Of a stretch of 64,000 nt of DNA, positions 1 to 64,000 are shown one piece after another. Both the position numbers and the translations under genes were made by a program. The DNA comes from a virus. The notes beneath the pieces were generated by a model, which saw nothing but the letters and a program-made list of their open reading frames with translations, was not told the origin of the DNA and made no database searches. Location: positions 96,001 to 160,000 of IMG/VR virus record IMGVR_UViG_3300035070_002905. One strand, given 5' to 3'. The first letter of the stretch is position 1, and each line of letters starts with the position of its first letter.

Positions 1-3
1 TTA

Positions 4-324
4 ATGCCTGACACTGTAGCAGAGATCTTCTCACTGCTAGACGTAAGCGAAATTCGACTAGGCGGCTCTGATCGCTACACTATTGATGTAACTGATCGAA
101 TCACCGTTAGTTACCTGAAGAACGGTGGTACGTGGTTCGCCGACCTCCGACTGGATGATTGCTCCATCAGCCTGCCGGCAGACGATCGTGCAGCCTTCGT
201 TAAGTGGTGGGACGACAATCATAAGCAGAAGATCGCCCAGGCCGTCTCCACCATCGAGCATGGACTAGACTGCGCCGTGCAGTTCTACCATGACCACGAC
301 ACCCTACGAATCGAGGACTACTAA
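4..324 (+). CDS. hypothetical phage protein
   Basis: 106-aa ORF; start overlaps an upstream stop (TAATG) and the stop abuts the next ATG; same codon style as neighbours. Confidence 0.65.
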   Translation: MPDTVAEIFSLLDVSEIRLGGSDRYTIDVTDRITVSYLKNGGTWFADLRLDDCSISLPADDRAAFVKWWDDNHKQKIAQAVSTIEHGLDCAVQFYHDHDTLRIEDY

Positions 325-999
325 ATGAAATACATGGACGTATACGTGGCGCTGGACGCGCTAGAGCAGGCTAATGACTCTGTACAGGTAGTCTCTACCG
401 ACTACGCTAAGGCCTACGAGCTGATCGAGCATAACAACTACCAGGAGGAGTTCGCTAAGGGTTCTCGTGAGTACGATATCCAGAAGTTCAGCATACCACT
501 GGATACCATCTACTACATCGGTGGATCATCCGACGGCTACGTGACGCTGGTCTACTCGACCGACCCACTAGTCACCGAGCTAGAGTATCTACTGTACGAA
601 GACCGTTACGCTGCCACCGACTGCTCTGGTTCATTCCAGGCGCTAGGCTGTACGCTACCGATGACCGACCTTAAAGAGGTGGTCATGAACATCTGGGGTG
701 AGCGTCAGGCAGATAAAGCCCTACGCTTCCTCATGGAGAATGATCGACTCGACCTCTTCTACGAGATGGCAGCTCTATGGGAGCATCCACTCGATGATAT
801 CGCCGAGTACTACGGTCTGGCTGACTCTACCTGGTGGGCGAAGGAGAAGGGGGTAGTGATCATGGATCCCGATGGATGGGACCGTCAGAACTACGAGTTC
901 TCCTTCCAGACCGAGCTGATCGACGAAGACGAGTTCGACCGTCGACTGAGCATCTCTACCATCCTAATGTACGTAGAGAGGTCCAGATGTACTCAGTAG
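325..999 (+). CDS. hypothetical acidic phage protein
   Basis: 224-aa ORF directly adjacent to the upstream gene (TAAATG). Confidence 0.7.
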   Translation: MKYMDVYVALDALEQANDSVQVVSTDYAKAYELIEHNNYQEEFAKGSREYDIQKFSIPLDTIYYIGGSSDGYVTLVYSTDPLVTELEYLLYEDRYAATDCSGSFQALGCTLPMTDLKEVVMNIWGERQADKALRFLMENDRLDLFYEMAALWEHPLDDIAEYYGLADSTWWAKEKGVVIMDPDGWDRQNYEFSFQTELIDEDEFDRRLSISTILMYVERSRCTQ

Positions 1000-1244
1000 A
1001 CATCGACGTGTACGTCACGGAAGACCACTACATATCAGAGGTCGAGAGTGACGAAGAACTGGCAGAGCTAGAGGCAGACTACGTAGAGGTAGAGAGATTC
1101 TCTGCTATCGTACCTGAGGATATGATCGAGAAGATCGTCTCCGACAAGCTCAAGACCCTTAAACCATGCGATCTACCCTACGAACTGCGTCGAGCAGTAG
1201 AACTAGAGTACGAGCGCAACAACTACCCTGAAATCTCATACTAA
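987..1244 (+). CDS. hypothetical acidic phage protein
   Basis: ORF track starts at 834, but ATG 987 has GAGAGG upstream and minimises overlap. Confidence 0.65.
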   Translation: MYSVDIDVYVTEDHYISEVESDEELAELEADYVEVERFSAIVPEDMIEKIVSDKLKTLKPCDLPYELRRAVELEYERNNYPEISY

Positions 1245-1253
1245 GGACAGTAT

Positions 1254-1652
1254 ATGATCTATAAACTAACTATCGGCGACTACTGGGATGACGGTCACGG
1301 TAAATATAAACTGATGTACGTGGACTGCAACATCGAAGACCCTAAAGCCATCAACGATGCTGTACTATCGGTCGGTAAGATGATCGGTCTGTGCATCTAC
1401 AATGATATCTGCTGCGAATACGAAGAGGGCTGGATCAACCGCGAGAATGCTGCACGCTTACTAGAGCACGGCATCGACGTGGCCGAGCTGGCAGAGTACG
1501 ACGAGGAAGATCGCTACTACATGCACTATGAAGCTATGGTGCACCTCTACATGGCATACGCAGAGATCCACTTCCCGGAGCTAGAGTATGAAATCGTTAA
1601 AGACCAGGCCACCAGCCTCGGCGATCAGTTCGGCTACGGCCTCTTCTACTAG
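1254..1652 (+). CDS. hypothetical phage protein
   Basis: 132 aa; AAGGA RBS. Confidence 0.7.
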   Translation: MIYKLTIGDYWDDGHGKYKLMYVDCNIEDPKAINDAVLSVGKMIGLCIYNDICCEYEEGWINRENAARLLEHGIDVAELAEYDEEDRYYMHYEAMVHLYMAYAEIHFPELEYEIVKDQATSLGDQFGYGLFY

Positions 1653-1776
1653 GTGTACCAATGACTGCAGACGTGAAGGAGACCACTGCCGAACATGTGG
1701 AAAGACCTTGGAAGAAATGCGGGCTGCTCGTAGGGCGCGAGCGAGACGACAGCCCTCTGTTAGACGAGGTGATTAA
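1588..1776 (+). CDS. small Cys-rich protein, DUF1289-like (CxxxC-x6-CxxCGKTLEE)
   Basis: Motif CTNDCRREGDHCRTCGKTLEEM; stop abuts ATG 1777; start uncertain. Confidence 0.4.
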   Translation: MKSLKTRPPASAISSATASSTRCTNDCRREGDHCRTCGKTLEEMRAARRARARRQPSVRRGD

Positions 1777-2460
1777 ATGTATAACGAAATGCCCTGGGAC
1801 TACCGAGTGTATCCCGGAGATCCATCAATACGTTACCGATCCAGAAGAGGAGACCTAGAGTACTTCCGAGAGGATCTCGCCGCCATGGGGTTCGTCCCCG
1901 GCGACGACGATCAGTTCCCTCGAGAGTTCACTACCGACTACACTGACAACGACTGGGTGCCCCGTGGCGAGACGTACACCCCTGACAACGACCGAGAGTG
2001 GCAGGCAGTGCGCTCGGGCTGTAACGCAGACGTACAGAGCTCTGAGGACTACGAGTGGGAAGATTTCATCGAGGACCTCGGGCTAACCGACCACGTGTAT
2101 CGCGGTCGACTGCCCGACCTCAACTTCGACTCAGACCTATCAGCTGCAAGTATAGAGCTGTTATCTAGGGGTATACCAGCGGACGAGTATATCTTCAACC
2201 AAATGAAAAAAGAGGGATCTACATGGACACCAAGGAGTTCATTCATGTCTTCGATAAACTACGACGCTTTATGGATATCCATTCAAGAGGCACAGCAGAG
2301 GAAATCTCTTTCTCTGAATACAACGGACAGTTCTACCTCGTGGGTACAAACGGGTACGAGTCCGAGTACGGGAGCGACGCTCACCATGAACGGCATGAAG
2401 TTACCGTACCCGGCGACTTCTTTGAGCGGATTGACGAGTACACTGGTGCACTGCTCATAG
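1777..2460 (+). CDS. hypothetical acidic protein (C-terminal ~80 codons overlap the next gene)
   Basis: GAGGT RBS; acidic N-terminal two-thirds typical of the neighbours. Confidence 0.55.
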   Translation: MYNEMPWDYRVYPGDPSIRYRSRRGDLEYFREDLAAMGFVPGDDDQFPREFTTDYTDNDWVPRGETYTPDNDREWQAVRSGCNADVQSSEDYEWEDFIEDLGLTDHVYRGRLPDLNFDSDLSAASIELLSRGIPADEYIFNQMKKEGSTWTPRSSFMSSINYDALWISIQEAQQRKSLSLNTTDSSTSWVQTGTSPSTGATLTMNGMKLPYPATSLSGLTSTLVHCS

Positions 2461-2567
2461 AGCGGCATCTAGAGCGAGAGCTCAAAGCAGAGCAGGCCCG
2501 TAAGAACCAGGAGGAGCGTGACCTGGCTGAACTACAACGACTACAGGAGAAGTATAATGCCAAGTAG
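2223..2567 (+). CDS. hypothetical protein with C-terminal coiled coil
   Basis: AGAGGGA RBS; ends ERDLAELQRLQEKY. Confidence 0.7.
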   Translation: MDTKEFIHVFDKLRRFMDIHSRGTAEEISFSEYNGQFYLVGTNGYESEYGSDAHHERHEVTVPGDFFERIDEYTGALLIERHLERELKAEQARKNQEERDLAELQRLQEKYNAK

Positions 2568-2949
2568 AGCACAACTAGTGCAGATCCTAGATGGGTTTGC
2601 ACACGAGTGGATAGAGGAGCGTCTATACGAGCTCGCACGTATCCGTCACGGTAAATGTATCATCGGCATAGAGGATGTCTACTACGAAGCCGATCAGGCC
2701 TACGGACGTGCATACGAGGACGGCGGAGACTGTCATCCTACCGTAGCCTGGGTGAATGCAGGGGTAGACGAACTGCTCAGCTCAGAGGCAGCCCACGAGT
2801 CCTGGATGGAGCAACAGCGCATCGAGGCAGAGAAGGAGCGTCAGCGTCAGGAGGGCCTGCGAGCTCTAGCGGCGCAGCGTACCGAAGAGCACGAACGTGA
2901 ACAACTACGCAAACTAAAGGCTAAGTATGAGACAACTACTAGTAAATAG
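2557..2949 (+). CDS. hypothetical protein with C-terminal coiled coil (tail resembles that of 2223-2567)
   Basis: ATG 2557 with AGGAG RBS; ends EREQLRKLKAKY. Confidence 0.7.
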   Translation: MPSRAQLVQILDGFAHEWIEERLYELARIRHGKCIIGIEDVYYEADQAYGRAYEDGGDCHPTVAWVNAGVDELLSSEAAHESWMEQQRIEAEKERQRQEGLRALAAQRTEEHEREQLRKLKAKYETTTSK

Positions 2950-3310
2950 CATCAAGTGCCCGGACGGCACCGTCCTGACCAGTCGACACGTCCACGACTT
3001 CCAGAGCCACACCCAGGAAGACGGCCGTGAGTATTTCGTAGACGGTGGCTGCCACTACCAACGTATCGGTTACTCTGATGAGGAGTACCTGGACTGCAGC
3101 CTGTACAGCGATGACCCTCACGAGGTGATCCGAAGCAAGTTCATCTGGACATCCTTCGGTCGCTCGGGTAAAGAGGAGCCTATTCACACTGCACTGGAAG
3201 ACATCGGACGTGCACACTTGAAGGCTCTGCTGAACTGGCCTACCAGTCAGACCATGCGTCAGGTCTTCCAGGCCGAGTGGCTATACCGTGGAGGCGAGAA
3301 GCTATGGTAA
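2927..3310 (+). CDS. conserved phage hypothetical protein (N-x-I-x-C...S-x-H-x-H-D-F...VDGG motif)
   Basis: NSIKCPDGTVLTSRHVHDF and FVDGG resemble a common small phage family. Confidence 0.65.
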   Translation: MRQLLVNSIKCPDGTVLTSRHVHDFQSHTQEDGREYFVDGGCHYQRIGYSDEEYLDCSLYSDDPHEVIRSKFIWTSFGRSGKEEPIHTALEDIGRAHLKALLNWPTSQTMRQVFQAEWLYRGGEKLW

Positions 3311-3663
3311 TCTATTACCATGTATGTGATGGCGGTGATGGCTCCTCTCACGTACGCTTCTTCGACTCGGCTGAGGCCGCAAAGATAGACATGGAGCAAA
3401 CCATAGCCATCGACGGGTACAGCGTGAGCGATGGCACCGAGTTCTTCGAAGCCGAGAATGTCACCGGTCTGCGTATATCTACGCTCGATGATATGCTTCG
3501 AGGATCTAACGGCGGTCCATACGAACTGGCTAGCTGTCCTTACTGCGACGAGCAAGTCAGCTGGTGGTCTCGCAACCGTATCTGGCGCTGCCAAGCTAAC
3601 TGTGACAAATCTGCCGAAGATTGGCGTCGTCACAAATACCTAACCGACGAGGATGTCCTATGA
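3304..3663 (+). CDS. hypothetical protein with C-terminal Zn-ribbon-like CxxC...CxxxC
   Basis: CPYC and CQANC; GGAGG upstream of ATG 3304. Confidence 0.6.
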   Translation: MVIYYHVCDGGDGSSHVRFFDSAEAAKIDMEQTIAIDGYSVSDGTEFFEAENVTGLRISTLDDMLRGSNGGPYELASCPYCDEQVSWWSRNRIWRCQANCDKSAEDWRRHKYLTDEDVL

Positions 3664-3965
3664 TCATCCGCATCCACCTCGACGAGGAACACCTCGACGG
3701 CTCTCGTATTGTACCACTGGACTGTGCACGCAGACTGGTAGACAACCTAGAGAGCTTCGACACGTTCTGCACCGAGTTCTTTCAACCACGCTTCCTAGAG
3801 ATGGGATACGACGTCCACGTACTAAGCGAAGACGGTATCATCACTCTAAGCGAGCTAATGGATAACACCCACCCTTACATCAACAAGGAAATGCGCCGAG
3901 CACACGACACCAGGAAGATGCTCGTAGCCGGTGCGTTTACACCTAAGCCAATAGAGGACTACTAA
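3660..3965 (+). CDS. hypothetical phage protein
   Basis: ATGA overlap with the previous gene; GAGGA RBS. Confidence 0.65.
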   Translation: MIIRIHLDEEHLDGSRIVPLDCARRLVDNLESFDTFCTEFFQPRFLEMGYDVHVLSEDGIITLSELMDNTHPYINKEMRRAHDTRKMLVAGAFTPKPIEDY

Positions 3966-4405
3966 TGCGCACTAGACAAGGATTCGTCAGCAACTCATCT
4001 TCATCTTCATTCCTAATCTACGGCTTCGAGATGAAACCTGAACTCATGGCAGACTACATCGAGACTCTATCAACAGAAGAGATCGCTGCGCAGCTGCAAC
4101 GAGTTTACACAAATCGTAATAAAACGTTAGAAGTACTATGTGAGGAAGCAGCCGCTATGTCCACCGAAGAGCTAACGGATTGGTTCTCCGACGACATGTG
4201 GGATTTCGCTAACACGCTAGGTCTAGACTATGAGTCAACAGATTATGGCCCAGGCCTCATCGGTGTTAGTACGGATCCAACCTGCCTCTCACTCAACGAG
4301 TCGCTTAACGGCTGGCTCACCGCAGCAAACAAGCAGAAGGTCGACGATCTGGCAGCAGACTTCGGCGTACCAACTACACTAATTGGAGATGTATCATATG
4401 GCTAG
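3965..4405 (+). CDS. GFVSNSSSSSF-motif protein, copy 1
   Basis: N-terminus MRTRQGFVSNSSSSSF; GAGGA RBS. Confidence 0.85.
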   Translation: MRTRQGFVSNSSSSSFLIYGFEMKPELMADYIETLSTEEIAAQLQRVYTNRNKTLEVLCEEAAAMSTEELTDWFSDDMWDFANTLGLDYESTDYGPGLIGVSTDPTCLSLNESLNGWLTAANKQKVDDLAADFGVPTTLIGDVSYG

Positions 4406-4835
4406 AACACGCCAAGGCTTCGTAAGTAACTCAAGCAGCTCATCATTCATCATCGGCCTAGGTGTCGCTGTAGACCCTGAGGCCCTTAAAGACATCGGCT
4501 ACGGCATCAACACGCGTCAGCTCTGCGATATCTTTGAGAATCCAGGTTGGGAGATTGATGTTAAGACTCGCGGCGATCGTATCTACCTCGAGATGGAGTC
4601 TTTCACCTACAATACGGTAGAGCTAGACGTTACCGAGGTACCGCCAGATTCAGACATCGCGATCGTCTACGCGACTGGTCATGATGATTCAGACTTCTGG
4701 AACGGTGACGACTACGACTACGATAGCGATAACTGGGAGCTGGAGGGCCATCAGGAAGAAGCTCTTAAGGCACTCGAAGACGATGAGCTAATCGAATTCG
4801 GTACGTATGAAATCGGCGCAGGCCGCAACGGTTAA
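4398..4835 (+). CDS. GFVSNSSSSSF-motif protein, copy 2
   Basis: N-terminus MARTRQGFVSNSSSSSF from ATG 4398 (GGAG upstream). Confidence 0.85.
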   Translation: MARTRQGFVSNSSSSSFIIGLGVAVDPEALKDIGYGINTRQLCDIFENPGWEIDVKTRGDRIYLEMESFTYNTVELDVTEVPPDSDIAIVYATGHDDSDFWNGDDYDYDSDNWELEGHQEEALKALEDDELIEFGTYEIGAGRNG

Positions 4836-4844
4836 GGATAGACC

Positions 4845-5273
4845 ATGAGAACAAGACAGGGATTTGTCAGCAATAGCTCCAGCAGTAGCTTCTTACTGTA
4901 CGGTTGGTCAATGGATACGGCGGACGCTCTTCCGTATCTATGGGAGGCCGAGGATGACTTCATAGATCACCTCAAGCGCCACCATAACCTCCGCGATAAA
5001 TCGGAGGAGTACATCAAGGAACTGATGGAGAAGCCTGCAGAGGAGATCTACCAACACCTAGACTATGATACCTGGTGTCTATTCGAACCCTTTGCGGCAG
5101 AGCAGGGCGAAGACATAGTATACTTCGGATATAATCTAGGCAATCCCGAGTACATGAACGTCCAGCAACTAATGGAACCTCTGCTGACCCTTGAGATCAT
5201 GCAAGAGGTTGACGATGCGGCGGCCATTGCCGGTCAACGAGCTTCCGTGTACGGAGGCACCGTCTACAACTAG
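4845..5273 (+). CDS. GFVSNSSSSSF-motif protein, copy 3
   Basis: Identical 16-aa N-terminus; AAGGA RBS. Confidence 0.85.
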   Translation: MRTRQGFVSNSSSSSFLLYGWSMDTADALPYLWEAEDDFIDHLKRHHNLRDKSEEYIKELMEKPAEEIYQHLDYDTWCLFEPFAAEQGEDIVYFGYNLGNPEYMNVQQLMEPLLTLEIMQEVDDAAAIAGQRASVYGGTVYN

Positions 5274-5281
5274 GAGATAGA

Positions 5282-5695
5282 ATGAGGACACGCCAGGGCT
5301 TTGTAAGCAACTCGTCGTCCTCTTCCTTCATCATCGTGACTCACTCAGAGAATATCCATCCGGATGTCGTGGGTGATGTCACGTGGTTCGATGAGGATAG
5401 AGTGCGTGAAGAGATTAAAGAGGTCTACGGATGGGATGTCGTAGATACGTTATACAACGAGTGGTTCGATAAGAATCCTCACCGAGAAGATCCACCCTCT
5501 ATGTGGGATAAGTGGTCTACCCTATCTGAAGAAGAGCAGTGGAAGCGCTTATTTAATATACCTGAAGCCCGCGAACTGTACGACTATATGATGGACGCAC
5601 TGGACGCCGGGGACTTTGTAGCTGAAGTCGAGATGGACTATAACGACCCGAGCGAACCCATCCGACAACACCATGAAATTATTAAGGAATACTAA
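5282..5695 (+). CDS. GFVSNSSSSSF-motif protein, copy 4
   Basis: Identical 16-aa N-terminus; AGGAG RBS. Confidence 0.85.
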   Translation: MRTRQGFVSNSSSSSFIIVTHSENIHPDVVGDVTWFDEDRVREEIKEVYGWDVVDTLYNEWFDKNPHREDPPSMWDKWSTLSEEEQWKRLFNIPEARELYDYMMDALDAGDFVAEVEMDYNDPSEPIRQHHEIIKEY

Positions 5696-6882
5696 TGATT
5701 AATCCAAAGAAACACATCCTACCTGAAGCAATGCTGAAAAACTGTGAAGTATTCTACTCTGGCCACGGCGTGACCATCTACCAGGCAGGCGAGTGGCGCT
5801 TCGCCCGTTCTGAAGCGTACAACTACGACTACAACACGGTAGACGGCTTCTTCCGTCGCTGGGGTGCCACGCTAGACGAAGACCCTACCTTCGCACCACT
5901 TAACGAGATCCTCGACATCGAGGTGACCACCATTTGTAACGGTCCGGCTAACCGTCTGTGTTCCTTCTGTTACAAAAACAATAACCCTAACGGCTACAAC
6001 ATGCCACTGGCAGACTTCCAGGCGGTAATCGATAAGATGCCCTGGTTGACTCAGTGTGCACTAGGCGCCGATGCTCAGGGTACAACCAACCCCGACCTCA
6101 TCCCGATGATGCAGTACGCACGCAGTAAGGGTATCATCCCGAACCTGACGATCGCCGATGTAAGCGAGGAGGTTGCCGAGCAGCTAGCTTCAGTCGCCGG
6201 AGCTGTAGCTGTGTCTGTGTACCGACATGCAGGCTACGACGTCGCGTATGACTCTGTGAAGCGTCTAACCGACGCAGGCATGACTCAGGTCAACTTACAC
6301 TTCATGATCTCTCAGAGAACGTTAGAGGACGCCTATGAGGTATGTCGAGCCATTAAAGAAGATCCTCGTCTTGCTAATGTCAACGCCGTCGTATTTCTCA
6401 GCCTTAAACAGAAAGGCCGTGGACAGCGACACGAGTACGTTACTGAGACTGAATACAAGGAACTGGTGGATCACTGTCTGGCAGAAGGCATTCCCTTTGG
6501 CTTTGACAGCTGTTCTGCTCCTATATTTCTGGGCGCAGTTCGTGAGCATCCATCGTATGATCGTTTCCGCGAAATGGCAGAAGACTGTGAGTCAACCCTC
6601 TTCAGTTCATACATCAACGAACACGGACACTTCTTCCCTTGCTCCTTTACCGAGAAGTGGGTCGAAGGTGGATGGCTAGAAGGCATCGACGTGCTGGCTG
6701 CCGATGACTTCGTGACCGACGTATGGAATCACCAGCGTACCTGCGACTTTAAAGACGTCCTACGCGATAACACCGATGACCTTGGCTGTCGTCAGTGCCC
6801 GGCGTACGATGTGTGCGGTCGTCCGACTCGAGTGTACGATAGTGAAGTAGAAATTGTTGACTTGACTAGCTACAAGCGATAA
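5695..6882 (+). CDS. radical SAM protein with SPASM/twitch-like C-terminal domain
   Basis: DIEVTTICNGPANRLCSFCY (CX7CX2C variant of CX3CX2C); C-terminal C...YINEHGHFFPCSF...CRQCPAYDVC. Confidence 0.85.
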   Translation: MINPKKHILPEAMLKNCEVFYSGHGVTIYQAGEWRFARSEAYNYDYNTVDGFFRRWGATLDEDPTFAPLNEILDIEVTTICNGPANRLCSFCYKNNNPNGYNMPLADFQAVIDKMPWLTQCALGADAQGTTNPDLIPMMQYARSKGIIPNLTIADVSEEVAEQLASVAGAVAVSVYRHAGYDVAYDSVKRLTDAGMTQVNLHFMISQRTLEDAYEVCRAIKEDPRLANVNAVVFLSLKQKGRGQRHEYVTETEYKELVDHCLAEGIPFGFDSCSAPIFLGAVREHPSYDRFREMAEDCESTLFSSYINEHGHFFPCSFTEKWVEGGWLEGIDVLAADDFVTDVWNHQRTCDFKDVLRDNTDDLGCRQCPAYDVCGRPTRVYDSEVEIVDLTSYKR

Positions 6883-6906
6883 ACTCACCCGGTTCAAGGA
6901 GGAACC

Positions 6907-7467
6907 ATGGCTACACATGAAATAACCTATGATACTGCAGACAATGCCGCTCGAGCCCTCAACACTATGAAGTGGTATAACCGAGACGGTAAGTTCTCTC
7001 GGAAGGGTACTACTGCAATGTTCGACATGCCCGACTCGCGTCCACTGCACGATCACGTAAGTGGTCATCCTCATCATGCTCTACAGTTCTGCGAGTTCGT
7101 CTCCCGATGTCGGATTCCAGAACTAGAGCCAACTATCCTATGCGACCCTGGCATTGCAGCACGATATGCTAAGAGTATCCTGAAGTCTACCTGGCCGGAA
7201 GCAGAGGATAAGATCTTCTCTAGCATCCACGCTATTACCTACTACCTAGAGGTACCGGGCGTTGATATAGATAGATGTAAGGCTGCAGTCATAGCAGAGG
7301 TAAACAGAGGCAGTGAGAGTAGCTACTGGAATGCGTACAACTACTGGGCGATCATCAGTCGTATCAAACAGGCCTGGCCTGAGGTTGAACCTGTACTGAA
7401 GCTGAACCCGTCTATCTGGGCGCAGTACCAAAGGTTATTACCTACATGGAATTCAACAAATTCCTAA
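6907..7467 (+). CDS. hypothetical helical-repeat protein (two WPExE repeats)
   Basis: AAGGAGG RBS; ILKSTWPEAE and IKQAWPEVE repeats. Confidence 0.7.
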   Translation: MATHEITYDTADNAARALNTMKWYNRDGKFSRKGTTAMFDMPDSRPLHDHVSGHPHHALQFCEFVSRCRIPELEPTILCDPGIAARYAKSILKSTWPEAEDKIFSSIHAITYYLEVPGVDIDRCKAAVIAEVNRGSESSYWNAYNYWAIISRIKQAWPEVEPVLKLNPSIWAQYQRLLPTWNSTNS

Positions 7468-7506
7468 AACCTGCTATAAATAAAGTGTAAGGAGTTATAC
7501 ACTCCT
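7452..7506 (+). promoter_or_regulatory. putative phage promoter (TTCAACA-N14-GCTATAA plus downstream hairpin)
   Basis: TTCAACA 7452-7458, GCTATAAATAA from 7473, hairpin AGGAGT-TATAC-ACTCCT 7490-7506; motif recurs six times in the window. Confidence 0.7.
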
Positions 7507-7513
7507 GCGGAAA

Positions 7514-7569
7514 TTCAACATTCTAGTTATTTCCGTTATAATTAAGTTGTAAGGTAAACTACACCTTAC
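7514..7569 (+). promoter_or_regulatory. putative phage promoter, tandem second copy
   Basis: TTCAACA 7514-7520, GTTATAATTAA from 7535, hairpin GTAAGGT-AAACTAC-ACCTTAC 7549-7569. Confidence 0.7.
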
Positions 7570-7638
7570 TCGGAGCAAGTGCTCCAACAGGATTAGCAAT
7601 AGCGATCCTGCAAAATGTCAACTATAGGAATCTGACAT

Positions 7639-8739
7639 ATGACTACTAAGATCATCATCCCTGGCCGTGAAGCACAAACTCTAACTGGCATGACTATGGA
7701 CGTAGAGCAAGTTAAAGCAGCTTACGCTGGTCAAATTGATCTTTCTGCGTATAACGTCGACACTCAAGTTGTTGATGGCGAAACAGTAATCACATTCTCA
7801 AACCGCACTGGTACAAAAGGAACTGACATGCAGGTAATTAACGAAGCAGGCTCTAACCCGGTATTCACTACTATCATCATTCCGGGCCGTGAAGCTCAAA
7901 CTATTCCAGGCATGGCGCTTGGCGTAGACGATGTAGTAGCAGCATTCGCCGGTCAAATCGATCTGAAGAACTACGAGTCTCAAGTGGCTCAAGAAGAAAC
8001 AGGTCCAGTAATCACATTCGCAAACCGTACAGGCACAAAAGGAAATGGCATGCAAGTAATCAACGAAGCAGGTTCTAACCCAGTATTCACAACTATCATC
8101 ATCCCAGGTCGTGAAGCACAAACGATCCCTGGTATGGCGCTAGGCGTGGACGACGTGGTTGCCGCTTTCGCTGGTCAAATCGACCTTAAGAACTACGAGT
8201 CTTCAGTTGCTACTGAAGATACTGGTCCAGTGATCACCTTCAGCAACCGTACTGGTACTAAAGGTAATGACCTGTTCGACGTGCTTTCACAGATGATGGC
8301 ATCTCCTACTACGGTAGAAGAAGAGCCGGCTGCTCCAGCTGGTCCTACTGGTACTAAGATCCTGATCCCAGGCCGTGAAGCTCAGGTAATCCCTGGTATG
8401 CTGATGGACGCTGAGCAAGTTAAAGGTGCTTACGCTGGTCAGATCGATCTATCTGCTTACAACGTTGACGTTAGCGTTGACGGTGACTTCCAGGTAGTGA
8501 CGTTCACTAACCGCACTGGTACTAAAGGTGCTGTCCTAGACGACAGCGCTGCACTTAAGCACACTAAGATCGTGATCCCTGGTCGTGAAGCTCAGGTGAT
8601 CAGCAACATGGTACTTGACGCTTCTGGCGTTAAAGCTGCTTACGCTGGTCAGATCGATCTATCTGCGTACAACGTAGAAGAAACTGAAGACGGTGACACG
8701 TTAGTAGTAACGTTCTCTAACCGTACAGGTACTAAAGGC
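7639..8739 (+). repeat. five intragenic Ubl repeats: 7639-7821, 7822-8043, 8044-8265, 8266-8529, 8530-8739
   Basis: Each unit ends in the codons for NRTGTKG; units 2 and 3 are 74 aa each and near-identical in protein but synonymously diverged. Confidence 0.95.
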
Positions 8740-8745
8740 GCTTAA
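7639..8745 (+). CDS. poly-ubiquitin-like precursor: five tandem prokaryotic Ubl (PRTRC protein C / Prok-Ub-like) domains
   Basis: Five ~60-aa units IIPGREAQ...AGQIDL..Y...TF.NRTGTKG; GTKG is the C-terminal signature of PRTRC protein C; E2, JAB and E1 genes follow. Confidence 0.85.
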   Translation: MTTKIIIPGREAQTLTGMTMDVEQVKAAYAGQIDLSAYNVDTQVVDGETVITFSNRTGTKGTDMQVINEAGSNPVFTTIIIPGREAQTIPGMALGVDDVVAAFAGQIDLKNYESQVAQEETGPVITFANRTGTKGNGMQVINEAGSNPVFTTIIIPGREAQTIPGMALGVDDVVAAFAGQIDLKNYESSVATEDTGPVITFSNRTGTKGNDLFDVLSQMMASPTTVEEEPAAPAGPTGTKILIPGREAQVIPGMLMDAEQVKGAYAGQIDLSAYNVDVSVDGDFQVVTFTNRTGTKGAVLDDSAALKHTKIVIPGREAQVISNMVLDASGVKAAYAGQIDLSAYNVEETEDGDTLVVTFSNRTGTKGA

Positions 8746-8760
8746 GCCTTAGGTATTCTG

Positions 8761-8791
8761 GAAGGCGCCCCTCCGGCGCCTTTCTTTTTTT
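8761..8791 (+). terminator. Rho-independent terminator after the poly-Ubl gene
   Basis: AAGGCGCC-CCTCC-GGCGCCTT followed by a T-rich run. Confidence 0.85.
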
Positions 8792-8809
8792 GCTAATCCA
8801 GGAGTAACC

Positions 8810-9409
8810 ATGGACTATCCACAACCAAGTGACGTACAGAAGCAGATCAATGATGCTATCGTAGCCTGTCTAGATAATAACATCATCCGTTCTCTGGAAG
8901 ACATCCTGGAGCCGATTATCGGTGAGCAGAAAGGAGTCTTCAATGGTTCAATCAAATATCGTGGCGATATCAGCGATGCACAGATGCTGGTTAAACAGTA
9001 TGTAGGCATGATGCCTCTACAACAGATCTGCGGTCGTATCCTCCACGACGATACAATCATCCGCCTATGGAAGGGCGAGAGCTGTGTGGTAACTGAATCC
9101 CTGATGAACACTACATTCGTTCGTCGTGGTGAAGATCACCTCAAGCTTATCTTGGTCACCGTAAATGACCCGGCTACAGTAGACTACGTGAGTAATCTAG
9201 ACTGTGCGTACAACATCGAGCTAAATGAAATGCCGGAAGGCCGCCTTGGTATTGAGCTGCAAGTTCCAGTCAGCACTACCAACGCCGATCACTACTTCCA
9301 ATTCCTACAGCGTCTACCAGCTATCCTAGACGTATACTACACTCTACTGACGAGGTTCCCTACATGTCAAATCTCTTCGATCAATTTTCCGGACTTTCTG
9401 AATTCGTAG
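8810..9409 (+). CDS. hypothetical protein in the Ubl-conjugation operon
   Basis: 199 aa; AGGAG RBS; no motif recognised. Confidence 0.75.
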   Translation: MDYPQPSDVQKQINDAIVACLDNNIIRSLEDILEPIIGEQKGVFNGSIKYRGDISDAQMLVKQYVGMMPLQQICGRILHDDTIIRLWKGESCVVTESLMNTTFVRRGEDHLKLILVTVNDPATVDYVSNLDCAYNIELNEMPEGRLGIELQVPVSTTNADHYFQFLQRLPAILDVYYTLLTRFPTCQISSINFPDFLNS

Positions 9410-9648
9410 ATCTGCGTCACGAGTCGTATATGTCTCTGAACAATCTACTAGAAGGCCTTCGTAGCTTCAACGGCACACCTTCAGAAGCTCTTGAGATGGT
9501 TACTACAAGTAACTGGCAAGAAGGGCTTAACGAATACCAGCGACAGCAACAGCGTGTTCGTAACGGTAACCAACAAACGATCCGCGCTATGCAGCAGATC
9601 ACTTTCCGCGACTGTAAACCTGTAATGAGAGGAATCATCTATGTCTAG
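9364..9648 (+). CDS. small hypothetical protein in the Ubl operon (alternative start 9430)
   Basis: Fills the gap between 8810-9409 and the E2 gene; 8-nt overlap with E2. Confidence 0.55.
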   Translation: MSNLFDQFSGLSEFVDLRHESYMSLNNLLEGLRSFNGTPSEALEMVTTSNWQEGLNEYQRQQQRVRNGNQQTIRAMQQITFRDCKPVMRGIIYV

Positions 9649-10333
9649 TCATATCGACGCTCGTATCCACGCAGAAGGCTACGTATCTATCAGTAACGAA
9701 GCTGGTGCAAACAAGAACATCTCGATCCCTGACTTCTTGCGTAAGATCAACCAGCTTGAGCAGGAGAATGGCAACCAGACTCAGGAAGTAGGCGAGGCGT
9801 ATACTTACCCGTCGTCTATCCACTCGGTCCAGCGTACCACTGATGGTTTCATTGTAAGCCTGTACTTCAACGAGCGTGAAGCTAACATACGTCACTCGTA
9901 CGGTGAAAGCTACCTGATCACTGTACCTAACGTAATGATCCGTCTGGAGCTACGTAAGGTTAACGGCGAAGAGCGCTACTCGATTGTAGATGCACGCTTC
10001 TACGCTACCGATAAGAACCGCATCAGCTTGCCTACGGTATTCCCTAGCGAGCCACGCAGTCAAGAACATATCTGGGCACTACCATTCCCTAATATGTATT
10101 CCGAAGGTAACATGTGCTACGGCGGTAACAGCATGCCTAGCGTAATCTACCGTGATTGGACTGTACTAGACTCTGTCTACCAGACTCTGATCATCGATGC
10201 ATCATGTAACAACGACTTGAACGTACCGTCAGTTAACGATGGTCCGTCTAATGGCGACGACTGGTTACAAGTCCTAGCCGACCACCACTCTCGCGGTGAT
10301 GGTTTCCCTTACACTCGTCTATACAACTACTAG
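9641..10333 (+). CDS. E2-like (UBC-fold) conjugating enzyme, Prok-E2 family D / PRTRC protein B-like
   Basis: ALPFPNMYSEGNMCYG matches the P-F-x-N-x-Y-x-x-G-x-x-C-x-G catalytic-Cys motif; operon context. Confidence 0.8.
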   Translation: MSSHIDARIHAEGYVSISNEAGANKNISIPDFLRKINQLEQENGNQTQEVGEAYTYPSSIHSVQRTTDGFIVSLYFNEREANIRHSYGESYLITVPNVMIRLELRKVNGEERYSIVDARFYATDKNRISLPTVFPSEPRSQEHIWALPFPNMYSEGNMCYGGNSMPSVIYRDWTVLDSVYQTLIIDASCNNDLNVPSVNDGPSNGDDWLQVLADHHSRGDGFPYTRLYNY

Positions 10334-10345
10334 GAATATACTACC

Positions 10346-11479
10346 ATGGCAATGATTATTAACCCGATTACTACAGCATTCATGACAGCAGCCGAGTACG
10401 ATTCAGGTGAATTCGCTCGCTTCCCATTCAAGTACATCCTTGAAGAGAACGGCTCGATCATGTACCACACACAACTAAGTGCAGGTCGCTTCGTCTGCAT
10501 GGAAGAAGCTAAGATCAAAGGCCTGGCGGTCAACAAGACGACTAAGCCTCGTGAAGCAATCTTGCAACATCTACCTAACGGTGGTCAACGCGTTCCTGAA
10601 GAGTTCTTCTGGCAGATCCGCCAGTTCTTCCTTGACGTAATGGGTATGGGCCCGTCTACATATGAAGCTCAGGTCTTCGTACTGTGGAACGAGCATACTC
10701 AAGAGTATCGAATCATGGTCCCTAAGCAAACTGTATCAGCAGCAGCGGTACGTTATGACATTCAAGATCAGCTAGGTGAAGGCGACCACATCATTATGGA
10801 TATCCACAGCCATAACGATATGGGTGCGTTCTTCTCGGGAACCGATGACCGTGACGATGCGAAGAACTGCTGGATCTCTGGCGTGTTCGGTAAGCTCTCT
10901 ACTAACCTAGAGTACCGCTTCCGCTTCAACGATGGCACCGGCCACCACTACGAGCTGGCTAAAGGTGATATCTTCACGGTACCCGCAGCACAGTCTCAAG
11001 AGACTCCGCAGGCTTGGATCGACCAGGTTGAAATCCAGACGTACTCGAGCACTCGGTATCAAGGATACAATCGTCAGCCTTATCAAAGCGGTAACTACGG
11101 CGGTTGGCCGAATAGGAACCGCAATGCAGTAGAGACTCAGGACTACCCTGGCTGGGGCGATTCATGGGATGACGATACTACGGGACTTTTTAGCGAGGCG
11201 TCAGACCTGGACGCCTTCTTAAACGGGTCTACATTCTCGGAAGATGATGCATACAGCGAGTTCTATGATACACTGGTTGACTGCCTGTCTACGTTAGACC
11301 CTAAAGAGAGCGTTAACGTTCTTAAAGAGTTCATTAGCTGGATCGACAACCCTGCTCATGAGGCTGAAACTACTGATCGTGAATGGGACTCCTATAGCGA
11401 CGTGACGTATTACTACAGCCTATTTAAAGTAACACCTGAAATGGGTAAAGCTGTCGCACAGGACGTAATGGGAGCTTAA
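10346..11479 (+). CDS. JAB/MPN+ metallopeptidase (deubiquitinase-like; PRTRC protein A-like) with a low-complexity C-terminal extension
   Basis: YEAQVFV (catalytic Glu), VPKQTVSAAAVRY, DIHSHNDMGAFFSGTDDRDD (HxH-x7-S-x2-D). Confidence 0.9.
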   Translation: MAMIINPITTAFMTAAEYDSGEFARFPFKYILEENGSIMYHTQLSAGRFVCMEEAKIKGLAVNKTTKPREAILQHLPNGGQRVPEEFFWQIRQFFLDVMGMGPSTYEAQVFVLWNEHTQEYRIMVPKQTVSAAAVRYDIQDQLGEGDHIIMDIHSHNDMGAFFSGTDDRDDAKNCWISGVFGKLSTNLEYRFRFNDGTGHHYELAKGDIFTVPAAQSQETPQAWIDQVEIQTYSSTRYQGYNRQPYQSGNYGGWPNRNRNAVETQDYPGWGDSWDDDTTGLFSEASDLDAFLNGSTFSEDDAYSEFYDTLVDCLSTLDPKESVNVLKEFISWIDNPAHEAETTDREWDSYSDVTYYYSLFKVTPEMGKAVAQDVMGA

Positions 11480-12025
11480 ATGGAATTAGAACTGACACAG
11501 GGATGTGTCACTCTTATTGATGATGAAGATGCCGACCTTGTGTCGGCTCACAAGTGGTATCCTTTATACGTACCAAGTAGAGATAAATACATGGTGATAC
11601 GTAATAGGAAGATGGTGAACTACGAGAGGAGTGGTACTAGGTATCTGCATACCTTCCTACTGCCTGTTAAAGATGGATATTCTGTAGATCATATAAACAG
11701 GGATCCTCTAGATAACCGACGTAGTAATTTACGAGTAGCTAATAAGCAGCAGCAGCAGCTTAACACTGGACCTCGCAGGAATTCACCTATCCCGTATAAA
11801 GGAGTATCTTATAAGAAGACTAATAGCAATTACGTAGCTCAGATGTATGCACATGGTAGGAATATACATATAGGATCATTCGATTCTCCTACTGATGCAG
11901 CATTGGCGTATGATGAATACTCATTAGACTATTGGTCTAACATCCCCGACGATCCTATCTCAGGGTCGTATACACAATTCCTATATTTAAACTTTCCGGA
12001 GAAACACAATGGCACTATTGCGTAA
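11480..12025 (+). CDS. HNH homing endonuclease with C-terminal AP2 domain
   Basis: VDHINRDPLDNRRSNLR (HNH); YKGVS...YVAQ...HIGSF...AALAYD (AP2); visibly more AT-rich than its flanks. Confidence 0.9.
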   Translation: MELELTQGCVTLIDDEDADLVSAHKWYPLYVPSRDKYMVIRNRKMVNYERSGTRYLHTFLLPVKDGYSVDHINRDPLDNRRSNLRVANKQQQQLNTGPRRNSPIPYKGVSYKKTNSNYVAQMYAHGRNIHIGSFDSPTDAALAYDEYSLDYWSNIPDDPISGSYTQFLYLNFPEKHNGTIA

Positions 12026-13025
12026 ATTTGATTTACTTTTGCAGGACGTTATCGTCGTGGGTTGTGGTGGTACAGGTTCACGTACAATCCCTATGATCGT
12101 GCAGCTGTTGAAGACTGCTCCTGCAGCGATCGGTCCCGCGCTATACCTAGTGGATGGTGATGAGGTTGAGGCTAAGAACCTTGCCCGTCAGAACTTCATC
12201 GAGCCTGATATCGGTCGTAACAAGGCGGTTGTACTAGCTGAGCGCTACGGCCAGGCTATGGACTTCCCTGTACATGCACATCCGCAGTTCGTTACGGACG
12301 GCGGTAACATCGTGGGTGACATTAACCGATCGGCTAGCTCTAACGACTTCCGTCAGCTAGGCCAGATGCGTAAGATCTGGATCCTTGCAGTAGATAGCAT
12401 CAAGGCTCGTATGATGGTACTTCAACAGGCCGGTCACAACGATGTAATCATCGATGCCGGTAATGAAGATACATTCGGTCAGGTGAGCATCTACGATAAC
12501 ATCCACCTAGAGTGCCTCCAGGGCGACTCTACGCCGGAGTTAGGTCCCTTCCAAGGGGATTACGCACTGCCGTTCATTCCGTCGCCCCTGACGTCGTACA
12601 TCGCCGCTGTGATCAATCCTCCGGTTGCTACCGGTTCGTGTGCAGATCTAGATCAGTCTCTAGCGATCAACAATATGATGTCTGCGGGCATCGTTGGTAT
12701 GCTGCAGAACCTGATCTACAACAACGAGTTCTATACCTGTACTAACTCGTACGACCTGCACCGCGGTAACCAGTCGACTTCAATGAACCACCTCTGGTTC
12801 AACGAGACGATGGGCCGTCAGCGCTTCGAGAAGCAGGAGTTCGGTCGTCTTGGCGATGATCTACCTAACCGTCTGTACGATCACCTGTCTAGCCACTCTC
12901 AGAACTTCCTGATGGCGAAGAACATGGAGACTCGTCGTGGTTCAATGGTACATGAACTGCTTTGCGATATCCGCTCTAAGACTACTGCCGTAGATCCAGC
13001 CGTCCTGGCTGCTCTAAAGCTATAA
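12009..13025 (+). CDS. ThiF/E1-like activating enzyme (PRTRC ThiF-like)
   Basis: VVGCGGTG; DGDEVEAKNLARQNF...GRNKA; AVDS; DAGNE; putative catalytic GSCADLDQSLAIN. Confidence 0.92.
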   Translation: MALLRKFDLLLQDVIVVGCGGTGSRTIPMIVQLLKTAPAAIGPALYLVDGDEVEAKNLARQNFIEPDIGRNKAVVLAERYGQAMDFPVHAHPQFVTDGGNIVGDINRSASSNDFRQLGQMRKIWILAVDSIKARMMVLQQAGHNDVIIDAGNEDTFGQVSIYDNIHLECLQGDSTPELGPFQGDYALPFIPSPLTSYIAAVINPPVATGSCADLDQSLAINNMMSAGIVGMLQNLIYNNEFYTCTNSYDLHRGNQSTSMNHLWFNETMGRQRFEKQEFGRLGDDLPNRLYDHLSSHSQNFLMAKNMETRRGSMVHELLCDIRSKTTAVDPAVLAALKL

Positions 13026-13026
13026 C

Positions 13027-13058
13027 AAAAAGGCCAGCTCCGTGAGGGGCTGGCCTTT
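13027..13058. terminator. bidirectional terminator between the convergent Ubl operon and virion module
   Basis: AAAAAGGCCAGCTCC-GTGA-GGGGCTGGCCTTT. Confidence 0.85.
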
Positions 13059-13084
13059 AGTTCTTCTTATTTTTTCGCTTGTCC

Positions 13085-13444
13085 CTAGTTCCTAGCCTCC
13101 AGACGCGTCACCTGCTTTCTTAGTTCCGATAGCTCCCTAGGTACTTCTGATAATGCTTTTAACGTGGCAGATATTTCAGCCATATTAACCTCCGCGGCAG
13201 TTGATCGGTTCTGCGTCTCTCTTAGGCTTATCACTATGCCTTCTATATTTTTAGTATTGGTAGCTGCAATGAACTCCAGCTTATCGATCCTCGATACGCT
13301 ATCTGCTCGATGGTTTATGCTACTCTCTGCTGCATTCAATCTAACTTCAAGCTTCGCAATTGAGTTTTTTACAGTAGTCCATGCACCGAAAAGGGCTGTT
13401 ATTCCAACGCCCAGGGGTACTAAATTGGCTATTAACCATTCCAT
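13085..13444 (-). CDS. membrane-anchored coiled-coil protein, lysis-associated (holin/antiholin-like)
   Basis: One N-terminal hydrophobic helix then a heptad coiled coil; next to the holin-like gene; AGGAG RBS. Confidence 0.55.
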   Translation of the reverse strand: MEWLIANLVPLGVGITALFGAWTTVKNSIAKLEVRLNAAESSINHRADSVSRIDKLEFIAATNTKNIEGIVISLRETQNRSTAAEVNMAEISATLKALSEVPRELSELRKQVTRLEARN

Positions 13445-13453
13445 ATAATTCTC

Positions 13454-13876
13454 CTACTTAAACTTTCCTACCCATTGTTTCACCACTGCTTCTACCAGTG
13501 GAATAACGAGTCGACGATATCCCCATACAGACACTAGCATAAGCCCAAGGGCAATCTGATAGTATTGAGGCATGCTTTCCAGCACTGTGAATCCCGCCTG
13601 AATATGTGGTACCATCCCAGGAAAGAAAGCAAGAGGCACCGGTAAAAGGAACAGGTAGAAAGAGATATCATCCATCCAACCGGCAGCTGCGCGAGCCCCA
13701 GTATCCTGAGTAATATCTGCAGTCTGTCCTGCTTGTATTGCCTGGATCTTAGACTCCAGGTTGATCTTTTTTAGCTCATCCTTGCGCTCTTTCTGCGCGG
13801 CTTTAATCTTCTGTCCTTCAGTAAAGTAACCTCCGACAGCACTAGCCACCTCACCTACCCATCCGAATCCTAACAT
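13454..13876 (-). CDS. putative holin (3TM/GTA-type holin-like)
   Basis: WMDD-TM-P...LESMPQYYQ-TM-GYR architecture; ATG 13876 has an AGGAG RBS (ORF track start 13882). Confidence 0.65.
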   Translation of the reverse strand: MLGFGWVGEVASAVGGYFTEGQKIKAAQKERKDELKKINLESKIQAIQAGQTADITQDTGARAAAGWMDDISFYLFLLPVPLAFFPGMVPHIQAGFTVLESMPQYYQIALGLMLVSVWGYRRLVIPLVEAVVKQWVGKFK

Positions 13877-13891
13877 AAACACTCCTTAAGA

Positions 13892-13906
13892 GGCCCCGAA
13901 GGGCCT
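13892..13906 (-). terminator. UUCG stem-loop after the fibre gene
   Basis: AGGCCC-TTCG-GGGCC on the minus strand; weak U tail. Confidence 0.5.
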
Positions 13907-13910
13907 ATCA

Positions 13911-16900
13911 TTACCAGTACATGCTCACTGACACTGCATCATCCGTTAGAGTACCTGCTGCGTCTTTAACGTCAACGAATACTTCACCTAGAGTGATCGT
14001 GTAGTTACATGAACGTACTGCACCTGTTGCAGACCTAGCAGTTGCTATAACTGTAGTGGAATCGTCTAGAACCGGTCCAGCAGGAGCTATAGAGTACTGA
14101 CCTGCCTGAACCCGGGTAACAGCGACGGCGTCTGTAAAGTTACCGTGACGACCGTCGATAGCACCTGTATTACTCAGAGTCATGTGCAGTGCATTACCAG
14201 TCGAGGTGTTCTCGTTATGGTTGATGACCGTCTTACCGCCCTCTACGGCCCAGACATTGCCACGAGGTGAGGCAGTCTGCGTGAACGTCATCTCTTTCTG
14301 AGGGAATACCTGCAGAGAAGGCGTACCGCCGAACAGCTGGTTATCACCTACTTCACCCGATACCGTAGCCACTTCAGATGAACCATTCACGATCGTAAAC
14401 GTATTACCGAAGTCGTATAGACCTTTAGGTATGCGTACAGTCACCGGAGCGTTAACGTTCGGGATGTTGTAGCGAAGTCCCGTACGGATAGACTGCCTGT
14501 CCATCGTCACGTCGGTAGATGCCGCAGCAATCGTGTACGTAGTGATAGACTGAATAGACATGTCATTCACGGCGTTACCCGGTGGAGTGTAGAAGAACGT
14601 ACCGCGGTCAGTTGTACCACCGCCGGCGTAAGTTACTTCACCTACCTTCACACCATCAACGTGGATGTCACACGTGTCTTCGCCAGGAGAGTTGATCATA
14701 CTGATCAGATACATTGTATCACGTTCTAGATCGAACGTAGTGTTACCACCAGAGTTGATCATAGTAATCTGTAGCTGACCACTCGATACTGTAACGTTAT
14801 ACTCGAAACGTCCGTTAGAACCCCAAGAGGTGTTGTTCGGTTCGATATCCACCCAGATCTGACCATCGTGAGCTGCTCCGAACATAGCTCGTAAATCTGT
14901 ACGGAAGCCGTTAGCACGACAGGTATCCCAGAATGCCTGAGTATTATTAGGCGCTTGCAGTGTAATTGTACCACCGGTCTGAGTACAGCGGATCACTTCA
15001 GGGAATCCTGCGTGATTCTCTGTATTTACCCAGCGGACGTTGTTACTACCTGTCCAACCCGAGTCGGCTAGGGTATTGCCCTCTGCGAAGAAGAACTGAC
15101 CTACCGGCTCACCTGAAGCGATACGCGTAGTAGTCACGTAAGACCAGTCCGATCCATCGTACCAGATAGGTCGATTATCGGCCAGGCCATTCAACGCCAG
15201 AGAACCTGTAGGATGTCCAGTATTCTGCGGGATGATACGAGGTAGAAGTGTACCACGTAACGGTGAATCCTGCTGTACTACCACATTCTTCTCTAGGTCA
15301 GGCTCGTTAATGATAACGTGCATGTCGTAGTCGTATAGGTATACTGCTTGGTTAGTACCAGTCGAACGCTTACGTAGTGTAAGAACTGTATCGCCTGCAC
15401 CGGTAGCGAACTCATATTCGAACTCATACGTATCACCTACGTTGTTATTAGCTGCAGGGATCGTTAGCTCAGCTACCTGCGTACCCGTACTATCCACCAG
15501 TTCGAAGTCCTGCGTAGTACCACCTGAAGAAGTACTGATACCGAATCTCAAGTAGATTTTGATACGTTGGAATAGACAGTCGCGGAAAGTGATCTGCGTA
15601 CCGCCGGAGCCTGCTGTATTGTATCGAATACCAAAGTGAGTACCGCCACTGACGATAGGCATTAGTTCTCGTACCGAACCACCGGTATCAGCGCCGTTCA
15701 TAGTGATCGTCGATGCCGGGTTAAGACTAGTATCGTCGACCTCTGGACGCTTATCTGCTACTAGATCCGTCCAGTAGTTCGTATCGATAGGCCAATCGGT
15801 CTTGTTATTAGCTATCCAAGTACCATATTCACCTGCACTCATACGAGTACCGTGGCTTGCATACTTACCTATGATAACGTCGTCGGCATGGATATCTACC
15901 TGTGAATTGGTAGAGAAGTCGATGTACGCAGTGTTAGGGCCGTGCTCACCGATAGATGAACATGCTATACCTCCAGACGTTCCATCTACTATATCACGAT
16001 CAGACCACTCATCCGTACTAATAGTAGAGACTACTACTTCTGTACCTGTAGGAGTATATAGGGTAGGAGTACCGAATACTACACCTGAGGCGTAAGGCAG
16101 TGGAATGATACTAGACATCAACCCTTCGTACGTCTTGGATGGGTCTATTCTAATCTGTAATCGTATAGAGTCTACTGTATCGGCAGAATCTCGAATCATT
16201 CGGTACTGAGTACCTCCACCGATATCCCCTGTCTGTACCAGACCTAGGATACGGAAGGTAGTCGTAGACGTTCCATCGGGAACTCCACGTACCATGTTCA
16301 TGTTAATACGGTTAGTGATTACTGTATCGCCGCCCGATTGAATGAACAGGATAAAGTCAGCACCTGAAGTGTCTACCGTACCTGCAGTAAGTGCTGGCCA
16401 AGTAATCAAGTCGTACCAACCTATGCCACCTGCACCTAGATCAGTAAACTGTGCATATGCGTGTTGGCTGCCGCCTGCCGGGATGTTCTTAATGAATGAC
16501 GCGTCTAGACGATCATCTGCAGTAAGAGTCTCCAGGGCATCACGTACACCTGCACCGGATGTGTAGATCGTATCGGCTACAAACCCGTATGGATTGTACG
16601 TAGTTGTAGGGTTCAGAGTAACACCTACTGAATCATGGATGATCTCTATATGTGCATCACCGACACCACCTGTATCTAGGAATGTACCAGTTAGATAATC
16701 TTCGATGCGCAGGTAAGATGCTGCGAAGGCACTGTTACCGATTACAATATCACCAGCTACTTGTCCGAAGTTGTAGTGACTACCATTAGATAGTGTTATG
16801 TTACCTACCAGTGCTCCGATGTGCATCTCACAACGTGCAGCTGTGGAGTTACTTACGTTACCTGTAAGTGTAGCGTAAGGCAGTTCGAAGTCTAAGGGCG

Positions 16901-17651
16901 TAAATGGAGCGATGTTCTCTGTAAACGTAGACGCATCTTGACATTTAATAACGCGCTTACTTGTCGTAGGGAACGCAGAAGCTAGAGTAACCGCTTGCGC
17001 GATAGTCAGTACCGGCTGTTCCGGAGAACGACCATCGGCATTATCATCACCGCTAGCTGATACGTATACCATCTGTGCACTATCGATAAAGTCGATAGCT
17101 TCTGCACCTAGACGATCTGCGTCCGTAAGAGTCTCTAGCTTATCACGGATAGTACTAGCATCATCTTTAACTAGTAGAGAAGAAGGTTCTACCGGTCCGA
17201 ATACTACCTCTTCATCTGTCATTGGAGTCCAGACAGTTAAGTTCTCGGGGATGGTAGTTGTATCGCCTGCAGGATTCCTTGCAACTGATAGGTCTACATT
17301 CATAGACGACAGTGCAGCAGTAGCCTGAACTTGTAGATGTACAGGTGATCGTAGATCATTAGAATCTTCACGTAGAAGACGTACCATATCTACTGCAGGC
17401 ACATTAGAGTCTGTTGCGTGCGTTAGGATGCCCCATTTTACAGGTGCGTTACCTAGGTTACCTTGTATTGTGAAATCAAAGTAAGTGAACTCGCCTGCTT
17501 TAGACATGTCCAGCGTTACCCTCTCTGAGAAGCTGCCACTACCGGTGACGGTAGCGATAGTCAGCCAGTCGTTATTCGTTCGGGTCTGTCCTACTAGATT
17601 AACGGAGGTGAACGACTTATCCCCTACTGGGATTATATTTGCTATTGACAT
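13911..17651 (-). CDS. tail fibre / receptor-binding protein (1246 aa)
   Basis: Thr/Gly/Ser-rich beta-type sequence; VYVSASGDDNADGRSPEQPVLTI (motif that precedes beta-helix domains); shares the RDxLExLTxxxRLDAS module with the neighbour; gp37-like C-terminus VTRVQAGQY. Confidence 0.7.
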   Translation of the reverse strand: MSIANIIPVGDKSFTSVNLVGQTRTNNDWLTIATVTGSGSFSERVTLDMSKAGEFTYFDFTIQGNLGNAPVKWGILTHATDSNVPAVDMVRLLREDSNDLRSPVHLQVQATAALSSMNVDLSVARNPAGDTTTIPENLTVWTPMTDEEVVFGPVEPSSLLVKDDASTIRDKLETLTDADRLGAEAIDFIDSAQMVYVSASGDDNADGRSPEQPVLTIAQAVTLASAFPTTSKRVIKCQDASTFTENIAPFTPLDFELPYATLTGNVSNSTAARCEMHIGALVGNITLSNGSHYNFGQVAGDIVIGNSAFAASYLRIEDYLTGTFLDTGGVGDAHIEIIHDSVGVTLNPTTTYNPYGFVADTIYTSGAGVRDALETLTADDRLDASFIKNIPAGGSQHAYAQFTDLGAGGIGWYDLITWPALTAGTVDTSGADFILFIQSGGDTVITNRINMNMVRGVPDGTSTTTFRILGLVQTGDIGGGTQYRMIRDSADTVDSIRLQIRIDPSKTYEGLMSSIIPLPYASGVVFGTPTLYTPTGTEVVVSTISTDEWSDRDIVDGTSGGIACSSIGEHGPNTAYIDFSTNSQVDIHADDVIIGKYASHGTRMSAGEYGTWIANNKTDWPIDTNYWTDLVADKRPEVDDTSLNPASTITMNGADTGGSVRELMPIVSGGTHFGIRYNTAGSGGTQITFRDCLFQRIKIYLRFGISTSSGGTTQDFELVDSTGTQVAELTIPAANNNVGDTYEFEYEFATGAGDTVLTLRKRSTGTNQAVYLYDYDMHVIINEPDLEKNVVVQQDSPLRGTLLPRIIPQNTGHPTGSLALNGLADNRPIWYDGSDWSYVTTTRIASGEPVGQFFFAEGNTLADSGWTGSNNVRWVNTENHAGFPEVIRCTQTGGTITLQAPNNTQAFWDTCRANGFRTDLRAMFGAAHDGQIWVDIEPNNTSWGSNGRFEYNVTVSSGQLQITMINSGGNTTFDLERDTMYLISMINSPGEDTCDIHVDGVKVGEVTYAGGGTTDRGTFFYTPPGNAVNDMSIQSITTYTIAAASTDVTMDRQSIRTGLRYNIPNVNAPVTVRIPKGLYDFGNTFTIVNGSSEVATVSGEVGDNQLFGGTPSLQVFPQKEMTFTQTASPRGNVWAVEGGKTVINHNENTSTGNALHMTLSNTGAIDGRHGNFTDAVAVTRVQAGQYSIAPAGPVLDDSTTVIATARSATGAVRSCNYTITLGEVFVDVKDAAGTLTDDAVSVSMYW

Positions 17652-17689
17652 TTTGTCTCCTAAATAGGGGCCGGAGCCCCCTTTATTTA

Positions 17690-20600
17690 CTAGATAAGAT
17701 ACGGTTGGCCTATGCCGATAAGAATCGTATCATCATCGATTACCTGGAATACCTCTTGGATCAAACCTGATACAGGCTGAGCCGAAGTAAATGTCCCTGC
17801 ACTGTTTAGCCAGTAGTACTGTCCGGTAGTATAGCCGTGTCCGGTAATCGTACAGATTCCGCTAGACTGTACTCGATAGGTACCGATGTCCACTACCTCA
17901 CATACAAAGCCGGTAGCCGGAGCCATAGACGATGCATCTGCCGGAGCCCAGTTAGCACCTGCACCTCTAGCTAGCAACTGCTGCTGAGTAAACGGATGGT
18001 TAGGGTGGACTACTGTAATGATATCAGTTGAAGCACCTTCGATAGCGCTAACGTTTAGACGCTCAGTACCAGTTAATGCCTCTAGCTTATCGCGAATCTG
18101 GATTCCAGTATCGCTGCCTACCGGCACGTCTGCATGAAACTTAATGTTAGTTACTGCAACTCGAGCGAATACGATGTGTAGATCGTTTGTTACCAGTCCA
18201 CCAGCTCCTGGAGTAGTCGAAACAGTCCAGTAAGTGGTGTCCGTATTAGTATGAGCTTCTGTACCAACTACTGGATCTATTTTAGTAGCACCACCACCCA
18301 CAGGGTTGCCTTCGTACACGCGGATATCACGATCAGTACCCGATGAGGTCACTTGACCGTATCGAATCTCTAGGACCATGTTATGTGTAAGGGCACCTGC
18401 CGGGACTACCAGCTCACATACATCCGCGGAGGCAGAAGTCTCATCGGCGAATACGTTAGTGAAAAAACCTGCACCGCTACCGAAACCAAGAGGGAAGCTA
18501 CGTCCTGCATCTCTACGGAATGATGCACTTACACCAAGGCCTTCGACCATGTCATCTGCTAGAGTGTTCAGTGGAATGCCGTTAGTAACTCCGAAATCCT
18601 CGAAGATCTTAAGGGCCGCACTACCGAATCCACTACCGCGGATATCAGATGCCATAAACGGAGCGTTAGATACTACCTGTAGATCGTAAACGCCTTGACG
18701 CTGTACTACTACGTGGTAATCATCGGTTGCAACCAGCGCACTATCTAGGTTCCAAACTACAGTCTGTAGAGCACCGTATACGTTAGACTCTTGACCGTAT
18801 ACCGGATCAACTACTACACCGCCTGATGTAGGATCACCTCGGTATACCCTGAAGTGCCTATCACCGGTAGCAGATCCACGTGCGAATCGCGCCTGTAAGA
18901 CCTTGCCTCGAGCTTCCTGTGCTGGAATTATGAATTCCGCTACTGCACCGTCTCCCGTTTCATCTACCGAGCTGTTAAGCCAGAACCACCACGAGCCTGC
19001 CGTTAATGAGGCAAACGGCATGATACGAGAGTTAGTATCTCTCCATGCAGTCCCTGGGACTAGAGTACGTTCAAGTAGCTCATCGCCCTGTGCCTTAGTA
19101 AGCGTAGTACCGGTAGGAATAGCATCACGTACCGCAATCTCACGAAATACGTTCTGGAACGTACCTGTACCATCTATATTCAAGTTCTGAATAGCAGATG
19201 AATCCAGGCGATCTGTACCTGTTAATGCCTCTAGTTCATCCCGAATCTGTGTACCAGTAGACTGGCCAAGAGATGTATGGAACTCTACGTCAAGTAGAAT
19301 CTGACGTCCTAGGTATACGTAGATGTCAGCTGAGTTAGCTGGGACCTGGTAAGTTACCGCATGAGCAGTAGCACCGCTGTTCGTACCGACTACCGGTAGA
19401 ATCTCTGTACCTGAAGCTGTAGCATCACCGTTGAATACACGTAGTTCACGAGTCAGACCTGACACGATATCACTTATGAAGAACGTGATGTATGAACCGC
19501 CAGTTAGATCTTTACCAGTGAAGATTACCTCGCTGTACGCGTGACCTGCATCTGTAGGATCTTGTCCACCCGATGGTGCATATACACCCCACGAGTCAGC
19601 ATCGTCGTAGTATGCTAGTGCAGTACGAGCTGTAGTAACACCTACACCAAATGTGCGTAGGATCTCTGTAGACTGTGCTACCGATAGAGCCTCATCATCT
19701 GCAATAGAGTCACGGTCTGCGATCGTCTTAGCATGCTTAGCGTACTTACTGAATACATTCTGTACCGCCCAAGATTCTAGGCGATTAGCCTCTGCCACCG
19801 ATTCGATATCATCGATAAGCTCTAGTGGAGTAAACCCTAGACGATTGTTGATCGCCTGAAGAGATAGCTCTTCCCAGTCTGCCGCGTTGAATGCACCTGC
19901 AGTAACCGTAGCGATAGCCACGTAGTCACGTCCAAGGTGAGATACATAGGCGCCGATCGCATAGTTGTTCGCGATGTTAAACACGTTGTAAGCTGCCGCA
20001 CCACGTAGGGATACGATGTCACCTTCAACTGCTTCGATTCGGTTTTCGTTAGTGATTGCACTGACGATCTGCCACTCCGCAACATCCCATGCACCTGCTG
20101 CCACGCCTGTACGTGCTTTGTACAATCTGCTTAGGTAGATTACGTAGGTACCTGCAGTATACGTTGCAGTAGAATCAAAGTCTGCCGGACGAGCTGCCCC
20201 GCGTAACGCCTCGATGTCTACTTCAGCTGTATCGATACGACCTTCGTTATCTACAATCGAGATGACCTGCCATTCCGATGCGTCGAAGTTACCTGGAAGT
20301 ACTGCTGCAATAGCATGGTATAGACGGTTGCCGAATACACAGCTATCGTCGATTGCGTAAGTAGCCGTAGAGTCAAAGTCTGCCGCTACTGCCTGGCCGC
20401 GTAGCTGTTCGTGCGCATCGCTGATACCTACTGAAGTCTCTAGGACTAGCGCTGCGTTACTTAGAGTAGACGCTTCGTACCAGTTAGCTGCATCCCACGG
20501 TCCTGCCGTAAGATCTTCACGAGCGATGAACGTACGGTTATCTGCTGTACGATATACCGAGTCACCTGCAGAGTATGCCTGAGTAGCGCTGAATTCTGTC

Positions 20601-22357
20601 GGGCGGGCTCCGCCACGTAGTTCCAGACGTTCCGGCGCACCGGTATCGCTAGATAGCGGTAGGTTAGTGTGCACTGCGATGTTGTTAACTGTTACTCGAG
20701 AGAAAACGATATGCAAATCAGTAGTTACTGCGCCATCATTCTCTGGAGTAGTCGAAACATTCCAGTAGGTCGTAGCCGCACCTGTATGCGCTTCAGTACC
20801 CTCTATAGGTGTCAACTTGGTTACGCCAGTCGTAGGATCTCCTGGGTATACACGAACATCACGTTCTGTACCGCCAGTAGTAACTTGACCATAGGTAACT
20901 TCTAAGACTTGGTTATGTGAAAGTCGGCTCGCAGGAATCACTAGTTCACATACGTCTGCCGTAGCTGCAGTCTCATCGCCGAACGAAGCCGAGAATAGAC
21001 CGGCACCATTGCCGAACATCCTAGGGTATTGACGTCCTGCGGTAGTACGGAATTCCGCACCGATACCCATACCTTGAACTATATCGTTAGCGTGAGTACC
21101 TAGTAGCTCTCCGTTGACTAGACCTGTTTGTTGGTTAACTAGCGCAGCAGCTTCTGAAAAGGATGCACCCTTAAGAGCGGCCATGTGATATGCTGAGTTA
21201 TCCACTAGTTGTAGATCGAAGATACCTTGACGCTGTACGATGATATGGATATCGCCAGCAACGCCGTCCGGGCGCTCTAGATCCCATACTGTAGTAGCCT
21301 GGCTACCGCGAAGAACGAACTCGTTACCTAGAATAGGGTCGATTTCCACACCTAGGTTAACCGGGTTGCCGTCGTATACGCGGAACATTCGAGTTCCAAT
21401 AGTTGACGAACGAGTGAACCTAGCAGTTAACGCCTTGCCACGTACTGATTCTGCAGGAAGTACTAATTCTATACACGCTCCGGCACCAGTCTCATCTATC
21501 TCACTGTTTCTCCACAGCATGAAGCTGTTATTAGACTGAGATACGATCGGCATGATACGTGAGTTATCAGTAGCCCAGAACGCATCGATACCTAGAGTAC
21601 GTCGAACAATCTCATCGGCTTGTGCTTTAGTTAACGTAGCACCTGAGGTAAGACCATCACGTACGAAGATCTCTTCTACTACCGGCTGGAATGCAGCATC
21701 GCCGTCGAGATTAAGATTCTGGATAGCTGATGCATCTAAGCGAGCAGTACCAGTAAGTTCTTCCAGACGATCACGGATTGTAGTACCGCGTGCGTTGTTA
21801 CGTACAGACAGTTCCTGCCATCGTGCCGTATTGAAGGCTTCCGGCGTAGTTACTGGATCGATACACAGGTATTCACGGGCAGACGTAGTCTCCCATACCG
21901 TAGCACCGAGTACGTACGTAGATGAAGCACTGTAGTCTGCCGAACGAGCTGCGCCGCGTAGCGCTACGATCTCTTCCGGTAGAACGCTAAGTGCTTCTAC
22001 TCGAGTGTTAATAGACTCTAGCGATAGATCCTGCCATTTAGCCGAGTCGAATGCTTCTGCCACGGTAACCGCAGTAGTACAGACATAGTGTACTGAGTTA
22101 AAGGTTACTAGATCATCTAGTGCGTATGTTGCGGTGGCATCATACAGTGAAGCAGAGTTGCTCCCGATGACGCTGTGTACGGTTGATTGTAGGAATCGTC
22201 CGTTAGAGAGAGTGATCTCGCCACCCGTACCATTACATAGGTACGATAGACCGGTCTCAGTGATAAACGTGAATTCGCCTAGCCTAATCGGTAGGGCAAT
22301 CGCTGCCGCTACAGTATCTGCCTGTAGACGTCTCACTTGTTGTTGGTTATAGCTCAC
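17690..22357 (-). CDS. tail fibre-like protein (1555 aa) with six CBM5/12-like repeats and an internal ~380-aa duplication
   Basis: Repeats F/Y-x5-Y-x2-G/D-x2-V...Y...W; duplicated module at ~20640-21780 and ~18105-19246; GTG start with AGGAG RBS. Confidence 0.75.
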   Translation of the reverse strand: MSYNQQQVRRLQADTVAAAIALPIRLGEFTFITETGLSYLCNGTGGEITLSNGRFLQSTVHSVIGSNSASLYDATATYALDDLVTFNSVHYVCTTAVTVAEAFDSAKWQDLSLESINTRVEALSVLPEEIVALRGAARSADYSASSTYVLGATVWETTSAREYLCIDPVTTPEAFNTARWQELSVRNNARGTTIRDRLEELTGTARLDASAIQNLNLDGDAAFQPVVEEIFVRDGLTSGATLTKAQADEIVRRTLGIDAFWATDNSRIMPIVSQSNNSFMLWRNSEIDETGAGACIELVLPAESVRGKALTARFTRSSTIGTRMFRVYDGNPVNLGVEIDPILGNEFVLRGSQATTVWDLERPDGVAGDIHIIVQRQGIFDLQLVDNSAYHMAALKGASFSEAAALVNQQTGLVNGELLGTHANDIVQGMGIGAEFRTTAGRQYPRMFGNGAGLFSASFGDETAATADVCELVIPASRLSHNQVLEVTYGQVTTGGTERDVRVYPGDPTTGVTKLTPIEGTEAHTGAATTYWNVSTTPENDGAVTTDLHIVFSRVTVNNIAVHTNLPLSSDTGAPERLELRGGARPTEFSATQAYSAGDSVYRTADNRTFIAREDLTAGPWDAANWYEASTLSNAALVLETSVGISDAHEQLRGQAVAADFDSTATYAIDDSCVFGNRLYHAIAAVLPGNFDASEWQVISIVDNEGRIDTAEVDIEALRGAARPADFDSTATYTAGTYVIYLSRLYKARTGVAAGAWDVAEWQIVSAITNENRIEAVEGDIVSLRGAAAYNVFNIANNYAIGAYVSHLGRDYVAIATVTAGAFNAADWEELSLQAINNRLGFTPLELIDDIESVAEANRLESWAVQNVFSKYAKHAKTIADRDSIADDEALSVAQSTEILRTFGVGVTTARTALAYYDDADSWGVYAPSGGQDPTDAGHAYSEVIFTGKDLTGGSYITFFISDIVSGLTRELRVFNGDATASGTEILPVVGTNSGATAHAVTYQVPANSADIYVYLGRQILLDVEFHTSLGQSTGTQIRDELEALTGTDRLDSSAIQNLNIDGTGTFQNVFREIAVRDAIPTGTTLTKAQGDELLERTLVPGTAWRDTNSRIMPFASLTAGSWWFWLNSSVDETGDGAVAEFIIPAQEARGKVLQARFARGSATGDRHFRVYRGDPTSGGVVVDPVYGQESNVYGALQTVVWNLDSALVATDDYHVVVQRQGVYDLQVVSNAPFMASDIRGSGFGSAALKIFEDFGVTNGIPLNTLADDMVEGLGVSASFRRDAGRSFPLGFGSGAGFFTNVFADETSASADVCELVVPAGALTHNMVLEIRYGQVTSSGTDRDIRVYEGNPVGGGATKIDPVVGTEAHTNTDTTYWTVSTTPGAGGLVTNDLHIVFARVAVTNIKFHADVPVGSDTGIQIRDKLEALTGTERLNVSAIEGASTDIITVVHPNHPFTQQQLLARGAGANWAPADASSMAPATGFVCEVVDIGTYRVQSSGICTITGHGYTTGQYYWLNSAGTFTSAQPVSGLIQEVFQVIDDDTILIGIGQPYLI

Positions 22358-22407
22358 AGTAATCTCCTATCTATGGTACGCATGCGCGCTAATTAATGTG
22401 CTTACGT

Positions 22408-22415
22408 ATATTTTA
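22408..22415 (-). promoter_or_regulatory. putative late promoter element TAAAATAT
   Basis: Same 8-mer lies upstream of minus-strand genes at 28852, 40468 and 52195; variants at 59073 and 63112(+). Confidence 0.55.
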
Positions 22416-22418
22416 GAC

Positions 22419-22444
22419 AAAAAGAAAGGGCCCGAAGGCCCTTC
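22419..22444 (-). terminator. Rho-independent terminator
   Basis: Minus strand GAAGGGCC-TTCG-GGCCCTTTCTTTTT. Confidence 0.85.
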
Positions 22445-22445
22445 A

Positions 22446-25400
22446 TTAGGTTGGTCTGATGACGTCGAGGAAATCCTCGTTAGCCACTGAATCGTATACA
22501 ATACGAATCGCCGTGTCTGACACTCGGAATACTTCAGTGCCGTGTCGCAGGTGCGCTCCGTTGAACTGGAACCCTGCACGAGTATACTCGTCTGCAGTCA
22601 TGTTAGGGATCGCCCAGCTAGCTCCTGCCGCTACCGTAGCTGTGTACTCGGTAGAAATATCGAAGTTAACTGTAGGGACATCGCCGTTACGCTGTACTAC
22701 CGTATAGATTCCACTGCCTGTATGGACAACCTTACCTACGATGTACGAGTCACGTGGTACCGGAAGATCCTCTACGATGTACGCCTGCATCTGCTCTGAA
22801 GTCATCGGCTCACCGATATACTTCATCAACGCGATGTTAGGACTATCGGAGCGAGCGATCAGAGTATCCACTACGTACGAGTTAGCCGGTACAGTCGCCA
22901 GGGCATCATCCGATGCATCCCAGTACTGGTTACCTGTAGCGGAGCCGCCTGGACCCCACTGGTAATCCGTAACGAAGGTACGAGCCAGCTCTGCGAAGCT
23001 AGTTCCGGCTACTGGAATCAGAACCTCCAGATCTACCGTAGCGTCTGCCGCCGTGTTGTACTGACGTAGAGACTCTGCAATCACTCGACCGGTACGAACT
23101 GATAGGTTCTGTACGTTACGTGCAATGCTTCGGCCTACGACGACCGGAAGTCGTGTTAGATACTCGTTAAGAGTACCATCACCGAAGAACGGTCCGATTA
23201 CGTTAGTAGTCAGAGTAGATCCCGCTATGCGAATCTCACCTACTAGTACGATCTGCGCTAGCTCTGCATCTGTGAATAGTCGTTCCTCGCCCAGTAGGAA
23301 GTTAGAACGTTTAATCACGATGTCGATGCTAGGAGAAGTAGTAGAATTAACTACTGTGTATCGTCCGGTGGGTGCTGTAAATGTACCTACTGGACATATA
23401 CCGACTACTGCGTGCTGATCTGTAGCGACCATTCCATGAGCAATACCCGTCTCACCTGCGTACGATAGGTCTGTAGCGAATAGCTTAGCCTCGATCGCCG
23501 ACATAGCGAATGTCGTAATAGGACTCTCCAGCGTAATCGTCACTGCTCGATCATAACGTAGGCCGTAGTCTCCTACCGGAGTAACCTCCGTCTGAATCTT
23601 AGCGTTCAGCTCTGTCACCGCCGCCTGTAGCTCAGTCGCTACGATAGGGTTAGGTGAAGTATCCTGTGCAGGATCGTAACTAACATCTGCCGCCGTAATA
23701 GGAGGAAGACTAATAGCACCTGAACCCGCAGCCGTAATATCGATCACCGCGTAGCTCACTACATCGGTATCGTCTACGTTGTGCGGAATGACCTGTAGTA
23801 CAGTACTCCCGTCGAACGTACCCGTTACACTAGCACCACCGTTGATTAGCGATAGGACATCGGTAGGGTTACGTCGGATTATGTAGCTACCCTCGCCGAG
23901 TAACTTAACTGTAACCGTTGCAGAGTCAGGGACGTCTGCTTCTGTTACCGCGTTAAGGATAGGCGTTTCGAATACCCAGTCACGTACACCATCTGCGATG
24001 AAGATCGTATTCTGAACGATATCCTCAATGGTAACATACACTGTCGGTAACGATGTGAACACCGTGAACAACCAGTCTGACAGGTAGACATTCGATAGGT
24101 TGGCTACTTCGCCTGTATCGAAACGGTTCTCTGAGACTGAACCGGTATACGGTTGGACCCAATTAGATACTATAGCCGACTGAGCATCTGCTGCAGTAGG
24201 AGGAGTTACTGTAAGGGTCATTACACCCCAGTTATTACCAGCCTTAGGAGCGATCTCTACTCGGACATCAAAGTAATCTACTACACCGGTGAAGGTGAAT
24301 ACCGTAGAACCCATGGTGAATACAGTATCGCTGCCGACAACCTCTACGTCGATCAGTAGCTGACCTGCCGTATTAGGTACCGGAGAGTCTACTGCCGTCC
24401 AGCAAGACTGAAGACGAGCTTTACCTGATGCTAACTTGAAGTTATAGTCGATCACGTTACCGTTATCGAATACTACCGCCAGATTCTCCAGTGACATCGG
24501 ACGGGTTAGACCTGTCTGAGCAGTCGCTGAGGTATCTTCACATTGTAGTACGTTGCGTCCTGACTCGACTACCAGAGAAGGAGTACCTACCTCGGTCCAG
24601 CCTTGCAGTGTTGCATCACCGTTATACAGGTTAGTATTGTACGTTACGCGTGCCGTAAGGTTACGAGAAGTATGGAACTGAGTCTGAGACGTCAGGTCTT
24701 CAAGTAGATCCGGTACGATTACCACTAGCTCGCTGCTACTAGTAAGTTCGTGCTCGTTAGAGACTGCTGCGTATGTCGTATCCCCACCTTTCTGTACTAG
24801 CGCCGCTGCAAGTCGGTATCCGTTTCTACCTGAAGTAGGTAGAGATAGGATAGGAATACCTGCGGATAGCTCTGAGGCCGTGTACAGGGTGTCGCCCTTA
24901 GTAAGCAGTAGATCTCGAGATGAACCAGGCTTCTGGTAAATCCACAGGTAATCTACTGAGAACATACCTTCCGGGATCAGAGCATGCTGTGCGTTCGTTT
25001 CGTCTGAGTCTGGTACAGTACCTAGGATGTTATAGTAACGCCCATCGGCCTGCAGAACCTCATCACGGTTATCATCATCCGGCCATAGTGCACGCACGGT
25101 AGGTGACGTAGCGCCTAGATAAGGTACGACCTGTCCATACGTAGTACGGATGAATCCCGAGGTGATGTTGTAAGTAACACCTGCACCTGGGATTACGTTA
25201 ATACCGCTAAGGATCTCCGAGATTGTACCTTCTTTAATCTCCTCTGAACCGTTATCTGCAAGCCATATACTCTCGGTAATAGTATTAATATTACCTGAGT
25301 CCGCTAGTACGTGTGCGAAGTCCATCGCCCAGGGTTCGTTACTAGTGAATGAAGGGTTCTCACCTTCATCGCCTGTAAGTACAACGATATCATAGCCAGA

Positions 25401-26492
25401 GTTATTGATGTTAACTATGTTATAAGCGTTAGTGAACGTAGAGATATCATATTGTTCACGGTTGCTTACGATAAATAAGTTCTGTACTTCAAAATCTCTC
25501 AGTTGAATCGTAGGGATCGCAGGGATTACGTGATGTTGTCCACGGTATGTATAGCTAAGCGTGTTAACTAGACTTACTGTCAACGGGCCGGTCTGAGCCA
25601 TATATCCAGTAGGTCGTTGGTTATCGCCATTCGTATCGAAACCATAACCGCCTTCTACTGGAACAATCTGGTATGGATTCCATGAGTTAGCGGCAGTGCC
25701 TGCAGTAGAGAAGATCGTACCGGCAGCTACATAGGTCTTAGGGAATGGATACCCGACTAAACCTGCACTGTTGAACTGTACGCGCGTACCTGCAGCTACA
25801 AGCGGCTGATCGAAAGTAAAACGATAAACCCTATAGCCTACACCGTCTGGGTAGCCTGTCTGCTGATTGAAGATCGAACGGTTAAGAATGATCGTACCAG
25901 CTGAAGGCATAGTATCCACGATGAACGTGTTATTAGTACTTACCGGAAAGCTACCGTCTGCCGGCACTGTAGCCGAGACGTACAGCGCATCGCCTTCATT
26001 AAGCGTAATGCCTGGAATAGCAGAGTATTCTAGTTTGTAAGTACCGTTAACGTTACCATCAGTAGCAATCTGTAGGAAGCCCAAGTCTTCGTACGCAAAG
26101 TTCTCACCTAGGAACGACGGGTTGTACGGAGCGTAGTTCTCTGCATCTACCGTCGCCAGTAGACGGGTACCATCGTTAGCCTGCATTAGACTCTGCAGGA
26201 TAGTCTCTACGCTATCGTCAAATGGTACGTAGGGATCTGGCACTTCGCCACTATACGTGATGTTAGCCGCATCGCCGGGAGCACCGCCACCGGTGCCCGT
26301 AGAGATGTCAAATAGGAAGTTCCCATTGTCCAACTCAATATCCGCCACGTTAGTACGCGTAGTACGACAGATATACGGAGTGCTAGTATCCTGAAGGATA
26401 GCTAGTTCACCTGCCTGTACATCTGTTAGTATGGCTGTGGCTGCATCAGCCAGCTGTAACCTACGCAGCTGGTCTTGATTAATTGTCTTCAT
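22446..26492 (-). CDS. large tail fibre/baseplate-associated structural protein (1348 aa)
   Basis: N-terminus NQDQLRRLQLA...GEL...T...YIC is homologous to the N-terminus of 17690-22357; Thr/Val/Gly-rich. Confidence 0.7.
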   Translation of the reverse strand: MKTINQDQLRRLQLADAATAILTDVQAGELAILQDTSTPYICRTTRTNVADIELDNGNFLFDISTGTGGGAPGDAANITYSGEVPDPYVPFDDSVETILQSLMQANDGTRLLATVDAENYAPYNPSFLGENFAYEDLGFLQIATDGNVNGTYKLEYSAIPGITLNEGDALYVSATVPADGSFPVSTNNTFIVDTMPSAGTIILNRSIFNQQTGYPDGVGYRVYRFTFDQPLVAAGTRVQFNSAGLVGYPFPKTYVAAGTIFSTAGTAANSWNPYQIVPVEGGYGFDTNGDNQRPTGYMAQTGPLTVSLVNTLSYTYRGQHHVIPAIPTIQLRDFEVQNLFIVSNREQYDISTFTNAYNIVNINNSGYDIVVLTGDEGENPSFTSNEPWAMDFAHVLADSGNINTITESIWLADNGSEEIKEGTISEILSGINVIPGAGVTYNITSGFIRTTYGQVVPYLGATSPTVRALWPDDDNRDEVLQADGRYYNILGTVPDSDETNAQHALIPEGMFSVDYLWIYQKPGSSRDLLLTKGDTLYTASELSAGIPILSLPTSGRNGYRLAAALVQKGGDTTYAAVSNEHELTSSSELVVIVPDLLEDLTSQTQFHTSRNLTARVTYNTNLYNGDATLQGWTEVGTPSLVVESGRNVLQCEDTSATAQTGLTRPMSLENLAVVFDNGNVIDYNFKLASGKARLQSCWTAVDSPVPNTAGQLLIDVEVVGSDTVFTMGSTVFTFTGVVDYFDVRVEIAPKAGNNWGVMTLTVTPPTAADAQSAIVSNWVQPYTGSVSENRFDTGEVANLSNVYLSDWLFTVFTSLPTVYVTIEDIVQNTIFIADGVRDWVFETPILNAVTEADVPDSATVTVKLLGEGSYIIRRNPTDVLSLINGGASVTGTFDGSTVLQVIPHNVDDTDVVSYAVIDITAAGSGAISLPPITAADVSYDPAQDTSPNPIVATELQAAVTELNAKIQTEVTPVGDYGLRYDRAVTITLESPITTFAMSAIEAKLFATDLSYAGETGIAHGMVATDQHAVVGICPVGTFTAPTGRYTVVNSTTSPSIDIVIKRSNFLLGEERLFTDAELAQIVLVGEIRIAGSTLTTNVIGPFFGDGTLNEYLTRLPVVVGRSIARNVQNLSVRTGRVIAESLRQYNTAADATVDLEVLIPVAGTSFAELARTFVTDYQWGPGGSATGNQYWDASDDALATVPANSYVVDTLIARSDSPNIALMKYIGEPMTSEQMQAYIVEDLPVPRDSYIVGKVVHTGSGIYTVVQRNGDVPTVNFDISTEYTATVAAGASWAIPNMTADEYTRAGFQFNGAHLRHGTEVFRVSDTAIRIVYDSVANEDFLDVIRPT

Positions 26493-26495
26493 GTA

Positions 26496-26960
26496 TTACA
26501 CCTCTAAATCTTGACGTCTCTCACGAGAAGCATTAGCATCGGTATCTTCCACGTTGAACTTGAACTTAGATACGCCGTTCTGATCGTACATAGTAAGCAG
26601 GTTCGTACGCTTATCCCAATACCAACTACCCATTGTAGCAGTCTTGATATCGTTAAGTTCATCAATAATCTGCGCATAGATTGGATCTATGATAGCAGTC
26701 GGAGAATAATCAGTCATAATCTCCAGGACGTCATCACCGTCAGGTACGCCGTTAGGGTACTGTGTAAGATCTAGGGTTACTCGATGATAATTATTTGGAT
26801 CGTTCGGGTCTGTATTACTAACTGTATAGTCGGTAATGCGAACCAGTTTGATCCCGTTAAGATAGATCGTTTCTGCGTCTTTAGAAAACGGGTTGACATC
26901 GAAGGCGTTCTTACCTACTGCATCATCTCCCGTAAAGACTTCTGAATATCCGTAAGCCAT
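26496..26960 (-). CDS. virion structural protein (short beta-domain)
   Basis: IYLNGIKL...DYTV motif typical of tail-associated repeats; in the virion operon. Confidence 0.6.
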   Translation of the reverse strand: MAYGYSEVFTGDDAVGKNAFDVNPFSKDAETIYLNGIKLVRITDYTVSNTDPNDPNNYHRVTLDLTQYPNGVPDGDDVLEIMTDYSPTAIIDPIYAQIIDELNDIKTATMGSWYWDKRTNLLTMYDQNGVSKFKFNVEDTDANASRERRQDLEV

Positions 26961-27445
26961 TACGCGGTACCTCCCGTCTTGTACATAGCCCTGATGTATA
27001 GGTCTGCAGCCTTAGTCCTTTGGTTCGTAACGAATGGACGACCTGCGTACTCGCTAAGACATGTATGGAATGCCTCGCCGTGCCCCTCATTATCTAGGAC
27101 GTAGCCAGTTACTTCACGTAGCATATCATTCTGAGGTACATTCGCTTTACCGAGGATCTTCCATGCTTCCTGAAAGGCGAACGCCAGCTCTAGTGAAGTA
27201 GGGATATCAGTATAGTGAGCGTCGGGGGTGTTGTTATTAGCCACCTCTACGAAGCGCAGGAAGTACTCTGCATCACCTAGGACTAAGTCAGGGTGTTCCT
27301 GTAGTGCCTTGAGCATTACAATCTGAACTACCGATAGCTCGTCGAAGCGAGCACCTAACTCTAGGCTAATTGTTTCTAACTCTAAAAAGTGCCAGTCAGG
27401 ACCGAGTGTCTTGTCTAGCGATTCATCTAATTTACTTAATAGCAT
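26960..27445 (-). CDS. hypothetical virion-module protein
   Basis: 161 aa; AGGAG RBS; coupled stop/start. Confidence 0.7.
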   Translation of the reverse strand: MLLSKLDESLDKTLGPDWHFLELETISLELGARFDELSVVQIVMLKALQEHPDLVLGDAEYFLRFVEVANNNTPDAHYTDIPTSLELAFAFQEAWKILGKANVPQNDMLREVTGYVLDNEGHGEAFHTCLSEYAGRPFVTNQRTKAADLYIRAMYKTGGTA

Positions 27446-27454
27446 CGTATTCTC

Positions 27455-28306
27455 CTATACCAGACTCTCTAGTACCTGTAGCTCTCCTAGAGGTAGTGCC
27501 TCGATGGCGTCCTTCATTTGGTGGGCTTCTTTAAGTAGCTGGCCGATATCATCACCTAGTGCAGCGCCTGCAGCCTCTGCGACTTTGATTAAGCTCTCAG
27601 CCGGTACGCTCTTCTTGTGTAGCTTAATAGAGCATGCTGCCTGCTTAACCATGAAGCAATCTTTATAGAATGACGGGCCGAAATAGTTAGCCGACTTCTC
27701 TAGTCCGCGGATGGTATTGTAAATGGCACGGTTATCTTCTACGCTAAGCTTCTCGGGATCGGTAGATGCAACTACCTGAGCGATCTTAGTGAACTCATCC
27801 TCGCCGGTAATATCTGCACGATGCTTGAGTGCTTCTACTGCAGCGATCTTACTCATAGTACCTGCGCCCGCGAAGATCTTGATGATATCTGAATCGACCA
27901 TGCTAGAGTAGTTATCCACTAGACTCTCACACGCCGATGCGATCTTATCCATATCAGGTCGTACCTGGGCTAGCTGAGTATGAATGAACCCCTCTGCCTG
28001 TGCAACCTTATCGCCTAGCTCTTGGACGCCTGCCTGACGTACCTGAGCGGCTTTAATCATCTTGCTAGTCATATCGGCTACAACACCGCGTACTTCGTAT
28101 AGGTCTACTGCTTTATCAACTCGAGGGATTGCATCATAATCACCTGGACGGTGTGCGATCTTCTCAAGGTATGCCAGCTCTAGTGCGCTGACGATCGTGT
28201 GGTCTTTGCTGTCTGTCTCATAGTTACCTTCCAGTGCGGCCTGTTTGACCATCTCATTAACTTCTGGAAGAAGCTCTGCTACTTGACGAATAGTATGTAA
28301 AGGCAT
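27455..28306 (-). CDS. putative internal head protein rich in hydrophobic-x-K-x-A motifs
   Basis: MVKQAA, LEKIAH, MIKAAQ, MDKIAS, MSKIAA, FTKIAQ, LEKSAN, LIKVAE. Confidence 0.65.
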   Translation of the reverse strand: MPLHTIRQVAELLPEVNEMVKQAALEGNYETDSKDHTIVSALELAYLEKIAHRPGDYDAIPRVDKAVDLYEVRGVVADMTSKMIKAAQVRQAGVQELGDKVAQAEGFIHTQLAQVRPDMDKIASACESLVDNYSSMVDSDIIKIFAGAGTMSKIAAVEALKHRADITGEDEFTKIAQVVASTDPEKLSVEDNRAIYNTIRGLEKSANYFGPSFYKDCFMVKQAACSIKLHKKSVPAESLIKVAEAAGAALGDDIGQLLKEAHQMKDAIEALPLGELQVLESLV

Positions 28307-28317
28307 ATAATGCTCCT

Positions 28318-28830
28318 TTAAACGGGTAGGCCGGCCATTTGGCGGGCTCTTTGTAAAATTGTTGGGTCTTCAACTGGATCACTTGGAATACCCTGTAGCA
28401 TCAGCATATCAGCTGCAATCTCAGGTTCCGTATGCGAGGCTACTCGATTTATTCGAGAGGTTACATCCAGTGCGTGTTTTTGTTTAGATCTGTCAGCAAT
28501 GATTTTAGCGATTGTCGCACCAGCACCTACGATACCGCCTGCTATGGCCATAGTCTTGTTGCTTGCTGATGTCCCCTTGGCTGCTGCCATAACGTTGGTC
28601 ATTAGCGCTGCGCCTACAGCACCTTTAGCTCCAGCGCCTAGTGCGCCTCGGGCTTTATCTGCCAGACTGGTCTCGGGTACCGAGAGCTTTCCGCTGGCGT
28701 CCATAATAGTTTCTCGTTGACCTTGCTGATCCATGCTACGAAAGTACGGGCTGTTTAACTGAACTGCCGGCGATACTCCACGCGATGTATTTGCGATAAG
28801 TGCACGAGATACATTTGCAAGTTTTTCCAT
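28318..28830 (-). CDS. putative ejected/internal virion protein with Gly/Ala-rich hydrophobic helices
   Basis: Starts MEKLA; GALGAGAKGAVGAA and AGGIVGAGA glycine-zipper-like segments. Confidence 0.55.
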   Translation of the reverse strand: MEKLANVSRALIANTSRGVSPAVQLNSPYFRSMDQQGQRETIMDASGKLSVPETSLADKARGALGAGAKGAVGAALMTNVMAAAKGTSASNKTMAIAGGIVGAGATIAKIIADRSKQKHALDVTSRINRVASHTEPEIAADMLMLQGIPSDPVEDPTILQRARQMAGLPV

Positions 28831-28847
28831 AATGATCTCCTCTGTCT

Positions 28848-28887
28848 TTCAATATTTTAGGGTATTGGGTTATAAGAGAAGTATAGG
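28848..28887 (+). promoter_or_regulatory. putative phage promoter driving the (+) island (degenerate copy without hairpin)
   Basis: TTCAATA 28848-28854, N14, GTTATAAG from 28869; overlaps a TAAAATAT element on the opposite strand. Confidence 0.55.
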
Positions 28888-28911
28888 ACAATCATTTTAC
28901 CGGAGAACGAA

Positions 28912-29031
28912 ATGAACTCATTCATCGCACGACTAAAGAATCTTAACCTGCCGCAATTCCTGTTAGTAGTCTACCTGGCTGCTACGACAGTTATTGGGTC
29001 AGTATTTGCAATCGGCACCTTCAAGGAGTAA
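28912..29031 (+). CDS. small membrane protein (39 aa, not in the ORF track)
   Basis: GGAG RBS; MNSFIARLKNLNLPQFLLVVYLAATTVIGSVFAIGTFKE. Confidence 0.55.
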   Translation: MNSFIARLKNLNLPQFLLVVYLAATTVIGSVFAIGTFKE

Positions 29032-29034
29032 CAC

Positions 29035-29415
29035 ATGAAACTACCAGCACTAACGGAACTAGTGTTCAAAGATGTATATGCAGCGGGATTATCTGCACAC
29101 AAAGCAATTAGTAAGTTCAACTCGGTTAACTGCCGTGCTAACTTCTCAACGACCGTGCCTAAGTCTATTCGTGAAATGGAATCTGAGTATACCGTGGGCG
29201 CGCACATTATCAAGAACCACCGCGACCGCTATAAGTGGATGCCGCTAGAAGTGGAGTATGAAGGCGCAGAGTATCGCATCGTCGGTAAGCCTGAGATCTT
29301 CTTCCCGGGCTACGTAGCGATCGGTGACGACTACTACGCGGTGACTGCACAGGATCTTCTACGTGGTTACATTGAAGAGAGCATGCAGATCAGCAAGGAC
29401 GAACTAGAATGTTAG
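29035..29415 (+). CDS. hypothetical protein
   Basis: AAGGAG RBS; 126 aa. Confidence 0.7.
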   Translation: MKLPALTELVFKDVYAAGLSAHKAISKFNSVNCRANFSTTVPKSIREMESEYTVGAHIIKNHRDRYKWMPLEVEYEGAEYRIVGKPEIFFPGYVAIGDDYYAVTAQDLLRGYIEESMQISKDELEC

Positions 29416-29597
29416 ACATCGATGACTATGATCGCGAAGAAATTCGTGACATAGTATGCGAGAGTGACGAGCTCGTGCAGGCTATCAAGTATGAGATCTT
29501 AAATAATCTAGAGATCACAATGACAAATCCGTCAGAGCCAGGCGCTACTCCGCGTATCGCCCTGACCTACGACGGTGAGGTAATCAGTTCAATCTAG
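29409..29597 (+). CDS. hypothetical acidic protein
   Basis: 62 aa; AAGGA RBS. Confidence 0.6.
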   Translation: MLDIDDYDREEIRDIVCESDELVQAIKYEILNNLEITMTNPSEPGATPRIALTYDGEVISSI

Positions 29598-29605
29598 GAG
29601 GCAAT

Positions 29606-29803
29606 ATGGCCAGAGGAATGGCAATTCTTGGTGTATCAGTTCGAGACGAGTACATCACACCTTACCTATTTGAAACCATGGAAGAAGCGAACGACTGGGA
29701 GGCTCAGGCCGACGGTTGCTACCGCGAAGTCCATACTGGAGAAGTGAAGATTGTTAACGGCCGCCTGCAATGGATGCGCGGCTTTGATAGACCGGAGGAA
29801 TAA
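29606..29803 (+). CDS. hypothetical protein
   Basis: AGGAGG RBS; 65 aa. Confidence 0.65.
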   Translation: MARGMAILGVSVRDEYITPYLFETMEEANDWEAQADGCYREVHTGEVKIVNGRLQWMRGFDRPEE

Positions 29804-30279
29804 TGCCGATTAATGAAGTAGTACAGGGCGACTTGATCGCCCTAGCTAAGAACTATGAGTACGAAGCGATTGCGCATGGCTGTAACTGCCTGTGTACAAT
29901 GGGGTCTGGAATCGCACCGATGATTCGTCAGGCATTTCCTGCAGCATGGGAGGCAGATCAATTTACCGTGAAGGGAGATCGAGATAAGCTCGGTAGCTAC
30001 TCAGTAGGATATGATGAAGGGCATGATATGTTCGTCTTCAATCTGTACACTCAGTACGATTACTTTGGTCGTAAGCAAGGCCGTCGAGACGTGGACTACA
30101 ACGCCGTAACCTCAGCATTCGCCGCCATGAATGAATGGTGTCGTGACAATGGTATTAGTGTTATAGGCATCCCTAAGATTGGCGCCGGCTTAGCTGGCGG
30201 TGACTGGGAGACGATCAAGGAGCGTATCAATGCGGTTACTCCCGACTTAGATATTGAGTTAGTGGAGTATAATCGATGA
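29803..30279 (+). CDS. macrodomain (Appr-1-p processing / ADP-ribosylhydrolase) protein
   Basis: VVQGDLI, IAHGCNC...MGSGIA, NLYTQY, IPKIGAGLAGGDW: phage macrodomain motifs (T4 Tk.4-like). Confidence 0.9.
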   Translation: MPINEVVQGDLIALAKNYEYEAIAHGCNCLCTMGSGIAPMIRQAFPAAWEADQFTVKGDRDKLGSYSVGYDEGHDMFVFNLYTQYDYFGRKQGRRDVDYNAVTSAFAAMNEWCRDNGISVIGIPKIGAGLAGGDWETIKERINAVTPDLDIELVEYNR

Positions 30280-30839
30280 AACTGTTTATAGTCGCTCTTA
30301 TCTTCGCATCGATAGCGATAACCTTCCTGACTAAGTCCGTGGCGATATTCGTTATCGCCGGTCTGGGTATTACCGTGGGAGTTATCCTATGGACTCAGTT
30401 CGTAGACAAGAAGGCTAAGGAGAAGTACTCTCCGCCTCCCCGCAAGAAGCGTGTAGTAGATCCATACGCTCCGCAGTACGTATACGTGATCATGAACCCT
30501 GCCTTTCGCCCAGGTATCTTCAAGGTCGGTATGACTACCGTGAGTATCATGGATCGAATCAAGCAGCTGTTCACTACCGGAGTTCCAGTACCATTCGCTA
30601 CGGTACTTAAGTTCCAGGTAGATAACGGTAAAGAATACGAGAAGGCGTTGCACGTTAAGTTCGCCGATAAGCGTATCAACCGTCGCAGAGAGTTCTTCCA
30701 GCTAACGGAAGAGGACGTCCTAGAGATGGCTCTCCTTCCGGAATGCCAGGAACAAGATCCAGAGGCCCTTAGACGAGCTCTGAGCAAGGAAATGGACCTC
30801 ACGTGGACATTGCCTCAAGTGAAACGCAAAGAGGCTTAG
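30276..30839 (+). CDS. GIY-YIG (T5orf172/MUG113-type) domain protein with an N-terminal membrane anchor
   Basis: YVYVIMNP...KVGMT...RIKQL...TGVP.PF...EKALH...RREFF; hydrophobic first ~40 aa. Confidence 0.85.
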   Translation: MKLFIVALIFASIAITFLTKSVAIFVIAGLGITVGVILWTQFVDKKAKEKYSPPPRKKRVVDPYAPQYVYVIMNPAFRPGIFKVGMTTVSIMDRIKQLFTTGVPVPFATVLKFQVDNGKEYEKALHVKFADKRINRRREFFQLTEEDVLEMALLPECQEQDPEALRRALSKEMDLTWTLPQVKRKEA

Positions 30840-30859
30840 AATAGCCTACAGGAGCATCT

Positions 30860-31258
30860 ATGCGATACCTAGTCTTCGCCGGACCGGAGTACTATCCCTC
30901 CGGCGGGGTTTATGATTTAAAGTTCCAAACGGACGACATCCAAGAAGTCTTAGACTTTATCGAGAACCCGATAGATGATAGCAGCCGGTGGCGTGAGAGA
31001 TTCGATTGGGTCCACGCGCTGGATACTAAATGGGCACTTAAGATCGACCGCTATTTCCTAGGGCGTGCCAAACGTCTGGTATCCCTTATGGAGGACGGTC
31101 AGATAAAGTGTGAGAATGACTGGAAGCTTAAATCGATATGTGATGACCTAGTTATCGCAGGACTAGCTACAGAGGAACCTGACGGCCATTACGATATACT
31201 AGACGAAACTCTAGAAGGGATTATGAGGGAATATGGATGGAATGGTCTGACTTCCTAG
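30860..31258 (+). CDS. hypothetical phage protein (YYPSGG motif)
   Basis: MRYLVFAGPEYYPSGG N-terminus; AGGAG RBS. Confidence 0.7.
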   Translation: MRYLVFAGPEYYPSGGVYDLKFQTDDIQEVLDFIENPIDDSSRWRERFDWVHALDTKWALKIDRYFLGRAKRLVSLMEDGQIKCENDWKLKSICDDLVIAGLATEEPDGHYDILDETLEGIMREYGWNGLTS

Positions 31259-31461
31259 AACAAATGGGTATCACGGATGATACTACTATCGATGAACTAA
31301 AACAGATGCTGTACGAATCTCACTTCGAGAATATACAGTTAGCCGACCGATACGAAGCAGAAATCCGTGAACTGAAGACTAATAGTAAGGGTACTCTTAA
31401 AGAGGCCCTTAAAGTTAAATCAGAAATGGAATGCTTATGTCGAAAACTCCAATCTACTTAA
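31237..31461 (+). CDS. hypothetical coiled-coil protein
   Basis: 74 aa; GAGG RBS. Confidence 0.55.
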   Translation: MEWSDFLEQMGITDDTTIDELKQMLYESHFENIQLADRYEAEIRELKTNSKGTLKEALKVKSEMECLCRKLQST

Positions 31462-31640
31462 AAGATGTACAACAGGCTGCGGAAGGCTTATGCCTAGAAG
31501 TAGTATCCGCTAACGATATCATGCTTGAATGTCGGACTCATATACTCTACGAAGATATCATCGAGTGTATGCAGTATTTGGAATCACAGGGGCAGGCTCA
31601 ACGACACCGCTTAGGCTGGGATAGTTGGACTCTCCTATAA
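31431..31640 (+). CDS. hypothetical protein
   Basis: 69 aa; ends just before a terminator. Confidence 0.5.
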   Translation: MLMSKTPIYLKDVQQAAEGLCLEVVSANDIMLECRTHILYEDIIECMQYLESQGQAQRHRLGWDSWTLL

Positions 31641-31643
31641 CAA

Positions 31644-31668
31644 AGAAGGAGCCTCTAGGGCTCCTTTT
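31644..31668. terminator. bidirectional terminator
   Basis: AAGGAGCC-TCTAG-GGCTCCTTTTT between convergent genes. Confidence 0.8.
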
Positions 31669-31672
31669 TAGC

Positions 31673-31969
31673 TTATCCAGCAATGACTGTACCTGCGCCT
31701 GCAGATACTACAGAGCCACATGCCGTGGCATCTCCTACTCGTGCCGCCGGTTGACCGTTGATCAGTACGGTACCAGAGCCTGCAGAGATTACCACGCCGT
31801 GTGGGCCTGGAGGGTTAGGGCAGATCCAGCTATGTGGAGTACCCGAGTCTCCCACTCGTGCAGCAGGAGAACCTTCGATGATTACATCAGGAGATCCACT
31901 GGTTATTACACCGCCAGACCAACATCCGTGCGGGGCGATTGCATCCCCGACTCTAGCTACACTGGGCAT
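31673..31969 (-). CDS. PAAR-repeat spike tip protein
   Basis: ARVGD three times, including two PAARVGD; His/Cys metal ligands. Confidence 0.95.
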   Translation of the reverse strand: MPSVARVGDAIAPHGCWSGGVITSGSPDVIIEGSPAARVGDSGTPHSWICPNPPGPHGVVISAGSGTVLINGQPAARVGDATACGSVVSAGAGTVIAG

Positions 31970-32490
31970 TATGGGTAGTACCTCTTGAATTCGGCTACGT
32001 TAGTATCCGTATCGTAGTTAACCACCTGAGTGGCCGTGAATGTACCCGTCTTCGGGGTTACTACTGGAAGTAGCGGATCGGTAGAGTCGGTCTCCGTCCA
32101 GGAAGCCTGGATGGTATACGTAACCGTCACCGTCATGATGCCCGGAGGACTGTACTCGTAGAGGAACCAGATGCCTGGATCTCCTGGATCTGGAACGTCT
32201 GCCCAGGTAGTAGTCGTTACTGACTCCGGTGCCGTGTAGGCATCTACCTGAGGCTTATTGAAGCTAATGGTATGAGCGAACTGTTCTTCGTATCGACCTG
32301 ACAGACCGAGTGCGGTAGGATTAGACACGAAGTCTAGGACCATTCCGCTATCTGCAGGAGACATACTAGCTCCTGTCACTACATACATCGACTCGACGAC
32401 CGTAGCCGTATCATCGGGAACCAATGCGATAGTCCCCGTATTATCCCCCAGCTCTAAGACTGGAGGTAGACTCGTTACACTTAAATGCAT
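31969..32490 (-). CDS. baseplate-associated hypothetical protein
   Basis: Between spike and PAAR genes; AGGAGG RBS. Confidence 0.6.
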   Translation of the reverse strand: MHLSVTSLPPVLELGDNTGTIALVPDDTATVVESMYVVTGASMSPADSGMVLDFVSNPTALGLSGRYEEQFAHTISFNKPQVDAYTAPESVTTTTWADVPDPGDPGIWFLYEYSPPGIMTVTVTYTIQASWTETDSTDPLLPVVTPKTGTFTATQVVNYDTDTNVAEFKRYYP

Positions 32491-32498
32491 TACGCCTC

Positions 32499-33770
32499 CT
32501 AGTTAAGCTGGATGGTCGGTGCGCTCACTACGAAGTTACCACCGCAGTTAAACGTACAAGTACCCGTGTTGAACGTAGTATCCGCTATATCGAATGTGGT
32601 ATTCGCAGCTGATACGTTGAGAGTTCCAGTAGTATCAATCTGAGTATTGCCGGTATTGGTCACGGTAAGATTACCATCAGCCGAGCAGTTGATTACAACC
32701 TGTCCGTCCACGTTAATGACTACGCCGTCTGCGTTACCGTTAATGAATACCTTACCTTCGTTGACATCCCAGTGGAAGTCAGTCTCGTTCATCCAGTAGT
32801 TAGTTTGTGCACCGCCGTGGATCTCCTTGCGGATCTCCTGTGCAGTATCCTGTTGATACGATTCAGATTCTCCGGTTGTAATCAACTCGTCGTACTGAAG
32901 TGAAGTCTCTTTTTTAGTACTGGTAGAGCTATCATCGCCTTCTACTACCTGACGGTAGGTATAACCGGTGATCTCCTGAGTGTACGTAGAGGTAATCTTA
33001 TCCTCATCGTTATACGTATACTCCTTGACTACCATATTGACATCTTCTGGTATCAAAGGGTCAGCCGGGAAGTCTTCTGAAGTGTACGCCGCGTATCCCT
33101 TACCGATCGTCTCGGCCATAGCCACGTCGCCTTCATAGCGTATAAGACTAGGCTGTTCTCCTCGAGAACGTTCAGGCGTGCGGAATACTTCTCGGAGAGA
33201 ATATAGTTTATTACGAATAGATACTTTGTACGTACTATCCATATCAGTGAAGTGTTCGAAGTTTCGCGTGATCAGACGACCTAGATCGCCGAAGCGACTC
33301 AGTACCATCTGTGCAAGAGGGGAGGATTTAGCTATGAAAGTACCACCACGTAATAGGCCGAATAGCCCTGACTCACCAGTAGTTATCTGGTCGCCTACGC
33401 GTTGATCTTTAGGAGTGCCAGGTCCACACACGAAATTCTGTGAGCCTGTTCCCGTAGTATAGTCTGCCTCACCGCCTGCGACCTCTCCCTGTTTGGAGAT
33501 AGCCATACGAGGAACTGGGTTCGTGTTAGGACTTAGCAGAGTACCTACGATAATAGGAGAACCCGTGGACGTATCCACGAGTACTCTATTATTTTCTTGA
33601 GGGTGTCCGTCGGCTCCAATGCCGTCAGAGCCTCCGGTAGGTACAGTCCACGTAACATCCGTGTAATACTCGCCTTGATCGCCGAGACACTTACATGTCC
33701 CGCCCTGAAGGTCAACCGCGACGACCGTAGCCACGCGGGAACTATTATTTGAACTGTACTGATTAATCAT
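32499..33770 (-). CDS. baseplate central spike (gp5/VgrG/gpV-like)
   Basis: N-terminal OB-fold-like region (ATVVAVD...P...RVLV); C-terminal beta-repeat ending APTIQLN; PAAR downstream. Confidence 0.75.
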   Translation of the reverse strand: MINQYSSNNSSRVATVVAVDLQGGTCKCLGDQGEYYTDVTWTVPTGGSDGIGADGHPQENNRVLVDTSTGSPIIVGTLLSPNTNPVPRMAISKQGEVAGGEADYTTGTGSQNFVCGPGTPKDQRVGDQITTGESGLFGLLRGGTFIAKSSPLAQMVLSRFGDLGRLITRNFEHFTDMDSTYKVSIRNKLYSLREVFRTPERSRGEQPSLIRYEGDVAMAETIGKGYAAYTSEDFPADPLIPEDVNMVVKEYTYNDEDKITSTYTQEITGYTYRQVVEGDDSSTSTKKETSLQYDELITTGESESYQQDTAQEIRKEIHGGAQTNYWMNETDFHWDVNEGKVFINGNADGVVINVDGQVVINCSADGNLTVTNTGNTQIDTTGTLNVSAANTTFDIADTTFNTGTCTFNCGGNFVVSAPTIQLN

Positions 33771-34459
33771 TAACCCACCGCCACTGGTACTGCACGGTCG
33801 AACATAATGCCGACGTTTTCAGAGATTACCGGTGCTTGTGCTGATACCTGGAACTGGAAGTTAGACAGGTGGCAGTTTTCAAGATATACCGCACCCATAA
33901 TGTTACCGTTCAAGCTATCTGAACCAGTCTGACCTTTAGTCTTAAACGTCATGAGGATACCGAAAGGTACGCTCAGCGCTTCAGAGTCTAGGTTAAACCA
34001 TAGGTTGCCTACGCCCGGAGACTTAGTACCTGCAGTGTTAACGTAAAGGTCTGCCGAGCCAGTATCGTTTACTTGACCAGTCTCTGCGTTATAAGATTCC
34101 TGAGTAAGGGCATTCATTAGAGACGCATGGTCTGCTAACATAGCACCTACTTGAATCGAGTTCTGACTCTTACCGCGCGTGAAGAATGTACGGTTAGAAC
34201 CGATCTCCCATAGAGGCTGAAGGCTGTTCTGTGTTTGGTAGCTGAAAGAATCAACTAGACCTAGTGGGTGGAGACGGTTAGTTACGTCACTATCGCTGAA
34301 GCGAGCAGGGCCCGCAAACAGGATAGTAGTATCAGGAGTCAGAGACCCCTGAGAGAAACGTTCAAGACCGTCACCAGATGCCAGGCGATCTACGTATTCA
34401 CCTTTCCAGTCCCAACCAGCTGCAAAGCCTTGCGTGTCGGAAGTTACACCTAATGCCAT
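33770..34459 (-). CDS. tail tube protein
   Basis: Follows the sheath gene; LQPLWEIGS, VYLENC, ISENVGIMFDR motifs. Confidence 0.75.
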   Translation of the reverse strand: MALGVTSDTQGFAAGWDWKGEYVDRLASGDGLERFSQGSLTPDTTILFAGPARFSDSDVTNRLHPLGLVDSFSYQTQNSLQPLWEIGSNRTFFTRGKSQNSIQVGAMLADHASLMNALTQESYNAETGQVNDTGSADLYVNTAGTKSPGVGNLWFNLDSEALSVPFGILMTFKTKGQTGSDSLNGNIMGAVYLENCHLSNFQFQVSAQAPVISENVGIMFDRAVPVAVG

Positions 34460-34470
34460 GTGTTATCTCC

Positions 34471-36531
34471 TTAGATTACTAGATAAACGTTAGTATAGTT
34501 ATTCGGGCTAACGATTGCGATATTCATTCGAACATCCAGAGCATCAGCGCTTGTTGCGTTCTGTGTCACCGTTAAGCCACTGTACGATAGCATCGGAGGA
34601 CCTACCTTCGGTAGTTTCTGAACTAGCAATCGTTCTGCAGCAGAGATGATAGTCTGCTCGATCGTACGAATAGTATCAGGAGTAATGTTCCACGTACCGA
34701 TAAACGGTTCTAGGATACTCTTGAAGTAGTACGATAGGTAATCCCAGTTCTTAACCTTAAGGATCTCACGGTATTCTAGCACCGATACATCGGTAGTAAT
34801 AGCGTGACGGTTATAAGGTGTAGTACCTTGAGATTCTTGAACGTATAGTACCGTACCGAACTCTGCCATCAAGTCAAGCTGAGCCTGGCTGAAGTAGAAG
34901 TTCGAGTGGACTAGGTTGCTGATACCTGCAATGGTTACATTCGTAAAGCCTGTCTGAGCCGGGAAGCCTGAGCCCTGTCCTGCTAGACCACACATTAGGA
35001 AGTAGCCTGGAACCTGAGTATCTAGACCGTCTACTGGAACGAATACATCACCCGGGAAGTTCATCACACGGTTATGCGCCCAAGTTGTACCTTGGTCTGC
35101 AACGTTCTGAGCCTGATCCTGCTTAGTAGCAGTACGACCTACGTAGAAATCTACTACAGTACCCTGAGTAAGAGCGCCGCCAGCATCTTCAACGATGATC
35201 AGGAAGCCGCCTGCATCTGATACTACATAGTCTACATACGGGCTATCTGCCACGTATACATGTAGATTATCACCAGAGGTAACAGTACCTACTTGGCTGC
35301 CATCTGTAATCGTAATAGTCGCCAGAGCGCCTGCTGCAGTTACAGTACCTTGGATTAGACCGTCAGGGATCTGATCTGCATCTGAACCGTCAGCCGTACC
35401 AGGAACACCCAAGATGTTAATCTCAGAGAGGATCGCTTGGTTTAGTAGAGTTACACGCCATTGACCAGAAGCCGGTAGGCTCATAGCTCGTACGTGAGAA
35501 TCCCAGATAGCTTGAACTGCCGGAGCGGTAGTTAGAGGTACCATCCAGTATAGGTTCTGACCTTCTGCAAGCTGAGCTGCAACTGAGTGAGCTGCTACTT
35601 CGTCTAGGCCTTGGTCGGTAGCGATCGCGTAGATCGGTGCACCGCCAGAGTTAGCTAGAGCAATGCTTACGCCGAATGCTAGAGGGTTATCCGGATGGAT
35701 GGTACCTAGTAGATTCTGTAAGTCAGTCGTGTCGTTGATCGTCAGGATAGTGTTGATCGTATCTTGACGTGCAGCCGTGTAGCCGATGTAGATATCTAGA
35801 TCGTCACCTGAACCGCGGATCTCTTGCTCTACTGCGTACTGGTACTGTTCACCAGTAACTGTAGTGTAAGGGAACGTACCGTTACTATGAGTAGTAGCTG
35901 AACCGATAACTAGAGCGTTAAGGGTAGAATCCCAGCCGACAGCTGCAGGAGTATGTTGAGAGTACTTATGGTACACCTCTACTTCCCAGTCTGTTTGGTC
36001 TGAAACTGTTTGATCTGCTACTGCGAATGTATTAACTGTACCGCCTACTTCTACATCTGTTACGAATGTACGAATAGTAAGGCTAGCCGCTGCTGAAGTA
36101 AGAACTACTGCATCACCTAGGTTAATATGGTTAGCTGTAGTGTCGTACGGCAGTGAGTCGTTGTACGCGTTAATTCCACTAGTACCGATTAGGTTCGTAG
36201 TGATAGTAATTACGCCGCCTGCAGATGTAACGCCTGCTTCAGAGTAGTTGTGGATCAGACAATTACCCATAATGGCAGTTACAGAAGTATCCGTAATGAC
36301 CTGGCCCGGGAAGTCTGTGTCAGAGTTAACTGATACATTCGACGTGGTTGGCCAAGTTGTAATTGTGCTAGCTAGGCTGCCGGCAAGGGCTACTGAGTCA
36401 TTAAAGTCAATGCTAATGATGTTATTCAGTTCTCCGATGATGCAAGCTGGTAGATCGGGACTGATCGCTGCTGCTCCACCAGGATTAGCCAGCTCTTGAT
36501 AAACCTGTACCATAGGTTTAGTATAAGCCAT
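34471..36531 (-). CDS. contractile tail sheath protein
   Basis: N-terminal Y-x-x-P-x-V-x-V-x-Q; C-terminal RHAITTD...REI...DY...FIG...NIT and P-x-N-Y-x-x-V terminus. Confidence 0.85.
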   Translation of the reverse strand: MAYTKPMVQVYQELANPGGAAAISPDLPACIIGELNNIISIDFNDSVALAGSLASTITTWPTTSNVSVNSDTDFPGQVITDTSVTAIMGNCLIHNYSEAGVTSAGGVITITTNLIGTSGINAYNDSLPYDTTANHINLGDAVVLTSAAASLTIRTFVTDVEVGGTVNTFAVADQTVSDQTDWEVEVYHKYSQHTPAAVGWDSTLNALVIGSATTHSNGTFPYTTVTGEQYQYAVEQEIRGSGDDLDIYIGYTAARQDTINTILTINDTTDLQNLLGTIHPDNPLAFGVSIALANSGGAPIYAIATDQGLDEVAAHSVAAQLAEGQNLYWMVPLTTAPAVQAIWDSHVRAMSLPASGQWRVTLLNQAILSEINILGVPGTADGSDADQIPDGLIQGTVTAAGALATITITDGSQVGTVTSGDNLHVYVADSPYVDYVVSDAGGFLIIVEDAGGALTQGTVVDFYVGRTATKQDQAQNVADQGTTWAHNRVMNFPGDVFVPVDGLDTQVPGYFLMCGLAGQGSGFPAQTGFTNVTIAGISNLVHSNFYFSQAQLDLMAEFGTVLYVQESQGTTPYNRHAITTDVSVLEYREILKVKNWDYLSYYFKSILEPFIGTWNITPDTIRTIEQTIISAAERLLVQKLPKVGPPMLSYSGLTVTQNATSADALDVRMNIAIVSPNNYTNVYLVI

Positions 36532-36563
36532 ATATGCTCCTATTTAATTATCCCGTAGCGATG

Positions 36564-37148
36564 CTACGAAGTCTGATTTAATTCCTGGAAGATATGATTA
36601 AGACGAGTAAGATTACCCGTTATTCTCCATCTATCTTCTACAATGTAAGGAATGCTAATATTGATTTTAAACTTTTCAGTATCCTCAGTATCCATGTTGC
36701 ATTCCGATACGTTGATCTGCTTGCCAAAAGCCTGGAAACCAAATTGTGATTCGATGTACGGCTTACACCAACAGAGGAACTTACGGACGATCTCCGCGAC
36801 TTCCTCGCAGGAACCCTCTTGACGGGTCTCGATGATGATGTTAATCATACCTTGGATATCTTGACGATATTCCTCTTGACCGCCGGGGCGCTGTAGACCG
36901 CCACCAATAGTGTTCTGATGGTTATTGTTAATGAACTGACTACCCATCTGGCAGCCGCCTCTCTGAATGAGGATGCGCGGAGACATCTGAGTTCGAGCGT
37001 CATCGTGCACGTCGTTAACCGTACCTACACGTATTTTAGACGCCTTCGGGTCGGGGTCCCACGCGTACTTGCTCCCGCCATACTCAAAGAACATAGCCTG
37101 GAACATGTCTCGGATATAAGATACTAGGTATAGCGGATTATATTCCAT
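36564..37148 (-). CDS. putative tail terminator/completion protein
   Basis: Immediately upstream of the sheath; 194 aa; PRILIQRG motif. Confidence 0.55.
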   Translation of the reverse strand: MEYNPLYLVSYIRDMFQAMFFEYGGSKYAWDPDPKASKIRVGTVNDVHDDARTQMSPRILIQRGGCQMGSQFINNNHQNTIGGGLQRPGGQEEYRQDIQGMINIIIETRQEGSCEEVAEIVRKFLCWCKPYIESQFGFQAFGKQINVSECNMDTEDTEKFKINISIPYIVEDRWRITGNLTRLNHIFQELNQTS

Positions 37149-37648
37149 TACTTAGCCTTAGGCTTAGCCGCGTCGGCCATCTTAGCCTTCTCTTGATTAT
37201 CTTTATACTTACTACGAGCCTTCATCGCCAGGCCGGCTGCTGCCAGACCACCACCGACTAGTCCTACTTTCTTACGTAGGGACATGCCTGCAGTATTCCC
37301 CAGGGCGCCTGTATGTGCACGCTGTAAGGGTTTAGGTGTAGGAGTAGGAGTGAAATTCCCGCCGGACACAACCTTTTTCTTCTTAAGAGCAGGCTGCTTC
37401 TTAGCTGGAGTGCTCGGCTTGAAGTTCTTATCCTTATATACTTTCTGTGGCTTAGGGCCACCTGAAGTTGCCTTACCGGTTTTCTTATCGGTAGTCATCT
37501 TCTTTTTAGTTTCGACTTGCATTACCGCTACATCTTTAGGCTTACGCTTAGGACGTGTACCGCCCTTCACCTTGCCAGTCTCGACCTTACTCTTGTCGGT
37601 CTTCATAGCGATTGCAACTTTTTCCATAATCTCTAGGCGATCCATCAT
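37148..37648 (-). CDS. highly basic Lys/Pro-rich virion protein
   Basis: Histone-like composition; MEKVA near the N-terminus; one Gly/Ala hydrophobic segment. Confidence 0.6.
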   Translation of the reverse strand: MMDRLEIMEKVAIAMKTDKSKVETGKVKGGTRPKRKPKDVAVMQVETKKKMTTDKKTGKATSGGPKPQKVYKDKNFKPSTPAKKQPALKKKKVVSGGNFTPTPTPKPLQRAHTGALGNTAGMSLRKKVGLVGGGLAAAGLAMKARSKYKDNQEKAKMADAAKPKAK

Positions 37649-37654
37649 ATCTCC

Positions 37655-38563
37655 TTACTGATGAACGTGCGGCTGACGTAGAGGAATATCCTGTACATCC
37701 GTACGATTGAATAGCTGATACTCAATGGCATCTCGGTTTAGTTCTTTGATAATAACGTTCTGTCTCTGCATGTTGATACCGAACTCGGTAGAACCCTGGT
37801 GTCCTTCTATCCGGAAAGCCCTGCGGTCAGCCTCTCGTAAGAGGATTGCGTGTGGGTTCAGTAGAGGGAACGCGATGGTCCATGCGGATATAGTGGTAGG
37901 TTCAAACTCACCGAAGTACGTGTAGGTCATTTGCGGATCGATAGATCCATAAGCGATCTTAGTGCGCATTCCTGTATTGTAGCCACCTTCATATCCAGTG
38001 CCGTAACAGGTCTCGCATTGATCGTCCATAACCTTCTTGTATACAGGGTCCCAGCATACCTTACAGCGCTCACCCCAGATCTTAGGAGTGCATACTACGG
38101 TACTCATACCTACCGCGAACTTATCCAGTAGAATAGCCTCGCGACGCATTATGTCTAAGTGCTGCTTATTCTGTATGCGTCCCATCTTAGTATCAGGGAA
38201 CATATATCCTGCAGTCTGCGGGTAACTCTTTACGGATACCTTATCGGGCCAGATGACCTCTATGGTAAAGTACTCTTCGTAAGTCTTACGGTCTTGGTTC
38301 GTGTAGCTAGTAGTGTAGAATGGATCGAGGATCGGCTCTGCAGTTACCGTGCGGAATGGACCTAACTCTGAATCCGAGGAGTATACCATGAACATCGGAT
38401 CTCCAGGATCTACACCGCTAGGGTGAGTAGGAGGAATCCACTCAAGGTATACACTACGCTTCCAATCGGGAACTACCCGTACACTCATTCGGACAAACTC
38501 TGCGGCATCGGGAGTACGCTCCTGATGCCTCATCTTGCCCCATGTGACATTCATTAAGTCCAT
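37655..38563 (-). CDS. putative neck/head-closure protein with Zn finger
   Basis: RCKVCWD...QCETCYGTGYEGGY; lies between capsid and sheath genes. Confidence 0.6.
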   Translation of the reverse strand: MDLMNVTWGKMRHQERTPDAAEFVRMSVRVVPDWKRSVYLEWIPPTHPSGVDPGDPMFMVYSSDSELGPFRTVTAEPILDPFYTTSYTNQDRKTYEEYFTIEVIWPDKVSVKSYPQTAGYMFPDTKMGRIQNKQHLDIMRREAILLDKFAVGMSTVVCTPKIWGERCKVCWDPVYKKVMDDQCETCYGTGYEGGYNTGMRTKIAYGSIDPQMTYTYFGEFEPTTISAWTIAFPLLNPHAILLREADRRAFRIEGHQGSTEFGINMQRQNVIIKELNRDAIEYQLFNRTDVQDIPLRQPHVHQ

Positions 38564-38571
38564 GGTACTCC

Positions 38572-39000
38572 TTACCAGATCGGGAACGTAACGTAATCCG
38601 ACTGGACATTACCCCAACCAGAGTTAAGGTTGACGTTAATCTTGTAGTCCTTAGCAGCCTGACGGAAGGTAGTCTCGTACTGTCCGGCTAACTGGATATA
38701 GAACTGGTAACGCTCTTCGATTGGAACGGTAAGTCCGCCATCTGAATAACTCATCTGGTTACGTGCAGCTAAAGCTGATTGGCCGATGTATAGTTGCCAG
38801 AGGATCCCGTACAATAGGATTGCGTTAGGGATATTAGCATCTGTTACATCGCTGATCGGGGGCATTACGTTATACATACTGACTGCCATATCGGTAGCCA
38901 GTTCGATGCGCATATCGGTGAACTCCAACCCGTCTAACAGGTGGTTGTTATCCTCACTGTCCGCCACGAAACGACGGACATAGTCTGCTGATACTGCCAT
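38572..39000 (-). CDS. putative head-tail adaptor
   Basis: 142 aa, helical, VRRFVAD start and YSDGG motif; position after the capsid module. Confidence 0.6.
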   Translation of the reverse strand: MAVSADYVRRFVADSEDNNHLLDGLEFTDMRIELATDMAVSMYNVMPPISDVTDANIPNAILLYGILWQLYIGQSALAARNQMSYSDGGLTVPIEERYQFYIQLAGQYETTFRQAAKDYKINVNLNSGWGNVQSDYVTFPIW

Positions 39001-39009
39001 TAGATCTCC

Positions 39010-39882
39010 TTAGATTTGGCTTAGAGTCCAGAAAGGACGGCCGCCGAAACCTACCAGTGAAGCATTATTGCTACCTACGGTATCAGGAATTACGCTAGTA
39101 GTTGGAATCGTATCTGCCTCTACCACTGTATCATACGCATGACTTCCGGTACCGCCGGTAAAGCTTAGATCTGCAATGTTACCGTTTAGGAACGTATCAC
39201 TAGCAGACGAAGGGCCTTCTCCTATCCAGCGTACGCCGGTGTTACCATTCGCAGTCATCTCAAGATCATATACTACACCGAACTCCAGTGGAGTGGTATT
39301 AGTAGGAGCGTCTACTCCGTTAATCTTACCGCTAGCCCAGCGGACTGTGTCCCACTCGAGCATGCCAGAAGATCCATTACGACGTACGTGACTGTATAGT
39401 GCACCCGAGTCATCACAGAATATCATCTGGTCATTACCGCTAGCATCATCGAAGAATACTACCTTGCAAGTAACTACACCACCTGCACCACCCCAAGTAT
39501 TAATGCCCATACGAGCATTCTCTGCGCCGAAGTTAATAGCCCAACGATAGGGAATCTCGGTATACTTACCGCCGCCCTGGCCGAAGCCTGACTTGCGGAC
39601 TGCCTCATGGATAAACGTACGGCTGGCTCGAGGGATATTATCCCACTCAGTATCCTGGACGAGAGCAGGTACGCTGACGCCGTGATACTTAAACTTATCT
39701 CCGCGATGCTCTAGGTCACCGATCAGAGGTACTGATAGTAGCGGAACGTTAGCTGTATAAAGTCCTTCAGGATCACCCGGCTCTTTACTTACTAGAGGTA
39801 GCGACTTAACGCCGTCTCCGTAATCGTAACGCCATAGGTTAGACTGACGGATGAACTTTTCTAGTACTTCCTTCTTTCTCAT
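39010..39882 (-). CDS. virion protein with a beta-rich (lectin/LamG-like) C-terminal region
   Basis: Gly/Thr-rich; WIGEG...FLNGNIADL motif. Confidence 0.5.
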   Translation of the reverse strand: MRKKEVLEKFIRQSNLWRYDYGDGVKSLPLVSKEPGDPEGLYTANVPLLSVPLIGDLEHRGDKFKYHGVSVPALVQDTEWDNIPRASRTFIHEAVRKSGFGQGGGKYTEIPYRWAINFGAENARMGINTWGGAGGVVTCKVVFFDDASGNDQMIFCDDSGALYSHVRRNGSSGMLEWDTVRWASGKINGVDAPTNTTPLEFGVVYDLEMTANGNTGVRWIGEGPSSASDTFLNGNIADLSFTGGTGSHAYDTVVEADTIPTTSVIPDTVGSNNASLVGFGGRPFWTLSQI

Positions 39883-39891
39883 AGGAATCCC

Positions 39892-40440
39892 TTACTTAGC
39901 TAGTTCAGCTTCTACGAACTCGATCATATCAGTTTTAGATAGTCGACCGTCTACTTCGATGCCCTGCTCGGCAGCCCAAGTGTCAATCTGCTTCTTAGTC
40001 ATAGCTGAGAAGTCGGGTGTTTCTACTGGAGCCTCTGCTTCTACTGGCGCCGGCTCAGGCTCAGGCTCTTTAACGGCAACTTTAGCGGCAACTTTAGCGG
40101 CAACTTTAGCGGCAACTTTAGGTTCGACCATGCTGATCTCTGCTTGGCCGTGTAGATCGCCTGCCAGTACTTTAAGTAGAGCGGCATCGTTAACATCCCA
40201 AGTAGGTTTAGTAGCTGAGATAGCTGTAGTAATGCCAATGAACTTGAACCGTTCGCCTTTACCTGCAGCTCGTGCTGCCGGAGTACGACCCTTCTGACCT
40301 TTGTAGATCTCCCCGGTAATAGGGTTGTGTACTTCAGGTGCGTACGCTTCGTATAGGCCCGTACCAACCTGGTAGATTAGTGGAGTTGCGTGAGTTGACG
40401 CAGCCGTTAGCCACGCTTCGATATCTGTTTTACGACTCAT
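39892..40440 (-). CDS. hypothetical protein with KVAA repeat and C-terminal HeH/Rho-N-like domain
   Basis: (KVAA)x4 and PEPEP linker; FSAMTKKQIDTWAAEQGIEVDGRLSKTDMI. Confidence 0.7.
   Translation of the reverse strand: MSRKTDIEAWLTAASTHATPLIYQVGTGLYEAYAPEVHNPITGEIYKGQKGRTPAARAAGKGERFKFIGITTAISATKPTWDVNDAALLKVLAGDLHGQAEISMVEPKVAAKVAAKVAAKVAVKEPEPEPAPVEAEAPVETPDFSAMTKKQIDTWAAEQGIEVDGRLSKTDMIEFVEAELAK
40075..40121. repeat. 12-bp perfect tandem repeat GGCAACTTTAGC x~3.9
   Basis: Units start at 40075, 40087, 40099 and 40111. Confidence 0.95.
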
Positions 40441-40472
40441 GTTAGTTTCCTTCTGTAGTTGTCTACTATATT

Positions 40473-41462
40473 TTACTCGTGGAACTGGGTCAGGCCGAGC
40501 TCTTTGTCGACACCGCGCTTGTATTTCTTGTAGCGATACTCTGGAAGAATCCAGGCGTTCTTGAGTTTAGTCTTCTTATTGATGATCTCTTGCTTGCGAT
40601 CATCGCTTAATTCGTCACGTAGTTTACGTACATGAGCCGCCAGGTCAGATGACTTGCCGCCGTGTACCAGAGCCACATCTACATCACGCGTATCGTCTTT
40701 ATAAGAGTAAACCTTATAGCCGTCACGCTTACGTGCATTGTATGGACTCTCTTTAAGCCCGAAGCCTTGGTCGTTCAACTTGCTGACCAGACGATTATAT
40801 CCTTCGCGTGTCTTATACGGTACCAGGATATCTCGATCAGATGCACCGGCGATGTTAATACCGATACCTTCAGATCCTACGATCGTAGCATTAGGAGATA
40901 GAAGACGGTGAATCTCCTTCTCGCTGCCCGAGTATAGTGTGTCGATACTAGCAGACTTCATCAGCTTCTGGCCGAGAGTACGTGCAGTATCTACTAGATT
41001 AGCTTTGCGTGCATTCATCTCGCTATGCCCCCTGAAGAGAATGTCTTTATGTTTCTCGCGTAGGCCTTCCAGTTCTTCGTCCGGTGCATACACGGTTGCG
41101 TTACTCTTCAAGCTTAACGCACGAGGAGTTATATATTCGTTGGCGATTAGATTCATCTTAGGGTTAAGCGTAGGAGATCTCATCTTCTTCTCTACGATGT
41201 ACTTACCGTAGCTATCAGAAGACAGCGTGTCCTTCGTCAAGAACACATTATCTACATCCTTAACGCCCTGCATCTTGGTGTAGGCGTCCTGGGCGCGCAA
41301 CTTCTCGCGTGCTGATACTAGTCCACCGAGGTTCCTACCGCCCGCCCCTGACTCAACCTCTAGTTCTAGGTCTGGATTATCCCGAGCGAGATGCTTCAGA
41401 GCCTTGATCCTTCCAGAAGCAAGTGCTGCCAGGTTATTCGTTCGATGATAAAAGGTATCCAT
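40473..41462 (-). CDS. two-domain protein: N-terminal ADP-ribosyltransferase-like region plus C-terminal Pol-beta-type nucleotidyltransferase
   Basis: IVGSEGIGI...SDRDILV...DVDVALV (GS, DxD, third D); N-terminal FYHRT...VFLT...YGKYIVE. Confidence 0.6.
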   Translation of the reverse strand: MDTFYHRTNNLAALASGRIKALKHLARDNPDLELEVESGAGGRNLGGLVSAREKLRAQDAYTKMQGVKDVDNVFLTKDTLSSDSYGKYIVEKKMRSPTLNPKMNLIANEYITPRALSLKSNATVYAPDEELEGLREKHKDILFRGHSEMNARKANLVDTARTLGQKLMKSASIDTLYSGSEKEIHRLLSPNATIVGSEGIGINIAGASDRDILVPYKTREGYNRLVSKLNDQGFGLKESPYNARKRDGYKVYSYKDDTRDVDVALVHGGKSSDLAAHVRKLRDELSDDRKQEIINKKTKLKNAWILPEYRYKKYKRGVDKELGLTQFHE

Positions 41463-41479
41463 CTTTGCTCCTTAAACGA

Positions 41480-41508
41480 AAAAAAGGAGCCCCCATAGGG
41501 ACTCCTTT
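41480..41508 (-). terminator. Rho-independent terminator after the major capsid gene
   Basis: Minus strand AAAGGAGTCCC-TATG-GGGGCTCCTTTTTTT. Confidence 0.85.
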
Positions 41509-41526
41509 AGAGGTAGCCTTAAGCCA

Positions 41527-42501
41527 TTATAGGCGAGGACTGATTTGACCAAGCACGAATGCCTTCGTATTACCGATGCCAACACCTACTGCTTCGTAAG
41601 TCTTGAACGAGATCATATCTGCTTCAGACTTCAGGTATACAGTTGGCTCTTGTAGAGAGTAGAACTGACCGAAGTAAGCTTCAGGAGCGAATACTACTAC
41701 TAAATCACCTTTAGCTGCAGTTTGTTCTGCATCTGTTCCGGCGTCAAGCCAAGCTGTATTCAAGATATCAGACTTGTTAGAAGTTACGATTTCGAAACCG
41801 TAGAAACCTTCCATTGAACCTGTGTCGAAGTGACGAGAAGCCACTGCGTCACCTAGCTGAGTAGCTGGTTCACGTAGAATCGCAAGGTAAAGCTGATGAG
41901 ACATCAGGATCTTGCCAGGTTTTTGGAAGTCATCAACCATGAACTGTACTAGCTGCATAAGCTTGTCAGTAACAGTTACGCCAGTCAACTCAGTATCGTT
42001 GTAGTAACGACGACCAGACAAGCCACGAGTATCACTAAAGATCTGAGCTAGAGAAGTAATGAAGTTACTATCTTCTTGCTTCTGGATGTCTTTCACTGAG
42101 TTCTCTTGCAAGATGTGACGGATGTCAGTCTTGTAAGTAGCTAGCTCAAATTTAGACTTTTCGAATTCCGCAGATTCAATCTTGTGGAATGCTACTTGGT
42201 AACGTGAACCTTTGAAGTAACGAGTCTCAGACTTACCGTTCAATGCGATTGTAGCCGCTACTGAATCAGGTTCTTTCTCGATGATCACACGTGGTGTGTC
42301 GTCTAGGTCACGGTCAAGGTCACTTGCTGTAACCATTTGTGGAGTAAGGATCTTACGAGTAAATCCGTCTTCACGTAGTTTTTGTCGAACGAACGTAGAC
42401 ATTGCTGCGCCCGCTTCTTTCGTCATGCCCTGCTCAATCTTATCTAGGAAAGCGTTGTTCAGGAACTGAACGTTCAGTGTTTCAGTTGCATATTCAGACA
42501 T
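41527..42501 (-). CDS. major capsid protein
   Basis: 324 aa; high-expression codon bias; followed by a strong terminator; downstream of protease, scaffold and decoration genes; ends YEAVGVGIGNTKA. Confidence 0.8.
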   Translation of the reverse strand: MSEYATETLNVQFLNNAFLDKIEQGMTKEAGAAMSTFVRQKLREDGFTRKILTPQMVTASDLDRDLDDTPRVIIEKEPDSVAATIALNGKSETRYFKGSRYQVAFHKIESAEFEKSKFELATYKTDIRHILQENSVKDIQKQEDSNFITSLAQIFSDTRGLSGRRYYNDTELTGVTVTDKLMQLVQFMVDDFQKPGKILMSHQLYLAILREPATQLGDAVASRHFDTGSMEGFYGFEIVTSNKSDILNTAWLDAGTDAEQTAAKGDLVVVFAPEAYFGQFYSLQEPTVYLKSEADMISFKTYEAVGVGIGNTKAFVLGQISPRL

Positions 42502-42513
42502 TAGTCTCTCCTA

Positions 42514-43017
42514 TTACTTCAAGATGATTACACGAGTCGGTGCAGTAACACCAGTATCGTCAACAGCGTTGTTGTTAAGTTCTAGACAGTAAGCGCCTGG
42601 AACCGCATCAGTAACCGAACCTGAAATTGCACACCAGCAAGGGCGGTTTGTATTAGCATTGATGCCGATACCTACAGCAGCACCTGGAACTGGAGCAACG
42701 TCGTTAGTACCGCCAGAACCAATCTCAGTAGTCTCTAACACAGCATTACCGAATAGTACGATGTTAGGCCATACTTGACCGCCTGTACCAGTAGTCTGTG
42801 AAAGGAAGTCGGCAGCACCACGAACGACTACGCCGATAGTACTCGTATCATTAGCAGTAGCAGCTTCAATTACTCCGCCTGCAGCAGTTACTTTAACAAT
42901 ATTTCCGTTACCAAAAGTAGCAGAACCTGAACCGTAGTTCATCTCTGCAGTTGGTTCGGCCATAGGCCAGCCACGTAGGAAGTTCGCGGCATACTCAACA
43001 GTATTTAATCGAGCCAT
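42514..43017 (-). CDS. capsid decoration/stabilising protein
   Basis: Small Gly/Ala/Thr-rich beta protein directly upstream of the capsid gene. Confidence 0.65.
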   Translation of the reverse strand: MARLNTVEYAANFLRGWPMAEPTAEMNYGSGSATFGNGNIVKVTAAGGVIEAATANDTSTIGVVVRGAADFLSQTTGTGGQVWPNIVLFGNAVLETTEIGSGGTNDVAPVPGAAVGIGINANTNRPCWCAISGSVTDAVPGAYCLELNNNAVDDTGVTAPTRVIILK

Positions 43018-43031
43018 CTATTTGTCTCCAA

Positions 43032-43559
43032 TTATGATAGTAAGAATTCGGTAAAGCTATCAACACCCGTCGCTAGACGATCTGATGGCCCACCCATATT
43101 CATTGGCGTGTTATTGACTTGATAAGCTACTTTCTGCAGGGTAGAATCATCTAGCATGCTTAGAGCATTTAGATCCTCACCTGAAAACACGCCAGTGTCA
43201 GATAGTGCTTCAACCGAAGGCGCCTTAACTGCATCTTCTGCAGCCTTTTCCATATTGGAAAGATCGGCCTCTCTGTTATCTAGTTTAACCTCTAAATCAG
43301 CAATATAACCAGCAGTCTTCTCAAAGATTGTCGCGAAGTGCTTAAGTTCCTTTGCTTTCTCGAGGTCTTGATCACGATTTGGATAAGCGCGCTCTGCTAA
43401 TTTCTCAAGAAGACCTTCGGCGTCTGCCTGGTCGACGCCCTGTGTAGACAGGGCCTCAACTGTACTCTTCTTAATGTCGCCCCAGGTATTCTCAAGGGCG
43501 GAAGCTTGCTTCTCCAGATTTCTAGCCTGCGTGAATAGCAGGTCTGTAATCTCGGACAT
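43032..43559 (-). CDS. prohead core/scaffold-like protein
   Basis: Acidic coiled coil; LEKQAS, LEKLAE, FEKTAG, MEKAAE, LQKVAY. Confidence 0.6.
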   Translation of the reverse strand: MSEITDLLFTQARNLEKQASALENTWGDIKKSTVEALSTQGVDQADAEGLLEKLAERAYPNRDQDLEKAKELKHFATIFEKTAGYIADLEVKLDNREADLSNMEKAAEDAVKAPSVEALSDTGVFSGEDLNALSMLDDSTLQKVAYQVNNTPMNMGGPSDRLATGVDSFTEFLLS

Positions 43560-43568
43560 GCTTACTCC

Positions 43569-44045
43569 TTATTTATTAGCAGCGCGTTCTTGCTTGCGGA
43601 GATCCTTGCGGATATCCTTATGCTGTTGCTTGGCGGATGCCTTACCGTGAGATGCACCTACTGCCGCGCCTGCCGCAAGACCATAAGTCTCTCGGTTACG
43701 CTTAACATGTGCGCCAGTCTTACCGGCTACGTCCTTTGCCTTACCGGCAAGTTTCTTAGCTTTCTTCTTGGCTTGCTGAGTACCTGCAGCTGCTAGCAAA
43801 GCTGTGTTCAGACCGGCAGTCTTATTCATCTTCGCGTCGCGAGTCTTCTTGGCTTGCTTCTGGGTCTTCTTCATCTCTTTAGAATCGCCAACTGCTACAC
43901 CAGCACCTAGGCCTAGAGCCATACCAGTACCGACTGCGCCTGCTGTACCACTTTGTGCACCTTCTTTAAAGGCCTTTACACCTTTACGAGTAGCTTTACC
44001 CGCCGAACCATCTTTGACTTTGCCGATGGCTTTCTTAGCCTTCAT
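43569..44045 (-). CDS. basic Lys/Ala-rich domain, probably expressed as a -1 frameshift extension of 44069-44812
   Basis: No clear RBS; reading frame is open back to the GGGAAAG heptamer at 44072-44078. Confidence 0.65.
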   Translation of the reverse strand: MKAKKAIGKVKDGSAGKATRKGVKAFKEGAQSGTAGAVGTGMALGLGAGVAVGDSKEMKKTQKQAKKTRDAKMNKTAGLNTALLAAAGTQQAKKKAKKLAGKAKDVAGKTGAHVKRNRETYGLAAGAAVGASHGKASAKQQHKDIRKDLRKQERAANK

Positions 44046-44068
44046 TCGCCCAAGACGTCCGACGGCTT

Positions 44069-44812
44069 TTACTTTCCCGCTAAAGCGGCTTCCTTCACTA
44101 GCTCAACTGCAGAGGCGAAATCCATGCCGTCTTCAGTCATAAGCTCTTGAACAGCAGCTGCTTTTTCTAAATCTGAATAATCTTCTGATTGATCGCATGC
44201 TTGCTTAACAAGCTCAACTGCGTCTTCAAAAGAGTGACCTTCTTCTAGCAAGATGCCTACAGCAGCAGCTTTCTCAAGCTCGTCGCCTTCAGACTCAAGC
44301 TCTTCAGAAGCTTGCTTAACTAGTGCGATAGCATCTTCGAAGTCAACACCGTCAGCCATTAGCTCGTCTAGAGCAGCTTTCTTATCGATGTCGGAAGGTT
44401 TAGCTGGTACGTTAGAAGGCTCATTACCTTCAGATGCCATTACGTCATCTTTGTGTTCGCCACCTGCAACGCCACGCTCTTGAAGTGCTTTAGCTACCTG
44501 AGTAACTGTTTTGCCTTCGCGAGGAGTCAGCTCATCACGAGCATCATCTGAAGCAACCATTGTATCGATTTCTGCGATAACTTTGTTTTCAGCAGCTTTC
44601 TCGTGACCATCAAGCATTGCTAGGATGCTGTTTGCGATTTCTTGACCTGTAGCCATAGTGTTTGTATCTCCCATATCTGATGCAGATTTTTCTAAAGTTT
44701 CTTTAAGTTCGTCAGCAGCAGAAGTTTCTGATGCTACCTTCTCGATCTCAGCCGAGCCGTCTTCAGCCTCAAGACTTTGAAGCAGGCTGTCTAGAGTAAA
44801 TTCGTTAGACAT
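44069..44812 (-). CDS. acidic scaffold/prohead core protein with three internal repeats
   Basis: KAA..EL...G.DF..A..LVK.A repeated three times; ATG 44812 has a GGAG RBS (ORF track start 44830). Confidence 0.7.
   Translation of the reverse strand: MSNEFTLDSLLQSLEAEDGSAEIEKVASETSAADELKETLEKSASDMGDTNTMATGQEIANSILAMLDGHEKAAENKVIAEIDTMVASDDARDELTPREGKTVTQVAKALQERGVAGGEHKDDVMASEGNEPSNVPAKPSDIDKKAALDELMADGVDFEDAIALVKQASEELESEGDELEKAAAVGILLEEGHSFEDAVELVKQACDQSEDYSDLEKAAAVQELMTEDGMDFASAVELVKEAALAGK
44072..44078 (-). promoter_or_regulatory. programmed -1 ribosomal frameshift site G GGA AAG
   Basis: Minus strand GCG GGA AAG TAA; the -1 frame reads GGG AAA GTA AAA GCC GTC GGA CGT CTT GGG CGA ATG into ORF 43569-44045. 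Confidence 0.75.
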
Positions 44813-46247
44813 TGTATTCTCCAAGTTCATTACGAATCGCTAGATCCATAAGTTTCATTGTCAGGGCCGATTGCTCGACTCCACTATTTGATTTTACCTC
44901 ACTGGCAGTCTTGTTCATCCCGCCTGCGATGGTACTAATCATTATTTTAGCGATTATCGCACCGCCAACCAGTTTTAGCAGCGTATTTGTGTTACCGGTA
45001 GTAGGCCTACTATTAGTTTGTGTGAGGTTTCGCGCGTATTCAGGACGAATATCTGCACCCCCACGGCCTTCCTGCCAGTTAAGCGCTGCTCGTTTCTCTA
45101 CGTAATCTCGCTGATAGCTAGATGTCTCCATATACTTATACAAGATGTTGATAAGCTTAGGATTCGGTAGAGTATCTTCCATATCAGGGATCAGTTCGTC
45201 GGCGTCAAGAGGGATACTCTCTACTCCGTTTTCCTGAAGTGCCTTCATGGCTAACATAGCGATCTCGCCTTCACGAGAGCCTACATACTTACTTGCTAAT
45301 ATTTTAACCAAAAACTCAACAGACGGATTAATTCCAAGGTGAGCAAGGGTAGAAATGATATCCGTAAGAGGGTACGGCTTGAGTACATCTACTACATCCA
45401 TATCGGGATCGCGAACCTTCTCTAGGATCTGTAATAGACTTCCACTAGCCTCTACCTCGCCAGGAATTTCCTTAACGATATCAGCAGCTTTAGCTAAAGC
45501 GGCCTTCTTAATGCTAGCTCGTTTCTCTGTACCGTAGGATACGCCTTCTGCGTCCGCAGCCTCTGCCGAACCGATAGTAACCTCGTCACCTGCAACTTTC
45601 TGGAGTACAGAACTAGTTACATCTGCGGGACGAATTACGATCGAAATGTCAAAGAATTTTAGCGGACCGACGTTGATCGCCATTACGCGACGGCCGTCAG
45701 GCATAATCTTATTGAGTTGGGTAGTAAGATGCGAACAGTATTCTGCACGGCTATGCGCCTTATTATTACAGATACTACATACATCGTACGGGGTGTTACA
45801 CGCCATAGACGTCATAGGGAATTGGCCATCTTCGATAGCTGCAAGTTCCATAGCTCCCAGCTGCTTATCGACTTCGGCTACTAATTCTACTCGGTGCATA
45901 CGTGGATTGTAGTACGAGTAGATTACCTTACCGATCGCTCGAGCGGGATCTTTATTGACGTGATGACGGAATACATGAGCGGGACTAGTCTCGAAAGTCT
46001 TGTACCACTGTAGCAGGTTATCCTCAGGGAAGTAGTCCCCGTTACGGTTAGAGCCGTAGTATTCGCCTGCACCCATAGCGTTGATGTGTAAGTAGAACTT
46101 GCCTTCTTCGGGAGTAATCTCCCCGACAAACTCCGTGACCTCATCTGCGGCCGCGGCTTTCTCAAGTCCACTAGAAGGAGACTCTAGGTCTAGTAGAGTC
46201 ACCTCCCAATCTTCAGAGAAGGACACAGCATCAATTAGCTTGTCCAT
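44805..46247 (-). CDS. prohead maturation protease (with Zn-finger insertion)
   Basis: NRNGDYF, HVFRHH, TSMAC...CSIC...YCSH, FFDISIVIRPAD resemble HK97/assemblin-type phage proteases; upstream of scaffold and capsid. Confidence 0.7.
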   Translation of the reverse strand: MDKLIDAVSFSEDWEVTLLDLESPSSGLEKAAAADEVTEFVGEITPEEGKFYLHINAMGAGEYYGSNRNGDYFPEDNLLQWYKTFETSPAHVFRHHVNKDPARAIGKVIYSYYNPRMHRVELVAEVDKQLGAMELAAIEDGQFPMTSMACNTPYDVCSICNNKAHSRAEYCSHLTTQLNKIMPDGRRVMAINVGPLKFFDISIVIRPADVTSSVLQKVAGDEVTIGSAEAADAEGVSYGTEKRASIKKAALAKAADIVKEIPGEVEASGSLLQILEKVRDPDMDVVDVLKPYPLTDIISTLAHLGINPSVEFLVKILASKYVGSREGEIAMLAMKALQENGVESIPLDADELIPDMEDTLPNPKLINILYKYMETSSYQRDYVEKRAALNWQEGRGGADIRPEYARNLTQTNSRPTTGNTNTLLKLVGGAIIAKIMISTIAGGMNKTASEVKSNSGVEQSALTMKLMDLAIRNELGEYNV

Positions 46248-46255
46248 ATAGACTC

Positions 46256-46780
46256 CTATCGAGCCTGCTTGGCTAGCTTCTCTTCAAGTTCAGTTACTGC
46301 GCGAACAGTCTGAAGGTCTAGGCTCTCGCCGTGCACTGCGTTAGTCAGTACGTTAGCAAGTACGTTAGCATCGCCTGCTACTGTAGGAGCGAACGCGAAG
46401 ATAGAATCTCCAAGACGCTTAGCTTTCATCGGGTTATCTGCAAGGATCTCAGACATCTTAATAGCCTGTTGAAGTGCCGCTTGATAGCGTTGCTTCTGAC
46501 CAGATGCGCCCATAGAACCTACAGCTTTACTGAATGCCATTGCGCCTAGAGTACCCAGTGCAGTAGCGCCCATACCTAGAGCTGCCTTACCTACATTCTC
46601 GCCACCGAAAGCGCCTGCAAAGTCAGAACCCCAAGCAGCTTCCTTATCCATACCAGTAGTAAGCATCAGGCGTTCAAGTTCCTCTGCAGTCTTCTCGACT
46701 AGCTCTGCCTTATCGTACTCGCATGCCACTTTCTCAAGGCCTTCTGTTAGAGCCTCTTTAAATTCTTGAATTACGTCCAT
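46256..46780 (-). CDS. putative internal head/ejection protein
   Basis: LEKVAC, VEKTAE, MDKEAA followed by a Gly/Ala hydrophobic stretch; ATG 46780 has a GAGGA RBS (ORF track start 46810). Confidence 0.6.
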   Translation of the reverse strand: MDVIQEFKEALTEGLEKVACEYDKAELVEKTAEELERLMLTTGMDKEAAWGSDFAGAFGGENVGKAALGMGATALGTLGAMAFSKAVGSMGASGQKQRYQAALQQAIKMSEILADNPMKAKRLGDSIFAFAPTVAGDANVLANVLTNAVHGESLDLQTVRAVTELEEKLAKQAR

Positions 46781-46781
46781 A

Positions 46782-47786
46782 TTATCCTCGTAGAGATTTC
46801 CAAGCATCATGCTTGCGGTTAGTTTTACGCGATACTTCAGCAGCTGAATCCGCTACCGACCACGTATTGTATGCCTTCTTAGCCTTACTGGCTGCCGGGC
46901 TTTGCTTAGCTGCGGCTGCTCGTGACTTACCAGACTTAATGGTATTCTGAGCAGTTACTTTAGCTGCATTAAGGAATGGCGCCAGCGCCTCCTTGATGAA
47001 TCCCTCGGCTTGTACAACCTTAGGTTCCAGCTCTGACAGCTCAGCTTGTGCTGCCTTTACCATAGTAAGTGTTTCTGATAGATATTTTACGTCGCTCAGT
47101 GCACTATCGGTAAATACTGTACGGCTTTCCTGAGGTTTAGCAGGAGTGAACTCGTTACGAATACTTGCAGCTTTCTCTAGTCCCATAGGAACATCGAGGA
47201 TATCACCGTCGAAATGCTGAGACTTAATACCGTCAGGGTAGATCAGTTTGCATAGTTCATCGGCGTTATCAAAATGAGCAACCTTCTCTAGTACTTTAGG
47301 ATCTCCGAATACTACATCACGTGCAGCGGCTAGCTTGCATAGGTTGTCATGGCTAGCTTCCTTCAGATGATCTACTCGACGACGGCCGTGTTCTGACTGA
47401 CGCTTAAGCATCTTGATCTTATCTGTACGGCCCCACTTCTCGAGGTCTGCCTCTTTCTCAGTGGCTACCTTCTCCATAGGCTCGGCGAAGATGTCTGTGA
47501 TGCTAGAGAGAACGTCGGGAGTATCCTGTACGCTCGCCTGCTTGGTAAACATACCAGACATTACATCATCGTATTTAGCTACGTCAAACTCAAAGGTACG
47601 ATCAGCCGACTTCTCTAGTTGAGAAAGGTAGGCGACTTGGTTAGTCGCCTCCACTAGTCGTTGAATCTGATCGGGGTTGAGTTCGTTATCCATAGCCTGC
47701 TTAGTAATGGCTCCCGTTAAGTTACCATCCTGAGCATCGACGACACAGCGTGCCGCCATCGTTTTTAAGGCTTCTGGTGTGAACAT
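46782..47786 (-). CDS. putative internal head protein
   Basis: About nine hydrophobic-x-K-x-A motifs. Confidence 0.6.
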   Translation of the reverse strand: MFTPEALKTMAARCVVDAQDGNLTGAITKQAMDNELNPDQIQRLVEATNQVAYLSQLEKSADRTFEFDVAKYDDVMSGMFTKQASVQDTPDVLSSITDIFAEPMEKVATEKEADLEKWGRTDKIKMLKRQSEHGRRRVDHLKEASHDNLCKLAAARDVVFGDPKVLEKVAHFDNADELCKLIYPDGIKSQHFDGDILDVPMGLEKAASIRNEFTPAKPQESRTVFTDSALSDVKYLSETLTMVKAAQAELSELEPKVVQAEGFIKEALAPFLNAAKVTAQNTIKSGKSRAAAAKQSPAASKAKKAYNTWSVADSAAEVSRKTNRKHDAWKSLRG

Positions 47787-47787
47787 A

Positions 47788-49914
47788 TTATCCCTCGTGT
47801 GCGATTAAGTTTTGCAGCTCTACGTAGTTCTCTCCGAGATTACGGAAGGTGTTACGAGTAGCTGTCATCAGTGAGTTAAGTGCATCGGCATCGATCTGCT
47901 CTGCCAGCTTAGCACTGTTAAGGCGCATAAGGAACAGTGAACGTCCCAGCTTGTCGATTGCATCCTTGATATCAGGTAGATACTCTTGGATTGCTCCGTG
48001 CATATCCGGGTTATGGAGCATCTCGGTAATCAGAGTAGCCTCCATAGCCTGACGGTCAGCCGAAGCTGCAGCATTCTCTACCTTACCTGGCATGCCCTCG
48101 TTACGTTGGCGTGCGGTACCGGTAATCTGCTTATCATTAGGAAGTTTCTCACCGTACTCAACCATAGGAGAGCGCATTGTAGCACCGCCACCAGTGGAAG
48201 GACGACCGCCGCCTCGAGCTGCCTCTTTATTCATACCGAAGAACGCGTCCATCTCCTTAGCGGCTGCATCTTTCAGCATACCTACTGCGCGATCTTCTGC
48301 GGTACCCGTCAGCTGCTCGGTCTGACCCTTCCCGCGGACTGCGGTATGAGTAGCTCCTAGAGCTGAAGCGGATGTAGGTGCAGGGATGTTTCCGTAACGT
48401 GGGAATGGCGCCGGTTTAGCGTTACGAGAATCCTGACCACCTGAACCGGTACGTGCGTTGGCTTGCTTGCTCATACGGATATTAACCGTACCCTGCTCTT
48501 CAGCCTTCTTAACGAAAGTCTCAACGGTCGGTACGTCCATCGACCAGGTTACCAGGCCGTGTGTGATCATCTGAGGTTTACCGCCTACTACCTGACCGTC
48601 TACTGCATATTGACCATCACGGTGCTGTAGAGTAGATGCGTAAGGGAGTGCGCGTGCCTCGTTGATCTCATGGATCATCTGTGCCTTATTGATATCAGTC
48701 ATGATTTCAACAGGTGCTTCAGATAGTGGAACGAATGTAGCATCCTCTGGAATAAGGTGCATACCTTTAGACTTGCAGTAGCGCTTGATAGATGGATGAG
48801 TCTTGAAGTAAGTACAACCACCATCGCCTAGTACCTTGAAGCAAGTCCAATCGCCTTCTTTGTATACTTCAGCCACTGTACCGGCCTCTGCATATCCTTC
48901 AGGAGTAGCGAACATACCATAGTCTTTCTGCTTGACGGCTACTAGAGCCTTGGCGCCAAGCTCTTCGAGTGCCGATTCATAGCTGACCGGACGCTCGTAT
49001 ACTACAGGCTTCTGCTTACACGTCATGCTAACCATCTGGCCTTTAGTAGTAACTACCAGAGGACCTTCGCCGATAGGAGCATTCGTACCGCGACCCAGTC
49101 GCTTATTAAGTAGAAGGGCATCGCCGTCCTGATTAGACTCAAGACGCTTAAGACATACCACGCTGATATCTTGTCCGGCCATAGTAAGACCGTTGTAGGC
49201 CTCGCCAGGTTGCAGGGAGTTAGCCTGAACGAATGCGTCTACACCACCGGCTTCTACAGCTACGATGGTTGACTTAGGTGCGTTCTTAACGGTGTAGCCT
49301 TTACTTAGTACTTCCTGAACCTGCTCTTCGCTAAGTCCACCGGCCTGAGTGACAACCTCTGGCATTGGACCTACCGGTGCACGGTATTCAGGCTTCGGAC
49401 GATTAATCGCCTCGATTAGAACCTCTACATCCATTACTGGATTGATGTGGTTAGCGCACTTCTGAATCATCGCCGCCATACCTTCACGCAACTCGTTAGG
49501 AAGCTGAGCTGCAAGTTCATGTACACGGGACTCGCCTGCGTATACGTACTTACCAGTCTTAGGTGGAACGATGGCATCATATAGATCAGGATCTCGAGCC
49601 ACGTGGCCTGGAACCTTCTCGCCCTGACCGAGGAACGGGTCCTTCTCCATCAGCCATTCGACTGACTTCTTGGTTAGCGGGATGAATACCTTAGCTTCGG
49701 CGTCGAAGATCGACTCCATAGGCTGTACGGTATCACCCTTAGCAATAACAGGTACGTAGTAGTACTTGTTATTCATATCGATAATGAACATACCGATCTG
49801 AATGCCATTGTTTTCAGGCAACTCCTCGGTCATGTCCTTGAAAGCTGCGACGTAGCGTCCCAGTTCCGGGGCTTGACGTTGAAGCTGGTTCATCGCCTGC
49901 TTAGAATAGTCCAT
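47788..49914 (-). CDS. large putative internal head protein (708 aa)
   Basis: YSKQAM, FVKKAE, MSKQAN, MNKEAA; between RNAP and protease genes. Confidence 0.6.
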   Translation of the reverse strand: MDYSKQAMNQLQRQAPELGRYVAAFKDMTEELPENNGIQIGMFIIDMNNKYYYVPVIAKGDTVQPMESIFDAEAKVFIPLTKKSVEWLMEKDPFLGQGEKVPGHVARDPDLYDAIVPPKTGKYVYAGESRVHELAAQLPNELREGMAAMIQKCANHINPVMDVEVLIEAINRPKPEYRAPVGPMPEVVTQAGGLSEEQVQEVLSKGYTVKNAPKSTIVAVEAGGVDAFVQANSLQPGEAYNGLTMAGQDISVVCLKRLESNQDGDALLLNKRLGRGTNAPIGEGPLVVTTKGQMVSMTCKQKPVVYERPVSYESALEELGAKALVAVKQKDYGMFATPEGYAEAGTVAEVYKEGDWTCFKVLGDGGCTYFKTHPSIKRYCKSKGMHLIPEDATFVPLSEAPVEIMTDINKAQMIHEINEARALPYASTLQHRDGQYAVDGQVVGGKPQMITHGLVTWSMDVPTVETFVKKAEEQGTVNIRMSKQANARTGSGGQDSRNAKPAPFPRYGNIPAPTSASALGATHTAVRGKGQTEQLTGTAEDRAVGMLKDAAAKEMDAFFGMNKEAARGGGRPSTGGGATMRSPMVEYGEKLPNDKQITGTARQRNEGMPGKVENAAASADRQAMEATLITEMLHNPDMHGAIQEYLPDIKDAIDKLGRSLFLMRLNSAKLAEQIDADALNSLMTATRNTFRNLGENYVELQNLIAHEG

Positions 49915-49925
49915 TTATATACTCC

Positions 49926-51755
49926 TTAATATCTGCCGCCTTTGCCATCGCCGAAGTTTCCGCCCATGACGTATGCTGCAATTGGATCAGTAGATGAGAT
50001 TTCAGATTCGCGGCCCATGACTACAGATTCTTTCAGGTTACGTACCTGATTACCAGTAGCAAGACGAGAGATCCAGTTTTCATCTAGATGTTTAACTGAG
50101 TTTAGACCAGGTACGAGAGGCTTAACGGATAGATTAGTCTTACTGACTTTAACCTTATCAACGCCTTTAAGCTCTAGCTCGTCTATGTGGTTTTGATCTA
50201 GCACAGTACCAGGAGTCATATATAAGACACCGTGTGATAGCATGCGACCTAGCGCAGCACTCAACGGTAGCTCTTCGACGTCCTCTTGAAGTTCTTTTTG
50301 TAGAACGTTAACGTTAACCTTCTGGCCTGGCAGGTATCCAGTATCTCCTGGATTCTCTACTAGGACATGCTTAACCATGTTCTTAGCGATCAGATCATAG
50401 TGACGCGTGTCGAGTTTATTACCTGCACCCTCGTAGATTTCACGTAGGGTATTAGTAATGTGCTTACGACCGGCGCCGGTTCCGCGTAGTTCTACTAGTT
50501 CACGAGGGTTAATCGTACCGGTAGATAGAGCGTCGCCTTGCTTGACCTGTTGACCCATCTTAACTAGAACTTCCTGCTCACGAGGAACGAAGTGTTCTTG
50601 GCCGTTGATATAGATCTTGTGTGCATTCAGAGAGGTACGCAGAATCTCATCTACCTTACCGTTAAGGCTAGCGATGGTCGCCTTCTCTTTGAATGTACTA
50701 GGGTTAGCTAGTAGGTTACTTACTTGATCGAATGGGCTGGCACGTTTACCGGCTTTCGAGTCATGCTTCGTAGATAGGATCATCTGGGTCAATACCTCAG
50801 ATGCCGATTGAGCTGCCAGTACGCCTACGTTCTCGCCTACATCTGGAACCTTAGCACGTGAATCCATGCCGTAACACTTCTGGCATACTCCGTCAGGAGC
50901 CTCACAGGTCAGCGTAGAGCGGACGGTGATGTTAGTCTTACCAGAGCTCTTAAGTTCCTTCCAGTACTCCTCGTCGATTAGATGATTAGTACCCGCCTCA
51001 TAGCGGTGCATGATCTTACCCTTGTCGCTAACCTTAGCAGAGTCACCGTTCTTAGTCCCGCAGTCGGGCTCGGTGATTACTTCATGGTATACGTTAGGAG
51101 TGATCTGCTTAAACATCGCACCAGGTTTACTAGTAGATAGCTGTGCAGATACCGTGTTACCACGACCCCAATATGACATCGCTAGTTGCTCTGCAGGACT
51201 AAGGCCCTCAGCGTACGAGCTAGTAATGGCTACAGGGATTGGCGTGCCGTCGATTCTCTTAGAGATCAGCGGTGAGCTTGTCGCCTGTTGTAATTGGTTC
51301 GGGTTACCACGAGCCTTGGTCTTAGCCATGATCGCCGCGGTAGAGTTACGGTCTACTAGGTAGTTAAGGTTTTGATCAACCATCTTAGGCTGATACTTGT
51401 TTGTCATGTCGTTGATCATATCGTTCTTCTGCTGCTGACTTAAGTCGCCGCGAAGGTTGATCTGATCGATCTTACCTTTGAACTCTTGAAGCATCGTCTT
51501 GCGATCTTCCGAGTCATTGTAGTAATCTGCTAGTGGAGTAGAATAGCCATTAGCTGTAGCCTGACCGAAGAACTCGTTACTAAGATTAGTAATAGTATCT
51601 CCAGCTTCGCTGCCGCCGTAGGTAATAACCTTATGCATAAGGTCGTTTACTCCGCCTTTATCCAAGTGTCGAGTCACATCGTAATGCTCTTTGACGCCAC
51701 TAGGAAGCATCTTTTTTATTTTCAGCGCTCCCGCTGCGAAGACTGGTTCCGTCAC
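49926..51755 (-). CDS. phage RNA polymerase beta' subunit, C-terminal half
   Basis: KARGN, bridge helix EGLSPAE...GR...T...G, EPDCGT, RSTLTC...GVCQKCYG, trigger loop GENVGVLAAQSASEVLTQMILSTKH, DTRHYDLI. Confidence 0.92.
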   Translation of the reverse strand: MTEPVFAAGALKIKKMLPSGVKEHYDVTRHLDKGGVNDLMHKVITYGGSEAGDTITNLSNEFFGQATANGYSTPLADYYNDSEDRKTMLQEFKGKIDQINLRGDLSQQQKNDMINDMTNKYQPKMVDQNLNYLVDRNSTAAIMAKTKARGNPNQLQQATSSPLISKRIDGTPIPVAITSSYAEGLSPAEQLAMSYWGRGNTVSAQLSTSKPGAMFKQITPNVYHEVITEPDCGTKNGDSAKVSDKGKIMHRYEAGTNHLIDEEYWKELKSSGKTNITVRSTLTCEAPDGVCQKCYGMDSRAKVPDVGENVGVLAAQSASEVLTQMILSTKHDSKAGKRASPFDQVSNLLANPSTFKEKATIASLNGKVDEILRTSLNAHKIYINGQEHFVPREQEVLVKMGQQVKQGDALSTGTINPRELVELRGTGAGRKHITNTLREIYEGAGNKLDTRHYDLIAKNMVKHVLVENPGDTGYLPGQKVNVNVLQKELQEDVEELPLSAALGRMLSHGVLYMTPGTVLDQNHIDELELKGVDKVKVSKTNLSVKPLVPGLNSVKHLDENWISRLATGNQVRNLKESVVMGRESEISSTDPIAAYVMGGNFGDGKGGRY

Positions 51756-51981
51756 GCTTGCTCCTTATATCTCTGCCGATCTCTGCTAGTGTAGCCGAGC
51801 GCGGTGCTTTGATAGGTTCATAAGAAATTGGTTTGCCATCCCTGGCTACATAGGCCCTAGAGTCACCTTTCTTCGTATCCACAGAGTTCTGGCTCTGCTT
51901 CATAGGCATCTGGGCTGGGGTTTTAACTTTAGGTGTTTGGACTTTTGGGTTGCCCGCCCGCACCTTCTGTACTAGATCCAC
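51700..51981 (-). CDS. small basic hypothetical protein
   Basis: GTG start with AAGGAG upstream; 93 aa. Confidence 0.5.
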   Translation of the reverse strand: MDLVQKVRAGNPKVQTPKVKTPAQMPMKQSQNSVDTKKGDSRAYVARDGKPISYEPIKAPRSATLAEIGRDIRSKRDGTSLRSGSAENKKDAS

Positions 51982-52168
51982 TCTTCAGCTCCTTAGCCTT
52001 ACGGTATAGTTTCGTCTTCAGGTATCTCTTCAAGCCTCGTTTGGTAGCTCCTTCAGAACCGATGGCTCTAATGGCTGCCTTAGGGACATCAACTGTCATC
52101 TTAGGAGGATCGATGGTGACTTCCTCTGCCTGCTTAAACAGTCTAGCCTGCTCGGTAAGTGTACACAT
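51929..52168 (-). CDS. small basic hypothetical protein
   Basis: GGAG RBS; LFKQAE motif; downstream of a TAAAATAT element. Confidence 0.55.
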   Translation of the reverse strand: MCTLTEQARLFKQAEEVTIDPPKMTVDVPKAAIRAIGSEGATKRGLKRYLKTKLYRKAKELKSGSSTEGAGGQPKSPNT

Positions 52169-52205
52169 TTAATTTCTCCCATAGTTTACTAAGTATATTT
52201 TAAAG

Positions 52206-52234
52206 AAAAGGCGCCCCGAAGGACGCCTCTTTTT
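52206..52234 (-). terminator. Rho-independent terminator after the RNAP beta/beta'-N gene
   Basis: Minus strand AGGCGTCC-TTCG-GGGCGCCTTTTCTTT. Confidence 0.8.
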
Positions 52235-52373
52235 ATCTACGTGCTGTCTGTGCCTTATCTACCGGAGTCTCACGCTCTGGTATAATAGGACTCTTTGACT
52301 TGGCCTTACCGATATTATTAGCGGCATTAGTAGAGGCGATAGCCCTCGCCTCCTCTACTAGTGGTCTCTTCAC
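52233..52373 (-). CDS. possible 46-aa protein (not in the ORF track)
   Basis: GTGA overlap with the RNAP stop; frame exactly fills the gap to the terminator. Confidence 0.35.
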   Translation of the reverse strand: MKRPLVEEARAIASTNAANNIGKAKSKSPIIPERETPVDKAQTARR

Positions 52374-55300
52374 TTCTTACGGATTCGGATAGGAGTGTTC
52401 TCTGAGATCTGTCCAGATTCCAGTGCAGCCATAGCCGCCTGTTCACTGTCGAAACTCATAGTCTCCTGCTCCATGTCCGGACTAGTCAAGTAAGATGATC
52501 CTAAGATCGCCTCGTGACCCGGTGCGTACATCGGAGAGCCATGCCCCATACGAGCATCGTGTAGATGGTTCTCAGGGAGTAGCTTATCCTTAGCCTCTTG
52601 AATTGCTTCAGGAGTCACCGGAGCGAACATCGACATTGCATCACCATCGTAATCGGCCGCGAAGCCAGGTAGATGGAGGATGTTCATACCGATTGTCTTA
52701 CCGCTTGTCGGTACCGCTTTAAGCGCTAGGATATTCGTCTTCATCAATGTAGGTGCACGGTTGAGAATCACCGGTACTTCCTGACACATCTTGTTGAACG
52801 AAGCGCCTGCCGCCTGGTTGCGAGTCTCGTAAGCCTCTTTAGCCGATGCTGCATCGTAACCCTTCTGAGCCAGGTCACGCTTGATGTGCATCTCGTACAT
52901 AGTCCATAGCTGCTCTTTAGGGATCTTAGCCTCGTTGAAGCCTACATCCGGAGCTGCGTAGATCGTACCACGACCAGAGATGTCCTGCTTCTTACTCAGA
53001 AGCTTGCTCTGGAAGAGACCGGTCTTAGGACCGCCTTCACCACCAATCTGCTTAAGCAAACCTTTAAGGCCCTGCTGCTTATGCTTATAGTTAGCCGGAT
53101 CGCCTGCCGCCATGATAGCCTTAAGACCCTGATAGGTCTCAGAACGAACATCCTGCAGTGGCTGATACTCAGGTGTAACGATGTCTTTCAACTCGCCAAC
53201 CTTCTCGTTACTGATGAACGCATCTTTATACAGAGAGTTAACGTCTGCTACCGAAGCACGTCCACCCGTTACCGATACTGGACGCATCACTGGTGGAATG
53301 ATCGGAATGTTACGTAGCATTACCGCTTTAGAGGGATCGTCGTAACCCTGCTTGTTAAGACCGTGTAGGTACTTCAACTTCTTAATCGCCTGGTCTTTCT
53401 TACTACGTGAAGTAATAGAGTGTACCTGACCTTTAAGATAGTCTACCTCGGCAGTCGTATCGATGTCCGCTAGCATTTGACTGAATGCCTCGCCGCCTAC
53501 GATCATCTCACCGTTCTCAGCCTGCTTAGTGAAGTCAGGGATAGAGCTAACGTTTACCTGACGAACAACCTCTTCGCTATCAGAATCGATCAAGTCGAAT
53601 ATACCAGTAGCCTTGCGCTTAACGCCAAACTTACCAGAGATCAGACCGTCGTATTCCTTCTGCTTAAGATCGAGCATTGAACGTACAGGATCCTCGAAGA
53701 CTGGGTTAACTGTAGGCTCTGCCAGCTTCATATGAGACCACTTCTGACCGTCAGGTCCACCGGTGATACTCGTATCGAATAGGCCGCCCTTCTCAGGACG
53801 TGCATCCTTACCGTAAACCATCTTAGCATTCTGGATCTCTCCGTTAGAACGTTTAAGGATTGACTCATCGGTCAGAGGAGAAAGACTAAGCTTACCGTTA
53901 CGGTGACTCACGTCGATGCCTGAACCTACTAGGTAATCGAAGAACTTGTTCGTAGCGAATGTAGTCTTAGGCTTCGGAAGCGGTAGACCTCGTACGTACT
54001 TGTCCCAGTATTCATTCTGATCTGTTAGCGCGCCACCTTCAGATTTAATGGTACCGATTTCCTTCAGGTTCTTACGAGCGTTCGAGCCTAGTAAGCCTAG
54101 GAACTCCATGTAACCTACTGATTTAGCACCTTCTTCACCACCTTTAGTTGGCTGACCGACGTTATCGTAGCCGCCTACCGAACGAGCCGAGTAGTTAGCG
54201 TCAACCGTCTTGTCTAGCTTAAGGATGTACTGTGGTCCAGCTAGTACGTTAGCACCGATAGTCTTACCGGTCTGCGGATCGTAGATCTCCTCGGTATCGC
54301 TCAGGCCATGCTTGGCAAGGTCATCACGAATCTTCGCAAGGTTATCCTTCTCACCGTAGTTCTGTACCATGTACGGCTGTCCGGTCTTCTTAGCGATCTT
54401 ACTAGCTGCAGTCTCAAGGACCTGGCCTAGGTTGATACGCGAAGTTACCGACGCAGGGTTAAGTAGAAGGTCTACTGCTTTACCAGTCTCCTTACTATGT
54501 GGCATCTCGTGATCGTCTAGGATCAGCGATACAACACCCTTGTTGCCGTGCAGTCCAGTAATCTTATCACCCATCTCAAGGTTCTTCTCAGAACGAATGA
54601 TTACGCGGATATTCTTACCAGAGTGGTCTACATCTACAATCTCTCCAGCCTCGTGGTGATCCCATACAATCGAAGCATCACGATACGGACTTACCAGAGT
54701 CTTATGCAGACGTCCCAGTACTTTATCCGTATCAGACTGTTGGCGCTCCTCCATGATAGGCCAGATTAGATCGCCATGACTTAGCTTACGGCCTTTAGTA
54801 GGCTTGCCGTCCATTGCGAATCCATTAAGCTGTTCAGGCTTGTACTTACGACCGAAGTTCGCACGGAACTTAGCGGCATCTAGTACTGTTTCTTTACCGG
54901 TCTGGTAGTCAAACTTATAGCAGTGGTTACTGGTCATAGACTCGGCAGCCGACTTACTGATGATGATACCATCCTCGTGGTTAAAGCCTTTGTACGGGAT
55001 GTATGCTGCGTGCAGGTTCTTACCTAGAGCAAGACTTCCGTCTTTAGTATAGTTATTATCTGCTACTACATCGCCAGGTTTAACTCGATCGCCGATCTGT
55101 AGATGACTCTCAGAGTCATCGTGGAAGCCCTTCATGTTAAACGGCATGTTATCTACCAGCTTAATCGTATGGTCTTCCTTAGTACCATCCTCGCGGATTG
55201 TAATCGACTTAGGAGTCTTACCGACTACCGTGCCTTCTACTGGGCTCTGACTTGAGAATACTCCAGCCATACGAGTGCCGTAAGAAGTACCAGTATGATC

Positions 55301-56932
55301 GACCGTCTGTACTAGCGGCTGCTCACGTTCCTTCAGGCTTAGAGACTGAGGGATTGCCTTACCTGCCATCGTTAGACGACCGGGGTGGTTACTGTTAAAG
55401 AACGGCACAAGGTTAGTCGTTACCGTGTACATATCAGAACCTGCTGGAATCCAGTAGTCTACCTGTGCACGAGGCACCTCGGCGAACTTACCGTTACGCT
55501 GGGCCTGTACTGTAGGAGCATCAGACTTAAGGCCGTCCGAGAAGCCTACCGTAGAGTTCATCATCTCGTTAGACGATAGGTAGTGTTCGACACCCTTACT
55601 ATCTAGTACACGAGCGTACATGTTACCCTCTTCATCACGACGTGAAGTCATGGTGAAACGCTGGTCGATACCAGCCATGCCAGATTCCGGTGTACGTGAT
55701 GGATCAAGGATACCTAGATGCGAAGGATCGACGTTACGAGCCTCGTCTGGAACACCTTGAGCCGATGCGATACCGCCGTAGCCCTGACCTAGGATTGTAG
55801 CCTTACCAACGTTCTCAATGCTCTCTACCGGGTTTGTTTCCGTCGGTGTTGATGCCAGTGAGCTGTTGATGATGAAATTAGTGTATACCTTGTTAAAAGG
55901 CTTGGCTCCAAGTACTCCTCGAATCTTAGGGTTATTCTTGTCCACGCGGCCAAGAGCACGCTGTACATTCTTGAGGGTACCTGTAACATTCGCATTACCT
56001 TTACTGAAGTGGCTGCCGATGAAGTCCGGAAGGTTCTGCACCTTCTTGAACTGCAGGCTATCACGGTTATCTTCCTGACGTTCACCACGGCTGATATCAA
56101 CCAGGTTCTTACAGGCACGCATGATGGTCTCTGCCTCTACATGGCCGAACGACTTACCTAGGGTAGTCTCGGTAGTAGATGCATCAAGGCTAGAGCTCTC
56201 TAAGGCCTCGCGAAGGATACGAGCCTTCTCGTCGACCGGTAGACTCTTATCCTGCAGACGCTTGTTAACCATCTTACCGTATAGGTTAGTGATTACCTTG
56301 TTCTCCATACCCTTAGATGCTTTGATGTTAACTGTAAGCAGGTCCTGAGGAATGAAGCGCGACATGTCTGCAAGGTTCATCTTGAAGACTTCAGTCAGTA
56401 CTGGGATTAGCGGTACGCCGGCAGACTTAGCGCCACCTGCACGTACGTTGAAGACCTCTGTTTCAGGGTCTAGAACGATACTAAAATTCGCACCCGAGCC
56501 GGTGTTAAAGGAGGATTCCAGTTCGTCGTTATCGCGAGAGCGAGTATATACTCCAGGCTTAAGCACAATGAGGTTAGCGACATTGTAGTTGTTCCCTCTA
56601 TAGATTGCAGTATGCTTACCCGTCATAGAGTAAGTGTCTGCTAGTTGAAAGTTCTTCACGGTATCGACGAGATCGCCGGTCTTCTTATCGTACATCTTAA
56701 CGGTACCCTTAACCGGGTACGTTAGAGATTTACCTTTAAGAATTGCCTGCTTCTCATCCTCGTGGTCGAAGTGCTTCTTGTCTGCGTAGACATCTTCCAC
56801 TTCGATTCGGTAATTGTTATCCTCAATAGGAAACGTTGAAGAAATCCCTTTGATCATCGCGTTGTCAGTCTTCTCATTGATATCATGAGGGGATGTAAAC
56901 AGCGGGATTAGTTCATCAGCCTTCTTTGGCAT
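52370..56932 (-). CDS. phage multisubunit RNA polymerase: beta subunit fused to the N-terminal half of beta' (catalytic DxDGD)
   Basis: beta motifs GILDPSRTPESG, LALGKN...GFNHEDGIIIS, GDKITGLHGNKGVVS, LLNPASVTSRINLGQVLE, YILKL...ARS; beta' motifs PEKGGLFD, IPIIPPVMRP, LLSKKQDISGRGTI, LNRAPTL, FAADYDGDAM. Confidence 0.95.
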   Translation of the reverse strand: MPKKADELIPLFTSPHDINEKTDNAMIKGISSTFPIEDNNYRIEVEDVYADKKHFDHEDEKQAILKGKSLTYPVKGTVKMYDKKTGDLVDTVKNFQLADTYSMTGKHTAIYRGNNYNVANLIVLKPGVYTRSRDNDELESSFNTGSGANFSIVLDPETEVFNVRAGGAKSAGVPLIPVLTEVFKMNLADMSRFIPQDLLTVNIKASKGMENKVITNLYGKMVNKRLQDKSLPVDEKARILREALESSSLDASTTETTLGKSFGHVEAETIMRACKNLVDISRGERQEDNRDSLQFKKVQNLPDFIGSHFSKGNANVTGTLKNVQRALGRVDKNNPKIRGVLGAKPFNKVYTNFIINSSLASTPTETNPVESIENVGKATILGQGYGGIASAQGVPDEARNVDPSHLGILDPSRTPESGMAGIDQRFTMTSRRDEEGNMYARVLDSKGVEHYLSSNEMMNSTVGFSDGLKSDAPTVQAQRNGKFAEVPRAQVDYWIPAGSDMYTVTTNLVPFFNSNHPGRLTMAGKAIPQSLSLKEREQPLVQTVDHTGTSYGTRMAGVFSSQSPVEGTVVGKTPKSITIREDGTKEDHTIKLVDNMPFNMKGFHDDSESHLQIGDRVKPGDVVADNNYTKDGSLALGKNLHAAYIPYKGFNHEDGIIISKSAAESMTSNHCYKFDYQTGKETVLDAAKFRANFGRKYKPEQLNGFAMDGKPTKGRKLSHGDLIWPIMEERQQSDTDKVLGRLHKTLVSPYRDASIVWDHHEAGEIVDVDHSGKNIRVIIRSEKNLEMGDKITGLHGNKGVVSLILDDHEMPHSKETGKAVDLLLNPASVTSRINLGQVLETAASKIAKKTGQPYMVQNYGEKDNLAKIRDDLAKHGLSDTEEIYDPQTGKTIGANVLAGPQYILKLDKTVDANYSARSVGGYDNVGQPTKGGEEGAKSVGYMEFLGLLGSNARKNLKEIGTIKSEGGALTDQNEYWDKYVRGLPLPKPKTTFATNKFFDYLVGSGIDVSHRNGKLSLSPLTDESILKRSNGEIQNAKMVYGKDARPEKGGLFDTSITGGPDGQKWSHMKLAEPTVNPVFEDPVRSMLDLKQKEYDGLISGKFGVKRKATGIFDLIDSDSEEVVRQVNVSSIPDFTKQAENGEMIVGGEAFSQMLADIDTTAEVDYLKGQVHSITSRSKKDQAIKKLKYLHGLNKQGYDDPSKAVMLRNIPIIPPVMRPVSVTGGRASVADVNSLYKDAFISNEKVGELKDIVTPEYQPLQDVRSETYQGLKAIMAAGDPANYKHKQQGLKGLLKQIGGEGGPKTGLFQSKLLSKKQDISGRGTIYAAPDVGFNEAKIPKEQLWTMYEMHIKRDLAQKGYDAASAKEAYETRNQAAGASFNKMCQEVPVILNRAPTLMKTNILALKAVPTSGKTIGMNILHLPGFAADYDGDAMSMFAPVTPEAIQEAKDKLLPENHLHDARMGHGSPMYAPGHEAILGSSYLTSPDMEQETMSFDSEQAAMAALESGQISENTPIRIRKK

Positions 56933-56933
56933 C

Positions 56934-57218
56934 TTACTCTCCTTGACGTTCTAAATATGTAACTACTACTGTATAAACTCCAGTCGCCGTACTAATAGAA
57001 TCCTTACGCTCCAAGATCATTACCTCCTGGTCTGCACTGACCGAGCGGTTAAGCAGGGTCTCGTACGCAGTGATATCGTCGCTTCCCTCGGCACTGTTAG
57101 ACAGCGTGAAGAAACCGATACGATATCGGTAGTTAGTCAGGTCTGGACCGCCTTGATTATTAGCCGGCAGCATCTCTGGAGATGCAGGCCCTTGGTTTTT
57201 CTCATTAAACAGATCCAT
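56934..57218 (-). CDS. hypothetical protein between portal and RNAP
   Basis: ATG 57218 with AGGAG RBS (ORF track start 57233). Confidence 0.6.
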   Translation of the reverse strand: MDLFNEKNQGPASPEMLPANNQGGPDLTNYRYRIGFFTLSNSAEGSDDITAYETLLNRSVSADQEVMILERKDSISTATGVYTVVVTYLERQGE

Positions 57219-59028
57219 TACGTGACTCCTCAAAGATTCTCTGTTGTGCCGTACGTGAGCGACGGCGTGTTGGTTTTGGTTTCGGTGCTACCGATGCGGC
57301 CTTCTGCATACCGGCCTGAGGATCTTCCTCTACCTCGTCTGCTCCGCCCATGTATTGCTGGATGATAGTCATAACGTGGTCGTACTTCGCCTCGTCTTCG
57401 GCCTGTAGGGCCATAACCATTTCCATACGTTTCTGTTCGTCAGGCTCTTGAAGAATCGCCTGCGCTTTAGTCATGACATCTTGACGGTAATCGTTATAGC
57501 CGGACTCGTCCTCGCCATCAGATACCTCGTCTTTGTGAGCCATGTAGACTGCCTGTTCCATCTTGTACTTCATGCGTACTGATTCTTCAGCCTTATCGAT
57601 CTGCTCTTGGACAATCTTCTCGCTCTCCTTCTCGGGATCGATGTCGCATGTCTCGAGCAGGGTCTTGCCGCTGATTAGGCTAGCCTGATGTAGCTGTAGG
57701 TACATGTTCTTCAGTGCATCGTTATCGGTCAACTGGTATGGCACCAGGCTAACATCGGCTTCTTCTAGGCCTAGGTAGTTAGCGATCTGATCGACGATCC
57801 AAGTAAGATAGCGTTTAATCTTACGGTTGTACTGGTTCATGTTGTTCTCTAGTAGACGTAGGCCTACCGTAGAGCTCGTCCAGTTAGTCGTACCGCTCAA
57901 TAGCTCACGGCTCACGCCCATTGCCATTAGCAGCTGCTCTTCAGCGAATTGCAGTTCCTGTGTAACCAGTAGAGATTTACCCTGACCGCCTACGTAAGCT
58001 GTACCGATCGGCACTGGACTTAGTAGTACATGGTTAGGATCCTGCTTGAATCGCTGCAGGCTTGACTTCACGTTAGTCGTGAAGTTATTCATACTCATCA
58101 TCGATACCGGGTCGCCGGCAGAAGAACTCTGTTGCGGGTACAATACGCGCATCGGGTTCATATGCTCCAGGGCAATCGCCTCGTTAGCCTTCTTCAGACA
58201 CTGCATGTAGAATACAGTCGAGTAGTGAGATAGTAGCGGCGGAACACCGAATCCCTCGATGAAGTCACCCATTGTAAGGCTCTTCATGTGGTGGATGGCG
58301 CCAGGCGCAAACTTAAATTCTTTCTGTGTGCGTACAGCCTCTACGAATTCCCATGGTACAGTCGTCAGGAAGTGCGGGTCACCGATTAGGATCTTACGCT
58401 TGACGTCGCCAGGGATGTTGTAGAAGTACTCTGTATCGCCGGTAATAGGGTTATCATTGATGGAGATGTTATCCGGCTTCCACTTAATGATATTGATACG
58501 GTTTACATCTTTACTCTTCGTATCGATGCGCTTGTATATTACCTTCTGTGAACATCCAGGACATTCTCCACTGAACTGAAACTTCTTCCAGATCGCGTAC
58601 TTGCCGTCCAGCGCCTTGCGGCTGTTGTAGCTAGTCTTACACGAAGGGCACTCTAGCATACGATCGATAGGAAAGTAGATAGAGGTGAAGCTGTTTCCGT
58701 AAGCATGGTAATCGAAGCCACCGTCTGACATCTTCTCGATTAGCTTAACCGATTCGAATATCTCTTCGTACTTCTCACGGAGTTGTTTCTTCGGAGAACT
58801 CACGGTTACTTCAGTGATCGGATAGGTCGCTAGCTTACGTAGTACCTCAGCACTAGTAGGAGACTTAACGATGATGAATCGCGTCCACTTAAGAAGGTCG
58901 TGAAAACTACGCGGGAGGAACTGACTGGATACGTCGTACGCAGGGTTCGCGTAAGTACCTAAGTCATATCGTCCGTAGTAGCCACCAGGTGTAATTGTTG
59001 GGCTAGTCCCAATCTGACCAATAGCCAT
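57205..59028 (-). CDS. putative portal protein with Zn-ribbon insertion
   Basis: 607 aa, first gene of the head module; DYHAYGNSF, IHHMK...GFGVPPL, GVSRELLSG; CPSC/CPGC insert. Confidence 0.7.
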   Translation of the reverse strand: MAIGQIGTSPTITPGGYYGRYDLGTYANPAYDVSSQFLPRSFHDLLKWTRFIIVKSPTSAEVLRKLATYPITEVTVSSPKKQLREKYEEIFESVKLIEKMSDGGFDYHAYGNSFTSIYFPIDRMLECPSCKTSYNSRKALDGKYAIWKKFQFSGECPGCSQKVIYKRIDTKSKDVNRINIIKWKPDNISINDNPITGDTEYFYNIPGDVKRKILIGDPHFLTTVPWEFVEAVRTQKEFKFAPGAIHHMKSLTMGDFIEGFGVPPLLSHYSTVFYMQCLKKANEAIALEHMNPMRVLYPQQSSSAGDPVSMMSMNNFTTNVKSSLQRFKQDPNHVLLSPVPIGTAYVGGQGKSLLVTQELQFAEEQLLMAMGVSRELLSGTTNWTSSTVGLRLLENNMNQYNRKIKRYLTWIVDQIANYLGLEEADVSLVPYQLTDNDALKNMYLQLHQASLISGKTLLETCDIDPEKESEKIVQEQIDKAEESVRMKYKMEQAVYMAHKDEVSDGEDESGYNDYRQDVMTKAQAILQEPDEQKRMEMVMALQAEDEAKYDHVMTIIQQYMGGADEVEEDPQAGMQKAASVAPKPKPTRRRSRTAQQRIFEESRNGSV

Positions 59029-59087
59029 GTAAGTTCCTCTTTGATTTGTTATGATGATTTTAGCTCGTAATAGTATTTTACGATTTG

Positions 59088-59143
59088 TTCAACAATAGCC
59101 TGCCGATTTGTTATAAGTAATACGTAGGGATATACACTCTACG
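59088..59143 (+). promoter_or_regulatory. putative phage promoter with hairpin
   Basis: TTCAACA 59088-59094, N15, GTTATAAGTAA from 59110, CGTAGGG-ATATACA-CTCTACG. Confidence 0.7.
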
Positions 59144-59145
59144 CT

Positions 59146-59200
59146 TTAAATATATAGTGTTCATCTTGTTATAAGTAAGATGTACAGGAGAATACTCTCC
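59146..59200 (+). promoter_or_regulatory. putative phage promoter with hairpin, tandem copy
   Basis: TTAAATA, N15, GTTATAAGTAA from 59168, GGAGA-ATAC-TCTCC. Confidence 0.7.
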
Positions 59201-59229
59201 GTCCTAACAAAAATTATTGAGGTTACACC

Positions 59230-59487
59230 ATGCGCATTATCGATAACAACAACGCTCGTCTTGACATCACTGCTCCAACTGGTACTATCGCTGAGAACGG
59301 CGTAGTAGAAATCGCTGCTCCAAAACGTACAATCACTGGCCTGCTTAGCGCCGCTGCTCTTTCAGTAGTAAGCAAGCTAGATCTTAAAGTTACACTTAAC
59401 GGTATGGTCGGCAAGGCTCATAAAGTTGAGTTCAGCAGCGACGTATCTGAAGCAGATATCCGCACAGCACTAAACCTCGTCAACTAG
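59230..59487 (+). CDS. hypothetical early protein
   Basis: GAGGT RBS; first gene after the tandem promoters. Confidence 0.75.
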   Translation: MRIIDNNNARLDITAPTGTIAENGVVEIAAPKRTITGLLSAAALSVVSKLDLKVTLNGMVGKAHKVEFSSDVSEADIRTALNLVN

Positions 59488-59488
59488 C

Positions 59489-59722
59489 ATGATGACGGCT
59501 AAGGTGGCTGAAGCTGTACGTGCACTGGCCGGCACGACACACAAGTACAATACTTTCCGTAAGACTTGCCGCCAGGTAGGTCTTAACGGGGAGCACATTA
59601 GTAACTCCGAACTGCGTGAGACTTTTGAGATGTGCAAGCGAAAGCAACCGCGCAAACGTATCGCTAACGTTAACCGATACGATATTAACAATTATGGTTC
59701 AAGAGGAATGATCAAATGCTAA
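59489..59722 (+). CDS. small basic hypothetical protein
   Basis: 77 aa, adjacent to the upstream gene. Confidence 0.55.
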   Translation: MMTAKVAEAVRALAGTTHKYNTFRKTCRQVGLNGEHISNSELRETFEMCKRKQPRKRIANVNRYDINNYGSRGMIKC

Positions 59723-59844
59723 GAGCTACTTACCTCGTCTGCATTACAGTAATATGTCTCCTACCAGACGATGTCCAAGGGCTCTTAGCCGTATCTACAT
59801 CGCTAGGTATGCTGTACCAGTATAAACGTTCAACATTCGCATAA
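59716..59844 (+). CDS. small hydrophobic protein (42 aa, not in the ORF track)
   Basis: GAGGA upstream; MLRATYLVCITVICLLPDDVQGLLAVSTSLGMLYQYKRSTFA. Confidence 0.4.
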   Translation: MLRATYLVCITVICLLPDDVQGLLAVSTSLGMLYQYKRSTFA

Positions 59845-59883
59845 CTTTATGCTATAAGTAATGTGTACCGAGGATTACTCCTC
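59829..59883 (+). promoter_or_regulatory. putative phage promoter with hairpin
   Basis: TTCAACA 59829-59835, N15, GCTATAAGTAA from 59851, GAGGA-TTAC-TCCTC. Confidence 0.7.
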
Positions 59884-59940
59884 ACATTAAACCTATGGGT
59901 TGCCGGTCCCTCCACCGGTATCTTAAAGAAGGAAAGACTC

Positions 59941-60198
59941 ATGTCTCAGAAAACAGCAATGACTAACGAACAACTTACTGTAGCAATCCAACAGCTTCAG
60001 GAAGGTCAGCAACAAATCGCTGATGCCCTTACTCAGGGCGCGCCGGCTACTCGTAAAGTAGCAAGCTTCTTCGGAAAGCACAAGACGAAAATCCTTGCAG
60101 CCATTGGTGTGGTTGCAGCGGGCGGTCTAGGCTATGCCGGTTACAATCAGGTTTCTAACAAATCTGAAACTCCTCTTCTTGAGGATGTAGCCGAGTAG
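59941..60198 (+). CDS. small membrane-anchored protein
   Basis: ATG 59941 with AAGGA RBS (ORF track start 59863 lies inside the promoter); ILAAIGVVAAGGLGY helix; followed by a terminator-like hairpin at 60214-60236. Confidence 0.7.
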   Translation: MSQKTAMTNEQLTVAIQQLQEGQQQIADALTQGAPATRKVASFFGKHKTKILAAIGVVAAGGLGYAGYNQVSNKSETPLLEDVAE

Positions 60199-60262
60199 AG
60201 TCTGGGCTGCCCTGGGCCTCCGGGCCCTTTTTCTTTCGCTATACCTTTATTGGAGTACTACC

Positions 60263-60787
60263 ATGGAATTAGCATTAAAACAAGCACGTCGCTTAGACAT
60301 CGCTCTACGTAACTTGACTATCGAAGGTCAGACTGCGGAAGTTCGTAAGTACGACCGCCAGACTATCGTCGGTGATCTTGATGCAGGTGGTGAAAGCCTG
60401 TCCCGTAACATCCTAGATGTAATGATCTTAAACGATATCCGTTATCAGATCCGTCATCTAATCAACTACGCTAACATGGAGACCGGCGTAAGCGAACTTC
60501 TTAACGAACGTGACCGTCTGACTCGTGACCTAGAGATCTACAGCAAGCTAGGCCGCGTCGATAGCACGGAAGATCAGCTTCGCTTCGTAGGCTCTAACTT
60601 CGATACTAATACCGTGCGCCTAAGCGTTGTACGCCAGGAGCATCGTACTAATGTCGACAAGGAAGTGGCTACCGCTAAGCACCGTCTAGAAGAAATCTCT
60701 GCAGAGCTTAACCAGCTTAACGAGACGGCAGTAATCGAGCTAGACGATGATGATGTAGCTATGTTAAAACACTACAACTATCTATAG
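60263..60787 (+). CDS. coiled-coil hypothetical protein
   Basis: GGAG RBS; 174 aa. Confidence 0.75.
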   Translation: MELALKQARRLDIALRNLTIEGQTAEVRKYDRQTIVGDLDAGGESLSRNILDVMILNDIRYQIRHLINYANMETGVSELLNERDRLTRDLEIYSKLGRVDSTEDQLRFVGSNFDTNTVRLSVVRQEHRTNVDKEVATAKHRLEEISAELNQLNETAVIELDDDDVAMLKHYNYL

Positions 60788-60794
60788 GTCCCCT

Positions 60795-60929
60795 ATGAAG
60801 AAGATACGAAACTGGCTGGCGATCCTACTCGCCGCCTGGGTCGTACTGATGTACATTAGCTGGCACGTCTGGCCTTATGTACTAGGTACAGTAATTGCGT
60901 ACGTAATCTATAAACTTTGGAGTAAATAA
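60795..60929 (+). CDS. small membrane protein (44 aa, not in the ORF track)
   Basis: MKKIRNWLAILLAAWVVLMYISWHVWPYVLGTVIAYVIYKLWSK fills the intergenic gap. Confidence 0.5.
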   Translation: MKKIRNWLAILLAAWVVLMYISWHVWPYVLGTVIAYVIYKLWSK

Positions 60930-60931
60930 AT

Positions 60932-61378
60932 ATGTTCGATCTATTCGGATTCTGGTTTGGTGTAACCGTATTATCAGCACCTATGCTAATTCTTGGCTTG
61001 ATCCTATCGCTGGCTCTAGCCGATCTATTGGTTAAAGACATGAGCCGTGGTCGTATGGACGGCTGCAGTCATCTGTTCCCGGGCAGCAGTACTCTGCAGG
61101 CTATCCTGAAGGACTTCGGTAAAGGTGCCAAAGGCTTCTTCGAGATCCTGGTACTATTCGTAAGTGCGTTCTTCTGGGTGATGTGGTTATTCGCATGGAT
61201 TAAGCATGATATTACCATGGTTAAATTCGTAAGCCGAGCTGCAGAAGGCCTAGCGCCATACCTAGGTTGGGTTGGTGCAGTAGTAGTTCCTGTGTTCTTG
61301 ATTCGCGTAGTTGGTCGTAAGATGTTCGATGCGTACTACAAAGTTGAAACAATCCTGGCTGATAAGGAAGGTAAATAA
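60932..61378 (+). CDS. 3-TM membrane protein, tandem paralogue 1
   Basis: MFDLFGFW...LAPYLGW...DAYYK. Confidence 0.85.
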   Translation: MFDLFGFWFGVTVLSAPMLILGLILSLALADLLVKDMSRGRMDGCSHLFPGSSTLQAILKDFGKGAKGFFEILVLFVSAFFWVMWLFAWIKHDITMVKFVSRAAEGLAPYLGWVGAVVVPVFLIRVVGRKMFDAYYKVETILADKEGK

Positions 61379-61800
61379 TGTTAGATCTATTAGGTTTCTG
61401 GACTGCGGTAACTGTCTTCACCCTACCGGTGCTGTTCCTATTCAGTATCGTTATGATTATCGTAACTAACTGTACGGTACATTGGGCTACTCGTGGTCGC
61501 TGTCAAGACTTCTGCTGCAAGGTTCCAGTTCTAAACAAAGTGATCGCCTGGATCGAAGCGAGTAACGACGGCCTATTCACGCTGGTCTTCTGCCTAGGTG
61601 TAGCAGAAGTAATCATGGGGCTGGTCATTTCAGTAGATAATGGTATCTCTGTAGTGCAGCTAGTGGCTGTCCTATCAGAAGCTACTGCTCCGTTCTTCTC
61701 GTGGATCGGTATCCTAGCTCTATTCGTCATTGCTATTCGTGTAGTCTCAGATGCATACTACAAGATTGCAGATAAGCTTGAAAAGTTGGAGAGTAAGTAA
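61378..61800 (+). CDS. 3-TM membrane protein, tandem paralogue 2
   Basis: MLDLLGFWT...APFFSW...DAYYKI; TAATG coupling. Confidence 0.85.
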   Translation: MLDLLGFWTAVTVFTLPVLFLFSIVMIIVTNCTVHWATRGRCQDFCCKVPVLNKVIAWIEASNDGLFTLVFCLGVAEVIMGLVISVDNGISVVQLVAVLSEATAPFFSWIGILALFVIAIRVVSDAYYKIADKLEKLESK

Positions 61801-62222
61801 TGTTTGATCTATTAGGTTTCTGGACTGCGGTAACTCTACTTACTGGTCCTACTCTAATCATATCTATGGCACTCCTAGCGCTTGCTCTTAACGGAGCAGG
61901 TGGCTGGATTACCCGTGGTCGCTGCGAGAATCTAGGTGAGAGCCTGCCTATCCTAAAGCAGTTCTGTAAGGGGTTAGATGATGCGCCAGAGCCGCTAGGC
62001 ATGGCTATAATCATAGTAGGCGTGGTCTTCGGGCTTGTCCTCGGGCTTGTCGCTGTAAATGCTGGCCTCAGTCTAGTGCACATCGTGTCTACTCTAGCGG
62101 AAGCTCTGGCTCCGTACTTCGGATGGATCGGTGTGGTTATCCTAGTATCGTTCGGTGCACGTGCCGTGTCTGATGCTTACTACAAAATCGCTACTAAACT
62201 TGAAAACTTGGAGAATAAATAA
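61800..62222 (+). CDS. 3-TM membrane protein, tandem paralogue 3
   Basis: MFDLLGFWT...LAPYFGW...DAYYKI. Confidence 0.85.
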   Translation: MFDLLGFWTAVTLLTGPTLIISMALLALALNGAGGWITRGRCENLGESLPILKQFCKGLDDAPEPLGMAIIIVGVVFGLVLGLVAVNAGLSLVHIVSTLAEALAPYFGWIGVVILVSFGARAVSDAYYKIATKLENLENK

Positions 62223-62644
62223 TGTTAGATCTATTTGCATTCTGGACAAACACTACAATCATGATTATCCCGGTACTAATCTGCTGGAGCGTAATCGTAG
62301 TATCCTTCTTCGACTGGCGCATCGACTGCATTACCGACGGTAAGCACAAGAAGTTCCTGTACAACCGTATCCCTGGTATGAAGTCGGCTGACCAATGGAT
62401 GTGTCAGAACGACGGCCTAGGCTTCATCGTATTCCTGATCTGTGTTGCAGCAGGCTTCGGTCTACCGGTCTCGGCGTTCATGCTAGATACTTCAATGGTG
62501 CATATCATTGCTACTCTAGCCGAGTGGTCTGCACCGTACACTGCATGGGTTGACATCGTGTTAGTGGCATGGTTTAGTGTTGAAGTTGTACTTAAGCGAC
62601 TAATCTCGCTTATCGATCGTATCGAAAACTTGGAGAATAAGTAA
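62222..62644 (+). CDS. 3-TM membrane protein, tandem paralogue 4
   Basis: MLDLFAFWT...APYTAW. Confidence 0.85.
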   Translation: MLDLFAFWTNTTIMIIPVLICWSVIVVSFFDWRIDCITDGKHKKFLYNRIPGMKSADQWMCQNDGLGFIVFLICVAAGFGLPVSAFMLDTSMVHIIATLAEWSAPYTAWVDIVLVAWFSVEVVLKRLISLIDRIENLENK

Positions 62645-63069
62645 TGTTTGATCTATTAGGTTTCTGGACTACTCTAACTCTACTAGTTGCACCTGTATTC
62701 TGGGTGGCAGGCGCGATCGTCGTAAGTCTGGTCGACTGGGAAGTGGGTCGTATCTCTAACGGTAAGACTACTAACTTCACCGATCGATTCGACTTCCTAG
62801 ATATCTTCAAGCATAACCTGTTCCTGCTTCCGATACAGCGTGGTTTTCCGCTAGTACTCTGGACAGCTGCGTCGCTGGTCATGCTTCTGGTCTCTGTTAT
62901 TGCATACCTGGAAGACGGTTACTACATCGTCCATATGTATGCAGGTCTATCAGAGCTACTGGCTCCGGTATTCGGCTGGGTCGGTCTACTGCTAGGTGGC
63001 TACTTCCTAGTGCACTTCGTGCTTAAGAAGATGTACACGTTGAGCGAAAAGATTGATCGCTTAAGCTAG
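62644..63069 (+). CDS. 3-TM membrane protein, tandem paralogue 5
   Basis: MFDLLGFWT...LAPVFGW. Confidence 0.85.
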   Translation: MFDLLGFWTTLTLLVAPVFWVAGAIVVSLVDWEVGRISNGKTTNFTDRFDFLDIFKHNLFLLPIQRGFPLVLWTAASLVMLLVSVIAYLEDGYYIVHMYAGLSELLAPVFGWVGLLLGGYFLVHFVLKKMYTLSEKIDRLS

Positions 63070-63108
63070 TCCTTCGGGACTAGCAAAGAGTCCTTCGGGG
63101 CTCTTTTT
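63065..63108 (+). terminator. two consecutive UUCG hairpins; the second is a Rho-independent terminator
   Basis: GCTAGTCC-TTCG-GGACTAGC then AAAGAGTCC-TTCG-GGGCTCTTTTT. Confidence 0.85.
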
Positions 63109-63149
63109 AGCTAAAATAGAAGGGTATACTTAGAGAAATCGGAGGAAGG

Positions 63150-63335
63150 ATGAAGTATAGTGAACTGGCGCAGACGGCGCTTAAGCATGCAGAACACAGA
63201 AAGATATTCGTTGCAGAGGTATCATCACTGCAGGAAATTAACCGTGCGATTAAGAAGGGAGTTACAAAAGAAAAACGCCAGGCTCTCGAGGAGGCTGGCG
63301 TTAGATATGCTAAGGCTATCTTAGCGAAAGGGTAG
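63150..63335 (+). CDS. small basic protein downstream of a TAAAATA element
   Basis: GGAGG RBS; TAAAATA at 63112-63118. Confidence 0.55.
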   Translation: MKYSELAQTALKHAEHRKIFVAEVSSLQEINRAIKKGVTKEKRQALEEAGVRYAKAILAKG

Positions 63336-63999
63336 CTTGTCGGATGCGTACAGCGGCTTGGCTATCGCCGGTACTGACTACTTCAGATAGAGTAATCGAT
63401 CCGGCTGCTGCATCTGCCGTCCAGTCAAACTGGTTGACACCTTGCAGGAATACTTCGATACTACCTGGATCGGTAAGATCGATAGGGTCTGCTCCGCCAC
63501 CTACTTGGATTGGCACGTTGCTAGAGCCTGCAGGTACGGTAACGATCTGCGTATTGTACTTCACGGTAGACTGTCCGATATCAGCAGCCTGAACGGTAGT
63601 CTTCATGTTATACAGAGCGATGGTCGCATCGTCTAGGCTAGCCGCACCGAAAGGTACAGTTACCGCCATAAGGATGATCGTATTGCCATCTAGCGCAGGT
63701 GGAATCGGTGGAGTGCCTACTGCATGATATGTAGCCTGACTAGCAATCTCTGCAACCCATACCGGCGAGTTAGCCGTAGGTACGAAGTCAGATGCTGTAG
63801 GTGCACGGCGTGTAGCTAGTACGAAGTACGTAGCATCCTGTGCGTTACTCGGAGGCGGAATCATTTGGAATGTATCTGCCTGATCGTGTACTGCCAGATT
63901 AGGTACATCGATACCGCGGGCGCCGTCTAGGATCAACCAAGTACCGAAGCCGTAAGCATGAGTCAGCGAGAAGCCTACGTAAGAGTAGTCGCCGATGTA
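63316..63999 (-). CDS. structural-type protein, truncated at its 5' end by the window edge
   Basis: Frame stays open from 63936 to the window end; IEVFLQGV motif resembles 26496-26960. Confidence 0.65.
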   Translation of the reverse strand, partial: YIGDYSYVGFSLTHAYGFGTWLILDGARGIDVPNLAVHDQADTFQMIPPPSNAQDATYFVLATRRAPTASDFVPTANSPVWVAEIASQATYHAVGTPPIPPALDGNTIILMAVTVPFGAASLDDATIALYNMKTTVQAADIGQSTVKYNTQIVTVPAGSSNVPIQVGGGADPIDLTDPGSIEVFLQGVNQFDWTADAAAGSITLSEVVSTGDSQAAVRIRQATLSLR

Positions 64000-64000
64000 C

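Follow-up and report, generated by a model that had tools for sequence, protein, structure and literature searches.

Predicted promoters followed by variable 5'-proximal hairpins in a phage genome of the Arash-like lineage

Bacterial promoters of the extended -10 type follow the form TTGACA N17 TGnTATAAT and are read by sigma70, for which the last T of the hexamer is near-invariant and becomes flipped out. Stabilising stem-loops stand at the 5' terminus of the ompA and T7 gene 10 leaders; in the latter the conserved transcript start, GGGAGA, pairs with a downstream complement. Structures of this kind lie no more than about 0-4 nt from the 5' end and prolong mRNA half-life, an effect that disappears when the stem is disrupted. 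Work on ompA places five unpaired 5' nucleotides at the limit for protection of the 5' end. In phage lambda, a promoter-proximal RNA hairpin, boxB, is read by the N protein in antitermination. The virion RNA polymerase of phage N4 is a single-subunit enzyme, and the hairpin of its promoters is a DNA recognition element upstream of the start.

Repeated units of a promoter and a stem-loop, the PeSL cassettes, occur in T4-type phages, where the promoter is of the host sigma70 type and the stem-loop is a tested terminator, interpreted by its authors as ending transcription begun upstream of the cassette (PMC2839356, PMC4122927). Early promoters of the virion polymerases of the jumbo phages phiKZ and AR9 contain a conserved AT-rich block of ~10 nt near -10 and are used with no sigma factor (PMC7598289). 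In Salmonella phage Arash, mass spectrometry of purified virions detected beta, beta' and a sigma factor (PMC10585845). For the lineage that contains Arash, the Vibrio phages D69, D181 and D148 and their marine relatives, no promoter description was found in the literature searched, which covered TATAAG phage promoters and virion polymerases with sigma factors.

The promoters described here come from a phage genome represented by a single contig of 172,110 bp (48.6% G+C), of which bases 96001-160000 form the analysed stretch of 64,000 nt, hereafter the window. The nearest cultured relatives are the Vibrio phages D69, D181 and D148, whose portal protein is 68% identical, and Salmonella phage Arash (49%). 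A megablast search of GenBank phages gave no match, and in IMG/VR the portal, polymerase and Ubl-operon proteins led to no more than a single contig of 39 kb, two short fragments and some metagenome contigs.

An earlier note on the window had listed six copies of a two-box motif, beginning at 7452, 7514, 28848, 59088, 59146 and 59829, and all six are present at these positions (Table 1). As that note also stated, five of them continue downstream with NTAANNNGTA and four carry TG in front of the -10-like hexamer. The pattern TTCAAYA N13-16 GYTATAA is matched five times in the 64-kb window, against 0.02 matches expected from shuffles; the sixth copy (59146), with TTTAAATA as its -35 box, lies outside this count. 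The genome-wide motif search that the note had proposed found 15 copies, 14 on the plus strand and one on the minus strand, the latter in front of the sigma gene.

Table 1. Promoters and hairpins of the window, in window positions; MFE in kcal/mol
Feature	Coordinates	Strand	Sequence elements	Predicted +1	TAC	MFE	z	Remarks
Promoter Ubl-P1	7452..7506	+	-35 TTCAACA 7452-7458; TGCTATAAA 7472-7480	G 7487				
Ubl-P1 hairpin	7490-7506	+	AGGAGT-TATAC-ACTCCT		7498-7500	-7.9	-2.9	
Promoter Ubl-P2	7514..7569	+	-35 TTCAACA 7514-7520; CGTTATAAT 7534-7542	G 7549				
Ubl-P2 hairpin	7549-7569	+	GTAAGGT-AAACTAC-ACCTTAC		7560-7562	-7.5		
Hairpin-free promoter	28848..28914	+	-35 TTCAATA 28848-28854; GGTTATAAG 28868-28876	A 28883				
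Promoter P1	59088..59143	+	-35 TTCAACA 59088-59094; TGTTATAAG 59109-59117	G 59124				Divergent from portal gene
P1 hairpin	59123-59143	+	CGTAGGG-ATATACA-CTCTACG		59133-59135	-6.0	-3.7	One G-U pair
Promoter P2	59145..59200	+	-35 TTTAAATA 59145-59152; TGTTATAAG 59167-59175	G 59182				
P2 hairpin	59187-59200	+	GGAGA-ATAC-TCTCC			-6.5		
Promoter 59829	59829..59883	+	-35 TTCAACA 59829-59835; TGCTATAAG 59850-59858	G 59865				
59829 hairpin	59870-59883	+	GAGGA-TTAC-TCCTC			-6.4	-3.1	Gene start 59941
Promoter of the other class	59073..59080	-	TAAAATAC					Faces the operon of portal and RNA polymerase; 8 nt separate it from the P1 -35 box

Across the genome, the consensus of the 15 copies reads TCAA(C/T)A, 13-14 nt, TG(T/C)TATAA(G/A/T), TAAnnT, GTA. 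When the copies are aligned on the hexamer, a -35-like T(C/A)AA(C/T)A precedes the TG position by 13-14 nt in every one, giving a spacer of 16-17 bp, while TG itself occurs in 11 of 15. The hexamer TATAA(G/A/T) is followed by a TAA discriminator, by T at -1 and by GTA at +1..+3, the conserved G 7 nt past the hexamer being the predicted start. A-11 is found in all 15 copies. The sixth hexamer position (-7) is G in ten copies and T or A in the other five, and the third position of the -35 box is never G in the 15 copies, which therefore have no TTG core of TTGACA.

The same box recurs in the cultured relatives. The 12 copies in D69 all lie on the strand that carries its long blocks of non-virion genes. 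In Arash, TATAAK-N6-GTA gives 17 matches on one strand and none on the other, and a reversed-pattern control gives none; the box takes the form TGGTATAAG-N6-GTAA, and the -35 box is different and weaker (CCAATA). The last hexamer position is G in 11 of 12 copies in D69 and in 16 of 16 in Arash, and the counts in the present genome agree with a promoter form G-N-TATAAG/GGTATAAG for genomes of the lineage. In IMG/VR, the core motif TGYTATAAGTAANNTGTA returned 31 single matches, none of them with a -35 box; these are chance matches and served solely as a negative control. That the family is a real promoter class is highly probable.

These would be the early or middle promoters of an Arash-like phage lineage, with transcription expected to start at the G of GTA. 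The earlier note had placed the copies upstream of plus-strand gene clusters and the Ubl operon in their regulon; the analysis supports a promoter family of sigma-type geometry at the head of non-virion plus-strand blocks, the Ubl operon among them. First genes that can be named encode a gp2.5-like ssDNA-binding protein, a phosphatase, a protease, a poly-Ubl protein and a sigma factor; the tested first genes of the 15 copies include none with a virion-type match, and PHROG matches are lacking for most of the remaining ones. The copy upstream of the sigma gene has the hexamer TATAAT. Only the promoter at genome position 42420 has a terminator directly upstream among the 15 copies. Two pairs in the window are arranged in tandem: Ubl-P2 follows Ubl-P1 by 62 nt, with the first gene starting at 7639, and P2 follows P1 by 58 nt, with a gene start at 59230.

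The portal operon, which includes the RNA polymerase genes, is headed by a different motif, TAAAATA, on the minus strand (59080-59073 of the window). This second class has the form TAAAATA N1-3 GTA and is here called the late class; a 5' hairpin occurs in two of its 12 members. The GTA start common to both classes hints at one catalytic core serving both.

Two chains of a bacterial-type RNA polymerase are encoded on the minus strand within the portal operon (window positions 52370-56932 and 49926-51755), and the genome also encodes a sigma70-family factor of 256 aa (L031:2682-3452, minus strand). This factor aligns to SigA from region 2 through region 4.2 and keeps TYAGWW..Q; in the region 3.0 helix, Gln replaces both His455 and Glu458. 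Regions 2.4 and 3.0 are invariant across four phages, while region 4.2 reads TRQYLKDLK in the three marine phages and NQAYVKRSL in Arash, so that a different region 4.2 in Arash goes with a different -35 box.

The earlier note had left the reader of the promoters as either the phage RNA polymerase or a modified host enzyme. A phage enzyme is plausible, given the conserved departures from the sigma70 consensus in a lineage with a sigma factor of its own and an RNA polymerase in the virion. On present sequence evidence, the phage's own sigma factor acting with the phage multisubunit polymerase is the favoured reader over host sigma70 and a reasonably probable one, because the -10 and -35 boxes are non-consensus and the lineage's sigma factor was found together with the phage polymerase in Arash virions. 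Alternatively, these could be ordinary extended -10 early promoters read by host sigma70, in the manner of T4-type phages, with the phage sigma and polymerase serving the TAAAATA class instead; this is possible but rather doubtful. The overall layout is that of the sigma70 family, in which two boxes stand 16-18 bp apart, TG is optional and the start lies 6-8 nt after the -10, and the -35-like box, 16-17-bp spacer, TG, TATAA and predicted purine start 7 nt downstream would all suit the host enzyme. A-11, TG and a workable spacer are kept, T or A stands at -7 in five of 15 copies and the sigma gene itself lies behind a TATAAT copy; yet in the three phages, whose hosts differ, 37 of the 43 copies have G in place of the near-invariant T-7. 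As a family, the sites lack both housekeeping features examined, the T at position 6 of the -10 and the TTG of the -35, which is absent from every copy, and a sigma70 consensus scan that required T at position 6 did not list them. The host reading has a precedent in the repeated host-type early promoter cassettes used by T4-type phages (PMC2839356, PMC4122927), but the joint change of the -35 box and sigma region 4.2 counts against it. So does the packaging of the sigma factor with the polymerase in Arash, an arrangement that is sensible only when it is the injected enzyme that transcribes from the first promoters. In the favoured reading, the packaged holoenzyme would transcribe from the TATAAG class after injection.

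Downstream of the predicted starts, the note had reported a hairpin after five of the six window copies, and folding of +1..+30 reproduces it, with MFE values from -6.0 to -7.9 kcal/mol and z from -2.0 to -3.7 against dinucleotide shuffles. The sixth, at 28848, has a leader of 29 nt (ATG at 28912), an MFE of -0.7 and no hairpin. Genome-wide, a 5'-proximal stem-loop is present in nine of 15 copies (-5.6 to -11.5 kcal/mol, z -1.7 to -3.7, again for +1..+30). Random windows of 30 nt form one in about 20% of cases, which gives the excess a P of about 8e-4, and just one hairpin occurs among the 31 chance core-motif matches of IMG/VR. No Rfam match appeared in window positions 58900-60100 up to E = 1, and the same interval contains no terminator-like sites; the stem-loops lack a U-run. 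Relative to the predicted start, 0-3 nt are left unpaired at the 5' end in six of the nine hairpin copies and 5 nt in three.

Leader length goes with the presence of a hairpin. Nine of ten leaders of at least 40 nt have one and no short leader does; in short leaders, the ribosome site directly follows the start, where the hairpin would sit. In D69, 6-8 hairpins accompany the 12 copies, while Arash, with its short leaders, has two in 16, and hairpin-free leaders of 30-41 nt occur there. Over the three genomes the association has a Fisher P of 1e-4, though it is partly trivial, as short leaders have no room for the structure. Each of the tandem starts (7487/7549 and 59124/59182) has a hairpin of its own, suggesting a function linked to the 5' end.

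The note's statement that each hairpin has a different stem sequence holds for the five window copies and fails genome-wide, where several cassettes are paralogous: the copy at genome position 6809 shares the stem GAGGA/TCCTC with 59829, and 59146 differs from these by two compensated pairs. The copies are thus not all independent. Orthologous promoters of different lineages each have a hairpin, with entirely different stems. The SSB promoter has GUAGGG/CUCUAC here, AAAGG/CCUUU in D69 and GUGAGC/GCUCGC in contig G001, and at the Ubl promoter the 5' GUAAGG pairs with CCUUAC here and with CCUUGC in the D69 orthologue. Contigs of a relative with 93% identity show an unaltered P2 stem between flanks that have five substitutions and a deletion, and at P1 four substitutions in the 3' arm rebuild the stem as GGAUAUA-UAC-UAUAUUC. 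P1 also recurs, identical over 51 nt, at another site in a relative, which suggests cassette mobility like that of PeSL units.

Such copying raises the prospect that the hairpins and their TAC are passive by-products of duplicating one ancestral promoter-leader cassette. The clear paralogy of 6809, 59829 and 59146 and the second exact copy of P1 fit this account, but the spacers are unrelated, compensated pairs occur, orthologous promoters in three lineages have unrelated stems and the relative rebuilt its P1 stem with four substitutions; passive copying is accordingly very improbable. Selection of the hairpin as an RNA structure, by comparison, is likely. Stems with G-U pairs point to the strand on which it acts: in nine the sense strand folds more stably than the antisense strand, by 2.5-7 kcal/mol, and in one case the reverse holds, which is evidence against a cruciform, against an operator and against a hairpin of the template strand as in N4. 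Of the two roles that the earlier note had offered for the hairpin, the N4-like DNA recognition element is not supported, as the hairpin lies downstream of the -10 and of the predicted start and the G-U pairs of those nine stems become C-A mismatches on the other strand; the evidence favours its other option, a 5' RNA structure. A search for a T7/N4-type single-subunit RNA polymerase (PF00940) gave no match in the genome, and the control genomes gave none either.

The second feature of the hairpins is the TAC of the loop. It was claimed to stand at 26-28 from the G of GYTATAA in four window copies and at 24-26 in 59088, and it does. Counted from the start, TAC falls within +10..+16 in eight of 15 copies, compared with 11.6% of background windows starting with GTA (P about 1e-4), the number of independent TAC observations being nearer 4-5 than 8 because cassettes are paralogous. 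All eight are hairpin copies (8/9, against 0/6 without a hairpin), with the triplet at about +12..+14, and the association of UAC with the hairpin across the three genomes has a Fisher P of 0.009. In each of the eight, TAC is unpaired at the 3' side of the loop. In an ungapped alignment, it stays at +12..+14 while the registers of the stems shift around it. In the P1 of the relative, a C-to-T change moves TAC from +10 to +12, into the triloop, so that UAC remains in the loop. D69 carries TAC in the loops of its orthologous portal-side and SSB promoters and, in one further case, inside a stem; the loops of most D69 hairpins (TTAG, ATAAA, TATTCCG) lack the triplet, as do the two hairpins of Arash.

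A triplet that keeps its distance from the start while stems change register could belong to a DNA-level element, such as the operator of a dimeric repressor or an N4-type extruded hairpin; alternatively, (A/T)TAC at +11..+14 could be a promoter element located past the start, or a signal similar to the -10 that induces sigma-dependent pausing. TATACA/TATACT resembles a -10 box and TATAC occurs in three copies, but the key A at the second position of the -10-like hexamer is present in only five of the eight. Sequence past the start is of importance to the non-virion polymerase of phiKZ (PMC7598289), which would suit a DNA-level role. The hairpin lies downstream of, and outside, the recognition region, and the short-leader copies work without TAC, if at all. 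Stem sequences and registers are too varied for one DNA-binding protein, G-U pairs are confined to the sense strand, and an N4/T7-type polymerase gave no match, in this genome as in the controls. A DNA-level element is improbable.

The hairpin with its UAC loop could also be an RNA tag, read on the emerging transcript by a phage protein acting as an antiterminator or processivity factor or as a regulator of translation or decay. A variable stem with a conserved unpaired triplet is the signature of such a tag, and UAC is tied to the hairpin copies, was kept in the loop when the relative rebuilt the P1 stem and recurs in the orthologous portal-side and SSB loops of D69. It is nonetheless absent from most D69 loops and both Arash hairpins, and its position is fixed relative to the start and not to the stem, which a DNA-level role or shared ancestry fits equally well. 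TAC-loop hairpins are not enriched off promoters, and no candidate binding protein was identified. The tag is therefore unlikely, if more credible than a DNA-level element.

Several further candidates were considered and rejected. A single covariance or consensus structure does not fit all hairpins, as the stems lie in different registers around the fixed TAC. The hairpin is not an independent RNA element either, since TAC-loop hairpins are common by chance in the genome and show no enrichment away from promoters; those of GGAG/CTCC type found off promoters appear inside coding sequence. Masking of the Shine-Dalgarno sequence by the 3' arm received no support from the relation between the hairpin and a G-rich +3..+12 (P 0.33; long leaders 0.39). 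A link to the RNase E-activating Srd was dropped: D69 annotates an Srd-like gene, of which this genome has no homologue. A pseudoknot in which the 5' GUA pairs with the UAC of the loop is, by reasoning, sterically implausible for loops of 4 nt and needless where the stem begins at +1.

In the proposed explanation, transcripts with leaders longer than about 40 nt would fold their first 20-25 nt into a 5-7-bp stem-loop located 0-5 nt from the 5' end, and this stem-loop may shield the long-leader message from 5'-end-dependent decay, much as in ompA and in T7 gene 10, whose leader is a close analogue. Taken as a whole, a lineage-specific sigma-type promoter, most likely read by the phage's own enzyme, with a start at G and a stabilising 5' stem-loop in the RNA has about an even chance of being right. 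The stabilising job itself, the likeliest of those considered, is a tentative assignment. Three hairpins leave five unpaired 5' nucleotides, which counts against a stabiliser, as do the hairpin-free leaders of 30-41 nt in Arash, and a stabiliser alone needs no conserved loop, leaving UAC unaccounted for. The UAC hairpin could also be a dedicated RNA signal of a lineage that injects its own sigma-dependent multisubunit polymerase, read on the RNA emerging from the enzyme by a phage factor or by the polymerase itself and setting the fate of long-leader early transcripts through readthrough, protection from decay or timing; this is a distinctly unlikely proposal.

The lineage packages a bacterial-type polymerase with a sigma70-family factor, and the sharp consensus offers a direct experimental handle on this enzyme. 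It becomes possible to ask if the injected holoenzyme recognises TCAACA/TGnTATAAG, how its sigma factor handles G where sigma70 needs a flipped-out T, and also whether expression of the Ubl tagging operon coincides in time with that of the SSB and sigma genes. The hairpins are natural stem variants with a fixed UAC and suit tests of 5'-end protection against protein recognition. If the RNA tag is true, it would mark the long-leader early transcripts as one regulon, and a dedicated signal would represent a new kind of RNA control element close to the promoter, within an unstudied transcription system. If, instead, the promoter is of host type and the hairpin a stabiliser, this is ordinary phage regulation, useful mainly for annotation.

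Set against the described systems, the hairpins resemble those of N4 promoters in their 5-7-bp stem and small loop near an early start, but they stand downstream of a sigma-type promoter and behave as RNA. Like the boxB of lambda nut sites, they are small promoter-proximal RNA hairpins of early transcripts with a conserved loop and a freer stem; they differ in having neither a boxA partner nor an N-like protein, in a loop unlike GNRA and in their fixed place at the 5' end. With the early promoters of phiKZ and AR9 the family shares an AT-rich -10 block upstream of early operons and a packaged multisubunit polymerase, whereas those systems lack the sigma70-family factor and the -35 box that the present lineage has.

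PeSL cassettes are likewise repeated promoter and stem-loop units that head blocks of non-essential genes and whose copies move between sites. The present units fall outside that group, with their stem-loop inside the transcript, at +1..+22, after the start and without a U-run. In the ompA and T7 gene 10 leaders, a short stem-loop near the 5' end is partly made from the conserved initial transcript and its stem is free to vary, as here; the differences are the fixed unpaired UAC in the loop and the five unpaired nucleotides of three copies.

The promoter itself is closest to the extended -10 type of sigma70, with which it shares the 16-17-bp distance between the boxes, a TG separated from the hexamer by a single base, the TATAA core with its A at -11 and a predicted purine start 7 nt past the hexamer. 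It differs in the last base of the hexamer, mostly G, in the TCAA(C/T)A of the -35 box, in the conserved T(-1)GTA and in its likely reader, a 256-aa phage sigma factor on a phage polymerase. Judged by its sequence, it appears to be a lineage-specific version of the bacterial-type promoter that combines a -35 TCAA(C/T)A with an extended -10 TGnTATAAG.

The GTA start of the TCAA(C/T)A promoters is also common to the second class, TAAAATA N1-3 GTA, in a genome-wide listing, and since both classes share it, the sequences suggest that a single polymerase core reads both. In the window, no more than 8 nt separate the TAAAATA promoter and the -35 box belonging to P1, the divergent plus-strand promoter copy at 59088. 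Across the sigma genes of the four phages compared, regions 2.4 and 3.0 do not vary, and region 4.2 differs in Arash alone, paralleling the differing -35 box of this Salmonella phage.

Features discussed, with positions in the window, genome or named record
Feature	Position	Strand	Remark
TAAAATA N1-3 GTA promoter	window 59073-59080	-	class also listed genome-wide
Second leader hairpin, CCGGT-CCCTCC-ACCGG	window 59901-59920	+	5' of gene starting 59941
Promoter, then at once strong hairpin and T-run	L015 (Arash), around 68694	-	
Promoter, then at once strong hairpin and T-run	D69, 62488	-	
Sigma gene	L031:2682-3452	-	
Sigma gene	L038:1501-2265	-	
Sigma gene	L006:33187-33963	-	
Sigma gene	L037:1501-2271	+	
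Terminator directly upstream of TGTTATAAG promoter	genome 42363-42475 (L034:2363-2475)		

The second leader hairpin, whose CCCTCC loop is the complement of a Shine-Dalgarno sequence, lies about 20 nt upstream of its gene's ribosome site and may be a translational control element. In Arash, a promoter leads into the stem-loop GGGGAC-ACAATC-GTCCCC followed by TATTTTTT; this hairpin and that of Vibrio phage D69 look like promoter-proximal terminators or RNAs of roughly 30 nt.

The arrangement at the TGTTATAAG promoter resembles the promoter-early stem-loop (PeSL) cassettes of T4-type phages. Here the terminator immediately upstream of the promoter is AAAGGCTC-CTACGG-GGGCCTTT followed by a T7 run, and the promoter's leader contains no hairpin but carries a mini-ORF of 7 codons (ATG TAT ATT ATT TGT CGT AAT TAA). 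In a 93%-identical relative (Logan contigs X1/X2), an exact 51-nt copy of P1 (window 59088-59138) is present, at a distance of about 8 kb from the orthologous position; the relative's own P1 at that position has diverged. Promoter cassettes seem to be copied or exchanged among sites, as has been described for PeSLs.
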